Below are positions 1-64,000 of a stretch of DNA of 64,000 nucleotides, one piece after another. Within the stretch, counting starts at the first letter, position 1; every line of letters begins with the position of its first letter. Source of the DNA: Plasmodiophora brassicae (Eukaryota); contig CP145420.1 in assembly GCA_036867785.1 (NCBI GenBank), positions 186,001-250,000 on the forward strand, in the 5' to 3' direction. Under the pieces are notes generated by a model. It saw only the letters and a list, made by a program, of their open reading frames with translations, was not told the origin of the DNA and made no database searches. The translations under genes and the position numbers were made by a program.

Positions 1-2
1 TC

Positions 3-2810
3 TCATCGCCGCTGCCTGTATGGGCGGATCGTGCGCCCTGGTATGCATTCCCTGTTCCTCGCCGGGCAGAAGCGGACACCTCCAGCAACCCTGCTTTGGG
101 CCTTGTAGTCCTGGCGAGGCCTGAGTATGCGGCCCCACATTTGGCGTGGACGCGAGAAGTTGATCAGACGCCCGATGATGAGTTGGCGCTCGCTTTCTCG
201 CCAGACAAGGAAGCCCTCTTTGGCCCCCTCCTGCTGCACCTTCGCCTTTTCGGAAATGGGCCATCGTGGTCGTCAGGCTGCCCGCTGGGTCTGCCCCTGT
301 CAGCCGCGGTCCACGTGACGCTACGTGGATCGGTCCCGCATAGCTCTCTGCCCACGACTCGTGAGAGCATCCACCGAATGTTCGACCTGGGTATTTGGCA
401 GACCCAGCTGCCGTCGCAACCGTTGACGACAGCCGTTACGATTGCGCCTCGCTTCATCGTTCGGAACGAGACGCGGAGAGATGTCCTGCTCCGTCAGGTT
501 CGAACGGTCGAAAGGACGTCTGTGGGTCCCGGTCAGCACAGCGCAGTCCACAGATATGACAGTCGACGACCTGCTCACTATCTCCTTCAGCTGTGTGATT
601 TCGGGGCAGTGTGGTCTGGTGCGGTTGCGTTCGACTCCCCTGGCCACGTCGCGCTTCGTCTCCTCAACAAGCACGCCCCGCAGCAGTCGTGCATCATTCG
701 AGTAGATTGCACGCTTGTTCGCGCGACCTATGAGATTCGGCTCATCGACACGATGAGTGCCCCTTATCGTATCGAGAACATATCGTTCCTCGTGATCATG
801 TTCTCCCAGGAGGGGGTCCCGTCGCGATCTACTCGGGTACTGCCGTATCATTCGAAAGAGTTCGCTTGGGATGATCCGATGCGCCGCCGGCGAATCGTGG
901 TCAGCGCGCTGCTTGATGACGGAGATGCCGATGGCAGCGCGGTGTACGTCGGGACCTTCAGTGTCGACCGCCTTGGTGAGTATGCACCTGTGCTTGTCCA
1001 TGGGCATGATCGCAAGCTGCCCCGAGCGCGTGAACTGAAAGTGGACGTCGTCGCACAAGGTGCTGTCCGGGTCCTACGAGTGTTCGACACGATGCTGACC
1101 GCTCGCCCTCCTGTTCCTCTGCAACAGCATGGCCTTCATGCCCTGACGTTCGATCTGCGGCTGCGCTTGCCCGCCTTTGGCATTTCTTTGATGTCTGACT
1201 CCGAGAGCGATGGTCGTCGACGCGAGTTGTCGTACTTGCGCGTGAGCGAATTGAACGCGAACGTGTACACGAACGTCGTGGGCATTGACTGTCGGGTATG
1301 GACGGGCGCCATCCAGGTTGATAACCAGACCTATGGGGCAGCGTACCCTGTTGTTCTGCAGGCTCATAGTGGTGCGACAGTCCAGTTTAGCATCAGCCTG
1401 CAGCAATCCACTGGATTGTTATCCTTCGTCCCGAACTGCGCCATCACCATTCCACCACTGCTTTCGGTCTGCGTCGAGTGGTCGTTTCTCGCACTACTGC
1501 TCGCATCGGCCCCGTTTCGACTCCTACTGGAAGCGCCGGCCGTCGAAGAACCTGATGCCGCACCGAGGGCGCTTTCTCCCGTCCGTGTCATCACGACGAC
1601 AACGCAAATTGTGCCGGCCGAGCAAGACGTCCAGCGCCTATACTGTCACACGCTGTCAATTTCTCGTTTCACCGTGCGCCTCAGCACGACGTCCACGGTA
1701 TCTGTCGGGAGCGGAGGCCCATTGCAACTCATGCTGCGAGCCGCTGGCGCCAGCCTGGCCAACATTGAGGATGCGTTCATTGTCATGCACGCTGTGAACA
1801 ACGTGGACGTGCTGGCAACCCCCGCCGAGCTGAAAGGGCGCCTGGCTCAGCAGTACGTCCTCCAGGTGATGCGCGAGTCGTATAAGCTAGTTGGCAGCGC
1901 CGACTTCCTGGGCAACCCGTTCGCCTTGGTTGCCAACCTGTCCGCGGGCATCGCCGATATGGTTCGGCTGCCTGCGAAAGGCCTGGCTCGGTTGTCGCCC
2001 TGGGGCTTCGCCCGCGGTCTCGTCCTCGGCATGCTGTCAATGCTCCGGTACCTTGTGTTTGGGTTTGCCAACGCGTCGGCAAAGATTGCCAGAAGCTTCG
2101 CCAAGGGCGCTGCCTCGCTGGCTGTGTTCGGCGACCCACGACCCAGCGAGATCGGTAGCAACGTGCTGGGCGCGTTCTGGGGTTCATTCGTTGGCGTCTT
2201 TAGGGAACCCTGGAGGCATGGCGTTGTCCGTGGCACGCTTCGAGGCGCGACCGGCGTGTTCTTGCTGCCGCTGGTTGCTGGGGCGAACACCTGGGCGGAT
2301 GTGGCGGGCGCCATCAGGAGCATTGCCGATAGGCGCGTCCAGCCCGAGCGTGTACGCCTACCCCGCCCGTTTGAGCACGGCACTGTCCTGCGGGCCTATG
2401 ACTTCTTCCCGACCGAGGTCGTTCGCTTCGCATCCGCCCTGGACGACCAGGCCGAGTTCGTTGTCGGTTTCGTTCGTAACGCGCCCCACTTCGACGTGAT
2501 CATGACGTCGGAGAACATCTACGTCGTCGAGATTGGCGCAGGCGGTCGCGTGCTCATGACTCTCCGGATCCAGTCCATCTTCTCGCTAACCACGATCGTC
2601 AACGAGGAACGGACGCTGCACGTCGAGATGTACCAAGGCGCGTTCGGAGGCAGCAGCGTCGACCTGCGACGGCCGCGCGGCGCCACCATCATCGACGTCG
2701 GCAGCGCGGACAACGCGCGCGCCGTCCTGCGCATGTTCAAGTTCGTCCGGCGGCGGTCGCGTCGCCTACGGAAACGCGCCCTGCGGCTGTCCGGCCCGCG
2801 TATCGACTAA
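3..2810 (+). CDS. VPS13: VPS13-family lipid transfer protein, C-terminal part (5' end outside the window)
   Basis: Frame is open from base 3. SHR-binding/VAB-like segments (TIAPRFIVRNET, APYRIEN, FAWDDP), IQVDNQ..YPVVL, and the VPS13_C motif YKLVGSADFLGNPFALVANL followed by an ATG_C-like Gly-rich region and RVRLPR. Confidence 0.9.
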   Translation, partial: SSPLPVWADRAPWYAFPVPRRAEADTSSNPALGLVVLARPEYAAPHLAWTREVDQTPDDELALAFSPDKEALFGPLLLHLRLFGNGPSWSSGCPLGLPLSAAVHVTLRGSVPHSSLPTTRESIHRMFDLGIWQTQLPSQPLTTAVTIAPRFIVRNETRRDVLLRQVRTVERTSVGPGQHSAVHRYDSRRPAHYLLQLCDFGAVWSGAVAFDSPGHVALRLLNKHAPQQSCIIRVDCTLVRATYEIRLIDTMSAPYRIENISFLVIMFSQEGVPSRSTRVLPYHSKEFAWDDPMRRRRIVVSALLDDGDADGSAVYVGTFSVDRLGEYAPVLVHGHDRKLPRARELKVDVVAQGAVRVLRVFDTMLTARPPVPLQQHGLHALTFDLRLRLPAFGISLMSDSESDGRRRELSYLRVSELNANVYTNVVGIDCRVWTGAIQVDNQTYGAAYPVVLQAHSGATVQFSISLQQSTGLLSFVPNCAITIPPLLSVCVEWSFLALLLASAPFRLLLEAPAVEEPDAAPRALSPVRVITTTTQIVPAEQDVQRLYCHTLSISRFTVRLSTTSTVSVGSGGPLQLMLRAAGASLANIEDAFIVMHAVNNVDVLATPAELKGRLAQQYVLQVMRESYKLVGSADFLGNPFALVANLSAGIADMVRLPAKGLARLSPWGFARGLVLGMLSMLRYLVFGFANASAKIARSFAKGAASLAVFGDPRPSEIGSNVLGAFWGSFVGVFREPWRHGVVRGTLRGATGVFLLPLVAGANTWADVAGAIRSIADRRVQPERVRLPRPFEHGTVLRAYDFFPTEVVRFASALDDQAEFVVGFVRNAPHFDVIMTSENIYVVEIGAGGRVLMTLRIQSIFSLTTIVNEERTLHVEMYQGAFGGSSVDLRRPRGATIIDVGSADNARAVLRMFKFVRRRSRRLRKRALRLSGPRID

Positions 2811-2840
2811 ACAAAAATAGTTACGTCACCGTCAACGGCC

Positions 2841-4111
2841 ATGCTGCTGCAGCTGCTCCGTCGAGGACGGGTTGCAGTTGCACGCGGGGCGACACGCGCG
2901 CACTGTAACGGCTGCGTTCCTCTGCGGGTCTGCGATGCGCGCAGTCGGGTCCGTGTCTGTCGTCAGGCGTGTAATGACGCCGCCGTCGTTGCGCAGAGTC
3001 GCGTCGGCGGACCCGGCGTCGCCCGCTGCGCACCACGTCGCCTCGGGCGGGTTCTGCAACCCGTGGCCGAGCTTCCGGTTCTCGGCCGGGTTCCGCAAGT
3101 TCGCCAAGCTGATGCTCGGGGCCGACTGGAAACGGGCGACGCCGCCGCCGCCTGCCGAGCTCGTCAAGGTGGTGGCCCCGGACTGGGCCCGCATCAGCGC
3201 GGACAAGCCCGCCACCATGCTGCTGACATGGATGGGGCATGCCGCCATGTTGCTGTCGCTGCCGTCTGGGCAGCGGATCCTGTTCGACCCGTGCTGGTCG
3301 GATCGGTGCTCGCCCGTCCAGTTCGCCGGCCCACGCCGGTACACGCCGCCGCCGTGCCCGTTGGCCGACCTGCCGCCCATCGACGCCGTCGTCATCAGCC
3401 ACAACCATTACGACCACCTCGACCTGAACACCATTAAGGACCTGGCGGCCAGGAACCCGGACGCCATCTTCTTCGCCCCACTCGGCAATGCGGTTCCTAC
3501 CATGATCGTGTGTCTGCCTCGATCTGTCTCTGACGAAACGGCGCTAGGCGTGGTTCCGGTCTGTTGCCGTTCCGAACGCTGTCGAATGTGACTGGTGGGA
3601 CGAGTACGAGGTCGGCGGTAGCGGCCTTCATATCGCGTGCACGCCCTGCCAGCACTTCACGGGGCGCTCCCTGACGGATCGGTTCCAGACGTTATGGAGC
3701 TCATGGGTTGTCACCTGCGGCGCGTCCAAGTTCTACTTCGCGGGTGACACCGGGTACCGTACCGTCCTGGAGGACGAGGACGAGGACGCGGTGCCCACGT
3801 GCCCGGTCTTCAAACAGATCGGCGAGCGGTACGGCCCGTTCGACCTGGCTGCGATCCCGATCGGCGCGTACTCGCCGCGATGGTTCATGTCGAGCGTCCA
3901 TTGCAATCCCCGCGATGCGGTCGACCTGCACGTCGACGTGCGATCGAGACGGTCCGTCGGCATGCACTGGGGCACGTTCGTCCTCACCGACGAACCCGTC
4001 ATGGAACCGCCCGCGCTTCTCAAAGCCGAGCTCGCCAGACGCGGCCTGGACCCGGACGCGTTCGTCACCGTGAACATCGGCGAGACGGTGACGCCGCCGC
4101 CCCCTTCATAA
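2841..4111 (+). CDS. NAPEPLD: NAPE-hydrolysing phospholipase D (metallo-beta-lactamase fold), intron-containing
   Basis: Motifs TWMGHA, ILFDP, ISHNHYDHLD, PCQHF, YFAGDTGY, GPFDLAAIPIGAYSPRWFM..VH, GMHWGTF. Intron near 3492-3548. Start codon uncertain. Confidence 0.9.
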
Positions 4112-4243
4112 ACAGATGCCCGGGGGGACCCACTTGTCGATACTTGTGGGGCGCGCGGGCCCCACTGACAGGCACGCGCCAGATACTTTAAAGGGCTGTC
4201 GTTGCTGCTGTTGTGGTTGTTGTTGTTGCCCCCTTTCGTACTG

Positions 4244-6131
4244 ATGGGCGCCGTATCGTTCGCGTTCCATGGCGGGCTGCTGCTCGGGACAGTTCTAATC
4301 GCCTGCATTGTGACATGGGCGACCAGGACGCCGTCCGACCATCTGCTGTTCCCGAACGTGGACCCGTCCGCAGCCACCGCCATCCTCGTCGTGCTCTTCG
4401 TTGTCGTGATCCCGTTCACGGTCGCGTCCTGCGCGTTGTTCTTCGCGCGTCGCATCCACCAACCGATTCGATTCCGGGCGCCGAACCTCGTTCTGGGCAC
4501 CGTTGCGGTTGCCACGATCGCGTTAGTCCTTTTCGTCGTCAAGAGCGCGTTCCCGTCGAGTATCGGCTGCACGTCGGCGATCGTGTCAACGGCGACCTTA
4601 TCGTATCTCATGATGGCGTTGCTGGCCGCCCGCCTCTGGCTCCTCCTGTTCGCGTTCCGTCTCCAGGACGAACGAATGGCGCTGCAACTGGCGAGCAGGA
4701 CCGTCGTCCAGGACCCGTACGACTCGCGTTACGAGGAGCGCTTACGCGATGTCCTGGCCCAATCCTGTTCGTAGCGTCGCTTCGTCGCCCGCCCGAGCTA
4801 ACAGTTGCTGCCAGGGTTTGTGAGCCATCGACGGCTGGTCTCGACGACGCACCTGACAATGGGCGTGGTGCTGATGACCGTCGCCCTCAGCGTGCCGATC
4901 TGGACGATCACGCGGTTGTCGCCGGCGACGTGCCAGGTCGGCGCAATCCAGGACGACCGGATCCTGCACGTCCTCCTGCTGGACGAGCGCATCGCCCTGA
5001 CGATCGGCACGGTGACGACGATCGCGTTCTCGGTGCAGCTGGTCGGCTTCCAGGAGAACTTCTTCATCAAGGCCGAATGGCAGATGCTGTCTGCCTTCGC
5101 CAGCGCCGTCTACGCCGTGTACTACATCGCCCAGGCAAGTATGACGCCTGACGCGTTCCAGGCCCTCGACAAGCAGGGCTTCACCGTTGCCATCGCCATC
5201 GCCGGATACGTCGGCCTCGTCCTGATCACGGTCACGTTCCCGACGGTCCTGTCGTACCGCCATCGGCACCGGTATCGTCAACGATCCCTGGACGGGGGCA
5301 CCCTGATGTGTGTTGAGCGCTGACGCGGTGCACCCGACCAGGTATGCGACTGGGCTGGTGACGGTGGCCTCATCGGATGACCCGCCCGCATCGATGAAGG
5401 CGTCGGCCATCGCCGTTGGTGGCATGCCCATGCAGGACACCGCCGCCCCGACGCTGACCAGCGTCCTGCGATCGCCGCCCCTCACGGTCGCCTTCGGCAA
5501 CTTCCTCAAACGCGAATTCTCCATCGAGAACCTGTACGTACGCGGGGTTCGACCCCAACGGTGTTGATCGATTGCTGAAGGACGCGCGCCCAGGCTGTTC
5601 CACCTAGAAGGGCACGAGTTCCTGCATCGCCTGCAACGATTTACGGATCCGTCGTCGACGCTGCACGACCAGTCGGCGAGCCAGGTCGTGCGTTCGTCGT
5701 CGCTGAAGCTGTACAGGGAGGCGCAGGCGCTGTACGCGACCTACATCATGGAAGGGGCGCCGCACGAGGTCAGCATCTCGTCGGAGCGGCGCATGGACGC
5801 GGCGCGCTGCCTGGAGCCGCAGCGGCACACGTCGCTGTCGGTCATGACGGCGCTCTGCGTCACCATTGAGAACGACGATTTCAACCGGATCGGGCAGCCG
5901 AACGTGTCGCATCTGCTGCACACCCTGCGAACCATCATCGGGGCGGCGCTCGACGACTCGTACGAGGCCATGGAGCGCGATTCCTTCATCCGATTCCTGG
6001 AGTCCCCGCTGTACAGGGAGGCGATTCACGCTCTGGCGAACGACCCCGCTGACGTCGCCGTTGGCATAAGCCCGGCGCCATCACAGGCCCAGCTGGCCAC
6101 ATGGAAATCGCTACCGCCACCCCCGAAGTAA
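4244..6131 (+). CDS. Multi-pass (7TM-like) membrane protein with C-terminal RGS domain
   Basis: Several hydrophobic helices in ORFs 4202-4774 and 4805-5323. RGS motifs SVLRSPPLTVAFGNFLKREFSIENL, LYATYIMEGAPHEVSIS and MERDSFIRFLESPLY. Exons separated by short introns. Confidence 0.8.
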
Positions 6132-6753
6132 AATAACGGACGGATCGGTTTCCTCGACTGGGCAGGACCGTCCTCTGCTATCAGTGCTGACGATGTCTCT
6201 TGACGTGCTGCTGAGCACGATATTCGCCATACAGAAGTCGGCGAGGAAGACGGCGGAGACCTGGAACACGAAACGAACGTGTCGATGGGTGTACCTTCAG
6301 ACATGACGTGACAGTACAAGGCGATGAGCCAGGTGATCGTCCAAGAAGGACGCCGACGATCTGTCTGCACAGGTGCTCGAGAGGAGGGCCCACTACTCGC
6401 ACATACGGGCCGACGTCGACAGGGCGCTGGAGAACCGCCACACCGACCGCTGTCGTTGGACAACGCAGAGATCGCCGAATGGCGACAGAAAGTGGCCGAG
6501 AGGGCAACGACCTCGAAGGCGCCCTTCTGCAGCGCCTATCGCTCGTAACAGCTGCGTGCGCTTCGGATTGGGTTCCTCCGGGCCCTGCAGACATGGTACA
6601 TCGCTGAAGTATCCGGCATCCAACACATAATGATTACCAATGGTCGGCATGACGAAAGCAGGCACAACGCAAACGCAAACAATGTGTGTATAGATTCCAG
6701 AAGACCGGGTGCCCGAGCCAACAGCAGACCCCGAATGCGCGTCAAGATGCTGA

Positions 6754-8120
6754 TTACTCTGAGTCCGACTCTGAGTCCGTTACATCATTGGCGTCACACG
6801 TGATGGTGGCTGTGGGTGGAAGCCGCCAATAACGTTTAAGAGCGCCTCCGGGGTCAGTAGGGTCAATCCGGTCGCAAATTACATTGTTGGCGAGCCGCCT
6901 GTACATGTCGTTAGCGATTCCAACAGTCGAGCTGGTTGGGATGACCAGTTCAGGAAGCGGAGGCATACAATGTTTTAAGGGATACAAGATGAACGAACGC
7001 GCCCTGAGCAATATCCCGGATACGGTTGAGCGTCAAATCTCTGTGCATAACCAGTTAGGCTTGGGGAACGGCGCCGTGATCCGGATCCCTACAAGATTTC
7101 CAGCTCGGGCATTCCATCGAACATGGCCCTTTCGATCGATTCAAGGCGATTACTGAAAAGATATCTGTGCAGTGTTCAACAACGGATGACGCTTCTGTAA
7201 ACAGTTCTGTACGCACAACTTGTGCAAACCGGTAGTCGCGGTGAACGCTCCCTGTTGAATGGCCGTAATACCATTGCTGTTCAGATACCTTTGGCGAGAT
7301 CAGTGACCAACATCCCGGATGTCACAAACGGTGGTAAATTGATCATACAGTACTTCCAACGACGTCAAGCCTGCAAACATGCCCGCGGCGATTGACCGGA
7401 TCGCATTGTTGTTCAACGCCCTAAAGTATCAGAATCAGGTGGCTCGCCCCGGTTGTGCCCCCTGGCACATACAGCTCCTCAAGTCGGGACAAACCCGCGA
7501 ACGCCGATACCGCAATGCGCGTGATGGCATTATGGTTCAATGATCTGTACCGCAACAGGTGAACTTGACCAGAGGGCGCGACGTCATACGTGGCAATGCT
7601 GAACGTACAGCTCGAGCAGTGAACTTAAACCTTGGAACATCCCTTGCTCGATGGATTCAAAATGATTACTCGACAGGACACTGAACAGACAGCGTTCAGC
7701 AGGTCACATTCGAAATGGGACACCAGATAGTACGCACAGTCTCTTCAACGTGTGTGGTCCTGCGAAGGTACCGGCCTCTAGCCTTGATATCTGATTGACC
7801 GCCAGGTTGCTGTGAACATTTCAGTTGGCGACGAGCGATACGTGCTGTGGCACAGCGCACGTACATTGCCGTCACAGTATGATACTGTGTGAACATCCCT
7901 GGCGAAACGACCGCGATATTGCTATCACTCCAATCCCTATCACCAGGGCATGGTTAGTATGCCGAGACGGGACACGTGTTGTCGCATACAGAGTGATATC
8001 CTCGTCGTCCTCGACGTCAGCCACTCGTTGGCGAACGGGAACGCGGGCCGCTGCGAACCGCGTCCCGGGCGCTGACGGCATCCACAGCAGGCAGGGCACT
8101 ACCAGCAGAATGATCGACAT
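6754..8120 (-). CDS. Secreted leucine-rich-repeat protein, one LRR per exon
   Basis: Signal-peptide-like start MSIILLVVPCLLWMPSAPG. Exons encode VLSSNHFESIEQGMFQGLSSLLEL, SLNHNAITRIAVSAFAGLSRLEEL, ALNNNAIRSIAAGMFAGLTSLEVL, YLFSNRLESIERAMFDGMPELEIL and DLTLNRIRDIAQGAFVHLVSLKTL. C-cap RLANNVIC...WRLPPTATITC. Confidence 0.8.
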
Positions 8121-9069
8121 TCGACACGCAGCAAGGGCCTTGGAGAGAACAGCAGCAGCAGCAGCAGACATGACGGGTGCCGGTATCGGTGTCGGGGACA
8201 CGAAATCGCAATGGCCCGCTGACGACGGCCGCCCGGACAGGCCAGGGCACGAGCCGCACGGCCCATGTCGAAAATCGGCCCCAAACCAGTCCGGACTCAG
8301 GCCTGGAGGCTGGAGAGTGGAGGCCTGGAGCCCGCCGTCACCCGCTATTTCTGGACTGCTGACGTGTCCCGCATCCGCACACGTTTCGTTACATGGCCAG
8401 GAGGGGTTGCGGCCGTAATCGAAGTTCACGCAGGCGCGCCCTCCAGCTGCGGGTAGCACGAGCCCAGGTTCTGGACGTACCTGGTCGAGCGAATGATCTG
8501 TCGGAGCCGGATGTGGAGGTCAGTACTCGCATAGGAAGGCCGGTTACAGGGTGCGCGTGCTGTTGCGAAGAATGCAGAGAGCGCCACGTGGCAGCAGAAT
8601 GCCGACGGCATGACATGACTAACAGGTGCAGCGCCGCCATATACCCAGGCAGATGTCATGTTGCTTCCGGTGGGCCTTCATATCGTTGTCGATGGCCCTC
8701 TGATTCCGGAGGCGCGTGTTCCACGTCTGGCAGCAGATCGGCCACCTTTTGGGTACGACTGGATGCAGTATGGGCACGTGCCGGCACAGGATATAATGTT
8801 GGAGTCGGACACAGACCAGGATACGACAGGGACACAGGCCGACAATGGCCGTCACAGACCAACGTGATATGACGCAAAGTGGACGCAAAGCTTAGGAAGG
8901 ATGCAAACAGGCCACAAGCGAAAGGGTGCCGAGCTGTATGAATCTGATTAAGAATCATCTTCCACATCCCGTGGGATGCTGGTGACGACACTCGCGTCCG
9001 TTCTTGACAGCACTGCAACAAACCTTGCCCGTACGATGCCATCGGTGGCGCTGCCGGTGAACTCTTAGG

Positions 9070-9619
9070 ATATACTAGTCGTTCGGGGCTCGCTGCGCTT
9101 CGCCCGCTCCCTCCTAGGTGCAACCCCCTCCACCAACCCCGTTGAGCGCAACCCCTTGCAGGTTACGTGCCCGATCACGCCACTCGGTTTAGTGGTGTGG
9201 ATGGGTTTCGACAAGGGCGACGTTCGCACGAGCAGTCTGGTCGACCGGAAAGAACCTCGATAACTTGATACCGGTCGCCTGACCGTCCCCGGTCACATAT
9301 CGGGGTTTACAGAAACGAGACTCTCGCCCACGTGACCGTGATGCGTCGGGTGCACGCTCCCGTGGCCGAGATTTCGTCTTGTCTATTCTTCACCACCTTT
9401 CCGATCGCAGGGTAACCACTTTTCCAGTTTGTCGTGCGGATCAACTGCACCCTTAGCCGTCTCCGGACGTCCTCACCTCCCCAGGTTCTATACATGGCCC
9501 TTCCGGCCTCCCCCTACCCCAGAATCCATACAAGGATAATACAGTGTATAATGCACGTATTATACTGGTATGGTATTATACACCCTTCATTGCCTGAGCG
9601 TGTATAATACAATTCCATA
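9070..9619. mobile_element. Truncated DNA transposon remnant (right end ...CAATTCCATA with TGTATAAT subterminal repeats)
   Basis: Terminus CAATTCCATA matches the TIR of the MITEs at 22895 and 44119, with analogous subterminal repeats. No matching left TIR or TSD found; left boundary is approximate. Confidence 0.4.
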
Positions 9620-9778
9620 GAAGCGCCGTGGCGTAGATGGTAGGTAGCACAGAAGGTAGCCGCGCGGCGGTGAAGTCTGGTGGAGGCCGTGGCTGTAGTG
9701 CGTGACGGACCTTCACGGACACCGCGACGGACATTGCAGTGCAGATCGAGATCATTTCAGGGGAATCCCCGTCTAAGG

Positions 9779-11627
9779 ATGCCAACGGCACCGACGCTGA
9801 CCGGATTTACACGTGATGGCGCACTGCTGGTTACCGTGTCTCCTGACCATCTGCTGCGCGTCTTCGTCAGCGCCACCGGGTCGCTGCATTGCCCGGCGGT
9901 AAAGGTGCCGTCGTCCCAGGCGCTCCAATGCTTAGCCATCGGATCAAACCATGCCGCAATTGGTAGGCGCTCCTCCTCGTCTGTACGCCGCCGAGTCTAT
10001 ACATAACGACGATGATGTAGGTGGTGCCTTGGGATCCCTTATTATTTGCGATCTGTCCCTCGGCAAAGTGGTTAGCGAAATTGCGGGCGCTCACAGTGAC
10101 GCCGTCAACAGCCTGTGTTTCGGCCGCGATGATGCAGTAAGTTCCCGGGTGCACCCGTGCCGGGCACTGTCTGACATCCACTTGCTACAGACCCTGTACT
10201 CATGCAGTGCGGACGGCTGGTGCAGCGAATGGAGCATCTCTGCGAAGCAGTGCCGTGCCATGAGGAAGTTCCGCCCGTCGAAGCGCACGGCAACCGTTCA
10301 ACTGGAGATCAACCCGGCCGGAACGCTGCTGGCCTGCGGTAAACACCTGCTATGTTCGCAGACGTTTCCTCGTCTTATGGGCTGTTCAGGTGCGAACAAC
10401 ATCAAGATCATCGACCTCGGGTCACTGCAGGCCGTTGCCAAGCTGAGAGGTCACGCCACGCCGATCCGGCAGATGCGATTCTCTGCCAACGGCAAGATGC
10501 TCTACTCGATTGCGCATAACGACCGAGTCGTCAACGCGTTCAGGTCAACCCCTCGGCGGCCTACCACACAGTATGCAACCGCTGACATCGTTGCAGAATA
10601 TCATCGGACAAGTCGGGCAAAGCTGGCACGATTGACGCGTGCGCGTGCTACTCATCAGACGAACGACCGCGGTCTCTGCGTTTGCATCCTTCGGATCGCC
10701 TTCTAGCTTATGTCACTCATTCGGGGAACATTGCTGTCTTCAAGGTTAGTCAACAGCCTCTTGCTACGGTACGGGTCTAACGTCCTCTTGCAGACGATAT
10801 CCAAGAAAGCAACGGGACGAAGCCTTACCGACTGCATCAAGATCACGTCAGGATCTGTGCACGACGTGCAGTTCGTTGCTAACGCTGACAAGCTCGTTAC
10901 TGTGCACGGCATCCTTACGACGCCTGTGTTCTCGGTGGTCGATGCGACGGCCCCTGCCGAGCTTCCTTCGGTGGCTAATGGCTTGTTCCTTCCGGCAAAC
11001 GGCAAGAAGCAGAAGCGCATCGCCTTTGAGAGTCCGGTAGACGTCATCAACGGAACGAAGAGCGCGACGAAGCGCGCGAAGCTCCCTGAGTCGGCTACTG
11101 TCAACGCACCGGTCGACGTTCCAGTGCTCGGCGAGGTCCCCGCCGAGCCTGCCAGCGACGAAGGTCTTACTGCAGACTCCATGGTCGCCCTTCTGTCACA
11201 AGCTTTGAAAGCCGATGACGCCGATAAGCTTCGCATCGTGCTGCGAGAAGCGAGGCCGTCGTTCATTCGCACAACGGTTGCCAGGCTGGCACCCGCTACG
11301 GCGCCTACCCTGCTGCGAGTACTTGTCAAACGCCTGCAGTCACCCGGGTCACACGTGCAGATGCTAAGCACCATGCAGTGGCTGGTCGCACTGCTCACCC
11401 GGCATGCCACTGCCCTCATGCCCGCATCTGAATTGCTCGGCGACGTCAAACAGGTCCTCCAGGCCCGGCTCCAGCACGGCGCCACGCTGCAAGCCCTCAG
11501 CGGCCGTCTCCAGCTCCTACAGATCCAGTCCCGCCTGCGTCGCCCGCAGACGGACGACGCAGACCCAGCCGATGTCCCCGTTTATGTCGACGCTGACTCC
11601 GACGACGACGACGACAGGTCATCATGA
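9779..11627 (+). CDS. UTP5: WD40 + Utp12-domain ribosome biogenesis protein (WDR43/Utp5)
   Basis: WD repeats (AHSDAVNSLCF, LYSCSADG, LRGHATPIRQMRFS). C-terminal Utp12 domain SMVALLSQALKADD...IRTTVARL...MQWLVALLTRHA, then an acidic tail. Confidence 0.8.
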
Positions 11628-11912
11628 TCATCTCCTCATACAGCACGAACAATTCCTTTGCCATCGCGAATGTTCCCTGCGTGACCTGTCGTACCGCCCA
11701 GTCGGGTTTTGCGCGTTCCGCTGTAGCGACGCGCCGGACGCGGCGTCCGGGTTCCAGAACGACCGTCGACAGGACAGGTCGCGCGGCGTCGAACGCTCGA
11801 TGGGTGTATTTTTAGGCAGGCGCGCGCTCCGGGTCGACGTGGCGCCGCCCGGCGCGTTCATCCATCGCTCAGAGGACGGCCTCTGGGGTGTTGGCGGTCA
11901 GCACCGCAAACG

Positions 11913-13753
11913 ATGGGACGGGCCGTATCGGAACGCCTGCGTCGCCGGTCGTCGGCGTTCGTCGGTGACTGTGATGCGTACGACCATTCGATGCCACGGC
12001 CGTTCGCGTACCGCGGGGAGGGGCAGCTGAACACGCCTCGTGAAATCGCCAAGGTCAGCGGTTTGTCCAGCCGCGAGAGACCGTATCTGATGCTCGTGCG
12101 CGGAGATCGTTCTCATGTGCGTTCTGTTGGTTCCCGTGATCCGCTGCCTGCTCCTGGCTGTCGTTGTGCTGCTGACGCTGATTATCACGCGGCTGACGCT
12201 GATCGGTTGGAAGAAAGGGCACGATGCCCGCGGGGCGACATTGCCAATGCCGGTCTGGCGCCGCAATATCCTGTCGGCGACCGCTCGGGCGATGAGCCAT
12301 TGCATTCTGTTCTGCTTCGGTGTCTATCGCGTCAAGGTCATCGGTCGTCCGGATCGACGATGCAAAATCATAGTGTCCAACCACGTCAGCGTACTGGACG
12401 GGTTCGCGCTGACGTCGCAAGTGGCGTGCATGGCTGTCGCGAAGCAGGAGGTGGAGAAGATACCGTTGCTGGGATCCGTTGCCACCGCTCTGCAGTTCAT
12501 CTTCATTGATCGCGGCAGTTCGTCTGCGCGGTCAGATGTACTTCAGCAGATCAAGGAGCGCACGCAGATGGATGGGTTCCCGCCGCTGCTCATATTTCCC
12601 GAAGGTAGAAGTCGCCTCTGGGCTCCGTTTGGCACAGTGGTTGATCCCCGGTACAGGAACGACGTCGAACAATACGACACTACTTCGCTTCAAGAAAGGC
12701 GGATTCGTTGTATGTACTAGAATACGGACGACCTCTGGTGTGGCGTTCTGTTTTATGGAATCGTCGTGTTTAGGCCAGTGTCCCGGTTCAGCCTGTTGCT
12801 CTGAAGTCGCGTTACGGTCAAATGCAACTGAGCGCACACCTGTCCTTACTTCATGTTTATAGGTATCCCTGGGAATATTTCGATCCTAGTTGGACAAATT
12901 ATTCTCCACAGATGGGTGGCACCTGTTTCCGACTGCTCTGCCAGGTACCTTCTGCTAGAGCTGACCGCCTGACGATGACGTCTTACGCGTTCGCTTCTGG
13001 TAGGTCTATACGTCCGTCGAAGTAACCTGGTTGCCTGTCGTCACGCCGACGCCTGAGGAAGCTGCTGACCCGCAGCTATTCGCTGACAATGTTCGAACTG
13101 TATGTGACTGACGTCACGGCTCCCTGCTGCTGTTCACATTTGTGCCTTGTAACCAGACAATGGCGCGAGTAATGCGCCTCCCAATTGTCCCATTTAGCGC
13201 TGAAGACTCGGTTGTTGACGGCTGGCTGCAGAGCAAGGTTCCACCAGGGCAGTCTGTTTTCGGTAGACAACTGACATCTAGTGTCCAGAACCGCACGCGG
13301 AAGCACATCGAGGCTGTTGATGTCGGGATCTCTGTGTATGAACTCAAACAGCGGTTCAACATCAGGCTAGAGCAGATCAAGGTCCTCATTGACGAGTTCA
13401 ACGTGATCGATTCAAAGTCCGTCTGCGCTGTGTGTATCGTATATTGGCGTGCCTAACTGTTCTTTAGCAAGGACCGCGTTCTCTCCATTGAAGAGATGAC
13501 TGCATACGTCGGAAGTGTACAGTTACGCGCTTGGAGTGGTCCAGTTTGCATACTGAGGCGTTTAATCGTGCAGGACGATTTCGTTCGTCGCGTCTTCTTT
13601 TCGTTCGACTCGAACGACAGCGGGTTTATCGACTACCGCGAGTTCATCATCGGCTGCTTAACGCTGAACGACGAAGACGACGTCTCACGTCGGGAGCCGC
13701 TCACGTTCCGCGACATTGTCCAAAGAACCCGCGCCCTTTACGTCTCCTCGTAA
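11913..13753 (+). CDS. LPCAT: Lysophosphatidylcholine acyltransferase with EF-hands
   Basis: Acyltransferase motifs NHVSVLD (HX4D), FIFIDR, LLIFPEG/TTSN, FKKGGF, and EF-hand DSNDSGFIDYREF. Multi-exon. Confidence 0.88.
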
Positions 13754-13955
13754 ACTATTAATTCGCGTGCGCACCTGGATGCCCCCAACTTCTGGCTCGG
13801 GGCGCATGGGCCCGACAGCCTGATTGCACCGACGAAAATTTTGGGCGCGGCCTCTCCGGCCCGTGTTGGACGAGGAGCCCCCGTCCTGCGGAGAGAGGCA
13901 TACCGACTGGGCACGTGTCGCACGGTGTCTGACTGGCGTGTTCAAGTTGCGACTG

Positions 13956-14727
13956 ATGCAGCGTTTGCCGTCGGCGGGTCGTCATTCGCGTCGGGCGCTG
14001 GCGGGTCGACGCGCCCGCTGGGCGGCGACGGCGGCCGAGGAGATGCCGGAGCCGAACTGGTCGTATCTGGCCGTGCCTGGGTACGCGACGCGCCTGACCG
14101 CCGGCATGCAGGAATCGCATGCTCCAGGGCGCGACGACTGACGACGAAAGGAGCCTCATTGCGCAGCTGCGTGCGGGCCAGGCTGAAATGCTATCGCACA
14201 TTTCCGCTGCTGAGAAACCGGCGCCGAAGATCGACTGGAAGCGTTGGGAGGAGGTCTGCCGGGATATCCTGAGGTGTCTCACGTTCTCACACCCTGGCAG
14301 ACCCTGTCCAGCAAAGACCTTGTTGCAGATTACAAGAAGGCGTACAGCACTGCCGATTTCGAGAAAGCCGCTTCGGGATCCGAGTACAAGGAGTACCTGG
14401 AACAAGTTCGTCGCGAGCACAAAGATGCCGTTAGTTCAGATGGCCACCAGTTAACATTCGCACTGACGCGGTTCCGTTCAATGTGTCAGATGGCCAAAGT
14501 TGGCGACCTTGTCACCAAGATCAAGGACGGGATTGCGCAGTTGAAAGAAGAGAAACAGCAAGTCATCCAGGTCAGGCTTATCTCTGTGGGGAGTTTTATA
14601 CGGGCTCACTTGTGCACATCAGAACAAGGCGGATCTGGAGACGGCTACCCTTGCGTCCGAGATGGCGAAACGCCCGGATCTGGACAAGAAGTTCACAGAG
14701 GAGTTCAAGGACGACAAATTTTTCTAA
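13956..14727 (+). CDS. ATP7: Probable mitochondrial ATP synthase subunit d
   Basis: Arg-rich presequence, then PEPNWSYL, EKPAPKIDWKRWEE..LVADYKKAY, and C-terminus TLASEMAKRPDLDKKFTEEFKDDKFF*. Similarity to subunit d judged by eye. Confidence 0.65.
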
Positions 14728-15994
14728 CCGTCGCGTTGAGCAGTGCGAACATTCGTACAGCAGTTACCTCTTCACTTCATTCGTTTCGTGCGATGTCGAG
14801 GAAATTCAGCAAATGGTAGTGCTTTGTCCGCCACGACTTGTATGCACGGGCATCCTCCTGCGGCAAAATGTGGCACTGCACGTACAAATACGTGTAGCTA
14901 TTGCATGCCGCGTATGGGGTGTTTCAACCGGCAGAAATCATTCTCGTTACTGTACAGGAATCCATCAGAGAGCCGATGTTCTCGCGCTTGCCATCACCGG
15001 AGCCAGACGGCTGTCATCATAGGGAGCGCCGTAGGTCTACACGTTGACTGTCCTTCGAATGACAAGTGTCATCCCACCTACGAGTCACTTGTGGTCATAC
15101 GTTATCAGTTGGCCACTCTTACGCGTTCGACACGAAGGTGGTTTACTAGCTGGTCAGGTCGCTGGCCATCATCGTTTCTGCTTCTTCGGCTTGGGCGGTT
15201 TGCGCTATGATACCTGGAAGCCCGTGCCGGAGGGCATCGACCTTGCGCTAGGCAGCAGATTGGCGACTTTGGGGTACGATGGGACGCAGTGTGGACACAC
15301 GTCGGCACAGGGCACAATGTGGGTCTACAGCATTTGGACACAATCCCCTTCACGGTACAGAGTTTAACCTTACTTTAGTCACCCCTCGAGATAGTCACAA
15401 CCCCCACTTTAGTCACAAGAATCCAGGAACAATTGTCCCCATAACCAGAGTTCACGCGATATAAGAACCAGGGCTTAAGGATTTTATTAATGCCGAATCC
15501 TTAAGCCTTCCACCAAGAAGATACCAACGGGTTCTTTGGTTTCGCAGGTCCTCCCGATATCCAGGTCAGTTCCTTCAGAACAGAGTCGAGTTCGACAGCG
15601 TGACGACCACTTAACGTCAGACTTGACTTTTGCTGGAAACGTGGAATTATTAGGCCAAGCCCAGACAGGAACGGGATCGCTATCGCGACCAAAGAGTTTT
15701 TCGGCCTGGTGGAGTGTGTTAGGAGCAACCTTGATTTTAACACAGAACGCACACTCGTGCTTACCTCCGGATTGTACAACGGAGTGCCTGAGCCGTAAAA
15801 ATCTATTGCCTTGAACAGCGAGGAATTACCCGCAAACAAACAGCATGCATCGGATCGTGGACATAGTTGGTCCGATGGCCGAAATTTGACAGGATGCCGA
15901 CAGAATACACATCATAGCCAGGGTCACGAAATCCGCCCCGATCTTCCAAATTCCCTGCAGTCATACGACGCCGAATATCGTCATCGAAAGTCTG

Positions 15995-16293
15995 GGTGTT
16001 GCATCCCAAACTCTAGGTGTTGAATCCCAAACTCTAGGTGTTGAATCCCAAACTCTAGGTGTTGAATCCCAAACTCTAGGTGTTGAATCCCAAACTCTAG
16101 GTGTTGAATCCCAAACTCTAGGTGTTGAATCCCAAACTCTAGGTGTTGAATCCCAAACTCTAGGTGTTGAATCCCAAACTCTAGGTGTTGAATCCCAAAC
16201 TCTAGGTGTTGAATCCCAAACTCTAGGTGTTGAATCCCAAACTCTAGGTGTTGAATCCCAAACTCTAGGTGTTGAATCCCAAACTCTAGGTGT
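15995..16293. repeat. Minisatellite, 21-bp unit GGTGTTGAATCCCAAACTCTA, about 14 near-identical copies
   Basis: Directly visible head-to-tail repeat with no spacers. Confidence 0.97.
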
Positions 16294-16465
16294 GACGTGC
16301 CAAATATTGGGTGCTCCAACCTTTTTGCCCCCCCCCCCTTTGACCTCAAGAAGATAAATATCCCGTCGCAAATGTGCCAAAAAAGGGGGGAAATCCGAGG
16401 ATGTCCGAAAGTCAAGACTAAGAGCCATGTCAGAGAGTCAAGCGCCAGTGGGAACTCCCACTCCG

Positions 16466-16753
16466 CTGGATCTTGGTATTTTGGCCTCGATGGCGCAGCT
16501 GGACAAGCTGCTAGGAACGGCCTGAAGCTGTTGTTGCAGCTAGCGACTGACGATGTACATAGATACGGGTGCTGTCCCGACGACGACGACGGGCACGCGC
16601 GACAACGGCTCCGGGAAGCCGGATGTGTATCCGCGGATCGGGAAACCGTTACGTTACCTGTATTTTACAGTGTAAAGTTGGTTCCTGAGAGGTGTATTTT
16701 ACATGTAAAAAACAGGCTTGTTAAAAACACCCCTTTATTACAACAATTCCATA
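16466..16753. mobile_element. Truncated copy of the TATGGAATTG-TIR MITE (right end only)
   Basis: About 16620-16753 is nearly identical to 44475-44605 and ends in AACAATTCCATA. Left end is missing. Confidence 0.8.
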
Positions 16754-16823
16754 GCCCCGTGCCAGTGCCACGGGGGGCCGTGGCCCGTTGGGCGTGGATC
16801 CTGCCGCGATCGCACCCAGTTCC

Positions 16824-17165
16824 ATGTTTGTCGTCTCGCAGAGGCTCAATCGTTCTGTGCGACGTCGCATGGCGGACCGCGAACAGGTCGACGCCCGCCG
16901 GGACGGTGCGCGTGACGGCGCCCGAGACGAGACCATCGCGCGTCTTCTTCGCTATGCGAGCGAGCCGGAAGGAAGCCGCCAGGATGTCCATTCTCTCTAT
17001 CATGAGATAATGGACGCCTGGCCGGTTGACCTGTTCTCTCGGGAAGTAGCTGACGGGTCGGTGCGACTGCTGTGGTCAATGTACCTTCCCGAGATCGCTG
17101 CGCCACGACCTTCGTCGACAAGCCCGCAGCCGCCATCGTCCCCACGCTCGGATCCGGAACAGTAG
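16824..17165 (+). CDS. Orphan ~113-aa protein, copy 1 of 4 (possibly a terminal exon)
   Basis: MFVVSQRLNRSVRRRMADREQ...YASEPEGSRQDVHSLYHEIMDAWP...SPRSDPEQ. Frame is preserved in all four diverged copies. Confidence 0.55.
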   Translation: MFVVSQRLNRSVRRRMADREQVDARRDGARDGARDETIARLLRYASEPEGSRQDVHSLYHEIMDAWPVDLFSREVADGSVRLLWSMYLPEIAAPRPSSTSPQPPSSPRSDPEQ

Positions 17166-17407
17166 TCCAAGCGCCCAACACGGCTTGCCGGTTCAATACG
17201 ACAATGGAGTAGGCGCTATTCGCCAAGTGTCGACATCCAGAAAATGTACGCCAACTCGCGTGCTCCGAGCGAATTGGGATGGAGCTGATTGATCTGGTTT
17301 GCAGACAATGTTTCCTTTAATATCATCTGAAAATCTCTTCTGCACATGATCAACACTCTGGTGGCCCGGTACGAGCACCTCGTGACGGTGTCTCCCAGCA
17401 GGGGCCG

Positions 17408-17640
17408 GGGCATAAACTTATTCAGAAACGCCGGCCACGAATCCGAGTATAACGCAGGCATACAGTGTGTGCAGCAACGACAACCCGTTAAACACACCTC
17501 GCTAGATCGGCTCACGATCAGTGAAAGGCAACAATCTGGGCACTGTTCGCATGTTGGACTGGACGCATACCTCAGACTACAGCGACACGTACAGTTCGTA
17601 TAGATAGTTTTTCGAGCGCTCCCGGCTCTATCGATCCGAT
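17408..17640 (-). pseudogene. Internally deleted remnant of the secreted LRR gene
   Basis: Matches LRR exons and introns at about 26140-26370, but is joined directly to sequence homologous to about 24170-24365. Confidence 0.7.
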
Positions 17641-17695
17641 ATTCGACAGGAAGGTGGTTTACTAGCTGGTCACGTCGCTTTGGGCGGTTTGCGAT

Positions 17696-17875
17696 TGATT
17701 CATAATGGGAAGGCTAGCGACAGTGGCCGACCCATGAGTCACGACGACGTGACGCAACTGGTGCACAGTGGCGACCGTGCCACTGTGTGTGCGACGTCAT
17801 GGGGACGTCGGCTTCCCCCACGTTAGATACACTGGGGACTTTCACTTTCCTAAGCGCTTCGAACTGCTTGAATCA
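17696..17875 (+). repeat. 5' LTR of the Copia element
   Basis: Direct repeat of 22642-22821. Confidence 0.97.
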
Positions 17876-17896
17876 GATTAAGAGTCCCACTCTCTG

Positions 17897-19366
17897 ATGG
17901 CGACGATCCCAAGCATCCCAGCCGACCTGGCCCAAGCAGAGGCCGTGATCGCCCAGATAAGCGCTGCGCTGTCCGAGGCCCAGCGGCAGCAGGATCGGCT
18001 GGAGGCGGAGGTTGAACGTCTGCAAGCAGCGGCGGCCGGGAGCGGGACCGGCCAGCGCGAGAACGCGGCGCTCAAGGATCGTCTGGCGCGGCTGGAAGCT
18101 GCGCAGAAGGAAAGGCTGACGGGCCTGAAGGAGTCCGGCATCAAGATCTCCGTCCAGCTGAAGGGCAAGGACAATTACCTGGTCTGGGCGTCGTCGATGA
18201 CGACGATGCTCAAGAAGTCGGGCCTGCAAAAGGCCGTGGAGCCCGCGACGCGCGGGCACAACGAAGAGCCGGCGTCGGAGCAAGAGAGGCTCCACGCAAT
18301 GTACGCTATCAAGAAGAACGTGCATGAAGACGAACTTCCCTTGATACTCGACATACCCGACGACCGTCCGGACCTGGCGTGGAGCGCCATCCAGACGGAG
18401 TATTCCGGCCAAACGGGCACGGACCTGGCGATGTTCGACATTCTTCTGTCAACAACAAAGCTTAAGGCGGGCGCCGACCTCACGGAGACCAAGGCGCACC
18501 TGACGGCGATGCGCGACCTGGGCATCAACCTGGCCCGGGCGGATCCGAATCGGACGAAGACTGAGTCGGACATGGCGACGAAGGTCCTTATCTCGCTGCC
18601 ATACACCGAGTACAAGGACTTAGTCAACGCGATGCTGCGCGGTCCCATCGGAGAGCTGACGCAAAGCAAGGTCCGCGCAGAAGTGCTCGCTCAGTACAAG
18701 CGGGGAGCGATAGAGCGCGGCGACGACGACAGCGGCTCCTCGGCGGCCATGACGACGACGGGGTTCTCCGGCAAGTGCTTCAACTGTGGAAAGGCTGGAC
18801 ACAGGGCGGCCGACTGCCGTAGCCGCAAGAAGACCGGCAACGCCGAGCGCGGCAAGGCCAGGAACGGCAAGCGGAAGGGGGGCAAAGAGGAAGGCGGTTC
18901 GGCGTCGATCGCGCTCCTGACGAGCCTGGCGGGCGTCGAGGACGCGCCGCGGAAGGGCATCCGCGACTTCATCGTCGACAACGCGGCGACGTGCGGCCAC
19001 GTGTCCACCCACAAGGCGCACTTCGAGGAGCTGGACTTCATCGCCGACAAGGACCGGCCGACGATCGGCGGCATCGGCCCGCAGCGAATCAAGGTCCATG
19101 CCAGGGGCAACGTCCGCCTCAAGCTGGCTAACGGCAAGTCGATCACGCTGACAAACGTCGCGTACGCGCCAGATGCATCCGCGAACATCTTCGCGGTGCG
19201 TTCGGCACTCCTGCAGCTCGGCAAGGACGGCAAGACGGGCGCGGAGCACCATGAGCAGACGCGCTCAGCCCGGCTCCTGGACGGGGCCGGAAGGACGATC
19301 GTGACCAGTACGGTCCGCAAGGGCCTGTACTACCTGGATCTGCACAAGGTCCAGGATTTCGAGTAG
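17897..19366 (+). CDS. gag: Copia ORF1: Gag (coiled coil, CCHC zinc knuckle) plus aspartic protease
   Basis: LKGKDNYLVW, zinc knuckle CFNCGKAGHRAADC, protease-like FIVDNAATCGHV...LTNVAYAPDASANIFAV, and KGLYYL. Confidence 0.92.
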   Translation: MATIPSIPADLAQAEAVIAQISAALSEAQRQQDRLEAEVERLQAAAAGSGTGQRENAALKDRLARLEAAQKERLTGLKESGIKISVQLKGKDNYLVWASSMTTMLKKSGLQKAVEPATRGHNEEPASEQERLHAMYAIKKNVHEDELPLILDIPDDRPDLAWSAIQTEYSGQTGTDLAMFDILLSTTKLKAGADLTETKAHLTAMRDLGINLARADPNRTKTESDMATKVLISLPYTEYKDLVNAMLRGPIGELTQSKVRAEVLAQYKRGAIERGDDDSGSSAAMTTTGFSGKCFNCGKAGHRAADCRSRKKTGNAERGKARNGKRKGGKEEGGSASIALLTSLAGVEDAPRKGIRDFIVDNAATCGHVSTHKAHFEELDFIADKDRPTIGGIGPQRIKVHARGNVRLKLANGKSITLTNVAYAPDASANIFAVRSALLQLGKDGKTGAEHHEQTRSARLLDGAGRTIVTSTVRKGLYYLDLHKVQDFE

Positions 19367-19371
19367 CGGGG

Positions 19372-22300
19372 GTGGCGCTGGCCGCCCCCGATCACGATCA
19401 TCCAAACCAGCCAGAAAACAAGAGCCCGAGCAAGGAGGAGCCGGCCGAGAAGAAGGAAACGCGCAAGCCCGCGGACGTAAAGCGCGACAGAACGATATCA
19501 TTGGCGGAGGCGCACGCGAGGTGCGGCCACCTGTCCACGATCACGATCAGAAAGGCAGTCAAGAACGGGGCAATCACCGGTCTCAACATCGACGAGGCCG
19601 ACCTGGCGAGCGACGAGGTGCCCAGGTGCAAGGTGTGCATCGAGGCCAACCTCAACCGAACGGCGATCCCGCGGAGACGGACACGGACGGTGCTCTCGAA
19701 GCTGCAGATCGTCGGGGCGGACCTGCAGACGTTCGACACCAGGTCGCATGACGGAAAGACGTACATGGCGTGCTACGTTGACCACGCGACTGGTGTCGGT
19801 GCCACGGTCAACCTGGCAAATAAGGGTGACCAGGAGCAAGTCGTCATGGACGTGCTGACCCGGCTCGAGGTCATGGGCGGCACACGCGTCGACACGTTCC
19901 GCGCCGACCAGGGCGGCGAGTTCACCTCGACGCGCCTGGCGAAGCTGCTGCGCGAGCGGGGAATCGCACAGGAGTTCAGCGACACGGACCGCCCGCACCA
20001 GAACGGTCTCGCGGAGACGTTCGGTGGCAAGATTGTCAAGATGATGCGCGCAGCTCGTGTCCAGTCAGGCGTCCCGCGCAAGTACTGGACCGAGAACGGG
20101 CGGCATCAGACGTGGGTAGCCAACCGCGTGCCGCTCCAACGACACGGCCACCGGACGACGCCAATCGAGGAACTGACGGGGGAACAAGCAGACCTGTCGA
20201 GGGCGATGCCATTCGGTTGCGAGGCGTGGGTCAGGATCCGGCGGCAAAAGAAGTGCAAGCTGGACGCCAGGGCCGAGCGCGCGGTCCACATGGGGGTGTG
20301 CATCGACAAGAAGGCGTACCGGCTGCTGCTGTGGCACAGCCGCAAGATGATCGAGTCTTCGGACGTGGTCTTCTTCCCCAACGAATTCCCGTTCAAGGAT
20401 GACAGCGGCTCCCGCGGAGAGGAGACCCGCAAGCGCCAAGAGACGGCGCAAGCCCAGCTGCAAGGAGGCGGCGATGGCGGTCAAGACGATCGTCATGGGC
20501 AAGAAGACGACGGCGGTCGGGACGATCGCGTCGCACGACAAGACGACGGCGATCGAGAAGGTCGCGTCGGTCAACAACAGGGCGGCGGCCAGGATGGCCG
20601 CGCCATTCAGCGAGGCGGCGGCGGGGACGACCGTGCCAGGGAACTCGCAGGTGCCGGTGAAGACCGGCATGACGGACGCGATGAGCAAGCAGCTCAGGGC
20701 GGCGGGGATCGAGGACCTGCTGCTCAAGGCGTCCCTGAACCGAGGCGGTCGACGCGCATCAGAGGAGCGCCCGCTCGGTTTGCCGACGTGGACTACGACG
20801 GCGAAGCGCGGCGCCAGAGGGCGGCCAGCGCCAGGGCGGCAGCAGGGGCTGCCGACAACGTCGACCAGGCGGCAGCAGCAGATGCTGTCGACCACGACAA
20901 CGAGGCCAACGACGACCCGGACAACGAGGACCAGGTCAACCAGGACGAGGCGCTCGAGAACGAGGACAGCTACCTGGAGGAGGAGGACGCTGGCAACGCG
21001 TTCCTCACTGAGTACGAGGCCGAGAACGGGCCTGACCGGGACAAGTACCTGGCGGCGCAGGTCGAGGAGATGCAGTCGCTGAAGGAAGCGGGCACGTATG
21101 AGATCGTGGACCGCCCGACCGACGCTCAAGTGCTGCCAACAATGTTCGTGCACACGACGAAGCGCGACGAGGACGGGGAGATCACGCGCCACAAGGCCCG
21201 CTTCTGCGTCAAGGGATGCTGCGACAAGTTCAAGGGCCAGAAGGAGACGTACTCGCCGACGCTCCGGTATGCGACGTTGCGCATCATGGTGGCGCTGGCG
21301 GCCATGCTGGGCGTGGTCATCCACCAGCTGGACGTTAAGACGGCGTTCCTGAATGGAGACCTGCCGTACCCGATCTACTGTGAACAGCCGAAGAACTTCG
21401 TGGTCGGAGGACGCGGCAAGGTGATGAAGCTCCTGAAGGCGCTGTACGGCCTGGTCGAGGCGCCGAAGCTCTGGTACGATAAGCTCGTATCAGTTCTGTT
21501 CGAAATCGGCTTCACAAGGGTGACCGGCGACCCGTGCCTGTTCGTTATGTTCACGACGAAGGACGGCCGCAGACAGATCACGATCCTCGGGGTGTTCGTG
21601 GACGACTTTATGATGTTTGGCACGGATCCCGACGTCATCGAGTACGTCAAGGCAGCGTTGGGCAAGAAGTTCAAGATGAAGGACCTCGGCATCGCGAGAT
21701 GGATCCTGGGGATGCGCATCAAGCAGGAGGCAACGCGCATCACGATCGACCAACAGCAGTACGCCAAGGAGGTGGTCGCGCGGTTCCAGACCGACATCGA
21801 CGAGGCAGCCGCCGGGCGCCGCTTGCGCGCGCCGGCCACGGCTCTGCCTGTCGGGCAGATTATGCCCCGGCGAACCGACGGTGTTCCGCACCAGCATGAG
21901 CGGTACCGCGAGGGCGTTGGTTGCCTGGCGCATCTGTCGATCGGCACGATGCCGACAATCACGCACGCGGTGTCGCAGCTGTCGCGTCACCTGAACAACC
22001 CGGGTCGGGAGCATTTCGAGGCGATGCTCCACGTGCTGCGATATGTCCAGAACAACACGGATGTCGGCATCATCTACGCGAAGAGCAAGACACCGGCGAC
22101 TGAATTCGACCCGATGGCACTGAACAAAGACAACGTGAAGGAGTCGGAGCCCCGGGCGGCGGTCGACTCGGACTTTGCGATGGACCCGGACACATCCAAG
22201 TCGGTCACGGGATTCATCGTCACGCTGATGGACGCAGCTGTGAGCTGGCGATCGAAGCAGCAAAGCCTGGTGGCGACCTCCTCAGCGCACGCGGAGTACG

Positions 22301-22635
22301 TGGCGGCCAGCGAGCTGGCGCGTGAAGTAGTGTGGGTCCGGATGCTCCTCACCGACATCGGGTTCACTCTGACGGACCCGTCGATTGTGCTGGAGGACAA
22401 CACGGCTGCCGAGCAGATGGTGAAGACGCTCGGGGTCACGGACCGGAACAAGCACATTCGGGTGAAATGGCACTATGTGCGAGAGTGCGTCCAGGAGGGA
22501 CTGCTCCGGTTCAAGCGCGTGGCGTCAAAGAACAATCCGGCGGACGCGCTCACCAAGCCGACCACTCGTGAACCTGTGGAGGTCATGAAGAGGGCGGCCG
22601 GGATGGGTCGGGTGGACCTGTCGCTGGCGCCTTAG
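19372..22635 (+). CDS. pol: Copia ORF2: integrase, reverse transcriptase and RNase H (-1 frame relative to ORF1)
   Basis: HARCGH...CKVC (HHCC). Integrase ADL/RADQGGEF/QNGLAE and KLDARA. RT motifs HKARFCVKG, HQLDVKTAFLNG, KALYGL, VFVDDF. RNase H motifs VDSDFA, SSAHAEYVA, EDN, KHIRVKWHYVRE, NPADALTK. Confidence 0.96.
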   Translation: MALAAPDHDHPNQPENKSPSKEEPAEKKETRKPADVKRDRTISLAEAHARCGHLSTITIRKAVKNGAITGLNIDEADLASDEVPRCKVCIEANLNRTAIPRRRTRTVLSKLQIVGADLQTFDTRSHDGKTYMACYVDHATGVGATVNLANKGDQEQVVMDVLTRLEVMGGTRVDTFRADQGGEFTSTRLAKLLRERGIAQEFSDTDRPHQNGLAETFGGKIVKMMRAARVQSGVPRKYWTENGRHQTWVANRVPLQRHGHRTTPIEELTGEQADLSRAMPFGCEAWVRIRRQKKCKLDARAERAVHMGVCIDKKAYRLLLWHSRKMIESSDVVFFPNEFPFKDDSGSRGEETRKRQETAQAQLQGGGDGGQDDRHGQEDDGGRDDRVARQDDGDREGRVGQQQGGGQDGRAIQRGGGGDDRARELAGAGEDRHDGRDEQAAQGGGDRGPAAQGVPEPRRSTRIRGAPARFADVDYDGEARRQRAASARAAAGAADNVDQAAAADAVDHDNEANDDPDNEDQVNQDEALENEDSYLEEEDAGNAFLTEYEAENGPDRDKYLAAQVEEMQSLKEAGTYEIVDRPTDAQVLPTMFVHTTKRDEDGEITRHKARFCVKGCCDKFKGQKETYSPTLRYATLRIMVALAAMLGVVIHQLDVKTAFLNGDLPYPIYCEQPKNFVVGGRGKVMKLLKALYGLVEAPKLWYDKLVSVLFEIGFTRVTGDPCLFVMFTTKDGRRQITILGVFVDDFMMFGTDPDVIEYVKAALGKKFKMKDLGIARWILGMRIKQEATRITIDQQQYAKEVVARFQTDIDEAAAGRRLRAPATALPVGQIMPRRTDGVPHQHERYREGVGCLAHLSIGTMPTITHAVSQLSRHLNNPGREHFEAMLHVLRYVQNNTDVGIIYAKSKTPATEFDPMALNKDNVKESEPRAAVDSDFAMDPDTSKSVTGFIVTLMDAAVSWRSKQQSLVATSSAHAEYVAASELAREVVWVRMLLTDIGFTLTDPSIVLEDNTAAEQMVKTLGVTDRNKHIRVKWHYVRECVQEGLLRFKRVASKNNPADALTKPTTREPVEVMKRAAGMGRVDLSLAP

Positions 22636-22641
22636 GGCGGC

Positions 22642-22821
22642 TGATTCATAATGGGAAGGCTAGCGACAGTGGCCGACCCATGAGTCACGACGACGTGACG
22701 CAACTGGTGCACAGTGGCGACCGTGCCACTGTGTGTGCGACGTCATGGGGACGTCGGCTTCCCCCACGTTAGATACACTGGGGACTTTCACTTTCCTAAG
22801 CGCTTCGAACTGCTTGAATCA
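22642..22821 (+). repeat. 3' LTR of the Copia element
   Basis: Direct repeat of 17696-17875, preceded by a short purine-rich AGGGCGGC. Confidence 0.97.
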
Positions 22822-22894
22822 GCGATTCGATATCTGGATGCCCGTGCCGGAGGGCATCTATCTTGCACTACTTTTAAGTACGATGGGACGCAGT

Positions 22895-23540
22895 TATGGA
22901 ATTGTTGTAATAAAGGGGTGTTTTTTACAAGCCTGTTTTTTACATGTAAAATACACCACTCAGGAACCAACTTTACACTGTAAAATACAGGTAACGTAAG
23001 GGTTTCCCGATCCATCCCAGAGCCTTCGTTGTGCGTGCGCGTCGTCGTCGTCGGGGGCGAGCGGAATCACAAGTCCTGCAACCGCGTGCACTCCCGGCTA
23101 CGCGCTCGAGTATCGGGATGCAACGTCGAGCAAGGAACTGGGATCGCATTCAAGTGCCCAGATGAATCGCCGTACAAAGATACGCGAGATGACCCCTTTC
23201 ACACGTTGAACCGGGTCGCTTGGTTCGGAAGTACGTGACGTCTTTGACGAAGAGCCAGACGATGATTCCGATGACGAAGACGTAACTCGACTGCAGTTCG
23301 CAGGGTTCGTTGGCATTGCCGAGCCAGGCACACTTGCCGAGGCGATTTCGGACACACATTTGTACCCAGTTGGTGACGAAGAGATCATCAAATCTGGTCA
23401 GGTTGTCAGGACCGTGACCATGGTATGAAGGCGTACTGCGAGGGGGGCGCAACCCCCTGCTGTTTTAAACATGTTTTTTACGTGTAAAATACATGTATTT
23501 TACACTCCACCAGCCATTCTCTGTTTTTAACAATTCCATA
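22895..23540. mobile_element. Non-autonomous DNA transposon (MITE), TIR TATGGAATTGTT, 8-bp TSD GACGCAGT
   Basis: TATGGAATTGTT...AACAATTCCATA with GACGCAGT at 22887-22894 and 23541-23548. Inverted relative to the copy at 44119. Confidence 0.92.
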
Positions 23541-23822
23541 GACGCAGTACTTCTATAGACACAATTAGTCGGCAGAGGGCACAACGTGGATTATACATTT
23601 ATACTGCATTTAGACTCAAAGTGGGCACATCCCCTCGCGGTAGTCGGATGGCAGAGTGACGTGATGCGTAGTGGACACAGCAGATAGTGAAAGGGTAAAA
23701 GCAGGCTGGCGTAATCATGGGATGCCTCACGAGTCACGACGGTCGCAGACAACTACGGACATCGTGTTCCTGGCCCCCGTGGCCCGTTCGGCGTGAAACC
23801 TGCCGCGATCGCACCCAGTGCC

Positions 23823-24161
23823 ATGTTTGTCGTGTCACAGGCGCTCACCCGTTCTGCGCGACGTCGCATGTCGGATCGCGAACAAATCGAGGCCCGCCGG
23901 GACGCTGCGCGTGCGGGCGCCCAGCGCGAGACCATGAAGCGTCTTCTTGCCTATGCGAGCGAGCCAGAAGGAAGCCGCCAAGATGTCCAGTCTCTCTATC
24001 ATGAGGTAATGGACGCTTGGCCCATTGGCCTATTCAGTCGAGAACGAGCGGATGAGGCGGTACGCTTGCTGTGGTCCATGTACCTGCCCCAGATCGCTGC
24101 GCCGCGACTGTTGCCAACGAGCGCGCAGCCGCCCGCGTCTCCCCGCTCGGATCCGGAATAG
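23823..24161 (+). CDS. Orphan ~112-aa protein, copy 2 of 4
   Basis: MFVVSQALTRSARRRMSDREQ...SPRSDPE. Confidence 0.55.
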   Translation: MFVVSQALTRSARRRMSDREQIEARRDAARAGAQRETMKRLLAYASEPEGSRQDVQSLYHEVMDAWPIGLFSRERADEAVRLLWSMYLPQIAAPRLLPTSAQPPASPRSDPE

Positions 24162-25029
24162 TAGTCCATGCGCCCAACACTGATTGCCGGACAATGTCTG
24201 CAAAGTCCCCGGCTCCGAGCAAATTGGGATGAAGTGGATTGGTCTGGTTTGCAGACAATAATGTTTCCTTTAGTTTCAACCGAAAACCTCATCTGCATCG
24301 ACCTGCAACATGTTCAACACCCTGGTGGCCCGGTACGAGCACCTTGTGACGGTGTCTCCCAGCAGGGGTGACAGGGGCGACCACAATGCTTCCAGGGACG
24401 CGGCCGCACTCCCTGTGTCGTGACGAGCCGTCGGTTGCTGGCGACGCTGACGGCGTCTCCTTGTCCAGCATTATGTACTGCGGTGGATGCAAACTGGAAT
24501 CCGTGTGCAATGCTGTCGAGTACATCGTTAGTGGCGGCATCGGTGACGTCCGCCTCGGTCGCGTTGTCGATGGATGGTCAAGTGACTCAGGGTGATAACC
24601 GATGTCTTTTGCCTTCGCCACTGACGACACAGCCGAGCAGCAACATGTTGACGTTGGATAGTTGCCCTCTTCGGTCCCAGCTGGAACCTATGGAATACGA
24701 GAATACCTGGCCTCCTAACGGCGTGTTCAACGAGCATGTTGATGTATCCGCCCGACCTAGTGAGGGCGGTCAACGACTCGTGGAGCAGCCTAGGTCCGTG
24801 TGTGATGGCAGCGAAGGGGATATCTGCATTCATCGCTGTGGTTTGTCCAGCGCTGCATCAGGCTCTGGCACATTCGTGTGACAACGTTGGTCTATCGATT
24901 GCGTTGTCAGGAGACATTCTGCTGTGGAGCCACATCGGGACATGTCCCAACAACACGTGGCATGATGTATTTCGAACATCTGCGAATGCGGGCAACACGA
25001 CGGAACGTTGCCAATTACGATCTGATTCA

Positions 25030-26676
25030 TCAGCACTCAACCTTTGCGCGGGCTGGCAATCCCCACGCACGAAGAGGCTCGTCCGGCTTCGTCGTCAAAC
25101 AGATCGGGTTATCAGTGAGCACCCTGGGCGCACGCATAATCAGTAGCCGTTGCACGACGGGTACGCTGCAATTACGTACAAACGGGTCAGCAACGGCATC
25201 GCCTTGAATGCCCCCGGCGCAATAGCCTCGATGCGGTTATCCTGTAAATCCCTGTGCACATCAAATGAGTTGGATACGCTCTGTTTGCATGCGTGCACCG
25301 ATGCAAACAGGAATTCCAGCGACGGCATCCCAGATAATGTGTTCTCGCCGATCGACGTTATACGATTGCCGGCCAAGTCCCTGTGCAAGCGTCACAAATC
25401 CGCATATGACTTTAACAGGCGCTGTACGGCGCTTACAGGCGAATCAGAAACCGCATCGCTTCGAATGCCCCCGGCGAAATAATCTCGATGTGATTGCCCT
25501 GCAAACACCTGGGCATATCAGGTCAGATGACTACGCGCCGTTCGAATGGTTGCACTGATGCAGACAGGACTTGCAGCGACGGCATCCCACACAGTGCGTT
25601 CTCGCTGATCAACTTGATACGATTGCCGACCAAGTCCCTGCGTAGACGTCAAAAGCTCGCAGACGACTTTCACATCCGTTGTGCATACAAAACGGTCAGC
25701 GTCGACAGCCCACCGAACGCCCCGTCCTCAATGGTCTCGATCCGGTTGCCGTCCAAGGAGCTGCACATGATTCAGCAGGACACATTGGACGGGGCAGTAA
25801 TACAGACAGGACGTGCAGCGACGGCAACCAGTTGAACACTCCTGATGTAATAACTCTGATTGAATTGTGACTGAGCCCTCTGTGCACGCGATTTCGTTAA
25901 CCAAACTTGGATTCAGGCGTCTGTCAGTCGCACATACAGTGTGAACAGAGACGGCATCCCGGAGAACATGCCTTGCTTGATCGATCCGATGCGATTGGCG
26001 GATAAGTCCCTGGCGTAGTCCATGTAAGCACCGGTCGGCACAACTTTTAAGAGTCCGGTACAAATGAAACAGCGATGACATCCCGTCGAAAGCTCCTTCT
26101 TCAATTACGCTGATCAGATTCTTTTCGATATTCCTGGGCACGAGCTTATTCAGAAACGCCGGCCACGAATCCGAATATAACACAGGCATACAGTGTGTGC
26201 AGCAACGACAGCCCGTTAAACACACCTCGCTTGATCGACTCAAGATCGTTGAAAGACAACAATCTGGGCAGAGTTCGCATGTTGAACTTGACGCATACCT
26301 CAGACTACAGCGATACATACAGTTCGTAGAGCTGCGATAGTTTTTCGAACGCTCCCGGCTCTATCGATTCGATAGGATTACCATCCAAAGCGCTAAACAG
26401 ACATCAGTTGACCGCATCCAGTACGTGGACCTGAGTGGTACCCACAGATGGGTCACATTCTCGTATCCAATGAACATCTCGCTCGTGACATATTTGATAC
26501 TGTTACCATTCAACACCCTGAATGGAGACGTCAATACATCGAGAAGAAGATGTCATGCGTCTCGTTATGATTTACAATTCCTGTTTTGCAGGCTCGTTGT
26601 CGTCACTGTCATAACCGACACTGGTCGATGATGACAACCACAACAGACAGAGCACGGAGGACAGAAGCAGCGACAT
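25030..26676 (-). CDS. Secreted LRR protein, copy A (11 internal 72-nt LRR exons plus C-cap)
   Basis: Signal peptide MSLLLSSVLCLLWLSSSTSVG. Exons include VLNGNSIKYVTSEMFIGYENVTHL, NIEKNLISVIEEGAFDGMSSLFHL, DLSANRIGSIKQGMFSGMPSLFTL and DLQDNRIEAIAPGAFKAMPLLTRL. Last exon VLTDNPIC...WGLPARAKVEC*. Confidence 0.85.
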
Positions 26677-26888
26677 CCAGCGATGTATCCTGGAAACAGT
26701 GATGGCAAACTGATGAGATGGAGTGACACCTCGGACTCCGCGGTTGGAGGAACCTACTGACGCAGTTTACGAACGCACTGGTGGAGAGCCACTGACGCAC
26801 CCTTTTACCCGAGAGTCAAGAGCCATGTCCGAGGGTCAAGCGACAGTGGGAACTCCCACTCCGCGCATTGTGTGAGAGCCCCGTGCCA

Positions 26889-27330
26889 CTGGGATGGGCA
26901 CTTAGCCGGCTAACTTTCGGCTAGCCGGCTAGCTGGCTACCTAGACTCAAATAATAGCCGGCTAGCCGATAACTGAACCGAAAGTCCGCAACGCAGTGGC
27001 AGAGTGCGCTATGTTGGGCAACCGGGTCGTGTCCCGCGACTATCTCTGTTCGCCCGTGATACGTTGCTGTGCATGGGTTCATCAGTTCCGTCGGAGTCGG
27101 CGTTCTCGGATAGCGGCGATATTGCTACGTACAGCTAACCGTTCGCATCTATCATTCTGATCGTTCGTTGGGAGTTGCAATGAAGTTGCGATCCTGGAAG
27201 CGCCTGTTAAAAGAGTTGAACATTCAATAAATTAGCCGGCTAGCCGCCTGCTAGCCGGCTAATTATCCCACTAGCCGGCTCCCAAAAGTTTTTAGCCGGC
27301 TAGCCGTTAGCCGCGCCGTGAACATCCCTA
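26889..27330. mobile_element. hAT-like MITE with palindromic TAGCCGGCTA subterminal repeats
   Basis: Imperfect TIRs CTGGGATGGGCAC / GTGAACATCCCTA. 8-bp TSD CCGTGCCA / CAGTGCCA (one mismatch). TAGCCGGCTA clustered at both ends. Confidence 0.8.
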
Positions 27331-27397
27331 CAGTGCCAGTGCCACGGGGAGCCGTGGCCCGTTGGACGTGGATCCTGCCGCGATCGCACCCAGTTCC

Positions 27398-27739
27398 ATG
27401 TTTGTCGTCTCACAGACGCTCAATCGTTCTGTGCGACGTCGCATGGCGGATTGCGACCAGGTCGACGCCCGCCGGGACGGTGCGCGTAACGGCGCCCGAG
27501 ACGAGACCATCGAGCGTCTTCTCGGCTATGCGAGCGAGCCGGAAGGAAGCCGCCAGGATGTCCATTCTCTCTATCATGAGATAATGGACGCCTGGCCGGT
27601 TGACCTGTTCTCTCGGGAAGCTGCTGACGCATCGGTACGCCTGCTGTGGTCAATGTACCTTCCCCAGATCGCTGCGCCACGACCCTCGTTGGCAAGCCCG
27701 CAGCCGCCCGCGTCTCCACGCTCGGATCCGGAACAGTAG
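27398..27739 (+). CDS. Orphan ~113-aa protein, copy 3 of 4
   Basis: MFVVSQTLNRSVRRRMADCDQ...SPRSDPEQ. Confidence 0.55.
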   Translation: MFVVSQTLNRSVRRRMADCDQVDARRDGARNGARDETIERLLGYASEPEGSRQDVHSLYHEIMDAWPVDLFSREAADASVRLLWSMYLPQIAAPRPSLASPQPPASPRSDPEQ

Positions 27740-27980
27740 TCCAAGCGCCCAACACGGCTTGCCGGTTCAATACGACAATGGAGTAGGCGCTGTTCGCCAA
27801 GTGTCGACATCCAGAAAATGTATGCCAACTCCCGTGCTCCGAGCGAATTGGGATGGAGCTGATTGATCTGGTTTGCAGACAATGTTTCCTTTAATATCAT
27901 CTGAAAACCTCTTCTGCACATGCTCAACATTCTGGTGGCCCGGTACGAGCACCTCGAGACGGTGTCTCCCAGCAGCGGCC

Positions 27981-28222
27981 GGGGCATAAACTTATTCAGA
28001 AACGCCGGCCACAAATCCGAGTATAACACAGGCATACAGTGTGTGCAGCAACGGCAACCCGTTAAACACACCTCGCTCGATCGGCTTACGATCAGTGGAA
28101 AGGCAACAATTCTTGGCACTGTTCGCATGTTGAACTGGACGCATACCTCAGACTACAGCGACACGTACAGTTCGTAGAGCTGCGATAGCTTTCGAACGCT
28201 CCCGGCTCTATCGATCCGATAT
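27981..28222 (-). pseudogene. Internally deleted remnant of the secreted LRR gene (second copy)
   Basis: Same deletion junction as 17408-17640. Confidence 0.7.
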
Positions 28223-28485
28223 TCGACAGGAAGGTGGTTTACTAGCTGGTGACGTCGCTTGGGCGATTTGCGCTTCGATATCTGGATGCCCGTGCCGGAG
28301 GGAATCGATCTTGCACTAGGCAGCAGATCAGCGACTTTTGGGTACGATGGAGGCAGTACTGTGGACGCAAGCCGGTACAGGGCGCAACGTGGATTGTACA
28401 GCATTGGTATATAACCGATCAGCCGCCCCGCAGCTGCCCCAGAACTGCCCGACTGGCGCAGTCCGTAACTGCCCAACAGACACTG

Positions 28486-28651
28486 GCGCTGTGACAATTA
28501 TTAGGGGAACGTGCGCTGTGACAATTAGGGGAACGTGCGCTGTGACAATTAGGGGAACGTGCGCTGTGACAGTTAGGGGAACGTGCGCTGTGACAATTAG
28601 GGGAACGTGCGCTGTGACAATTAGGGGAACGTGCTCCCCGACAATTAGGGA
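28486..28651. repeat. Minisatellite, 24-bp unit GTGACAATTAGGGGAACGTGCGCT, about 6.5 copies
   Basis: Directly visible tandem repeat. Confidence 0.95.
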
Positions 28652-28904
28652 GTAATAGGCATTTTAAGACATCAAATCTATCGTGTATTTGGACTGCCGA
28701 AGCCGTCGGTTGCCGTGGACGTTTATTCAAACTGCGCGGCTGCGCGACCCCCGTCGCGGCCGTGCCATAACATACGGCGTGACGAGGGCCCAAAAGTCGC
28801 ACATGTCGGGGGGGGGGGGGGGGGGGGCACAGTCGCACTTTTCGATAGTGCGCCCGTCGGGCAGATCACGGTTAGTGAAAGGGTAAAAGCAGGCTGACGT
28901 AACC

Positions 28905-29357
28905 ATGGGATGCCACACGACTGACACGAGTCACGACTGGTCACTGGCAACTACGGACATCGTGTTCCTGACCCCCGTGGGCCCGTTCGGCGTGGAACCT
29001 GCCGCGATCGCACCCAGTCCCATGTTTGTCGTGTCACAGGCGCTCACTCGTTCTGCGCGACGTCGCATGGCGGATCGCGAACAAATTGACGCCCTCAGGG
29101 ACGCGTCATGCGCGGGCGCCCAGCGAGAGACCGTGGAGCGTCTGCTTGGCTACGCGAGCCAGCCAGAAGGAAGCCGCCAAGATGTCCATTCTCTCTATCA
29201 TGAGATAATGGACGCCTGGCCGGCTGACCTGTTCACTCGAGACTTTGCTGACGGGGCGGTACGCGTGCTGTGGGACGTGTACCTGCCCGAAATCGCTGCG
29301 CCGCGACATTCTTCAATACGGCAGCCGCCCGCGTCTCCCCGCTCAGATCCGGAATAG
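28905..29357 (+). CDS. Orphan protein, copy 4 of 4 (150-aa ORF; shared core starts at 29022)
   Basis: ...GPFGVEPAAIAPSPMFVVSQALTRSARRRMADREQ...SPRSDPE. Confidence 0.55.
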   Translation: MGCHTTDTSHDWSLATTDIVFLTPVGPFGVEPAAIAPSPMFVVSQALTRSARRRMADREQIDALRDASCAGAQRETVERLLGYASQPEGSRQDVHSLYHEIMDAWPADLFTRDFADGAVRVLWDVYLPEIAAPRHSSIRQPPASPRSDPE

Positions 29358-30221
29358 TAGTCCATGCGCCCAACACTGATTGCCGGACAATGTCTGCAAA
29401 GTCCCCGGCTCCGAGCGGGATGACGTTGATTGATCTCGTTTGCAGACAATAATGTTTCCTTTAGTTTCACCCGAAAACCTCGTCTGCATCGACCTGCAAC
29501 ATGTTCAACACCCTGGTGGCCCGGTACGAGCACCTTGTGATGGTGTCTCCCAACAGGGGCGACAGGGGCGACCACAATGCTTTCAGGGACGCGGCCGCAC
29601 TCCCTATGTCGTGACGAACCGTCTGTTGCTGGTGACGCTGACGGCGTCTCCTTGTCCAGCATTATGTACTGCGGTGGATGCAAACTGGAATCCGTGTGCA
29701 ATGCTGTCGAGTACATCGTTAGTGGCGGCATCGGTGACGTCCGCCTCGGTCGCGTTCTCGATGGATGGTCAAGCGTCTCAGGTTGATAACCGATGTCCTT
29801 TGCCTTCGCCACTGACGACACAGCCGAGCAGCAACATGGTGACGTTGGATAGTTGCCCTCTTCGGTCCCAGCTGGAACCTATGGAATAGGAGAATACCTT
29901 GCCTCCTAGCTAACGGCGTGTTCACCGAGCTTGTTGATGTATCCGCCCGACCTAGTGAGGGCGGTCAACGACTCGTGGAGCAGCCTAGGTCCGTGTGTGA
30001 TGGCAGCGAAGAGGATATCTGCATTCATCGCTGTGGTTTGTCCAGCGCTGCACCAGGCTCTGGCACGTTCGTGTGACAACGTTGGTCTATCGATTGCGTT
30101 GTCGGGAGACATTCTGCTGTGGAGCCACATCGGGACATGTCCCAACAGCACGTGGCATGATGTATTTCGAACATCTGGAAACGCGGGCAACACGACGGAA
30201 CGTTGCCAACGATCTGATTCA

Positions 30222-31875
30222 TCAGCATTGAACCTTTGCGCGGCGCGGCAATCCCCAGGCACGACAAGTCTCGTCCGACGTCGTCGTCGAACAGATCGGG
30301 TTATCAGTGAGCACCCTGGGCGCACGCATAATCAGTAGCCGTTGCACGACGGGTACGCTGCAATAGCGTAGAATACAAACGGGTCAGCGACGGCATCGCT
30401 TCGAATGCCCCCGGCGAAATAACCTCGATGCGGTTATCCTGTAAATCCCTGCACACATCGAATGAGTTGGATACGCTCTGTTTGCATGCGTGCACCGATG
30501 CAAACAGGAAGTTCAGCGATGGCATCCCAGACAACGTGTTCTCGCCGATCGACGTTATACGATTGCTGGCCAAGTCCCTGTGCAAACGTCACAAATCCGC
30601 ATATGACTTTAACAGGCGCTGTACGGCGCTTACAGGCGAATCAGAGACCGCATCGCTCTGAATGCCCCCGGCGTAATAACCTCGATTGCGTTGCCCAGCA
30701 AACACCTGCGCACATCAGGTCAGCTGACTACGCGACGTTTGAATGGTTGCACTGATGCAGACAGGACTTGCAGCGACGGCATTCCATCCATTGTGTTCTC
30801 GCTGATCGACTTGATACGATTGCCAACCAAGTCCCTGCGTAGATGTCACAAATTGCATACGACTTTCACAACCGTTGTGCATACAGAACGCTCAGCGTCG
30901 ACAGCCCACGGAACGCCCCGTCCTCAATGGTCCCGATCCGGTTGTCGTTCAAGGACCTGCGAATGGTTTAGCAGGACACATTGGACGAGGCAGTTATAAT
31001 ACATACAGGACGTGCAGCGACGGCAACCTGTTGAATACTCCTGATGTAATAACTTTGATTGAATTGTGACTGAGCCCTCTGTGCATGTGATTCCGTTAAC
31101 CAAACTTGGATTCAGGCGTCTATCGGTCGCACATACAGTGTGAACAGAGACGGCATCCCGGAGAACATGCCTTGCTTGATCGATCCGATGCGATTGCCGG
31201 ATAAGTCCCTGGCATAGCCCACGTAAGCGCCGGTCGGCACAACATTTAAGAGTTCGGTACAGGTGAAGCAACGATGACATCCCGTCGAAAGCTCCTTCTT
31301 CAATAACGCTGATCACGTTCTTTTCGATATTCCTGGGCATAAACTTATTCGGAAACGCCGGCCACGAATCCGAATAAAACACAAACATACAGTGTGCGCA
31401 GTAATGACAACCCGTTAAACACATCTCGCTTGATCGACTCAAGATCGTTGAAACCTAACGATCTGGGCGTTCGCATGCTGAACTTGACGCATACCTCAGA
31501 CTACAGCGATACGTACAGTTCGTAGAGCTGCGATAGTTTTTCGAACGCTCCCGGCTCTATTGACTTGATATGATTATCATCCAAAACGCTAAACAGACAT
31601 CAGTTGACCGCATCGGCCAGTACGTGGGACTGAGTGGTACTCACAGACGAGTCCCATTCTCGAATCCAATGAACATCTCGCTCGTGACATATTTGATACT
31701 GTTACCCTCCAACACCCTGAATGGAGACGTCAGTACATCGAGGAGAAGCTGTCATGCGTCGCGTTTTGGTATACAATTCCTGTTTTGCTGGGTTGTTGTC
31801 GTCACCGTCATAACCGACGCTGGTCGATGATGACAACCACAACAGACATAGGACGAAGGACAGAAACAGCGACAT
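30222..31875 (-). CDS. Secreted LRR protein, copy B
   Basis: Start MSLFLSFVLCLLWLSSSTSVG. Same exon structure as copy A. Ends VLTDNPICSTTTSDETCRAWGLPRRAKVQC*. Confidence 0.85.
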
Positions 31876-32465
31876 CCAGCTATGTATCCAGGAAACAGTG
31901 ATGGCACCCAATCAGTGAGCGTGACCTGGAGCCTTGATTATAGAAACTGATGAGATGGAGCGACACCGCGGACCTCGGACTCCGCGGTTGGAGGAACCCA
32001 CTGACGCAGCTCAGACGCACCTTTGACGAACGCACTGGACGCAGTTTACGGAAGTAGTGACGCTCACAGATGCTGAGTGAGGTCCGCGATGTAAGCGCGC
32101 GCATTCCGCATTCGCGACCACGTTACGGTGTTTCGCGTGAAGGTTTCGGATGCTGAGGTCGTTTGTACTACGTCATTCGTACCGGATCGGACCGGAAGGC
32201 CAACCTGTCAGCGCGTTTCGCACATTGAGCAGAAACTCGGTTCAGTAATTTCGCTGCATTCTTCTGCACACCATGGGTGGTCGTTGCCACGGTGAAGTTC
32301 TTCTGGCAGTAAATAGTTTACGTACCTACATTGGTACCTATGCGGAAATCACTACGTATGTACGCAATACTGGTATACGTACTGGGCGCGCGCTCGATTG
32401 CGGATGTCCGTTTTGCGCGTCATTTCAACCGCCTGGGATCATGATACGCAGGAAACGCTGACGAT

Positions 32466-35400
32466 ATGATGACCGCGCCGACACGAGCGCCGATGGAGCT
32501 GAGTGAGTTCGAACTGGAGGTTCGGGATCACTTCCAATGGACGCAGATTTACTGCGACCCCATGTGGGCGTTGCCGGCGCCGACGTTTCCGCCGCCGCCA
32601 CCGCCGGCTGTGGCGGACCCGCGCGCGGCAGACGAGCTGAGCGCCTTGCAAACGTATCTGCAGGAGAACGCTGATGCCCTGCAAACGTTCTTCGCCGATC
32701 GGAAGTTTATCGAGAATATGACCGCGCCCTATGAGCGCAGGGATCGCAGCGAAGAGGATCCGGAATGGCTTGAATTACGGCGGGAAGAACAGGAGCACGT
32801 CCGGCGAACTGTTCCAGAGATATACTTCCGGGAGGACTTTGTTCCCGGCACGCTTCTGGATGCATTGGATTGCTCCCGAATCATGGTCCAAGAACAGCTT
32901 GCCGCTCACCTTGACCTTGTCGAGGTGTGTCTTTTGAACCACCTACAGAACCGTACCGAATCTTTCTTCGGCGCAATGCATACCCTCCAGGTACATGTGG
33001 CGCGATTTGCTGGGAGTCCTTTCCAATGAATGTAATCTGGCCCAGGGTCTGTATGTCGAAACCGGCCTGATAAACCGGACGATTCGTCGAGTACGTCGAC
33101 GGCTACGCAGACTGTCCAGAACCGCTGTTCTGCAGTCGTTCGAGATTGTCAGATTGGAACGGCGCCATCGAAGGTTGCGGTGTGTTAGGGAAACGTTGAA
33201 ACAAATATCTCATGCTGTCAAGTATGGACACGGTGATAGTCTGTAAGCGCATGTGCTGAGTGTACTCTGTTCAGTGCTGAGGAGACCATTCACATGTTGC
33301 TTAACACGTCGCAGTTCGGATTGGCTCTAGATCTGATCCAGTCGACCAACAGTATTGTTTCGCAAGGTTAGCAGGGTCATACTCGAGGTGGCATGCTTGC
33401 TGATGTTTATTTCTTTCAGAATCGTTTGCCAATCTTCGCTGTTTGTCTGCACTACCTGTGCAGATGACGAAACTCTTGCAAAGAACCGAGATGCTCATCG
33501 CCGCTGAGTTTGCCCAGGTTTCACTCACAGAAGAGGACGATGACGAATTGGGCTACATTAGAACGTTGCTGGAAGTCTGGCTTCGATTAGATACCTCACC
33601 TTCCGGTCTCGTCGAACCATTTTCCGTTCAGCTTCAGGTGTGCGCCTTCACCATCACAGTGCATTGCGTTTATTGTGTGAACAGGGCGCCATTAAAGACT
33701 GCATATCTGGTCTTCTGTCAGAGCTCCATGAGGGTTCGAAAGACTCTGGTTAGTTGACCTTCTATTAGGGTCCTGCTGTGGCACTGATTTGTGTGTTCGG
33801 GGAAGTTGTTCAGGGGGAACAGAATGGATCAGCAAGGCGCCTTTCAAACATGGACATTGTTGCCTCCATTCCCCATGAAACGTTTGCCGCGTTTGCGGGC
33901 GACCTGTTTCAATCGCTAGACCACCTCGTAAGAAATGATGAGAATTTACCGTTGCGTCTACTGATCATGCTCGTCTAGCTGCGTCGTGCAGACAGAATTC
34001 AGGCCGCCGTACCGGTGCCTTCCGCAGGTTCACCGCACAACGATCTCTTGTCTGATCGGCAAGTACTCTTGCGTCGTCAATTGCAGGCAACTCTCCGGTC
34101 TGCTACTGAGAATGCTCATGGGCGTTGCGCTCGGCTGTTGGGACTTCGCAATCGTATCAACGCCGAATTGGCACTGTCTGAAATCGAGACGATCTTGAAC
34201 CGCGCCTTGCAATTCGTGGTAACCAGCGAGCAGCAATGCGGCACTGCTCTTTATGCTTTGCGGGGCGTTCTTGCCTTGCAAGCGAAGGAGTTCGCCATTG
34301 CCGAGCATGCGAAATCGGTACAAAGGATTCGCGTTGCATTGGACTCGGAAGTTTGGGACAACGTGCTTGCTCCTCGCTCAACTCAAAGAATGATCGATCG
34401 GAAGTTTATTGGGGCATTCCAAGACATGTCACGCCGAGTGACAGAGCAACTACCACTCGGGGGAGCGAAATCGTGGCGCCTGCCCCATTGGACGAATGAT
34501 TCCACCTCAAGCTCGTCAGGCGACGAGGTCGACAACGATTCGAAGCCTGATGACGCTTCTAGTAACGGTAATTACCGTCAACAGTCGACACCGCTCGCGT
34601 AAGCCAACGTTAAGGCCTCTCTACCTGCGATGTAACACTTGATAGGGGTGTTCCGTACTTGACTGTCCAGGACGAACGTTTCCGGGTGGTGCAGGCTGCG
34701 GTTGTTCTTCTTGACCTGCTGCACAGCACGTTGTGCATTGGGTACACGTTGCCTCAGGTTCGTGTCGCTGACCCTGACTCGTCTCGACTTGACTAACTCG
34801 CACTCGCAGGAGTTAGTCCCAACCGACTTGCTTGCTGTTCATATTTGCACTCTGTTGCGACAATATAATTCGCGGTCGTGTCAGCTTGTCCTGGCGGCTG
34901 GTGCTCTGACGCTGCCGGAGCCGAAGCTAAAGCGAATAACGGCGAAGCATTTGTGTTCGTTGCTCGAACTGCTGTACGATCCGAACATCATTATTTATGG
35001 GGATTTGTACTAGGTCTTTCATCTCAGTCTCTGGGACTTCTCCTGGCTCTTCTCCCGCTCTTCCGGCTCGCCATCAGCTCCATCCCGCATGCAAGCTCGT
35101 CCAACGATCATGCACCAGGACGAGGACGGGCTCAAGTGATGCTCTCGCAGCTTGATCAGGTTATTAACTTGCTTGGGTCGCCGCACTGGTTCGACTGATT
35201 GCTGTTCAGATCGGAAAGGACATGGACGCACATCGTTCCGAGATATTCGCCAAGCTGGTGACCATCATGGGGGACGTCACACAAAACACTTGCAGGATCC
35301 TTCTTCGGCAGTACAGCCGGAAAGGTTCACAAGCAACGTCGCCCACCGCAAGGGACGTGTCAGTCAGCGACGAACCTGATTCGTGCGTGGCCGAACTGAT

Positions 35401-35763
35401 GAAGCAGGTCGGATGCGTTCACCGAACTGTGGCCTCTGTCTGAATATTCGTTGCCCTCAGGTTCGTGTCCTCCACCGCGTGGTCTCTGGAATCCTCTCCC
35501 CGCGGCAGTACGACCGCGTCTTCTCAGAGATAGCCGAACAGATCGGCACCCAGCTGTCCACGTGCATCTCGAAGTTGTCTGCCGACACGAACCCTGAGTC
35601 GATGGCGCGACGCAATTTCCGCTACGTTCGCGCCCAACTTCGCAGCCTGAACGTTGCCGTCGACCACGTCAGCGTGCTCATCGACGACGGCGCCGTCTTG
35701 TTCTCCATTCCGACGTCCACTCCTCTCGTCGATCAGGAACTGTCGGCATCATCCGACAGATGA
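32466..35763 (+). CDS. VPS54: GARP complex subunit Vps54, multi-exon
   Basis: VPEIYFREDF, QEQLAAHLDLVEVCL...ESFFGAMHTLQ, SEVWDNV, LRQYNSRSCQLVLAAGA...LKRITAKHL, HRSEIFAKLVTIM. Confidence 0.9.
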
Positions 35764-36213
35764 CGAGCACGTGTTCGACGTCCCTATCTACCATTAATTA
35801 TATTGACGTTTCTGTAAATGCTGTCAGCTGTCACCCAGGACCTGGGATCGCCTCATCGCCAGCAGTCATGCTGCTGACATTTCCGGCGATGCTGGGCTTC
35901 TCACACGTGACCGTCCGGCAGCGACATCAAGCGAACGGCGTTGAACGTGACTGCATACAGCACGAGGAAGGTGCAGCAGCAGTGCGCGCACTGCGCTGAA
36001 CGTGACTGCGTTCGATGTGAGGAGGCGGGTGCAGCACCACTTTGCGAACTGCGCTGAGCGTGACTGCATACGGCACGTGAGGACGGTCGATGAATAAGTC
36101 GGCAGTCGGTCCGTTCAGACGGAGAGGTTGAACAGGGCCACGGGGTTGCGTCGTGGCGACTGCTCGGCGACCCCGTCAGAGAGAGAGAGAGCAGGGGACC
36201 GCGTACGGACGGC

Positions 36214-38593
36214 ATGCCGCGCGTCGCTGAAGGACGCCGTCAGCCACCCCAGGGCATCCTGAAGCGGTCGGCGCTGCAGAGCCCGGAGAAGCGCGTCCGA
36301 TTCGATGTCGAGCCGTTGCCGTCGGAAGCGCCGGACGCGCCCCCAACGCAGACGCAGATCAAGCGGACCCAGGCGGCCGCCATGCGACGTCGTCGTCGTG
36401 CGCGGCTGATGGCGATGCAGGACCCGGAATACGTCGCGCTGCGTGAGGCGGCGCTCGCCAAGGACCCTGCGGACACCAATGTCGTCGTTAGCCCATCCGC
36501 CCTGGTGCGACCGCGGCCCACCGGCACTCCGAAAAGTCGCGCCCGACGTTTGCAACAGATGGCTGCTGCCAAGGAGGTGTCCAGCACCGAGACAACGCGT
36601 CGGAACCTGTTTCATTCGGTGTCGCATGACAACAACAACGACGACCTACGTGCGCGTTGCATTGCCTTGCTAGAGATGTCTCGCGAGGCGGCTCTGCCAG
36701 ATGATGACGTCGATGATGCAGAAGAACAACCTGGCAACGGTGTCCATAGCAGTCCAGCCGAGCGCGTCGCTGACAGTGATGCTGCTGAACCAAACCGCCT
36801 GGCTGCAGTCGATGCTCTCTGTTCATCAGCGACAGTGAGCCTCGGTATGGTCGCAGCTACTACTGATGAGGACGACACGCACGGTGACTTTGTCGATATG
36901 ATTATGGACACCGACAGCGGCGATGAACGTCAGGGGCCTGATGATGCTGCTTCCAATCCCAACTACTGTGAAAGCATTGAGCCCACTGATCGGATGGCGG
37001 TTGAAGCGTCAGGCGATACGGCTGTCGAGATCGACAGTGTCGTTAAAGACATGCGACCTGACGATGCTGCCAACGATGATCACGCCAAGGCTCCCTGCGA
37101 TCTGGAACCGTTGAGGTCGGACGATACCACCATGGCGATTGAGGCGTCTGGAGATATCACCGTTGCTGGGTCTGGCCGCGATGATTCCGCTGCGAGTGTC
37201 ACGGTCGCCGGGGATGGCGTTGTAACGGATCGACGACAGTCCGTTCTGATGGGACCCGAAGACACGCTGGCTGTTGATGACGTTACGAAACCGGACGACA
37301 GAGGCGCCCATCCGACGTGTGCTGCTGTGCAATCACTGAGTGGCAATGCTGTTGATGGCAGGAGCGAGGTCGACAGCGTGGGCGTCGAGGACGAAGGCGC
37401 ACCAGCCGGGTGCACGGGTGTCGAGGATCGTGACGATACGGATCTGGATAGGCAAGGGAACCTTGACGACGACCAGGACAACGCGCCCGATTACGACGTA
37501 TCTTCGCAAGCTGGTGCCCGGGTCGGTTCCGTTGGCGCGTCGCACGACGGTATCACAGGCCAGGACCCGGTCGGCGCTTTCACCGGCCAGTTTAAAGCCC
37601 TGTCGCCCGAGGATCAACAACTCGCTATGAAAGCATGCATGGCGATTCTCAGTTCCCGTCATGAGAAATCTGCCCAAGCTGTTAAACCGGCGCGCGAACT
37701 TCGGTCGCCCCTGTGGCTTCCTCGCAGTGATGGGGAGAACGAAGGTACGTTTGGTCGTGTGATTTATACTGGCCCGCTCCTGGTAATGACTCTGTACGTG
37801 GTTCTAGGGATCTGGTGCCTAGATGGCGCTTTCAACGATGACGATGAGACTGCAGTTGAGCGTATCGTCGCCGTCAGAATGGATGAGAGCGGCGCTCAAT
37901 TCCGGATACGATGGTATTGATCAGGATTGAATCGCGTACGACTGTGCGTTCATGTCATCGTCTAGGGAGGGATATGCGTCCGATCACGATTCCTGGGTCC
38001 CCGAGGACGGCATTACCGCCGGTCTCGATGCAATGCTCAAAACGTTCAACGCGTCATCGAGCAGTCGTGTCCAGCTGAAGGTCTCTCCTGCTCCGGTACA
38101 ACAACGCATTGTCGTGTGCGTCCGCCAGCCAGCTCAGCTAAGGTCCCGCTGTTCAGAAACCGAAAGCGGCGCCGTCCATATCGCTCGATGCAGGCCAAGT
38201 CGTCGGCGTGCTTGCCAACGACGAGGAAGCGGTCGCCGGCGATCGTTTCTGGCTGTTTGAGCTGACCAAGCCGTACGTGGGATCGCTGAGCGATACGCGC
38301 GTGAACATCGAGGTACGGAACGGATTCCCCTGATTTGATGTCGGTCACGCGCCGAATCCGCATCTGTGTAGGGGTTCTACCTCACTCGGGACACCAGGGA
38401 CGACGCGCGCACGCTGTACAGGAGGCGGCGGACGCGAAAGACGACCAACAAGATATCAATGGAGAACGTTCTCTGCGACCGGGCCGGCCGCATCATCTTC
38501 CCGACGGTCGCGCCGGCCTCCAAACACAGCCGCCGCCTGGATCGCCGAGACTTCCGGGCGCTCCAGGCCTCGGCGAACGTCGCTCTTCGCTGA
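36214..38593 (+). CDS. Chromodomain protein with long acidic disordered N-terminus
   Basis: Chromodomain VERIVAVRMDESGAQFRIRW/EGYASDHDSWVPEDGI split by an intron. Further exons run to TGA at 38591-38593. Confidence 0.65.
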
Positions 38594-38742
38594 TTGGCTG
38601 CCCGGCGCGATCCCGCCCACTGTACCATAAACTATTCGCCTGTCCGAGCCGCACGTTCGCGCCTTCCTCGTCTGCTTCGTCAGCGGTAAATCGGTGCCGG
38701 GAGCGCCGCCGGGTTCAGTGCGCGCGGCCTGCGTCTCCTGTC

Positions 38743-40170
38743 ATGGTGGTCGCCGACCTAGACGCGTTCCTCGAGGCGCTGCGCGCCGGCAAGCTGCTGT
38801 CGGAGGCGGCGTGCGTGTTCGTCTGCGAGAAGGTCGTTCGTCGTCGCCCGTCAGGGTCGTTCGCAGCGCTATCGATGACGTTCGCCGGCGTGTAGGCGAC
38901 CGAGGTGCTGGTGCTCGAGGACAACATCCATCAGGTATCCACGCCTGTTACCCTCGTACGTGGCTGCCCGGCACGCAACGAGGCGGTTCTGCTCGTTGAA
39001 CGTCGTCTGCTGTACAGGTCGGTGACGTCCATGGGCAGCTGCACGACGTGTTCGAACTGTTTCGTGTCGGCGGCGACGCGCCCGGAACGAACTACCTGTT
39101 CCTGGGCGATTACGTCGACAGAGGTCTGGGCATGGCGTCCGGCGAATGCAACGGCTCTGACTATGGTTCAGGGCAGTATTCGGTGCCGACGATCACACTG
39201 CTGGCGTGCCTGAAGGCGCGGTGGCCGGACCGGGTCACGCTGCTGAGAGGCAATCACGAGTCGCGCCAGATCACGCAGGTCTATGGGTTCTATGTCGAGT
39301 GCCAGAGCCGGTACGGGGATGAGGCCGGTGCTCGTGTCTGGCAGGCTGTAAGGTTCTGGGCGTTTGCCGGTGTGGCGTGTCCTTCTGAGACCCCGCTGTG
39401 ATCTAGTTCACGAATATGTTCGACTATTTGCCGATCGCGTCGACCATCGATGGAAAGATCTTCTGCACGCACGGTTCGTGGCAGGACGTTGTGGGGAGCG
39501 CCCCCTCCCCCTGTTAATTCGATCCTAGGTGGACTGTCACCGACGCTGCGCAGCGTCAACCAGATTCGCATGATACAGCGGTTCCAGGAGGTTCCACCAG
39601 AAGGCGCCCTGGCAGATCTGATGTGGTTAGGGACTTGGTTCGATTGCGAGCGACCCCGATCCTATTGAAATATTCGTTTAGGTCTGACCCTGACACTCGC
39701 GGTGCCGGTTTCCGATTGTCGTCCCGAGGAGCGGGTGAGCGATTGCGTTATGATATCTCAGTTTTCCAGCTGACCCCACTGCTGTTAGGCTACCTGTTCG
39801 GTGAAGACATCTTCAACAAATTCATCCACCTGAATGGGTTCGACTACATGGTGCGAGCGCACCAGCTGTGCATGGAAGGGTACCAGGAACTGTTCCAGAA
39901 CAGGTTCTGCACCGTCTGGAGTGCTCCGAATTGTACGCTGCGTTCTGGGTCTGCCCGAGAGTACGGTCGCTCACTGAACGGCATGTCGGGTCAGATTGTT
40001 TTCGCGCTGGCAACAAGGCATCGATTCTCACCATCGACTCGAACCACGACAGGCACTTCGCCGTGTATGATGCGTGCCCATCAGAGCGGCGAATCCCGAT
40101 TCAGGGCGGCGCTGATGGCAACGCTGGTGCCCAAGGAGGTTCCCACATCGTCCCCGACTACTTCCTCTGA
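38743..40170 (+). CDS. PP2A-subfamily Ser/Thr phosphatase catalytic subunit (PP4/PP6/Ppg1-like)
   Basis: [49 protein letters not shown], and C-terminal DYFL*. Confidence 0.93.
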
Positions 40171-40220
40171 CATTTCTAATGTATTGCTACCATCGTACTA
40201 ATACCGCGAAACTGGCCCTG

Positions 40221-42141
<1,921 letters not shown>

Positions 42142-42379
42142 GACGCTCCCCACAAGGTCCCACTGACGCAGCAGCAAAAACGAAATGGCGACCCAACCTC
42201 GAACTACTCTGCCTGCTGAGTGCTGCCGTCCTCTTCTGTCAGTCGTCACGCCTCACAGGGCACAGAAAAAAAATAGGAACAGTCGCGGTTCCATTGCAGT
42301 TAGCTGCAGCGGGCGGTGACTCTGACACGTCGGAGACGGCTCCGACGTGGCCCCAGCCAGCCCGCCGTCCTCGTGAGGG

Positions 42380-43256
42380 TTACCCGTGGTTGACGTCGTT
42401 GCCCGTCCGATGGACGGCAGCTTTGAACGACTCGTAGAGCGGGAAGAATGTGCTGCATACGAAGAACCACCAGGCGGATCGTGGCAGGACGCCGGAGAAC
42501 AGAGCGCGTTCCTTGTAGGCGCGCATCCAGACGGCCCAGGTCGACGGAGGAGGGTGCTCTGTGGACGTCATGATCCGGGTCTTGACAACGTCGGCAGGGG
42601 TCGTGATAGCGGCGGCGAGCGCGCCGGACACGCCTCCGGATAGGATTTGCATCACTGGTTCAGAGCGGCCGGAAACGTGTCTCGCCATGTCGTACGTTGT
42701 GAACAGGATTACCATGAACGGGATGTCTCTGAGTTCTGTTGCCACCCCACCTCGGAACAAGCCAATCAGGCCGATGTCTCGGACGGCATGGAACGTGTTC
42801 GAGTATCGGCCTGATTGCATATTCTGGGTCAGAACCTCCCTTGGAATTTTGACGATGGTGGATGCGAGGTCGCCGGCAACGGCTGACAGCGCAACCGGAA
42901 TGTCGAAGTTGTCACGGGCAACCTCATACGTCCCGAATCGTAGACCGCCTTGAGGACCAGCCCCAGGATTGACACTAGAAACCCGCGTGTTAACGGCGAT
43001 GCACTGCTGCGAGGGACTGCTTTAAGATTCTCCGATTGGATTCGTGTACGCAACGTGTCCAGTGGATGCACGATGGCGAACGAAATCATAAGCGCCAGTG
43101 CGCCTGCTGTGAAGTCCCCTACGAAGCAGCCGGATCATATCAGGTCTCGTTCTATCCATCACCGTGATCCTGACCAGCGAATTTCGTCGTCACCGGCCCC
43201 GGTGGCGAGTTTGGGGGCTGGTCGCTACCGGCAACAGCCAGCCATGTTGTTGCCAT
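42380..43256 (-). CDS. Mitochondrial carrier family protein (SAM-carrier-like)
   Basis: PX[DE]XX[KR] repeats HPLDTLRTRIQ, IPREVL..RMQ and TPADVVKTRIM, plus LRDIPF. Confidence 0.85.
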
Positions 43257-43538
43257 GATAACTGTGGCCACGTTCATGAACGTCATAATTTGAGACCAGC
43301 TGGGAAACGTGATGGTAAGGATGTGCAGTATGCAGACTGGGCCTCCCGTCGCCAAGCAGGTGCAGTTCACACGGGGGGCGCGGTAGTGTGCGGACTTTAG
43401 GTCTTTCCAAGTTCACTGCGCGTGGTGAGTGGTGACCCTCCTGAACCTGCCACGAACGCTGTTGCAGTAGCATAGTTCGCGGATCTACTGGAGCAAAAGG
43501 ACAAATATCTCCATGCAAATGGTATCTTTGACAGCACC

Positions 43539-45343
43539 ATGATTAGTAATGTGGTGGCTGAGGTCGCTCATTCAGCGGTGTTTACGCGGGTGGGGCCGTT
43601 CACCCTATTGCTGTTGGGGGCGTTGGTGACCACTGCCGCCGGGACAACGAAAACGATATACGCTGTTGTGCCCGACGGCGCACCCGCGTTCGTAATGCAG
43701 TGCGATGCGGGAACGTACATTAGCAGCGTTACGTTCGCATCCTGGGGAACTCCAATTGGTCAGTCGCCACCGTTCCAAGTCTCGTCTTCGTGTGCGTACA
43801 AGAACAGCGTGGCCGTCGTCCAGTCGTCATGCCAGTACCAGACAGGTTGCACTCTGCAGGCGACGTCGGCGTTCTTTGGGAGCGACCCTTGCCCAGGAAC
43901 AGCCAAATCGCTAGCTGTGGAAATGACGTGCAGTATAACCCCTCCGCAGACGTCCTGTACTGGCGGCGTTCGGGTCGACGGGCGCTGTGGGTCAGCAGCG
44001 TTCGGTTGGGCGAATTGCGCCTTTGGACAATGTTGCAGTCCAACGAACTGGTATTTGCAAGCATAGCATGTGCTCAATATTTGAAAATGACGACCGCCGC
44101 GTGTAGGTGTGGTACCACTATGGAATTGTTAAAAACAGAGAATGGCTGGTTGAGTGTAAAATACATGTATTTTACACGTAAAAAACATGTTTAAAACAGC
44201 AGGGGGCTGCGCCCCCTCGCAGTACGCCTTCATACCATGGTCACGGTCCTGACAACCTGACCAGATTCGATGACCTCTTCGTCACCAACGGGGTACAAAT
44301 GTGTGTCCGAAATCGCCTCGGGAAGTGTGCCTGCCTCGAAATGCCAACGAACCCTGCGAACCCCAGTCGCTTCGGTCCTATCGCGGCCAGCAGGCTATTT
44401 ACGAACAATCAACCACAACGACATGAGACAAGACGACGACGACGACGCGCACGCGAATGGCTCCTGGACGGCGGAGGTGTATCCGCGGATCGGGAAACCG
44501 TTACGTTACCTGTATTTTACAGTGTAAAGTTGGTTCCCGAGAGGTGTAATTTACATGTAAAAAACAGGCTTGTAAAAAACACCCCTTTATTACAACAATT
44601 CCATAGGTACCACGCCACAACACTGTGCCGTCCCGATTTGCACGCCAGCGACCAGTGCCCCAACAACGACAATGACGTGGGCACCAACGACAACAACGAC
44701 GACGAACCCGCCGTTGCCGTCAACAAGGCGTATTTCAACTCGACCATCCGCAAGAAGCAAACGGACGTCGACGCACTCTGCCACGCGATTCAAAAGTCGG
44801 CCTCCTCTTAGGAGATCGTCAGCCAAGTTAACACGCCCGGCACCTCTGACGAAAGTACCACATCCCACGACGCCTGCCACGATTGTAAAGACGACACCAG
44901 GTGCTCCAGTGAGAAGGTCGCCTTCGGCAAATCCTCGGGACAAGTTCACGTCGATGTCACTGGCGAAAACGCCGGCGTTGACAGCATATAAGCCAAGGTC
45001 GTCTCCAGTTGGGAGCCCGTATACGTGGCTCATCGTTCCTGGCGTCTCGGGTGGCGCTGCGTCATCTTCAACCGCTACCCATGCGACATTGCCCAGCTCG
45101 TCCTTTGTCATCTGGGGCACACTCAGCGTCCTGTTCGTGCTGGTGATAGCGGCCGCCCTATACTTGTTAAGCACGTTCGCGCCAAGACAACAAAGTTCGC
45201 CTCCAGGTCGTTCACCGCTGTACCAAGCGCCCGAACGCAGACCGGACCCCCTGTCTAGTCCAGTCGATACGCTTGACACGTTCCAGCACGGCGAGGCGGT
45301 CTACGTCGGCAGGCTGCAACAAAGACAACCGCCCGCTTTGTAA
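43539..45343 (+). pseudogene. SUEL/galactose-binding lectin + hevein (CBM18) chitin-binding + Ser/Thr stalk + TM protein, interrupted by a MITE
   Basis: Lectin motifs ISSVTFASWGTPIG...C...FFGSDPCPGTAKSLAVEMTC. Hevein motif DGRCG...CAFGQCCSPTNW|CGTT..HC. Removing the intron and the MITE plus one TSD restores the frame into ORF 44672-45343, which contains a TM helix. Confidence 0.85.
44119..44605. mobile_element. MITE, TIR TATGGAATTGTT, 8-bp TSD GGTACCAC
   Basis: Perfect 12-bp TIR. GGTACCAC at 44111-44118 and 44606-44613. Confidence 0.95.
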
Positions 45344-45380
45344 TAGTAAACATAAGGTCGACAGGCGACATTCAGTCTCG

Positions 45381-46178
45381 TTACAGACGTGGAGATGAAG
45401 GAGGCGGCCGTTGGGGGACGGGGCGCTGAGGGACAGGTCTGGACGGTGGCACGCGCTGCGCCATGCCAGCATTCTCGATGAACTTTACGCGGGCAGGCTC
45501 TGGGGACGCGTCCATCTTATTGTTTGCAGCGTGTAACATTGTCAGGGTCGATGACCGCTGCCGGCGAACGTACACGATAGCAGCAAGAGCGACGGCGGCG
45601 ACACCAAACAGGGTCCCAACGACGACGCCTGCTGTTGCCCCTGGTGACAGTGTCGTCGTCGTTGAGGCCGGCGCAGCGACTTGAGTGGACGGACGCATCG
45701 GCGTCAGCAATGACACGTTAGCAACAGCGACATCGATGCAGTTGACCCAGAACGATCCAGCGGCAATCCACTGCCACTTCAGGACGGCGTGCGACGTCGC
45801 CTGCATCGTGTCGGGCACGTTCACGACATAGTTGTCCTGGTTGCAATTCGTCATGTCGAGCACCTTTGCGAACGCGCCGTAGGTCTCATTCGTGCTGATG
45901 AAGAGCGCGCAGATCCCGCCGTGCTTCGCATCGAACCTGGTTTGCATCACGAACCACTGCCCTGGCACGATGGTTGTCGTCGGGGGCCGCGGTTGGCCCG
46001 CGCGACAAGGGTAATCGGGTACGTAGGTCGGCGGTGCACTCGACACCGGATTCGAAAGACCCGTTAAGCCAGCCGCCTGGTCCCGCGTCATTGGCGATGC
46101 AATGTAGGCATGGCCGGACACCAGCGCCGGGAAGGCTCCTCCTGAAAACAACAGCAGGGCCATGACCCCACCCATCAT
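45381..46178 (-). CDS. LPMO-like (His-brace, AA11-like) protein with C-terminal TM anchor
   Basis: Signal peptide ending VSG|HAYIASP, second His in AKHGGIC, AVLKWQW...WVNCIDV, then TM GVVVGTLFGVAAVALAAIVYV followed by RRQR. Confidence 0.7.
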   Translation of the reverse strand: MMGGVMALLLFSGGAFPALVSGHAYIASPMTRDQAAGLTGLSNPVSSAPPTYVPDYPCRAGQPRPPTTTIVPGQWFVMQTRFDAKHGGICALFISTNETYGAFAKVLDMTNCNQDNYVVNVPDTMQATSHAVLKWQWIAAGSFWVNCIDVAVANVSLLTPMRPSTQVAAPASTTTTLSPGATAGVVVGTLFGVAAVALAAIVYVRRQRSSTLTMLHAANNKMDASPEPARVKFIENAGMAQRVPPSRPVPQRPVPQRPPPSSPRL

Positions 46179-47037
46179 CGATTGCGACGGTGCACCCGAC
46201 AACCTTCTCCCCGAATCCCGGCGGTACGCTTGATATTTGATATCGACCCATCCGCATTCGTTGAAACGCATGCATGGCAGACGCCATCGATTCTTGAAGT
46301 TCCTACCATGCTCAGCAGTACCCTGGCCTGTATCAACAGTGGCAACGGACAGGAACGGTGCGAAGGCGGTGCAACGTGTAGCGATTAGAATGGCCACTCG
46401 AAGCGACTTGGTTTGCAACAACCATTTAGATACCTTGCAAACGTTCTGGTGATTACTGCAGACGTAGCTATAATTATATAATGGCCATCGAGGCGTTGTC
46501 GTTGAGCATCGCGACGGCGTCGGGCAGCTCCTGTTCAGCGGCCAGATCCAGAGCGACCCGCAGCCGGTCGATGCCGGGCTCGATCAGGAGCACCCGGACG
46601 CCGCCGCCAAGGGGCAACGCGGTGCTCAAGAACGCCTGAACGTTGCGATCGTAGCGCTGGCGTTCAGGCGGGCGCGGCGCTCGGGCGTGAGGTAGTCGTC
46701 CGGGCGGTAGAGGTCGTCCCGGCCACGCGTCTATCCTCCCAACATCGGAACTTGCCTGTCATACGTAATGAGTAAGAAGAGGTCGCGTCGACCTGATCTG
46801 CGTCGCCGCATTACAGACCCTCGCGCGTAAGGCGGTTCAGGCAGGATGCCCCTGGACCCATGCTCGTCCGCCTTGCCCGAAACGTACCGCATGACTAATA
46901 TGGTGGGCCCGAGGCGAACTTCTATCCCGCATGACTAAATATGGGCCCGAACGAGTGTCGGTGAACAGTGGCGGACGAGGGGCCCGGGTATTCGAGGCGA
47001 GAGACCTCGGCCGTTGCCGTCCATTGCCCGAACAGAG

Positions 47038-48315
47038 ATGGGATCGTCACGTCTCGGGTGTGCTGCGCTTGCGATCTGCTGGGTCGTGGCAGCGTCGGGC
47101 GTCATCGGATTGGACCTGAATCAAACAGAGACTGGCCCCGTCCGTGGCATCATTCGCGCCGTTCGCCCTGTCGCGCAGCGCCTCCACCATGCACTCCCGT
47201 TCAGCACCCAGGAGCTCGCTTGGATGGCCATCGTCATGTCGCTGGTCGTGTTCCGCAACCACCCGTCTCTCTTCTTCGTGTCCATTCTGGCGCTGTTGGT
47301 CCACCACCTCAACCCGAACTTCAGCCGCGCGCCATCCGACGTCGCTCGTCATCTGAGCAGCCACCTGCATCGCCTCAACGTGTTCAGCCAGCAAAGTCCT
47401 GTCGAACAGCGCGCCTACATGATGCGATCCATCCAACAAGTCATCCCCGATGTGTCCGTCGAGTGGATCCGTCAAGTTATTCAGGATCGAAGCCGACAGT
47501 TCGCCATTTATCGTGTGTCTGTCGCGCTCTTGCTGTACTGTCTGCGCCATGGCAACGTCATCAACCAGATAGATGAACGGGTCCTGCGTGTCATGCGTCA
47601 ATACTTCCCCAACGCCGGCGGCATCCGGGACCTGCTCGCCCTGGGCGTCAACCTGGAGACCCGTCTGATTCTGATGGTGCTGTTAAGGACCGCGTTCCCG
47701 TTGATGACCATTGGCAGGAACCTGGAGGGCCTTGCCGACAACGCGATCGGTGTCGTCCATGACCACGCCAGCGAAATGGTCGCACACCTTTCAGCCATCA
47801 ATCTGGACCCTGTGTGGGACGACCTGAACAACGTCGAGTACGTTCGCGCGGCAACAGACCAATACTTCCACTTTCAGCAAGAGGGTGGTGCCGGCGGTAC
47901 GATGCCAAGGACGTTCCCAGAACGGCTAGAGCGGACGGTTGGCCTCATGATCGAAAGTCTTTCATATTCTGACCTGATGGAGGAGGATCGCACTCGGATG
48001 GTGGAGGCGATTCGCACCTGGAGCGATAACATGCGCAACCTGACCCTGGCCGAGATCGTTCGTTCGCTACCAGATCCGGTGATGTGGAACGGGACCGACC
48101 AGTGCTCGATCTGCTTGGGGACCATGAACGGTACCATGGTACGTCAACTGCCTTGCAGTTACCCGCTGTCGCGGCCAGGCCATGTGTTCCACACCGGATG
48201 CATCGATCGTCATGTGACGAGGGATACCCGGTGCCCCATGTGCCGTCGAGACGTTCGTACCATGCAGCCAGGCGGCAACCTGGCACGCATCGTCCCTGTC
48301 CCAGTGGGCCCCTGA
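47038..48315 (+). CDS. Signal-peptide-bearing RING-H2 E3 ligase-like protein
   Basis: Start MGSSRLGCAALAICWVVAASG. C-terminal CSIC...LPC...GHVFHTGCID...CPMCR. Single ORF. Confidence 0.85.
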   Translation: MGSSRLGCAALAICWVVAASGVIGLDLNQTETGPVRGIIRAVRPVAQRLHHALPFSTQELAWMAIVMSLVVFRNHPSLFFVSILALLVHHLNPNFSRAPSDVARHLSSHLHRLNVFSQQSPVEQRAYMMRSIQQVIPDVSVEWIRQVIQDRSRQFAIYRVSVALLLYCLRHGNVINQIDERVLRVMRQYFPNAGGIRDLLALGVNLETRLILMVLLRTAFPLMTIGRNLEGLADNAIGVVHDHASEMVAHLSAINLDPVWDDLNNVEYVRAATDQYFHFQQEGGAGGTMPRTFPERLERTVGLMIESLSYSDLMEEDRTRMVEAIRTWSDNMRNLTLAEIVRSLPDPVMWNGTDQCSICLGTMNGTMVRQLPCSYPLSRPGHVFHTGCIDRHVTRDTRCPMCRRDVRTMQPGGNLARIVPVPVGP

Positions 48316-48455
48316 CGTCCTGCACGTTTCCAGTTTGTTGCAAGCGTACAATGACATTCGTATTCGTCATATTGGGCTTCGGTTGAGAGTCGCCGGGATA
48401 GCAAAGGACAGAGATACAGGAATATGTAGGACATCGGGGGACGGTGGTGCGCGCG

Positions 48456-49418
48456 ATGAGGTCGTTGCCATCGTCGGGTAATGCCGGTCTGCTGGATCGT
48501 TGCTGTCATGGCGGGTGTCGTGGGAGCGGATCCGAATCGGACACAAAGCGCGCGCCCTGTGGTCGTCCTGCCCTCCCGCCCCCTGTGACGTTGGCCGCCG
48601 ATATCCAACGTGTAATAGTGGACCGCAGTTCCGGTCGACCATTCGCTCGGGTCGTGGTCGTGTTAGCACCCGCTCTGTGCGGTCTGTGCTGTGTTCGCGT
48701 CGACGTGGCGGGCGGCCCGGTTTTGCTGCTCATGCGTCGGTTCGTATCGTGGATCAATACCGTCCAGGCAACCAGGGAGCCAACCTTGAGGCCAGCATTG
48801 TCGTGTTGTTACTGCGAACCCGGTTCCCGCTGATGGGACACAAGCAGGACTTCAAATACGACGAGGTTGTTGCAATGCGCGATTACGTCAACGCTGTGAT
48901 CGGGTGCCTGGGACCCTTTGATGTGACGCGAACGTGGGAAACCCTGAACGACGTGGAGCATATTCGTCAGGTGGCGAATCATCTGTCGCGGTTGCTTCGC
49001 CTGGAGCCTGCATCGGACCAACGGAATGCTGAACGCGTATTGAGAATGAGTTTGGCACAATGAATGGAATGGCTGGCAGATACCGTTCGCCTGTATATCA
49101 ACATGATTTTGTCTGCTTTGCAACAACCACTGGGAGCCTATGCAGTGATGATCAACGTGGTTGAATGGGGGACCTATATGGGCAGCCAGCTTCTTGACGG
49201 GTCGCGCCAACATCTGCCACGTACAACCCAATAATTTACCGATGATGAAGTCTGCGCGATATGTCGGGAGAACCTGCCACTGCCGTGTCATCTCAAGCGG
49301 GCGCACGTGGTACGCGTTCCATGCGGACTGTTTCGATGCGCGTGTCGCTACAAGCTCCCTGTGTCCGATCTGCCGACGGGACATCTACTCAACGCCAGCA
49401 AACGCCTTCAGTAATTAA
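48456..49418 (+). pseudogene. Frameshifted tandem paralog of the RING-H2 gene
   Basis: Homologous segments fall in different frames: CWIVAVMAGVVGADPNRT, GANLEASIVVLLLRTRFPLM, WETLNDVEHIR, CAICRENL, FHADCFD...CPICRRD. Confidence 0.7.
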
Positions 49419-49778
49419 CGTGCCCGCTATAGTAATGGAAACATTCTCGCGTGACCCTTACGTACATGAGTGGGAGAGACGAAGGTTCTGAGACCGTTTT
49501 AGCGCCACAAACTCTCAGTCTCATCTACAGTAGGTACGGTAGATGGCTTCCAGGCCGATGCCTTCGGAATGTTCCAAGAGCGGCGCAGACGCTGCAGGTT
49601 CCATCAAGGACACTGGTTCCCGATCTGACCAACTCAGGGTGTGGTGCTGGTTACCTGCTGAATCGTCGATGCGTTTGGGGCGCAGCACACTGCACACGGC
49701 ACCGCAGGCTGACAAAACGGTGAAGCTGCTCGCTGAGATTGCGGCCGTTTCCCGGAGTACTTTTTTGGAGTATGACGA

Positions 49779-50588
49779 TGAGTGACGGAGAGGGCGACGA
49801 CAACGCAGGCAGGCGACGACTGGCTGCTCTGGCTCGCATTATCGAGGTCGGTGCGCGCCTCGGTACCTCGCGCCTTATCCGCGCCTGCGTGTATGCCGCC
49901 GCCTGCCTGGCGATTTGCGCTTTCCAATGATGAATTTGCATTTGATAGGCAAGATCTGGATGGGAATCCCGACGCGTTACTGAAGTACCCGCGCGCTGCT
50001 AAGGCCGCCATCGCGACAGTCTTGCAATACGAGTATCTGGCATCGCCCACAGTAGTGAACCTGAAGGAGGCGCTGAGGGCGCTGTATTGGGCGAGCTCTC
50101 AATATGGCCCGCTGCCCGACGTGTCAGATATCCTGACTGAGATCGGGATCCAGATTGCGGCGATGTCGGAGGATGGCTGGAAAGCGATCGAGATCGAGGA
50201 GGTCAGGCAGAGCGTGGCTGATGCGATCGCCAAGGATCCCAAGGTGGCGAATGTCCTGCACCTGCAGAGCACGGTCACATCGGTGAACAACTGGCTCCGT
50301 CAGCACTGGTTCCATAACGATGAGCCGTGCCGGCTGGAGCGAGTCCATCGTATGCAAATCGGCGATCTGGATCGCGAGGAGCCTGGCGATCGCGAACTCA
50401 TCGACAGTGACATGGAATCCAAGGAGGCGCCGCCCAGGCGGGAACAAGGGCGGAAGCGGGCGGGACAGATTACGATAGGCGACCTGAGACGGTGTTATAA
50501 CGGGACCGACAAGGAGTTCCGGTCCATCTGGAGGCAGACACACCCTCTTGTCTTACGCTACTTGCGAATGCGGCGACAGCGGGTGTAA
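49779..50588 (+). CDS. Hypothetical protein
   Basis: Long ORF with protein-like composition. 5' exon structure unclear and no recognised family. Confidence 0.45.
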
Positions 50589-50660
50589 CGACGCTGAAGG
50601 TTGCCGGCTACCGTTTAAAACAAGCCGTTGGGCTTCAGTTTCATCGTGACGTGCAGCGAT

Positions 50661-51975
50661 TTAATAGTCGTAGAAACCTTTCCCCGATTTCTTACCCAGC
50701 CAGCCTGCGGCAACCATGTTCGCCAGTAGAGGGCACGCTAAACGAAGGACGTCGATCTCAGTCAGAGACGGGCCAGTCAAATGGACCGACGGGCGGTTGC
50801 CTACGTCTGTACTTGCTGTCCCCCAAGTTGTGATGCAGAACCTGCATGATGTACAGGCACGTATCGAGTCCGATAAAATCTGCAGGGCAAATGTCAAAGA
50901 AGGTGTTGCAGGTGGCCGCGTAACGAACCCAGACCTGCTAACTGAAGAGGCCCCATGGGGACGTTCGTCCCCAGCTTCATCGTCTTGTCAATGTCCTCTC
51001 GAGTGGCGATCCCCTCGCTGAGGACAAACACGGCCTCGTTGATGTACGGCATCAACAGCCGATTTGCGATGAACCCAGGGACGTCTTTCGACTGCGTTGT
51101 CTCTTTCTGCATCGCCGCAGCAAGGTCCTGCGTTGTTCTCATTGTCGCCTCTGTTTGAGCGGTTTACGCATGCAATGCAGGGGGCAGAGAGCAGGAGGCG
51201 CTACCTGACGTGGCGACGCCACCGATCAGTTCAACGAGCTTCATCACAGGAACGGGGTTCTGTACGCCAGATCAGTGACAGGTTGCCAGCCCTGCGTTCG
51301 CCAGGCGCGGACCATGAAATGCATGCCGATCACGCGATCGGAGCGGTTGGTCACGCCGCCGAGTCTACAGGGCCATGTCACTAGCTGATACGTTCGACCT
51401 TGCGGCGGTCCGACTTTGAGATCGATATCGACGACGTGTTCGACGCCAGTATCGTATGTTCCCGGGCAACGTCGTCGCATTTCTGAAGGATGGCCGACTT
51501 GACGTCAAAGTTCTCGGTCACAGCTTCGATGACGAAATCGGCCTCGGCAACGGCCTGTTGTCAGCCAAACGATCAGCCCAACGCGGAATGCGAAACCGAG
51601 ACCGCAGGACCTCGATGTCGGGCCCGAACGCAATCCGCTTCAAGGACTCATCTCCGACCTCCTGCGTGAACCTCTGCTTGGCCACTTGGCCGGATACCCA
51701 CGACTTACAGAATGCTTTCGAGCGCTCCAGTGCACCCTCGTTTGCGTCAATCAACGATACGGCCAACTGTTACACCCGTCACCCGCATGCGACACAGCCA
51801 ACCAGTTCGACCATCTCACCTTGGCGCAATGCGTCGCCACAAGCGCAATGCCGGTCCCCATCTGCCCTGCATGGGACCCCCCCCCCCCCCCATCAGACGG
51901 CAACAACGCACGCGTTGTACAACCCGGCGTACCAGCGCCGATGACGGCCAGGTTCCGCACAGCAGGTGACACCAT
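50661..51975 (-). CDS. HADH: 3-hydroxyacyl/3-hydroxybutyryl-CoA dehydrogenase
   Basis: [71 protein letters not shown]. Confidence 0.93.
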
Positions 51976-52181
51976 GACGTCTACCTAGCCGCCCTTCAAT
52001 GTCTGCAGAGCGACCGACCACCGCTCGAATGGCGCGCGACTGTCGAAAAAACGCGCCACGCGACGCGGGCCTCGTTTGAAGTGGGGGACGGATGATGATG
52101 GAAGTTGACTGCTGGCTGTATTGTAACGCACGCGGGTTTATCGCGGGTGGATGGCGGATGAATTGGTAAGCGACTGACTGA

Positions 52182-53669
52182 ATGGTGAAGCGGGCCGCGG
52201 ATGTTGCTGTCATCGGGGGCGGCTGCATCGGCATCAACATCGCCGTGGCGCTGCGCCAGGCGCTGCCGGCGTCCGCGTCCGTCGTCGTGATCGAGAAGGA
52301 GGCCGCGTGCGGCAGGCATGCCAGTACGAGGAACAGTGGCGTCTTGCATGCCGGGTACTGGCGGCGTCGCTGACCGGCTGGACTTCTGAGCATCGATGCA
52401 GGTTCTATTATGCACCTGGGTCGCTGAAGGCCAGGATGACACGGGACGGGAACAGGCTCCTGTCTGAGTTCATCGAGGACAGGGGCCTACCCATTCGGCG
52501 ATCTGGGAAGTTGGTCGTGACCCGCAACAAGGATGAGCTGATCACATTGCACGAGTTGCATCGCCGTGGCATTGCAAATGGCATCGTAAGCGGCAGTGAA
52601 GCCCTCCTCCTTCGCTAGTAACGATGTGTGCCGGGGCCGTTCAGGACGTTCAGCTGATAACGGAGAAGGATGCGATGTCGATTGAGCCGAAAGCGTTCAC
52701 AATTGATTCGGCGCTGTGGAGCCCGAACACGAGCGTTGCCGATCCTGTTCAAGTGATGCGGGCGCAGGTCGAGCACGCTGTCGGGAACGGCGTCGATATC
52801 CAGACGGGTTGCCAACTCCATCGGTCCGACGTTCTGGATTCCGGCGTCGTACGACTGTCCACAAATCGCGGCACCCTTGACGCTGACCACCTCGTTAACG
52901 CTGCGGGCGTTCACGCCGACCGAATTGCGGCTATGCTCGGCGCTGGCCTAGGTTACGAGGTACTCCAGAACACGGTTCTTAACATAACCAATCCCTCATT
53001 GCACGCATAACAAGGTCATCCCTTTCAAAGGCCTGTACGTGCAGTGCGGCGACGACTTCTCGTTGAGCACAAACGTGTACCCAGTTCCGAACATCCACCA
53101 GCCGTTCCTAGGTGCGGCACCAGCTGACCTGTTTGTGTGCCCGCGCCTGATTCATCCCGTGTGCCCGCTCAGGGACTCATCTGACCGTATGCGCCAAAGG
53201 AGGCGTGAAGGTCGGGCCGACCGCATTGCCGGCTTGGTCGAGAGAGAACTACGAAGGCATCCCGTTCGCACACCCGCTGGAAACAGTGCAAATCGCCATG
53301 CGCCTGGCCCGCCTGGTGGCGACCGACTCCGAAGGCATTCGAACGTTGGCGCTGCAAGAGGCCACGAAATGCTGGCGACGGGCCCTGATGGCCGATGCTG
53401 CGACACTGATACGAGGGCCAGCGCCGCCATCCGGCCGGTGGCTGCCGCCTGGCATTCGTGCCCAGCTCATGCGCGACGGAAAGGTAAGAACGTGGGTGCT
53501 GCTGCCAATGGGCAACAGCCTGACGTTTGTCCAGTTCGTGCACGACTTCGTGATCGAATCCGGGCCCCGGTCCACCCATGTCCTGAACGCTGTGTCGCCC
53601 GGGTGGACCTGCGCCATACCGTTCGCCCGCCACGTCGTCCACGAGTTCGTCCTTCCCGCTCTGGCCTAG
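52182..53669 (+). CDS. L2HGDH: L-2-hydroxyglutarate dehydrogenase/oxidase (FAD-dependent)
   Basis: VIGGGCIG, EKE...HASTRNSGVLHAG/FYYAPGSLKAR, NAAGVHADRIA, VYPVP...PFLG, GIRAQ, HVLNAVSPGWT. Confidence 0.9.
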
Positions 53670-53738
53670 CCGTTCCGCGCCGCCCCTCCCCCGGCTGGCA
53701 CAGCGGGTGACGATATTGTATAGGCATGTTTCAGAGGA

Positions 53739-54161
53739 TCAGCGCTCGCCGAACGACCTGTAATCCGTGCCCGGGTGCGACGCCATTCGCCTGAACCGGT
53801 CGGCAATGGCCCTGCCGGCCGATTTCGCGCCCTTGACGGTCGCGCCGAGCGCCTTGCTGATGGACGCCGAGTCGCGCGCCGACGAACGCCCCGAGTGCTT
53901 CTCGTAGAACCGGGACACTTTGTCGCTCTTGGCCAGGGCAGCGCCGGCGGCCACGCCGGCGCCGACCAGGACGAACGTGGGCAGGATCAGGACGGCGGCG
54001 GCGCCGACGGTCGCACCGACCGCGTACTTGGTCAGGTTCCCGTTCGGTTCGGCGTCGCCTTCCGCCGCCCGATCGTCGCCGGGCGGCGGCTCCATCGCCG
54101 CGTAGCCCATCTGCGACGAATCGTGCCAGGACAGCGTGTCGTCGTCGCTGCTCAGCGACAT
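53739..54161 (-). CDS. Small hypothetical membrane protein
   Basis: MSLSSDDD...AVGATVGAAAVLILPTFVLVGAGVAAGAAL hydrophobic segment. Confidence 0.5.
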   Translation of the reverse strand: MSLSSDDDTLSWHDSSQMGYAAMEPPPGDDRAAEGDAEPNGNLTKYAVGATVGAAAVLILPTFVLVGAGVAAGAALAKSDKVSRFYEKHSGRSSARDSASISKALGATVKGAKSAGRAIADRFRRMASHPGTDYRSFGER

Positions 54162-54394
54162 GGTCGACCCGACGGCCCCAACCCAGACTGTGGAGGGTGG
54201 TGACGGAGGCGCCGTCGAGCGTATCGCAGTCACACAGTCGCCCGACGCGCCCCCACCCGACCCGCCGCAACCTCGACAACGCGTTGCTCCTGTCGCCGAG
54301 TCCGCCGTTCATCGGAGAGACAGGCCCTGGGACCTCGTCGCCCTTGGCCGCGTGTATTCAGAGCCGCCGGGTGTGCGCGCGCACGACCGTCGTG

Positions 54395-55308
54395 ATGGCG
54401 TCTGATCGGCGGCCCCGAATCCTGTTCGGGTTGTCGGCCAGCGTGGCATGCATTCAGGCGCGGGCGATCCTGTCGCGGCTTGGCGAGTTCGCCGACGTCC
54501 GCGTGGTCGTCACGTGCAATGCGGTCCGGTTCCTGACGGGCGATGCCGCCCTGCCCGCCAGTGCCACCGTTCTAGACGATGGTCGGCGCTGGCGTGTTCG
54601 CCCACTGGCGGTTCACCGATAGTGATGATGATGATGGGAGTCGTGCAGCCGACGAATGGAAATCGTACGAGAAGAGGGGCGACCCGGTTCTGCACATTGA
54701 GGTGGGGCGTTGGCGTCGGGCGTGAGGAAGATGTAAAACGGGCCCCTGAGCTCGTTCCGGGCAGTTACGAAAGTGGGCCGACCTGCTTGTGATCGCGCCG
54801 ATCTCTGCTAATACGCTGGCCAAGATCGCCAATGGAATGGCAGATAACCTCCTGGTTACGCAGGCGCTGTCGTGCATACAACGGCGTTGCCTGACGTGTC
54901 CTGCCGGTAGACATGTATTGCCCGGGCCTGGCAGATGAAAGCGAAGCCGTTCATTGTGGCGCCTGCGATGAACAGTCAGTGATCGTCGAGCGGCACCGAT
55001 GTTGTTTTAACGGGCGTGCGCTAGCGGGCATGTGGGAGCATGCCGTGACCGCGTCCCACGTGGATCAGTTACGCGCTTGGGAGGTTGAGATCGTTCCCCC
55101 GGTCGCGAAGACGCTTATTTGTGGAGATTACGGTTCGGCCACGATACGTTCAAGGGTGCATCCGTCGACTGACGTTGTCGCCGGTGGCTCAGGGTTGGGG
55201 GCAATGGCTACAGTTGATTCCATTGTTGAGGCCGTACATGCCTCTCTGCGGCAAGCTGGGTTGCTCAGTTCCCCGAAACGACGGAGACTCATCAGGCCTG
55301 GTCAGTGA
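54395..55308 (+). CDS. PPCDC: Phosphopantothenoylcysteine decarboxylase (HAL3 flavoprotein)
   Basis: ILFGLSASVA, PVLHIE/LRKWADLLVIAPISANTLAKIANGMADNL, APAMN, MWEH, KTLICGDY..GAMA. Confidence 0.92.
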
Positions 55309-55561
55309 TCGCTGGAAATCCCCAGGGGCAGTGCACCAACCACCGAGTTTGCAATAATTCCCTTCTCACCTATAGACAATGTTCTCAAGTGACGGGGCGC
55401 GCCCAGACGCAACGCCGCTATTTGAATTGTCCAGTAATCAAAGTTACACGGTTCGGTAGTGAGCTTAAGCCTTAGGGTAGCACCTTCGCGGTATCTGAAG
55501 ATAATATTGAAGTAGATCCCCGTTTATTAGTTGACAATGACGAGTTCTTGGCGTGGATCCA

Positions 55562-56833
55562 CTACTCGGTCCAGCGATGGACTTCCATCCCAGTGGGCGC
55601 TTCGATCTTCTCTTCGTAGTCCTTGTCTTTAACCTCCTCCCAGTTTGTCGACAGAACCGTGCCTCCCGATGTCTGATAGGACTTGATCATGGCCCGCTTG
55701 GTCTCGTCGCTTGCATTCCTGTATATCTGCTGGAACAGTCTACACAATCGCCATTGTAAATAAACGCAACATGCCGGCAAGACACTCCAGGACTAACTTG
55801 TTAAGAGCCGCATCACCATCGGGTGTCTCCTTCTCCTCCTCCTCGATAACCTGGCGTTCGATGGAACCCCAGTCCTGTTTCTTCTTGCTTGAAGTCGGGT
55901 ACAATGCAATCAGGTTGCTATCGGAGTTCACGTCGTGTTGAACGCGAGGCCAGGAGCCAGGAGTCGCTTTCTGCAGCATAGCCATCAAATTCCCGCGCGC
56001 GCTTCAACGATTGCACGAGTTCTCGACCTTCATGATCAGCTGGAGTTTGTATCGGTTGAGGTCGAACTTCGACTGGCCGGGCACAATAGTCGCAAACAGA
56101 TGAATCAGCTTATGCATCTTTGAGCCATCGGCAAAGGCGATCTTGACTTCAGCCTGTACGGCAGTGGACTCAGCCACGAGAATACAGGCAGGGGCCACGA
56201 GAGATTACGGCGTCTTCCTTTAGATCCACAGACACGTCCTCCGGTTTCAGATCCTTCGCCAAGATGACATACGTTGCTACATCCGGCTTGTCATAGAATG
56301 AATCTCTCGCCTTCTGCGCCAGGGTGATCGGAGATGCCTCCGGAGGACGTTCTTCCCGTTCATCCGTCGGCGGCGGCGGTGGTGACGGTGATGGCTGTTT
56401 TTCATCCGGACGGGCGTTGGCAGCACCCTCGTCATCCTCGAGTTCGGCAGAACACTTCCGAAGCCACACATCGGCATCCTTTGCCCCAAGAGCCTGCGCC
56501 TTCGTCAAGAACTGCTTTGAGGAACGGAAACTGTCCAGCTGGAACGCGCAGATGCTGCCGGTACCAGCAATCAGCCTTACGTTGGCCGCCAAACGGGGCA
56601 ACCTACCCGGCCCTCAGATTCAACAGCGCATTGTCCGGAGCGAGCTCCAGGCCCTTCTTCGCGTCCACGAGCGCGTCGGCCGCCCGGCCGAGCTTGAGCA
56701 GCGTGGCGGCGCGCCGCCCGTACAGGTCGGCATTGGCCGGGTCGGCGTCGATCGCTTTCGTGTAGGCGCGCAGGGCGCCCTGCCAATCCTCGTCCACGAA
56801 CAGGCCGTTGCCTTCGGACGCGAACGACGCCAT
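55562..56833 (-). CDS. SGT1: SGT1 co-chaperone (TPR-CS-SGS)
   Basis: N-terminal TPR ([11 protein letters not shown]), CS domain, and SGS motifs [48 protein letters not shown]. Confidence 0.95.
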
Positions 56834-57356
56834 GATGCGCGCGCCGCCGCCGCCGCAGCTGCAAACCGCAAAATGCGCCGCCCCGCCCCCGTCCAACAGG
56901 AACAGGCTGCTGACTGCTGACTGCTGAGTGCTGAGTGCGAACACTGACCCGCGACTGCATCGTTCCCGGTTCCTGACCCGTTCGCTGCGTGCGCTCCAGT
57001 GGTCTCCAGTGTCCGTGTGCGTCGCATGGGTAGAAGTCAAACGGCGCGTTGTCAACCTGATGACTGCGCCGGCTCGTGCAGAACGCCCCTGCCAGGATTC
57101 GTCACCGAGTGCGGAGGTCCTCGTCGGTATCTGGCTGGCGAACGTGTTGTAAAGGGAACCTGGCGCTGGCCGGGTACGAAAGGAGCGGCGACCGCCGGGA
57201 CGGTGGACGTGACGGTCGGGTACGACGTACGGGTTGGCGTCCGTGCGGACCCCAACGTGGAGCGAATTATTGGCGCTTTCAGGACAAAATTGGAATTTTG
57301 CGGTGATTTCACGGAGTCCGTGAAATCGCGCCGCATCGGGGGCGCCGCTTGTCGTC

Positions 57357-58469
57357 ATGATCGTCAGCGCCGTCAGACGTCATCACGCATCTGCGGACAC
57401 TCGTTTACACTGCTTGTATGGGTACTATATACTGAACCTTGGCAAAAACCAGCTTGCGTTTATATACGGAAAATCTCCCTCGACAATATCGAACTGGATC
57501 CAGAAGTATGAACGTGATGGTTCGGTTTCTCGTAAGGTGACTCGTCGCATCTACAAGAAACATTCCGAACGTCAGCGCCGTTGGATCGTGGAACTGTTCT
57601 CTGAACACCCGACGTTATTCTTGCACGAAGCGAGGGCGCGGTTTGCGGGCAAGTTCGCGAAGTATATCTCCTGCTCTGAAATATGGGCGATTCTGCAAGA
57701 AGCTCGCTTCACTCGGAAACATGTTGAACGCCGTGCCTTGCAAATTCGAAAACTGGACATCGTTCGATTCTGCAATGATATGCACTTGGTTCGTTGGTCC
57801 CGGGAGAGTCTGGTCTTTCTTGACGAATTCGGGGTCGACAATAGGGACATGTTGCGTACCAAAGGGTTCTGCCTTGTTGGGAAACGCCTAATATACAGAG
57901 GGCAGTTCTCCCGGAAGCCTCGACGCTCAATGCTTGCGTTCGCAAGCGTTCGCGGTCTGGAAGACGTTTTCTCTGTGGAAGGGACTTTCGATCGCAAGAC
58001 ATTTTTCAACTGCTGTCGTCAGTTCGTTCTGCATCATCCTGACATACGCACGTATCCGGGTCGTATGTCTGTCTGGATCATGGACGGTGCTCGGATCCAT
58101 TGCCATCCAGGCATCGTCAATTTCCTGCGATCGCTGGGCATTATGCCGATTTTTTTGCCAGCCTATTGCCCGTTTTACAATCCCATCGAGTTACTATTTG
58201 GGATGATCAAGCGGCGGCTTCGCGAGCTTTATGATGAGCGCTCCGGTTCCGATATTACTGCTGTCATCAATGACGTCTTGGTTGAGTTCAGCAACCGTTC
58301 AATGGAGGAAGTCTTCAAGAAATGCGGGTACGTTTGCGATCACGAATTCGATCCGTCCATCGGCATGCACTGCGACCTGAAGGATCTTGAATTTGATGTT
58401 ACTGTACGCACTGAACAACCCTGGCATCCATTAAGGGCTGTATGTGACATCGTTCAACTTGTAGGTTGA
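57357..58469 (+). CDS. IS630-like DD34E transposase (HTH + DDE)
   Basis: HTH KSPSTISNWIQKY, PTLFLHE, LVFLDEFG, WIMDGARIH, FLPAYCPFYNPIE. 34 residues between the second D and the E. Confidence 0.93.
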   Translation: MIVSAVRRHHASADTRLHCLYGYYILNLGKNQLAFIYGKSPSTISNWIQKYERDGSVSRKVTRRIYKKHSERQRRWIVELFSEHPTLFLHEARARFAGKFAKYISCSEIWAILQEARFTRKHVERRALQIRKLDIVRFCNDMHLVRWSRESLVFLDEFGVDNRDMLRTKGFCLVGKRLIYRGQFSRKPRRSMLAFASVRGLEDVFSVEGTFDRKTFFNCCRQFVLHHPDIRTYPGRMSVWIMDGARIHCHPGIVNFLRSLGIMPIFLPAYCPFYNPIELLFGMIKRRLRELYDERSGSDITAVINDVLVEFSNRSMEEVFKKCGYVCDHEFDPSIGMHCDLKDLEFDVTVRTEQPWHPLRAVCDIVQLVG

Positions 58470-58623
58470 GAACCGGGCCACCTGAAGCTAGGAAGGATAT
58501 ACCACGTCGCGGCAACTGGCAACCTCGTGCACGTGTACTCGCTAAGTTCAATATACTTCAACATTATAAGCCACTGGTGCGTATTATCGATGGTAACATT
58601 CGGGCAAGTCTTCATTTAATGCC

Positions 58624-59586
58624 TTATGCTTCGTCCATGTTCTCCATATCGTTGTCATGATCGACGTCGACCTCATTCGTAATCTCAGCCGCGATCCTGC
58701 GCCCGAAATCGGATTCGCCTGGACGACTGGCTGCTTCCATCGCGGCGATCATCTCTTCGGTGTCAGCAGCGGCTTCATGTAGTGATTCAAGCTGCGTCAT
58801 GAGCAGATTGACGCCCGCCGTGACTGTCTTGAAGCCCGCCGTGACTGTCTTCGCAGTGTCCAAGATGTCTTCCAGCTTCCTCTTAAATCGTTCAGATACA
58901 CATCTTGTTACGCGCATGCTCGTCTGCATGTTGTGGAGGACAGCACCCGAGTCTATTGGAACCATGCGGAACAGGTGGGATAGATGAGGTGGGGGCGCCT
59001 CTGCCGCCCTTTCTTCACGCACCTGCTGCGGCTGGGCCTCGATCCACGCCGCCCACTGCAACCAGTTCGTATCATAGGCGAAGTACTCCGGATGCAGTCG
59101 TCTCAGCGATTCCTTCCGGGCATCCACCAACGCGATAGATGCTGCGCCGGCGCGATCCCTCTCTCGCTGTAGTAGAGCGTTCGAGACAAGTTTGAACATT
59201 GCCGCTGACGTCACCGACAGCGAGTAGCGGTGCACGTACAGAGTGAGCGTCTTACCACAAACGTGATTGAGAACGTCGCTGTTACGATAACGCGATGGCG
59301 GATACGACCGCTTCGCGCTTTCATCGTGCACGACAACGAAATGGTCCAGATCGGCCGCAGTGGGCTGCTCCTCCGACCAATGCGGCGACCGCCCATCATC
59401 GCCGAATCCGACGTGATTCCGGATGTATCCGGCGACTTTCTCCCACATCTGCGACGCCAGGTCATCGTACGAGCTGCAGAGAACGTCCCAGGTCCCGAGA
59501 GACGGCGCCGACGTCTGTCCTTTAAAATCGCGAACGATGATCTTGAAGCACAGGTGGTAGAGTCCATCACGCTGAGCGACGTCCAT
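58624..59586 (-). CDS. Transposon-internal protein of unknown function (~320 aa)
   Basis: Intron-less ORF within the TIRs. Motif ERDRAGAAS...H...NWLQWAAWI...PPPHLSHLF and a coiled-coil-like C-terminus. Confidence 0.75.
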   Translation of the reverse strand: MDVAQRDGLYHLCFKIIVRDFKGQTSAPSLGTWDVLCSSYDDLASQMWEKVAGYIRNHVGFGDDGRSPHWSEEQPTAADLDHFVVVHDESAKRSYPPSRYRNSDVLNHVCGKTLTLYVHRYSLSVTSAAMFKLVSNALLQRERDRAGAASIALVDARKESLRRLHPEYFAYDTNWLQWAAWIEAQPQQVREERAAEAPPPHLSHLFRMVPIDSGAVLHNMQTSMRVTRCVSERFKRKLEDILDTAKTVTAGFKTVTAGVNLLMTQLESLHEAAADTEEMIAAMEAASRPGESDFGRRIAAEITNEVDVDHDNDMENMDEA

Positions 59587-59760
59587 GACGGGCAGCAAGT
59601 CGCGGTTTGGCCGTCCGACGGAGTTCGCCGGATCGGGAAACGAGGGGTCAGCTCTCGCTTGGCGCTTCCGCTACCTGCTGATAGCCGTTGCGGCGCAATT
59701 CGAGTGCGGCGGGATTTTCCCCGCACGACTCCAATTTGGTGCTGACGCCGCCAATATAGC

Positions 59761-61957
<2,197 letters not shown>

Positions 61958-62276
61958 GAAGAGCAGAGCACTGCTCATGTCCTGCGTCATGCTCTAACCC
62001 TGGGCAGAAAGCGTTTGGCCGCATTCGCGCGCCTGAGAGCAAGCCCGGCCAAATGATTAGACCCAGTGCACAGTACTGCTGTCGCCGTACGGTAGGCCTT
62101 TGCCGTTCATGATCTGAACCGCAGCCGATCGTAGTCGTCGGCCTGTGCAGAGCGAGAATGCATAGGCGATCGCCACTGCTTCATGTTGTGGCTCTGCTGG
62201 CCAACGCGGAATCTCACATTTCTAGGCGAACCGTCCTGCACTGTAATGACTAATGACGAACGCGCGCACGTGTCCC

Positions 62277-62951
62277 TTATTTGGCATCGACGAACCTCTG
62301 CTGGAATTCCGTGATCGACACAGGGCACGCCTGCTTCTCGTCGTAATCGAACCAGTCGTCGTCGAGGCTGATCGAGTCGAACGCCGTACTGGATAGCCCA
62401 CTGGCCGATACAGCGTCGGCGTCGGGCGTCCAGGACACCAAGTCGACGCCGCGTCCTTCGAACGTGCCGATCGAGACGAACTGGCCTGCGCCGTTCCACA
62501 GTTGCATTCAGACAGACCAGGTGCACGACGCAGCGCCAAAGCGACCTGCGGAATCGTCGGCGTACTCGACCGTGTCTGCGCTGGACAGGATCTTCACGTT
62601 TCCGGTGCGTTCGCACATCTGCAACCGGTGCACACGACGGTCAGCGGCGCGACGTCCCGCACACCAGTGCGACGCGCGCTCCATCCCCACCTTGCATTTG
62701 ATGACGACATGCGCGTCGCCTCGGCTGCCGGGCACCGGGACGGATTCCTACGACAGCAGCACGTCAGGAGCCCCGGCATGGCGACAGACGGCTGAGAGAG
62801 AGGGAGAGACACTGGGGTCCAGGTGAACGTTCTGCGGGAACGCCTCGCTGCAGTTGGCGCAGCGCGCCGCGAACGCCCAGCCGGCGCGCCTGTCGAACAG
62901 GACGGCGCGGATGCCGTCCAGCTCCATGCGCACCTGCAGGTCCACCTTCAT
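62277..62951 (-). CDS. CZIB: DUF866 / CXXC zinc-binding protein
   Basis: RCANCSE, PGSRGDAHVVIKCK/MCER, FEGRGVDL, DWFDYDEK. Confidence 0.85.
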
Positions 62952-63188
62952 GGGCGCGCGTCCGATTCGGCGGAGTCGCACGACGCCGCCGCGCACCGCC
63001 TGCCGAGTACGACAGGACTAAGTTCGAGCGACTCCCTGCGCGCAGCAGACAGGGCAGTCGGGTGGCACCACAGGGTCTCCTGTTTGGTTCGCGACGGCGG
63101 GTCGGGTTCTGACCTCGACGAAGGTCGGCGCTGATGACGACGGGCAGCGTGTAGGGCGCGCGCGCAGTTGTGCCTTCGCGGCCCACGA

Positions 63189-64000
63189 ATGGCGGATGGG
63201 CGCCCGTGGCTGAAGCATGCGATCGTCGGCGCGCTGGGCCCCGACCCGCAGCCCCGCCCGACCGACCTGCTGTCCAACGCCGTCCGCGTGCGCGTCAGCA
63301 GGACGTCGTGGGCGGCGCCGTTCGCGCCGGTCCCTGTGCAACTCTCCGACGACCACCATTTCGTCGACGGCGTCCTGTCCGTCGACGCGATCGCCGGCTT
63401 CCTCAGGTACGCACCGGGCGAACGATGCCGGGGGCGCGCTCGACGCCGATATCAACGCGTGGCACAGAACGTTCGGGCAGGACACGCTGGAGCTGCTGGA
63501 GAACGCGATGGTCGGGCTGGGCAGGTGCGCCGTCGTGGTCGCCGCCCGCCATCCCGTCCGGGTCGTCGTGCGCGTCGACGAGTTCACGTTCCTGGGCGAA
63601 ACGGACATGTTCAGGTCGGCGCCCTGCGTCATGGGCGACCGGGCCGTCCTCGACGCCGTCGACTACTTCGTGAACGGGTTCTTCCGGACGCCCGTCGTCG
63701 ACCCGGGCAGGGTGGGCGGCGGCGGCGGCGCCCCCGAACCTCGGCACCTGCAGGACTGCCTCGTGACGAAGCCGACGGAGGCACGGTTTCGGGACGTGCC
63801 CGGGTGGCCGAACCTGACGAACGACGACGTCGTCGATGATGATGATGTGCGCTCCCGGGGGAGCGCGGCAGCGTCGCCCGCCCCGGCGAAGGAGGCGGCG
63901 TCGCAGATCCTGTTCTTCTCGCCGACCAAGGACGACCAGGAGCAGGATCGTCTCGACGGCCTGGCCGACACGGATCGTCAAGCCGTTGCCGATATCGCCC
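63189..64000 (+). CDS. Possible TPP1/Est3-like OB-fold protein (runs off the window)
   Basis: N-terminal RPWL, LSDDHHFVDGVLSVDAIAGF and VVVRVDEFTFLG resemble the TPP1 OB fold. Similarity judged by eye only. Confidence 0.4.

What the first reader, a model, noticed from the sequence alone, without database searches (positions are those of the whole stretch)
19352..19390. -1 ribosomal frameshift signal placed after the protease in a Copia element
Seen: ORF1 ends CAG GAT TTC GAG TAG, and ORF2 is in the -1 frame and open across the junction. The heptamer G_GAT_TTC (19354-19360) is followed by a 6-nt spacer and a 10-bp stem CGGGGGTGGC-GCTG-GCCGCCCCCG (19367-19390). Known: slippery heptamer, spacer and stem-loop is the canonical -1 frameshift architecture (GGAUUUN sites occur in plant RNA viruses). 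Ty1/Copia elements mostly use a single ORF, a +1 frameshift, splicing or readthrough, with the protease in Pol. Here Gag+PR would be abundant and only IN-RT-RH would be down-regulated. Identical LTRs argue against mutational decay.
Basis: partly seen in the sequence, partly recalled or inferred. Interest (0 to 1): 0.75.

Follow-up and report, generated by a model that had tools for sequence, protein, structure and literature searches.

The report
Copia retrotransposon frameshifts after its protease
A young jumping gene in a plant-parasitic protist, together with a family of distant relatives, carries a conserved 'slip back one base' signal just after its protease gene, so it probably makes capsid and protease in bulk and its copying enzymes only rarely, an arrangement I did not find described for Copia elements.

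Summary
G_GAT_TTC (19354-19360), a 6-nt spacer and a 10-bp hairpin (-24.3 kcal/mol) end ORF1 (Gag-protease) of an intact 5.1-kb Copia element. Integrase-RT-RNase H is in the -1 frame and has no ATG before the integrase core. It is not an error or private decay: 9 of 9 own-genome matches and contigs of 4 runs from 4 studies have the same junction. The signal is lineage-wide. Of 150 listed protein clusters, 25 carry the YxDLxxxQDF end motif; 23 stop 0-1 residues later. All 5 distant relatives recovered as DNA (about 45-60% amino-acid identity) have G_GAT_TTT against their codon bias, a 0-frame stop within three codons, and a GC-rich hairpin of different sequence 4-7 nt downstream; 4 of 5 keep integrase homology in the -1 frame. 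Best reading (about 0.88): programmed -1 ribosomal frameshifting that yields abundant Gag-PR and rare full Pol. Slippage was not measured. I found no described Copia with this layout (10 literature searches, REXdb table). The lineage's protease also mostly has D-[N/G/S]-A in place of D-S/T-G. Verdict: new variant of a known kind.

The parts
17691..17695 (+). 5-bp target-site duplication GCGAT (left)
17696..17875 (+). 5' LTR, 180 nt, TG...CA, identical to the 3' LTR
17876..17890 (+). Primer-binding site: 15-nt perfect complement of nt 27-41 (anticodon arm) of host tRNA-Lys(CTT); half-tRNA primer type
17897..19366 (+). ORF1, 489 aa: Copia Gag, CCHC knuckle (about 18770-18820), aspartic protease (catalytic Asp 18977-79, motif D-N-A), ending Q-D-F-E-stop
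19354..19360 (+). Slippery heptamer G_GAT_TTC in the 0 frame of ORF1
19361..19366 (+). 6-nt spacer GAG TAG, containing the ORF1 stop at the foot of the stem
19367..19390 (+). 10-bp GC-rich stem-loop, predicted frameshift stimulator
19255..22635 (+). ORF2 (-1 frame, 1126 codons stop to stop; used from the shift site): HHCC pre-integrase (about 19510-19644), rve core, SH3-like, RVT_2 (about 21094-21789), RNase H. First ATG only at 19765
22642..22821 (+). 3' LTR
22822..22826 (+). target-site duplication GCGAT (right)

Best explanation
The element belongs to an apparently undescribed Ty1/Copia lineage that expresses its polymerase by programmed -1 ribosomal frameshifting placed after the protease. 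Ribosomes translate Gag-PR and pause with GAU in the P site and UUC/UUU in the A site, because of the hairpin 4-7 nt ahead and probably the stop codon at its foot. Most terminate and release Gag-PR. A minority slip back one base (tRNA-Phe re-pairs fully on UUU, tRNA-Asp partly on GGA) and make Gag-PR-IN-RT-RH. Shown here: anatomy, frames, conservation across the lineage, predicted RNA structure. Inferred: the slippage itself, its efficiency, and protease made 1:1 with capsid.
For: Junction identical in 9 of 9 own-genome matches. No indel, substitution or joint at the site in contigs of 4 runs from 4 studies. 25 of 150 listed clusters carry the QDF end motif: 23 end 0-1 residues later, 1 ends 4 later, 1 reads on. 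The 9 closest ORF2 relatives (46-55% id) lack Gag/PR Pfam hits, whereas 5 of the 6 distant ones (23-27%) carry the protease domain in the same chain. The 10 ORF2-only rows form one branch, SH-aLRT 99 in a quick tree. The DNA search pattern left the codons free (CAR GAY TTY); 5 of 74 hits were true relatives. All 5 have CAG GAT TTT, against GGAT in 22 of 69 chance hits, although upstream ORF1 codons in the six loci are TTT:TTC 1:30 and GAT:GAC 24:63. Stop within 3 codons: 5 of 5 against 6 of 69 controls. Hairpin in the best 0.2-3.1% of windows in all 6 loci; 0 of 68 controls reach -15 kcal/mol. The -1 frame runs into the integrase H-motif in 5 of 6 loci including the window. The first ORF2 ATG lies past the HHCC motif. 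G_GAU_UUU with a stop 3 nt on is a tested -1 site in PEMV (PMC4737148, passages); G_GAU_UUY is given as the flavivirus site (PMC4342338, passage).
Against: No direct measurement of frameshifting. Only 5 relatives are available as DNA, all short metagenome contigs. L101, L103 and L157 have further frame breaks downstream, so they are decayed copies; L139 ends shortly after the junction. Stems do not align, and RNAalifold gives only -1.8 kcal/mol with no clear covariation. P0009 is a single-frame form (1 of 25; DNA not seen). The invariant CAG|G also resembles a splice acceptor. The search pattern could only find QDF-type ends.
Confidence: 0.88

Rival explanations
1. ORF2 is reached by termination-reinitiation, ribosome bypass or non-AUG initiation at the hairpin, as has been puzzled over for the stem-loop at the end of sirevirus gag.
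For: The stop sits at the foot of the hairpin in most members. Near-cognate codons exist in the ORF2 frame at 19372 and 19378. A conserved stem at the sirevirus gag end is described without a settled mechanism (PMC5009743, passage).
Against: It does not explain GAT 6 of 6 and TTT 5 of 6 against codon bias, nor a fixed -1 register across the lineage. There is no ATG until 19765. P0009 shows the two parts occurring as one colinear chain.
Confidence: 0.05
2. A spliced mRNA uses the conserved CAG|G as 3' splice site and joins upstream Gag sequence to ORF2, skipping the protease.
For: CAG is present in 6 of 6 DNA loci. Splicing is a common Copia strategy (PMC5580714, passages). A joint that looks like a spliced antisense intron of this element is seen in the laid runs.
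Against: No sense-strand joint near 19354 in 4 of 4 runs (weak, since these are contigs of unknown strand). No pyrimidine excess upstream (10-11 of 20). It does not predict the T-run, the spaced hairpin or the 0-frame stop. P0026 ends S-D-F-Q, without Gln before the Asp.
Confidence: 0.04
3. Inherited mutational decay or an assembly error: a broken, non-autonomous family.
For: All own-genome copies are nearly identical and so are not independent. 3 of 5 metagenome relatives are decayed.
Against: The same break point, frame, heptamer and hairpin recur in relatives at 45-60% identity, and 24 of 25 clusters stop 0-4 residues after QDF. No continuous-ORF master copy appeared in the own-genome searches. 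The junction is the same in 4 independent runs.
Confidence: 0.01
4. Transcriptional slippage on the T run creates a minority of in-frame transcripts.
For: A run of 4 or more T in 5 of 5 relatives; one in-frame protein, P0009.
Against: The window has only three T. The hairpin spacing fits a ribosome, not a polymerase. No inserted letters in the laid contigs (contigs drop rare variants).
Confidence: 0.02

Closest known systems
Ty1/Copia (Pseudoviridae) with recoding: yeast Ty1/2/4 (+1), Tca2 (stop codon), Drosophila copia, BARE1 and EVD (splicing), SIRE and Bianca (two ORFs)
   Same: LTRs, 5-bp TSD, order Gag-PR-IN-RT-RH, RVT_2 and Copia Gag; the need to make less Pol than Gag.
   Different: In those cases the break lies between Gag and PR, or there is one ORF. 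In the REXdb table none of 16 plant Copia lineages lists GAG-PROT | INT-RT-RH as prevailing (5 are 'ND'; PMC6317226 supplement). Here the break follows PR and is -1.
G_GAU_UUY -1 frameshift signals of umbraviruses (PEMV2) and insect flaviviruses
   Same: Same heptamer, a stop 3 nt downstream, a 3' stem-loop (PMC4737148, PMC4342338, PMC5009743; passages).
   Different: Retrotransposon context; a short simple hairpin; no pseudoknot support (loop-to-downstream pairing of at most 4 nt); no long-range element was looked for.
Retroviruses with a -1 shift after the protease (MMTV and HTLV pro-pol; avian sarcoma-leukosis virus)
   Same: Frameshift downstream of PR giving Gag-Pro and Gag-Pro-Pol (MMTV/HTLV: PMC5009743 passage). 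ASLV having PR at the end of gag with one shift is recalled; the passage read does not say so.
   Different: Different family and domain order (RT before IN); MMTV and HTLV need two shifts.
Ogre and Retand (Ty3/Gypsy) with GAG-PROT as first ORF
   Same: Protease is encoded with Gag (PMC6317226 section 13 and supplement).
   Different: Gypsy order; joined by an intron (Ogre) or across a single stop codon (Retand), not by -1 frameshift.
FunCo1 fungal Copia
   Same: PBS ATTAAGAGTC complementary to an internal part of tRNA-Lys (PMC5445492, passage).
   Different: RT clade identity could not be tested (no named references on hand); the passages read report no frameshift for it.

Membership tests
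Ty1/Copia (Pseudoviridae) | Direct LTRs TG...CA with 4-6 bp TSD | tested here: met
   180-nt identical LTRs, TSD GCGAT; 6 of 8 copies with both ends read have a perfect 5-bp TSD
Ty1/Copia (Pseudoviridae) | Order Gag-PR-IN-RT-RH with Copia-type domains | tested here: met
   PF14223, PF00098, PF22936, PF13976, PF00665, PF25597, PF07727 in order (some below their curated cut-off); best PDB hit is Copia VLP protein, E 2.7e-13
Ty1/Copia (Pseudoviridae) | tRNA primer-binding site after the 5' LTR | tested here: met
   15-nt complement of tRNA-Lys(CTT) nt 27-41
Ty1/Copia (Pseudoviridae) | Polypurine tract before the 3' LTR | tested here: inconclusive
   only a short G-rich stretch
Retropepsin protease | Retropepsin fold | tested here: met
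   model pLDDT 96.5; top five Foldseek hits are XMRV protease, best E 7.8e-3, prob 1.0, none at E <= 0.001
Retropepsin protease | Catalytic D-S/T-G triad (recalled as the standard motif) | tested here: not met
   window D-N-A; 23 of 27 aligned lineage rows have Ala third, 2 of 27 have D-T-G; outside the lineage 63 of 72 matched rows have S/T-G
Programmed -1 frameshift signal | Strict X_XXY_YYZ heptamer in the 0 frame | tested here: not met
   G_GAU_UUY, a tested variant in PEMV; in the 0 frame
Programmed -1 frameshift signal | Stable 3' structure after a short spacer | tested here: met
   spacers 4-7 nt, -16 to -25 kcal/mol, z -2.0 to -4.8 in 6 of 6 loci; predicted only
Programmed -1 frameshift signal | Essential downstream ORF in the -1 frame without its own start | tested here: met
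   (5 of 6 loci; L103 is broken)
Programmed -1 frameshift signal | Nucleotide-level conservation beyond protein need | tested here: met
   GAT 6 of 6 and TTT 5 of 6, against GAT:GAC 24:63 and TTT:TTC 1:30 upstream
Programmed -1 frameshift signal | Compensatory base-pair changes | tested here: inconclusive
   stems differ in length and register; consensus -1.8 kcal/mol, 3 of 8 pairs with a two-sided change
Programmed -1 frameshift signal | Measured slippage or transframe product | not testable with these tools
   needs a reporter assay, ribosome profiling or MS
Sirevirus (SIRE) | Break after Gag, tRNA-Met PBS, extra 3' ORF | tested here: not met
   break after PR, tRNA-Lys PBS, ORF2 ends 6 nt before the 3' LTR
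Named Copia clades (FunCo1, GalEa, CoDi, Osser, Hydra) | RT/RH clade membership | not testable with these tools
   the tree had no named references; the lineage sits on a long stem among unnamed rows

The most novel reading that the evidence does not exclude
A widespread, unnamed Copia lineage has moved its protease into the structural ORF behind a virus-style G_GAU_UUY -1 frameshift, and its active site changed with it (D-[N/G/S]-A). Protease made 1:1 with capsid would then be attenuated or partly structural: a retrotransposon parallel to the avian retroviral Gag-PR design (recalled), and a natural case of expression stoichiometry reshaping enzyme chemistry.
Probability: 0.35. Interest if true: 0.85.

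Novelty: new variant of a known kind. Interest (0 to 1): 0.72.

Why it matters
How LTR retrotransposons keep Pol below Gag is a standing question. The Copia answers I found in print are one ORF, splicing, +1 shift or readthrough, with protease in Pol. This adds a conserved -1 shift between protease and integrase that marks a whole lineage and comes with a set of short natural cassettes (one heptamer, six unrelated hairpins) ready for reporter tests. It points to -1 frameshifting in a rhizarian host. It also shows that pipelines scoring such elements as 'frameshifted, dead', or starting ORF2 at the first ATG (as in P0151), misannotate a recently active family. The altered protease triad gives a second testable question.

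Tried and rejected
Viral contigs: two alignment scans found no relatives and 3 pattern hits were chance. Phage collection: no match. Rfam: no match over the element. A search for longer (857-2445 aa) fused forms of the protease scored none of 628 candidates (weak evidence). The ESM Atlas returned only generic Pol_BBD clusters and gave no host for the lineage. No RNA holder was listed on record; the four laid runs are only guessed to be RNA, so depth says nothing on sense expression. RNAalifold covariation was uninformative. A possible second conserved frameshift about 400 nt downstream in L101 and L157 was rejected: the breaks differ and look like deletions, and L111 and the window are open there. 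No pseudoknot support. The tree is the quick one; the careful search did not finish, 35 of 54 candidate proteins passed the RT-RH filter, and my automatic 'noGagPR' tags on L059/L061/L062 are wrong (Pfam finds Gag/PR). Gao et al. 2003 is not held and is known here only through review passages. The supplement of the diatom CoDi paper could not be read and may bear on novelty. Repbase and GyDB could not be consulted.
Full report
1. Observation. ORF1 ends CAG GAT TTC GAG TAG at 19352-19366. The heptamer G_GAT_TTC is at 19354-19360, followed by six bases and a 10-bp stem at 19367-19390. ORF2 is open from 19255 to 22635 in the -1 frame. The hairpin folds at -24.3 kcal/mol, z -4.3, with 0 of 200 shuffles as stable, and is among the best 0.2% of 2,546 windows of the element. 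On the element's + strand this is the only GGATTTY or X_XXY_YYZ heptamer, and it lies in the ORF1 frame.

2. The element. It spans 17696-22821, with identical 180-nt LTRs and a GCGAT target duplication. The PBS pairs over 15 nt with the anticodon arm (nt 27-41) of host tRNA-Lys(CTT), the type reported for fungal FunCo1 (PMC5445492, passages). ORF1 (ATG 17897, 489 aa) holds Copia Gag, a CCHC knuckle and the protease; ORF2 holds pre-integrase, rve, SH3-like and RVT_2 domains. The best PDB match of the family profile is the Copia VLP protein. The first ATG of ORF2 is codon 171, past the HHCC motif at codon 87, so initiation there cannot give a whole integrase (inference). The database protein P0151 starts at that ATG; its label names the host as Plasmodiophora brassicae.

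3. Not an error or private decay. All 9 own-genome matches are 100% identical across the junction. Six other copies differ from the window copy by 1-2 bases over the 4.8 kb compared. No continuous-ORF version of the family appeared. Contigs of four runs from four studies cross the site with no indel, substitution or joint. These copies are not independent, so the real test is distant kin.

4. The break marks a lineage. The two homologues found first (41% local identity) end at the same column, QDF plus one residue. A profile search of 1.84 billion cluster representatives listed 150 proteins. Twenty-five, including the window's own, carry [YF]x[DN][LVI]xxxQDF: 4 end at the F, 19 one residue later, 1 four later, and 1 (P0009) reads on into integrase. 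The nine closest ORF2 relatives (46-55%) have no Gag or protease Pfam hit, whereas 5 of 6 distant ones (23-27%) carry the protease in the same chain. In an RT-RNase H tree (quick search, 35 rows) the ten ORF2-only rows form one branch, SH-aLRT 99. Two ORF1/ORF2 pairs have contigs of equal length (P0004/P0157, P0005/P0153), which suggests they come from the same elements.

5. The signal is conserved as nucleotides and structure. I scanned for the peptide end with free codon choice. Five of 74 hits (71 metagenome, 3 viral) were relatives by HMM; the other 69 served as controls. The five (L101, L103, L111, L139, L157) are about 45-60% identical in protein to each other and to the window. All read CAG GAT TTT, while only 22 of 69 controls have GGAT. 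Upstream in the same frames TTT:TTC is 1:30 and GAT:GAC 24:63. All five stop within three codons (controls 6 of 69). All have a hairpin starting 4-7 nt after the heptamer, at -16 to -25 kcal/mol and in the best 0.7-3.1% of their locus; 0 of 68 controls reach -15. Mean folding energy peaks at this offset and falls off within 10 nt. The hairpins differ in sequence, length and register, so covariation could not be scored. The -1 frame reaches the integrase H-motif in four of the five; L103 stops first, and L101 and L157 break further on, so three are decayed copies. Rfam has no match.

6. Mechanism. The most likely mechanism is tandem -1 slippage on G_GAU_UUY, stimulated by the hairpin and perhaps by the adjacent stop, giving mostly Gag-PR and a minority of full-length polyprotein (0.88). 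PEMV uses G_GAU_UUU with a stop 3 nt on, and mutagenesis showed that both matter (PMC4737148, passages; PMC5009743, passages). G_GAU_UUY is given as the site in insect flaviviruses (PMC4342338, passage). The rivals are reinitiation or bypass (0.05), splicing at the invariant CAG|G (0.04; no sense joint, no pyrimidine tract), transcriptional slippage (0.02) and decay (0.01). P0009 cuts both ways: the two parts occur as one colinear chain there, but a single-frame form may exist. Its DNA was not seen. A search for long fused forms found none (weak).

7. An unexpected correlate. The protease models confidently (pLDDT 96.5), and its best structural matches are a retroviral protease, although at E 7.8e-3. 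Its active-site motif is D-N-A. Among 27 aligned lineage rows 23 have Ala third (DNA 9, DGA 9, DSA 3, DHA 1, DCA 1) and 2 have D-T-G; outside the lineage 63 of 72 matched rows have S/T-G. That a protease made as often as capsid might be toned down is my inference; activity is untested.

8. Comparison. It is a Copia element by structure and domains, though it could not be placed in a named clade, and it works like the G_GAU_UUY viral signals. The Copia strategies I saw described are Ty1 +1 shift, Tca2 stop codon, single ORF, splicing, and sirevirus or Bianca two-ORF forms, all breaking before the protease (PMC5580714 and PMC7175516, passages; PMC5009743). The REXdb table lists GAG-PROT as first ORF only for Gypsy Ogre and Retand, and for none of 16 plant Copia lineages, five of them undetermined (PMC6317226 section 13 and Additional file 5). 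A shift after the protease is known in MMTV and HTLV; the single-shift avian Gag-PR case is recalled. Ten full-text searches turned up no description of this layout in the listings or in the passages read. A recent host pangenome preprint mentions Copia only as a repeat class and has no 'frameshift' in its main text (10.64898/2026.10.14.759018, passages). Passages of PMC2806351, PMC3087523 and PMC12440569 added nothing on this point. The library omits most subscription papers, Gao 2003 and the diatom CoDi supplement, so the absence is provisional.

9. Verdict. Real, conserved and very probably functional. New variant of a known kind; interest 0.72.

Noticed in passing
L057:2179-6752, L058:2759-7368, L068:1983-6945 (own genome; several similar places): A multi-copy family looks like a Gypsy/Copia chimera: Ty3-type Gag (PF03732, PF19259) ending at G_GGA_AAC + 7 nt + hairpin, a Gypsy-type protease (PF08284, PF13975), then Copia-order integrase and RVT_2; its RT groups with Copia rows. 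The -1 frame is open in L057 and L058 but interrupted in L068. Worth its own study.
   Followed up: partly
window 18125-18178: All 4 laid runs show a 54-nt skip whose ends read GT...AG on the minus strand (GTAATT ... CTCCTTCAG): probably a spliced antisense transcript of the element, or else an in-frame deletion variant. None of the 8 full ORF1 copies in the own genome lacks it.
   Followed up: partly
window 17876-17890 and 22616-22641: Half-tRNA-Lys(CTT) type PBS; no clear polypurine tract before the 3' LTR.
   Followed up: partly
window 18977-18985: Non-standard protease motif D-N-A, typical of the lineage.
   Followed up: partly
L065 (G000:C3), L067 (C7), L066 (C5), L055 (C11:744 kb): Rearranged or older family members: one with inverted segments, one with an internal deletion, one about 90% identical and lacking the junction region, and a Gag-only remnant about 33-36% identical with the same PBS motif.
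   Followed up: partly
window 22513: The window copy has A where the six other full copies and 3 of 3 covering runs have G.
   Followed up: yes
window 16759-17693 + 22822-22870 against 27333-28318: The element is inserted in a repeated unit; a 94% identical paralogue at 27333-28318 shows the empty site. Inverted arms at 16576-16764 and 22884-23055 (84%), with a further copy near 44434-44606, suggest a DNA-transposon-like repeat.
   Followed up: partly
window 15924-16376 and 28477-28668: Tandem arrays with 21-nt and 24-nt units.
   Followed up: no
P0007, P0026, P0038, P0040, P0044: Lineage proteins with variant ends (for example S-D-F-Q after an insertion, or Q-P-Y-F-R), which may use other shift sites or be broken.
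   Followed up: no

What the first reader, a model, noticed from the sequence alone, without database searches (positions are those of the whole stretch)
57270..59754. Two-gene IS630/Tc1-like transposon: DD34E transposase plus a convergent accessory ORF of unknown function
Seen: TA-flanked imperfect TIRs (26/34 match, with weaker similarity to about 70 bp) enclose two intact, intron-less, tail-to-tail ORFs (370 aa and about 320 aa) in an intron-rich genome. Known: Tc1/mariner/IS630 elements normally encode only the transposase. Inference: ORF2 (DRAGAAS...WLQWAAWI...PPPHL..LF, coiled-coil tail) is a dedicated accessory protein such as a targeting, regulatory or anti-silencing factor, analogous to Harbinger ORF2. 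That would define a poorly described two-component transposon family. I recall similar motifs in uncharacterised oomycete and insect proteins but could not verify this.
Basis: partly seen in the sequence, partly recalled or inferred. Interest (0 to 1): 0.8.

Follow-up and report, generated by a model that had tools for sequence, protein, structure and literature searches.

The report
Mobile two-gene Tc1/IS630-like transposon
This is a real, recently mobile cut-and-paste transposon of the clubroot parasite that, unlike almost all of its Tc1/mariner relatives, always carries a second conserved gene of unknown function next to its transposase.

Summary
Window 57270-59754 is a 2485-bp TA-flanked element with about 70-bp imperfect inverted ends. 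It carries a DD34E IS630/Tc1-type transposase (+) and a convergent 320-aa ORF2 (-). A 100% protein match names the host as Plasmodiophora brassicae.

- **Mobility.** In 3 of 4 laid runs, contigs join 57267 directly to 59755. That is a precise empty site lacking both genes, yet the same runs hold the element next to other flanks.
- **Expression.** RNA-like contigs cover both genes. They also show a 61-nt GT..AG intron at the transposase 3' end, so 'intron-less' is wrong for ORF1.
- **Linkage.** ORF2 has 279 homologous 50% clusters. In 9 of 9 metagenome loci with enough DNA downstream of a related transposase (7 distinct lineages), an ORF2 homologue lies tail-to-tail behind it.
- **Shape.** ORF2 is acidic and matches no Pfam or NCBIfam family. 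It models confidently as a weakly ubiquitin-like beta-grasp domain, a helical domain, a 75-residue helix and a conserved C-terminal D-x-D-H.

So a conserved two-gene ITm family is shown. ORF2's role as a non-catalytic partner or regulator of transposition is inferred, not tested. Eight full-text searches found no description of it; Repbase and Dfam could not be checked.

The parts
57268..57269 (.). TA target-site duplication, left copy
   Evidence: Sequence. The empty-site joint 57267->59755 in runs X7, X12 and X17 skips 2487 nt, with 3 letters fitting either side.
57270..57339 (+). Left terminal inverted repeat (strong block 57270-57306, second block 57324-57339), including the 5' leader and presumed promoter of the transposase
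   Evidence: the repeat finder I1 and I6. End-to-end alignment. A 23-nt palindrome lies at 57305-57327.
57357..58403 (+). Transposase exon 1 (349 codons): HTH region plus DDE_3 catalytic core, D156/D243/E278 = DD34E
   Evidence: Pfam DDE_3 at 9.1e-20, HTH_32 at 3.2e-5. NCBIfam NF033545 IS630 at 112.3 bits against a cut-off of 100. Alignment A2. 169 homologues at E<=1e-10.
58404..58464 (+). 61-nt GT..AG intron at the 3' end of the transposase gene
   Evidence: Joint 58403->58465 in X10 (depth 27.1, side 118) and X17 (depth 122.3, side 118). The spliced reading gives 355 aa, the length of public model P0004.
58465..58485 (+). Transposase exon 2 (6 codons plus stop)
   Evidence: Translation of the spliced sequence.
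58624..59586 (-). ORF2, 320 aa: conserved accessory gene (beta-grasp-like N domain 10-120, helical domain 128-203, long helix 213-287, acidic tail with D307-x-D309-H310)
   Evidence: ORF. 279 homologous clusters. Alignment A1. AlphaFold2 pLDDT 91.1 and 94.7. Fold searches. One RNA-like contig covers 58465-59701 without a joint.
59685..59754 (-). Right terminal inverted repeat (strong block 59718-59754, second block 59685-59700); together with 59587-59684 it forms the 5' leader and presumed promoter of ORF2
   Evidence: the repeat finder I1 and I6. Alignment.
59755..59756 (.). TA target-site duplication, right copy
   Evidence: Sequence. Empty-site joint.

Best explanation
Window 57270-59754 is an autonomous, recently mobile DNA transposon of the IS630/Tc1/mariner (ITm) group in Plasmodiophora brassicae. 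It belongs to a lineage whose elements always carry two inward-facing genes. SHOWN: each end carries an imperfect inverted repeat of about 70 nt. The left half encodes a basic (pI 9.6) HTH + DD34E transposase with one short 3' intron. The right half encodes, on the other strand, an acidic (pI 5.5) 320-aa protein, ORF2. The whole 2485-nt unit is present or absent at a TA site among isolates. Both halves are covered by RNA-like contigs. The convergent gene pair is conserved in distant relatives. INFERRED: the transposase binds the inverted repeats and does TA-specific cut-and-paste, as in other ITm elements. ORF2 has no catalytic or DNA-binding signature. It is built from a ubiquitin-like beta-grasp domain, a helical domain, a long coiled-coil-type helix and a conserved C-terminal D-x-D-H. 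I read it as a non-catalytic, probably oligomeric protein-binding partner that serves the element's own cycle, either as cofactor or regulator of the transposase or as an adaptor to a host factor. I put the two-gene architecture at about 0.9. I put 'ORF2 acts in transposition or its control by protein-protein contacts' at about 0.5.
For: Ends, TA and ORFs. Transposase family: Pfam DDE_3 9.1e-20; NCBIfam IS630 112.3 bits above its cut-off of 100; D156/D243/E278 conserved in 17 sequences. Mobility: contigs of X7 (14,864 nt), X12 (18,332 nt) and X17 (5,952 nt) join 57267 to 59755. The same runs hold element contigs with 0 differences (for example X7 record 21, 2,050 nt) and loose ends at 57268 and 59756/59757 that run into other flanks. 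In X10 a contig bridges the left junction (57082-57303). Expression: RNA-like contigs of X10 cover 57328-58233, 58204-58315 and 58286-59701. The GT..AG joints in the element and in the neighbouring gene show that these contigs derive from spliced RNA. ORF2 is a real protein family: 279 clusters at E<=1e-3, 150 at E<=1e-10, mostly full-length at 290-410 aa. There are 11 invariant columns including W175, W178, A179, P198, P199 and D307..H310. AlphaFold2 gives pLDDT 91.1 for the whole protein and 94.7 for residues 1-210. Linkage: of 16 metagenome loci found with the transposase profile, 9 have 500 nt or more downstream. All 9 carry an ORF2 homologue on the opposite strand directly behind the transposase (E 3.6e-62 to 2.8e-14). 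The other 7 end within about 150 nt of the transposase or are weak partial hits, so they cannot be judged. The 9 loci represent 7 distinct lineages, because L002/L009 and L012/L013 are near-identical. In 6 of 8 lineages the nearest neighbour by transposase is also the nearest by ORF2. Shared taxa: both proteins occur in P. brassicae, Culicidae and chytrid fungi. Adaptor reading: the N domain aligns with Ufm1, RBD, UBL, PB1 and UBX domains (Z 4.4-5.5, 70-90 residues aligned) in a Foldseek-independent search and in a second look at Foldseek's own list. Residues 213-287 form one helix that matches coiled coils. ORF2-like modules are fused to ZAD and C2H2 zinc fingers in Culicoides proteins.
Against: No experiment or computation here shows that ORF2 touches the transposase or affects transposition. 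Fold matches are weak: Z stays below 8, the range the tool itself says may reflect only a common arrangement. The linkage sample is small (7 lineages plus the window) and comes from unnamed metagenome contigs. Two JGI contigs that hold ORF2 homologues (P0126, contig 2,246 nt; P0150, contig 2,749 nt) were not retrieved by the transposase patterns, so their context is unknown. ORF2 evolves much faster than the transposase (15-38% against 37-69% identity between lineages). dN/dS between two near-identical copies was 1.7 on 16 changes, which shows no constraint after insertion. The contigs are unstranded, so sense transcription of ORF2 is not proven. Some ORF2 homologues sit in long multi-domain proteins that look like host genes.
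Confidence: 0.7

Rival explanations
1. ORF2 is an anti-defence (anti-silencing) factor. It does not act in the transposition chemistry but protects the element from host silencing, for instance by mimicking or binding ubiquitin/SUMO-type signalling. This would be analogous to the anti-silencing protein of VANDAL Mutator elements in Arabidopsis (recalled, not checked here).
For: Conserved element-borne gene with its own inward promoter region. Ubiquitin-like beta-grasp N domain. Fast evolution relative to the transposase, as expected in a conflict with the host. An acidic protein that is not DNA-binding in type.
Against: The family spans Rhizaria, Diptera and chytrids, whose silencing machineries differ. 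An antagonist tuned to one host is not expected to keep 11 invariant columns over that range. No similarity to any known suppressor was found.
Confidence: 0.15
2. ORF2 is a self-limiting inhibitor that titrates or poisons the transposase, in the way KP protein does for P elements or Inh for Tn5 (recalled examples). The convergent arrangement would add antisense control.
For: The tail-to-tail genes are 16-70 nt apart in relatives and about 140-155 nt apart here. One RNA-like contig runs from the spliced 3' end of the transposase through all of ORF2, which is compatible with overlapping transcripts. Coiled-coil helix.
Against: Known inhibitors of this type are truncated transposases, whereas ORF2 shares no similarity with the transposase. 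The contig may simply merge two overlapping mRNAs.
Confidence: 0.1
3. ORF2 is a captured or neighbouring host gene, or a chance antisense ORF, and is not part of the transposon's functional equipment.
For: ORF2-like modules occur in long proteins that look like host genes: P. brassicae PBRA_007083-type, and Culicoides ZAD/C2H2 proteins.
Against: The empty site removes ORF2 together with the transposase, inside the inverted repeats. 9 of 9 evaluable distant relatives keep the same gene in the same place and orientation. There are 279 homologous clusters and a confident fold. The long proteins lack the coiled-coil tail and the D-x-D-H end and hold tandem copies, as expected of derived forms.
Confidence: 0.05

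Closest known systems
IS630/Tc1/mariner (ITm) transposons with a DD34E transposase (Tc1 proper, Gambol and IS630-like lineages)
   Same: TA target duplication, short inverted ends, HTH + DDE_3 transposase with 34 residues between the second D and E, and cut-and-paste presence/absence polymorphism.
   Different: Described ITm elements typically carry a single transposase gene. Two papers say so in the passages I read: PMC13469147 (section 12) and PMC7325037 (introduction). Here a second, unrelated gene is a fixed part of the element. I could not decide which named DD34E lineage the transposase belongs to, because no reference sequences were usable.
PIF/Harbinger transposons (transposase plus Myb-like ORF2)
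   Same: Two-gene DNA transposon in which a non-catalytic second protein is conserved with the transposase.
   Different: Different transposase superfamily (DDE_3/IS630 here). TA rather than a 3-nt duplication. ORF2 has no Myb/SANT or other DNA-binding match and is acidic. The Harbinger features are recalled, not tested.
TBE and Tec elements of ciliates
   Same: ITm-related DD34E elements with extra ORFs, one of them on the complementary strand in Tec (PMC7325037, passage on TBE and Tec read).
   Different: Those carry three ORFs, including a zinc-finger protein or a site-specific recombinase, and Tec has 700-nt inverted repeats. ORF2 here has no such domains, and its relatives are in Rhizaria, Diptera and chytrids.
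Dici elements of yeasts (Diutina catenulata)
   Same: TA-flanked ITm elements with a DD34E transposase and additional CDSs, called unusual by their authors (PMC13469147, section 12 read).
   Different: The extra CDSs of Dici are a 143-146 aa orphan and a relic transposase with a homeodomain. ORF2 here is neither, with no IS630 or homeodomain match.
Ubiquitin-like beta-grasp domains (UBL, UBX, PB1, RBD, Ufm1)
   Same: The predicted N domain of ORF2 (about residues 5-125) aligns over most of these domains at Z 4.4-5.5 and rmsd about 3-4 A.
   Different: No sequence similarity (3-19% identity over aligned residues). There are insertions. Z is below the level that separates a shared fold from a common arrangement.

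Membership tests
[quoted passage not shown] | Transposase with the IS630/Tc1-type DDE catalytic domain | tested here: met
   Pfam DDE_3 at 9.1e-20, 71.4 bits against a cut-off of 28.6. NCBIfam NF033545 IS630 at 112.3 bits against a cut-off of 100.
[quoted passage not shown] | Catalytic triad with fixed spacing (here DD34E) | tested here: met
   D243 and E278 are invariant and D156 nearly invariant in 17 aligned transposases. There are 34 residues between D243 and E278.
[quoted passage not shown] | N-terminal helix-turn-helix DNA-binding region | tested here: inconclusive
   HTH_32 at 3.2e-5 (24.8 bits, below its cut-off of 33.7). HTH_23, HTH_29 and HTH_28 are weaker.
[quoted passage not shown] | TA target-site duplication | tested here: met
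   TA on both sides. The empty site in three runs retains a single TA.
[quoted passage not shown] | Terminal inverted repeats | tested here: met
   39 nt at 77% plus 16 nt at 88%. The ends are alignable over about 70 nt.
[quoted passage not shown] | Single transposase gene (typical, not defining) | tested here: not met
   A second conserved gene lies inside the inverted repeats.
Named DD34E lineages (Tc1 proper, Gambol) | Phylogenetic placement of the DDE domain with reference members | not tested
   No reference sequences could be used. A motif look-up in the supplement of PMC8533490 found nothing usable.
PIF/Harbinger two-gene transposons | PIF-type transposase and Myb/SANT-like second protein | tested here: not met
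   The transposase matches DDE_3/IS630 only. ORF2 has no Pfam match at E<=0.01 (the best is DUF948 at 0.03, 14.9 bits against a cut-off of 37.2).
Ciliate TBE/Tec elements | Three ORFs including a zinc-finger protein or a site-specific recombinase | tested here: not met
   Two conserved ORFs. No zinc-finger or recombinase match in ORF2.
Dici elements | Extra CDS that is a degenerate IS630-type transposase with a homeodomain | tested here: not met
   ORF2 has no IS630, DDE or homeodomain match and no similarity to the element's own transposase.
Ubiquitin-like beta-grasp fold (ORF2 residues about 5-125) | beta-beta-alpha-beta-beta-(alpha)-beta grasp topology superposable on UBL domains | tested here: inconclusive
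   Best matches are Ufm1 (Z 5.5, rmsd 3.5, 83 residues aligned), RGS14 RBD (Z 5.5) and BAT3 UBL (Z 5.4). The same class appears. By Foldseek the best is PB1 of Cdc24p at E 0.022. Every Z is below 8.

The most novel reading that the evidence does not exclude
This is the first two-component system in the Tc1/mariner-IS630 world. ORF2 would be an obligatory second subunit, or the targeting and regulatory arm, of the transpososome. It would use a ubiquitin-like domain and a coiled coil to couple the transposase to a conserved eukaryotic pathway. That would explain why the pair has stayed together across Rhizaria, Diptera and chytrid fungi. Its module would then have been domesticated repeatedly, for example into ZAD/C2H2 zinc-finger proteins of biting midges and a three-module protein of P. 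brassicae.
Probability: 0.3. Interest if true: 0.8.

Novelty: new variant of a known kind. Interest (0 to 1): 0.62.

Why it matters
Tc1/mariner-type elements are the textbook minimal transposon, with one gene between two inverted repeats, and they are the basis of widely used gene-transfer tools. A lineage that has kept a second, unrelated protein through deep divergence and across eukaryotic supergroups implies a requirement or advantage that the one-gene model does not cover. It offers a tractable case, about 2.5 kb with two small proteins, for asking what a DNA transposon needs beyond its transposase.

The element is also a live source of variation in an important crop parasite. It is present or absent at this locus among isolates, and here it sits 4 nt upstream of the likely start codon of a FAD-linked oxidase gene. 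The ORF2 module also appears in host-like zinc-finger proteins of biting midges, which is a candidate case of domestication.

Tried and rejected
- **Own genome:** not held, so copy number and other insertions could not be counted directly.
- **The search for related loci with the ORF2 alignment A1:** I searched with the transposase alignment instead.
- **Scans of viral contigs and of prokaryote genome contigs with A2:** no relative found.
- **Co-fold of transposase and ORF2:** no verdict. Median score was 0.66, but one control with an unrelated partner scored 0.48. This is neither for nor against binding.
- **The look-up of sequencing runs:** no RNA holder is on record. The runs marked 'RNA?' are guesses. 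I treat X10 and X17 as RNA-derived only because their contigs carry GT..AG joints.
- **Depth ratios (element against flank):** not used as copy number, as the tool warns against it.
- **Adjacency in mosquito genomes via gene numbers of named proteins:** no adjacent numbers, so uninformative.
- **dN/dS on L012/L013:** the copies are 97.4% identical with 16 changes and omega 1.7, so uninformative.
- **Similarity of the inverted repeats between the window and metagenome loci:** only chance-level hits.
- **Whole-model VIA search:** dominated by the long helix, with coiled-coil hits at Z up to 7.4.
- **Foldseek against the PDB:** no match at E<=0.001.
- **ESM Atlas:** only unnamed arthropod clusters, scores 0.87.
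- **Earlier findings of this scan:** nothing.
- **Low G+C as a sign of recent import:** not pressed. The element is 0.48-0.59 against flanks of 0.62-0.69, but 2-kb windows elsewhere range from 0.52 to 0.67.
- **Literature:** eight full-text searches and passages of six papers gave no description of this ORF2 family. Coy and Tu 2005 on Gambol, Repbase and Dfam could not be consulted.
Full report
**What is there.** The stretch 57268-59756 reads TA, then an imperfect inverted repeat, two convergent ORFs, the matching repeat, then TA.
- The repeat finder ranks the terminal pair 57268-57306 / 59718-59756 (39 nt, 77% complementary) as the longest of 26 inverted pairs in 57100-59900. It also finds a second terminal block, 57324-57339 / 59685-59700 (16 nt, 88%).
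- The ORFs are 57357-58469 (+), 370 aa, and 58624-59586 (-), 320 aa.
- The window holds no second copy of either gene or of the element.
- A 100%-identical public protein names the organism as Plasmodiophora brassicae. No whole genome is held for the window.

**ORF1 is an IS630/Tc1-type transposase.**
- It matches Pfam DDE_3 (9.1e-20) and, below the gathering score, several HTH families.
- It exceeds the curated cut-off of NCBIfam's IS630 model (112.3 bits against 100).
- In an alignment with 16 relatives, D243 and E278 are invariant and D156 nearly so, which gives DD34E.
- 169 relatives score E<=1e-10. The best, apart from P. brassicae paralogues, are 42-50% identical. Where named, they come from mosquitoes (Aedes, Culex, Armigeres, Sabethes, Wyeomyia, Toxorhynchites, Topomyia, Uranotaenia, Ochlerotatus), Bradysia, a chytrid (Chytriomyces confervae) and a marine-protist transcriptome.
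- No relative was found in the viral or the prokaryote genome collections with the same profile.

**The element is a unit that moves.** I laid Logan contigs of four public runs on window 56800-60200.
- In three runs (X7 and X12, DNA; X17, RNA-like), long contigs (14,864, 18,332 and 5,952 nt) join 57267 directly to 59755. They skip 2487 nt, with 3 letters fitting either side.
- The same three runs hold element contigs identical or nearly identical to the window (for example 2,050 nt with no difference in X7). Loose ends at 57268 and at 59756/59757 continue into several different sequences, so in those isolates the element sits elsewhere.
- In X10 one contig bridges the left junction (57082-57303, 34 nt inside the element). 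At the right junction a contig starts 28 nt inside the element, which is below the tool's bar of 31.
- Further joints suggest variant or internally deleted copies, on short sides: 57556->58843 with a side of 28 nt, and 59258->59726 replaced by 36 other letters.
- I do not use depth as copy number, as the tool warns against it.

**Expression and gene structure.** No run is on record as RNA. However, contigs of X10 and X17 carry GT..AG joints in the neighbouring gene (59869->59928, 60091->60156) and in the element (58403->58465), so they derive from spliced RNA.
- The element's intron is 61 nt. Removing it ends the transposase after 349 + 6 codons. That is 355 aa, the length of the public model, and close to where relatives end. 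'Intron-less' is therefore wrong for ORF1, though the unspliced frame stays open.
- In X10, RNA-like contigs cover 57328-58233, 58204-58315 and 58286-59701. The last runs from the spliced 3' end of the transposase through all of ORF2 without a joint.
- ORF2 therefore has no intron, and its region is represented in RNA. The contigs are unstranded and may merge two overlapping convergent transcripts.

**ORF2 is a real, widespread protein family without a name.**
- It matches no Pfam family at E<=0.01 (the best is DUF948, E 0.03, 14.9 bits against a cut-off of 37.2) and no NCBIfam family at E<=0.1.
- An exhaustive phmmer search of 1.84 billion cluster representatives gave 279 hits at E<=1e-3, 150 at E<=1e-10 and 16 at E<=1e-30. 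Most are 290-410 aa and aligned end to end.
- Named members come from Culex pipiens pallens, C. quinquefasciatus, Aedes albopictus, Armigeres subalbatus, Sabethes cyaneus, Ochlerotatus camptorhynchus, the chytrid Irineochytrium annulatum and P. brassicae. Many others sit on Logan or JGI contigs of 1.2-3.7 kb.
- In 42 aligned sequences, 11 columns are invariant (M1, F21, L161, W175, W178, A179, P198, P199, F206, D307, H310).
- The ESM Atlas offers only unnamed arthropod clusters.

**Linkage to the transposase.** The ORF2 alignment was too variable for a DNA pattern search, so I searched JGI metagenome contigs with the transposase alignment and obtained 16 loci. Profiles of both proteins were then run over six-frame translations.
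- Nine loci have 500 nt or more downstream of the transposase: L001, L002, L003, L004, L008, L009, L011, L012 and L013. All nine carry an ORF2 homologue on the opposite strand directly behind it (E 3.6e-62 to 2.8e-14). By stop-to-stop frames the gap between the two genes is 16-70 nt in eight of the nine.
- The other seven loci end within about 150 nt of the transposase or are weak partial matches, so they cannot be judged.
- L002/L009 (99.5%) and L012/L013 (97.4%) are near-duplicates, so the nine represent seven lineages. Their transposases are 37-69% identical to each other and 37-50% (63% on one 70-column fragment) identical to the window's.
- In 6 of 8 lineages the nearest neighbour by transposase is also the nearest by ORF2. 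ORF2 identities are much lower (15-38%).
- Together with the empty site that removes both genes, this shows a conserved two-gene element rather than a one-off capture.

**What ORF2 looks like.**
- AlphaFold2 with the 42-sequence alignment gives mean pLDDT 91.1 (pTM 0.55). The model has an alpha/beta domain (residues 10-120), helices 128-203, one 75-residue helix (213-287) and a short tail. A model of residues 1-210 alone gives pLDDT 94.7.
- Foldseek finds nothing at E<=0.001. Its best row is the PB1 domain of Cdc24p (E 0.022).
- VIA-align on Foldseek's list, and independently on 48,161 PDB representatives with the 1-210 model, puts ubiquitin-like beta-grasp domains on top: Ufm1 Z 5.5, RGS14 RBD 5.5, BAT3 UBL 5.4, then TBCB, TBK1, Rsa4, UBX and PB1. 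They align 70-90 residues. These Z values are in the range the tool calls possibly a common arrangement, so the fold assignment is a lead.
- The whole model matches only coiled coils through its long helix.
- ORF2 is acidic (pI 5.5, tail 4.05), while the transposase is basic (9.6).
- A co-fold with the transposase gave no verdict.

**Derived forms.**
- A 675-aa P. brassicae protein (its cluster includes PBRA_007083) holds three tandem copies of the ORF2 N domain and one copy of the W..WA/PP..LF region, but no coiled-coil tail.
- Proteins of Culicoides brevitarsis (1,100 aa) and C. sonorensis (671 and 1,059 aa), and one Logan cluster, combine a ZAD domain and tandem ORF2-like modules. In the 1,100-aa protein these are joined by C2H2 zinc fingers.
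- These look like domesticated or otherwise derived host genes. I did not examine their genomic context.

**Mechanism.**
- *Shown:* the anatomy, the TA-precise presence/absence, RNA representation of both halves, and conservation of the gene pair.
- *Established for ITm elements and inferred here:* the transposase binds the inverted repeats and carries out TA-specific cut-and-paste.
- *Inferred for ORF2:* it is a non-catalytic, probably oligomeric protein-binding partner acting in the element's own cycle, as cofactor, regulator or adaptor to a host factor. This rests on its domain make-up, its acidity, the lack of any DNA-binding or enzymatic signature, and its fusion to DNA-binding domains in derived proteins.
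- *Rivals:* an anti-silencing factor, a self-limiting inhibitor with antisense overlap, or (largely excluded) a captured host gene.

**Comparison and novelty.**
- The element is a member of the ITm group by every defining feature tested, but it departs from the group's typical one-gene layout.
- Known multi-ORF relatives are different. Ciliate TBE and Tec carry three ORFs with zinc-finger or recombinase proteins (PMC7325037, passages read). Yeast Dici carries an orphan CDS and a relic transposase, and its authors call three CDSs unusual for the group (PMC13469147, section 12 read).
- Harbinger is analogous only in having a second protein.
- Eight full-text searches found no description of this ORF2 family. 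Repbase, Dfam and the original Gambol paper could not be consulted, so an existing database entry cannot be excluded.
- I rate it a new variant of a known kind, of moderate to high interest for transposon biology.

Noticed in passing
window 59755-60200: The element sits 4 nt upstream of a candidate start codon (59761) of a spliced gene whose exons match FAD_binding_4 and FAD-oxidase_C. In run X10, which has the insertion, a 2,606-nt RNA-like contig of that gene begins at 59727, inside the right inverted repeat. The insertion may therefore supply part of the gene's 5' leader or promoter.
   Followed up: partly
window 57305-57327: A 23-nt near-perfect palindrome (22 of 23) lies in the left subterminal region only, between the two conserved blocks of the inverted repeat.
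   Followed up: no
proteins P0151, P0195, P0293, P0143 (Culicoides brevitarsis, C. sonorensis, one Logan cluster): Long proteins combine a ZAD domain and three tandem ORF2-like modules. In P0151 they also carry C2H2 zinc fingers. This is a candidate domestication of the transposon's accessory protein in biting midges.
   Followed up: partly
protein P0125 / P0273 (P. brassicae, PBRA_007083-type): A 664-675 aa protein with three tandem copies of the ORF2 N domain and one W..WA/PP..LF region, without the coiled-coil tail. One source names it 'START domain-containing', but Pfam found no family at E<=0.01.
   Followed up: partly
L004:1-299 and L004:3758-4107: A related two-gene element has long terminal inverted repeats built of tandem sub-repeats, with arms up to 139 nt at 84-99% complementarity. 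The contig ends inside them.
   Followed up: no
window 57556-58843 and 59258-59726: Contig joints in other isolates suggest an internally deleted copy lacking 1,286 nt (X12, X17; side only 28 nt). They also suggest a variant in which 467 nt at the ORF2 5' end are replaced by 36 other letters (X7, X12).
   Followed up: no
L003:1315-2100: In this relative the ORF2 frame keeps the central and C-terminal blocks, but its N-terminal part is a His/Gln/Pro-rich repeat instead of the beta-grasp-like domain.
   Followed up: no
window 56603-56920 (-): The gene to the left of the insertion encodes TPR repeats (TPR_2 at 1.9e-9). The element lies in the space between this gene and the FAD-linked oxidase gene.
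   Followed up: no
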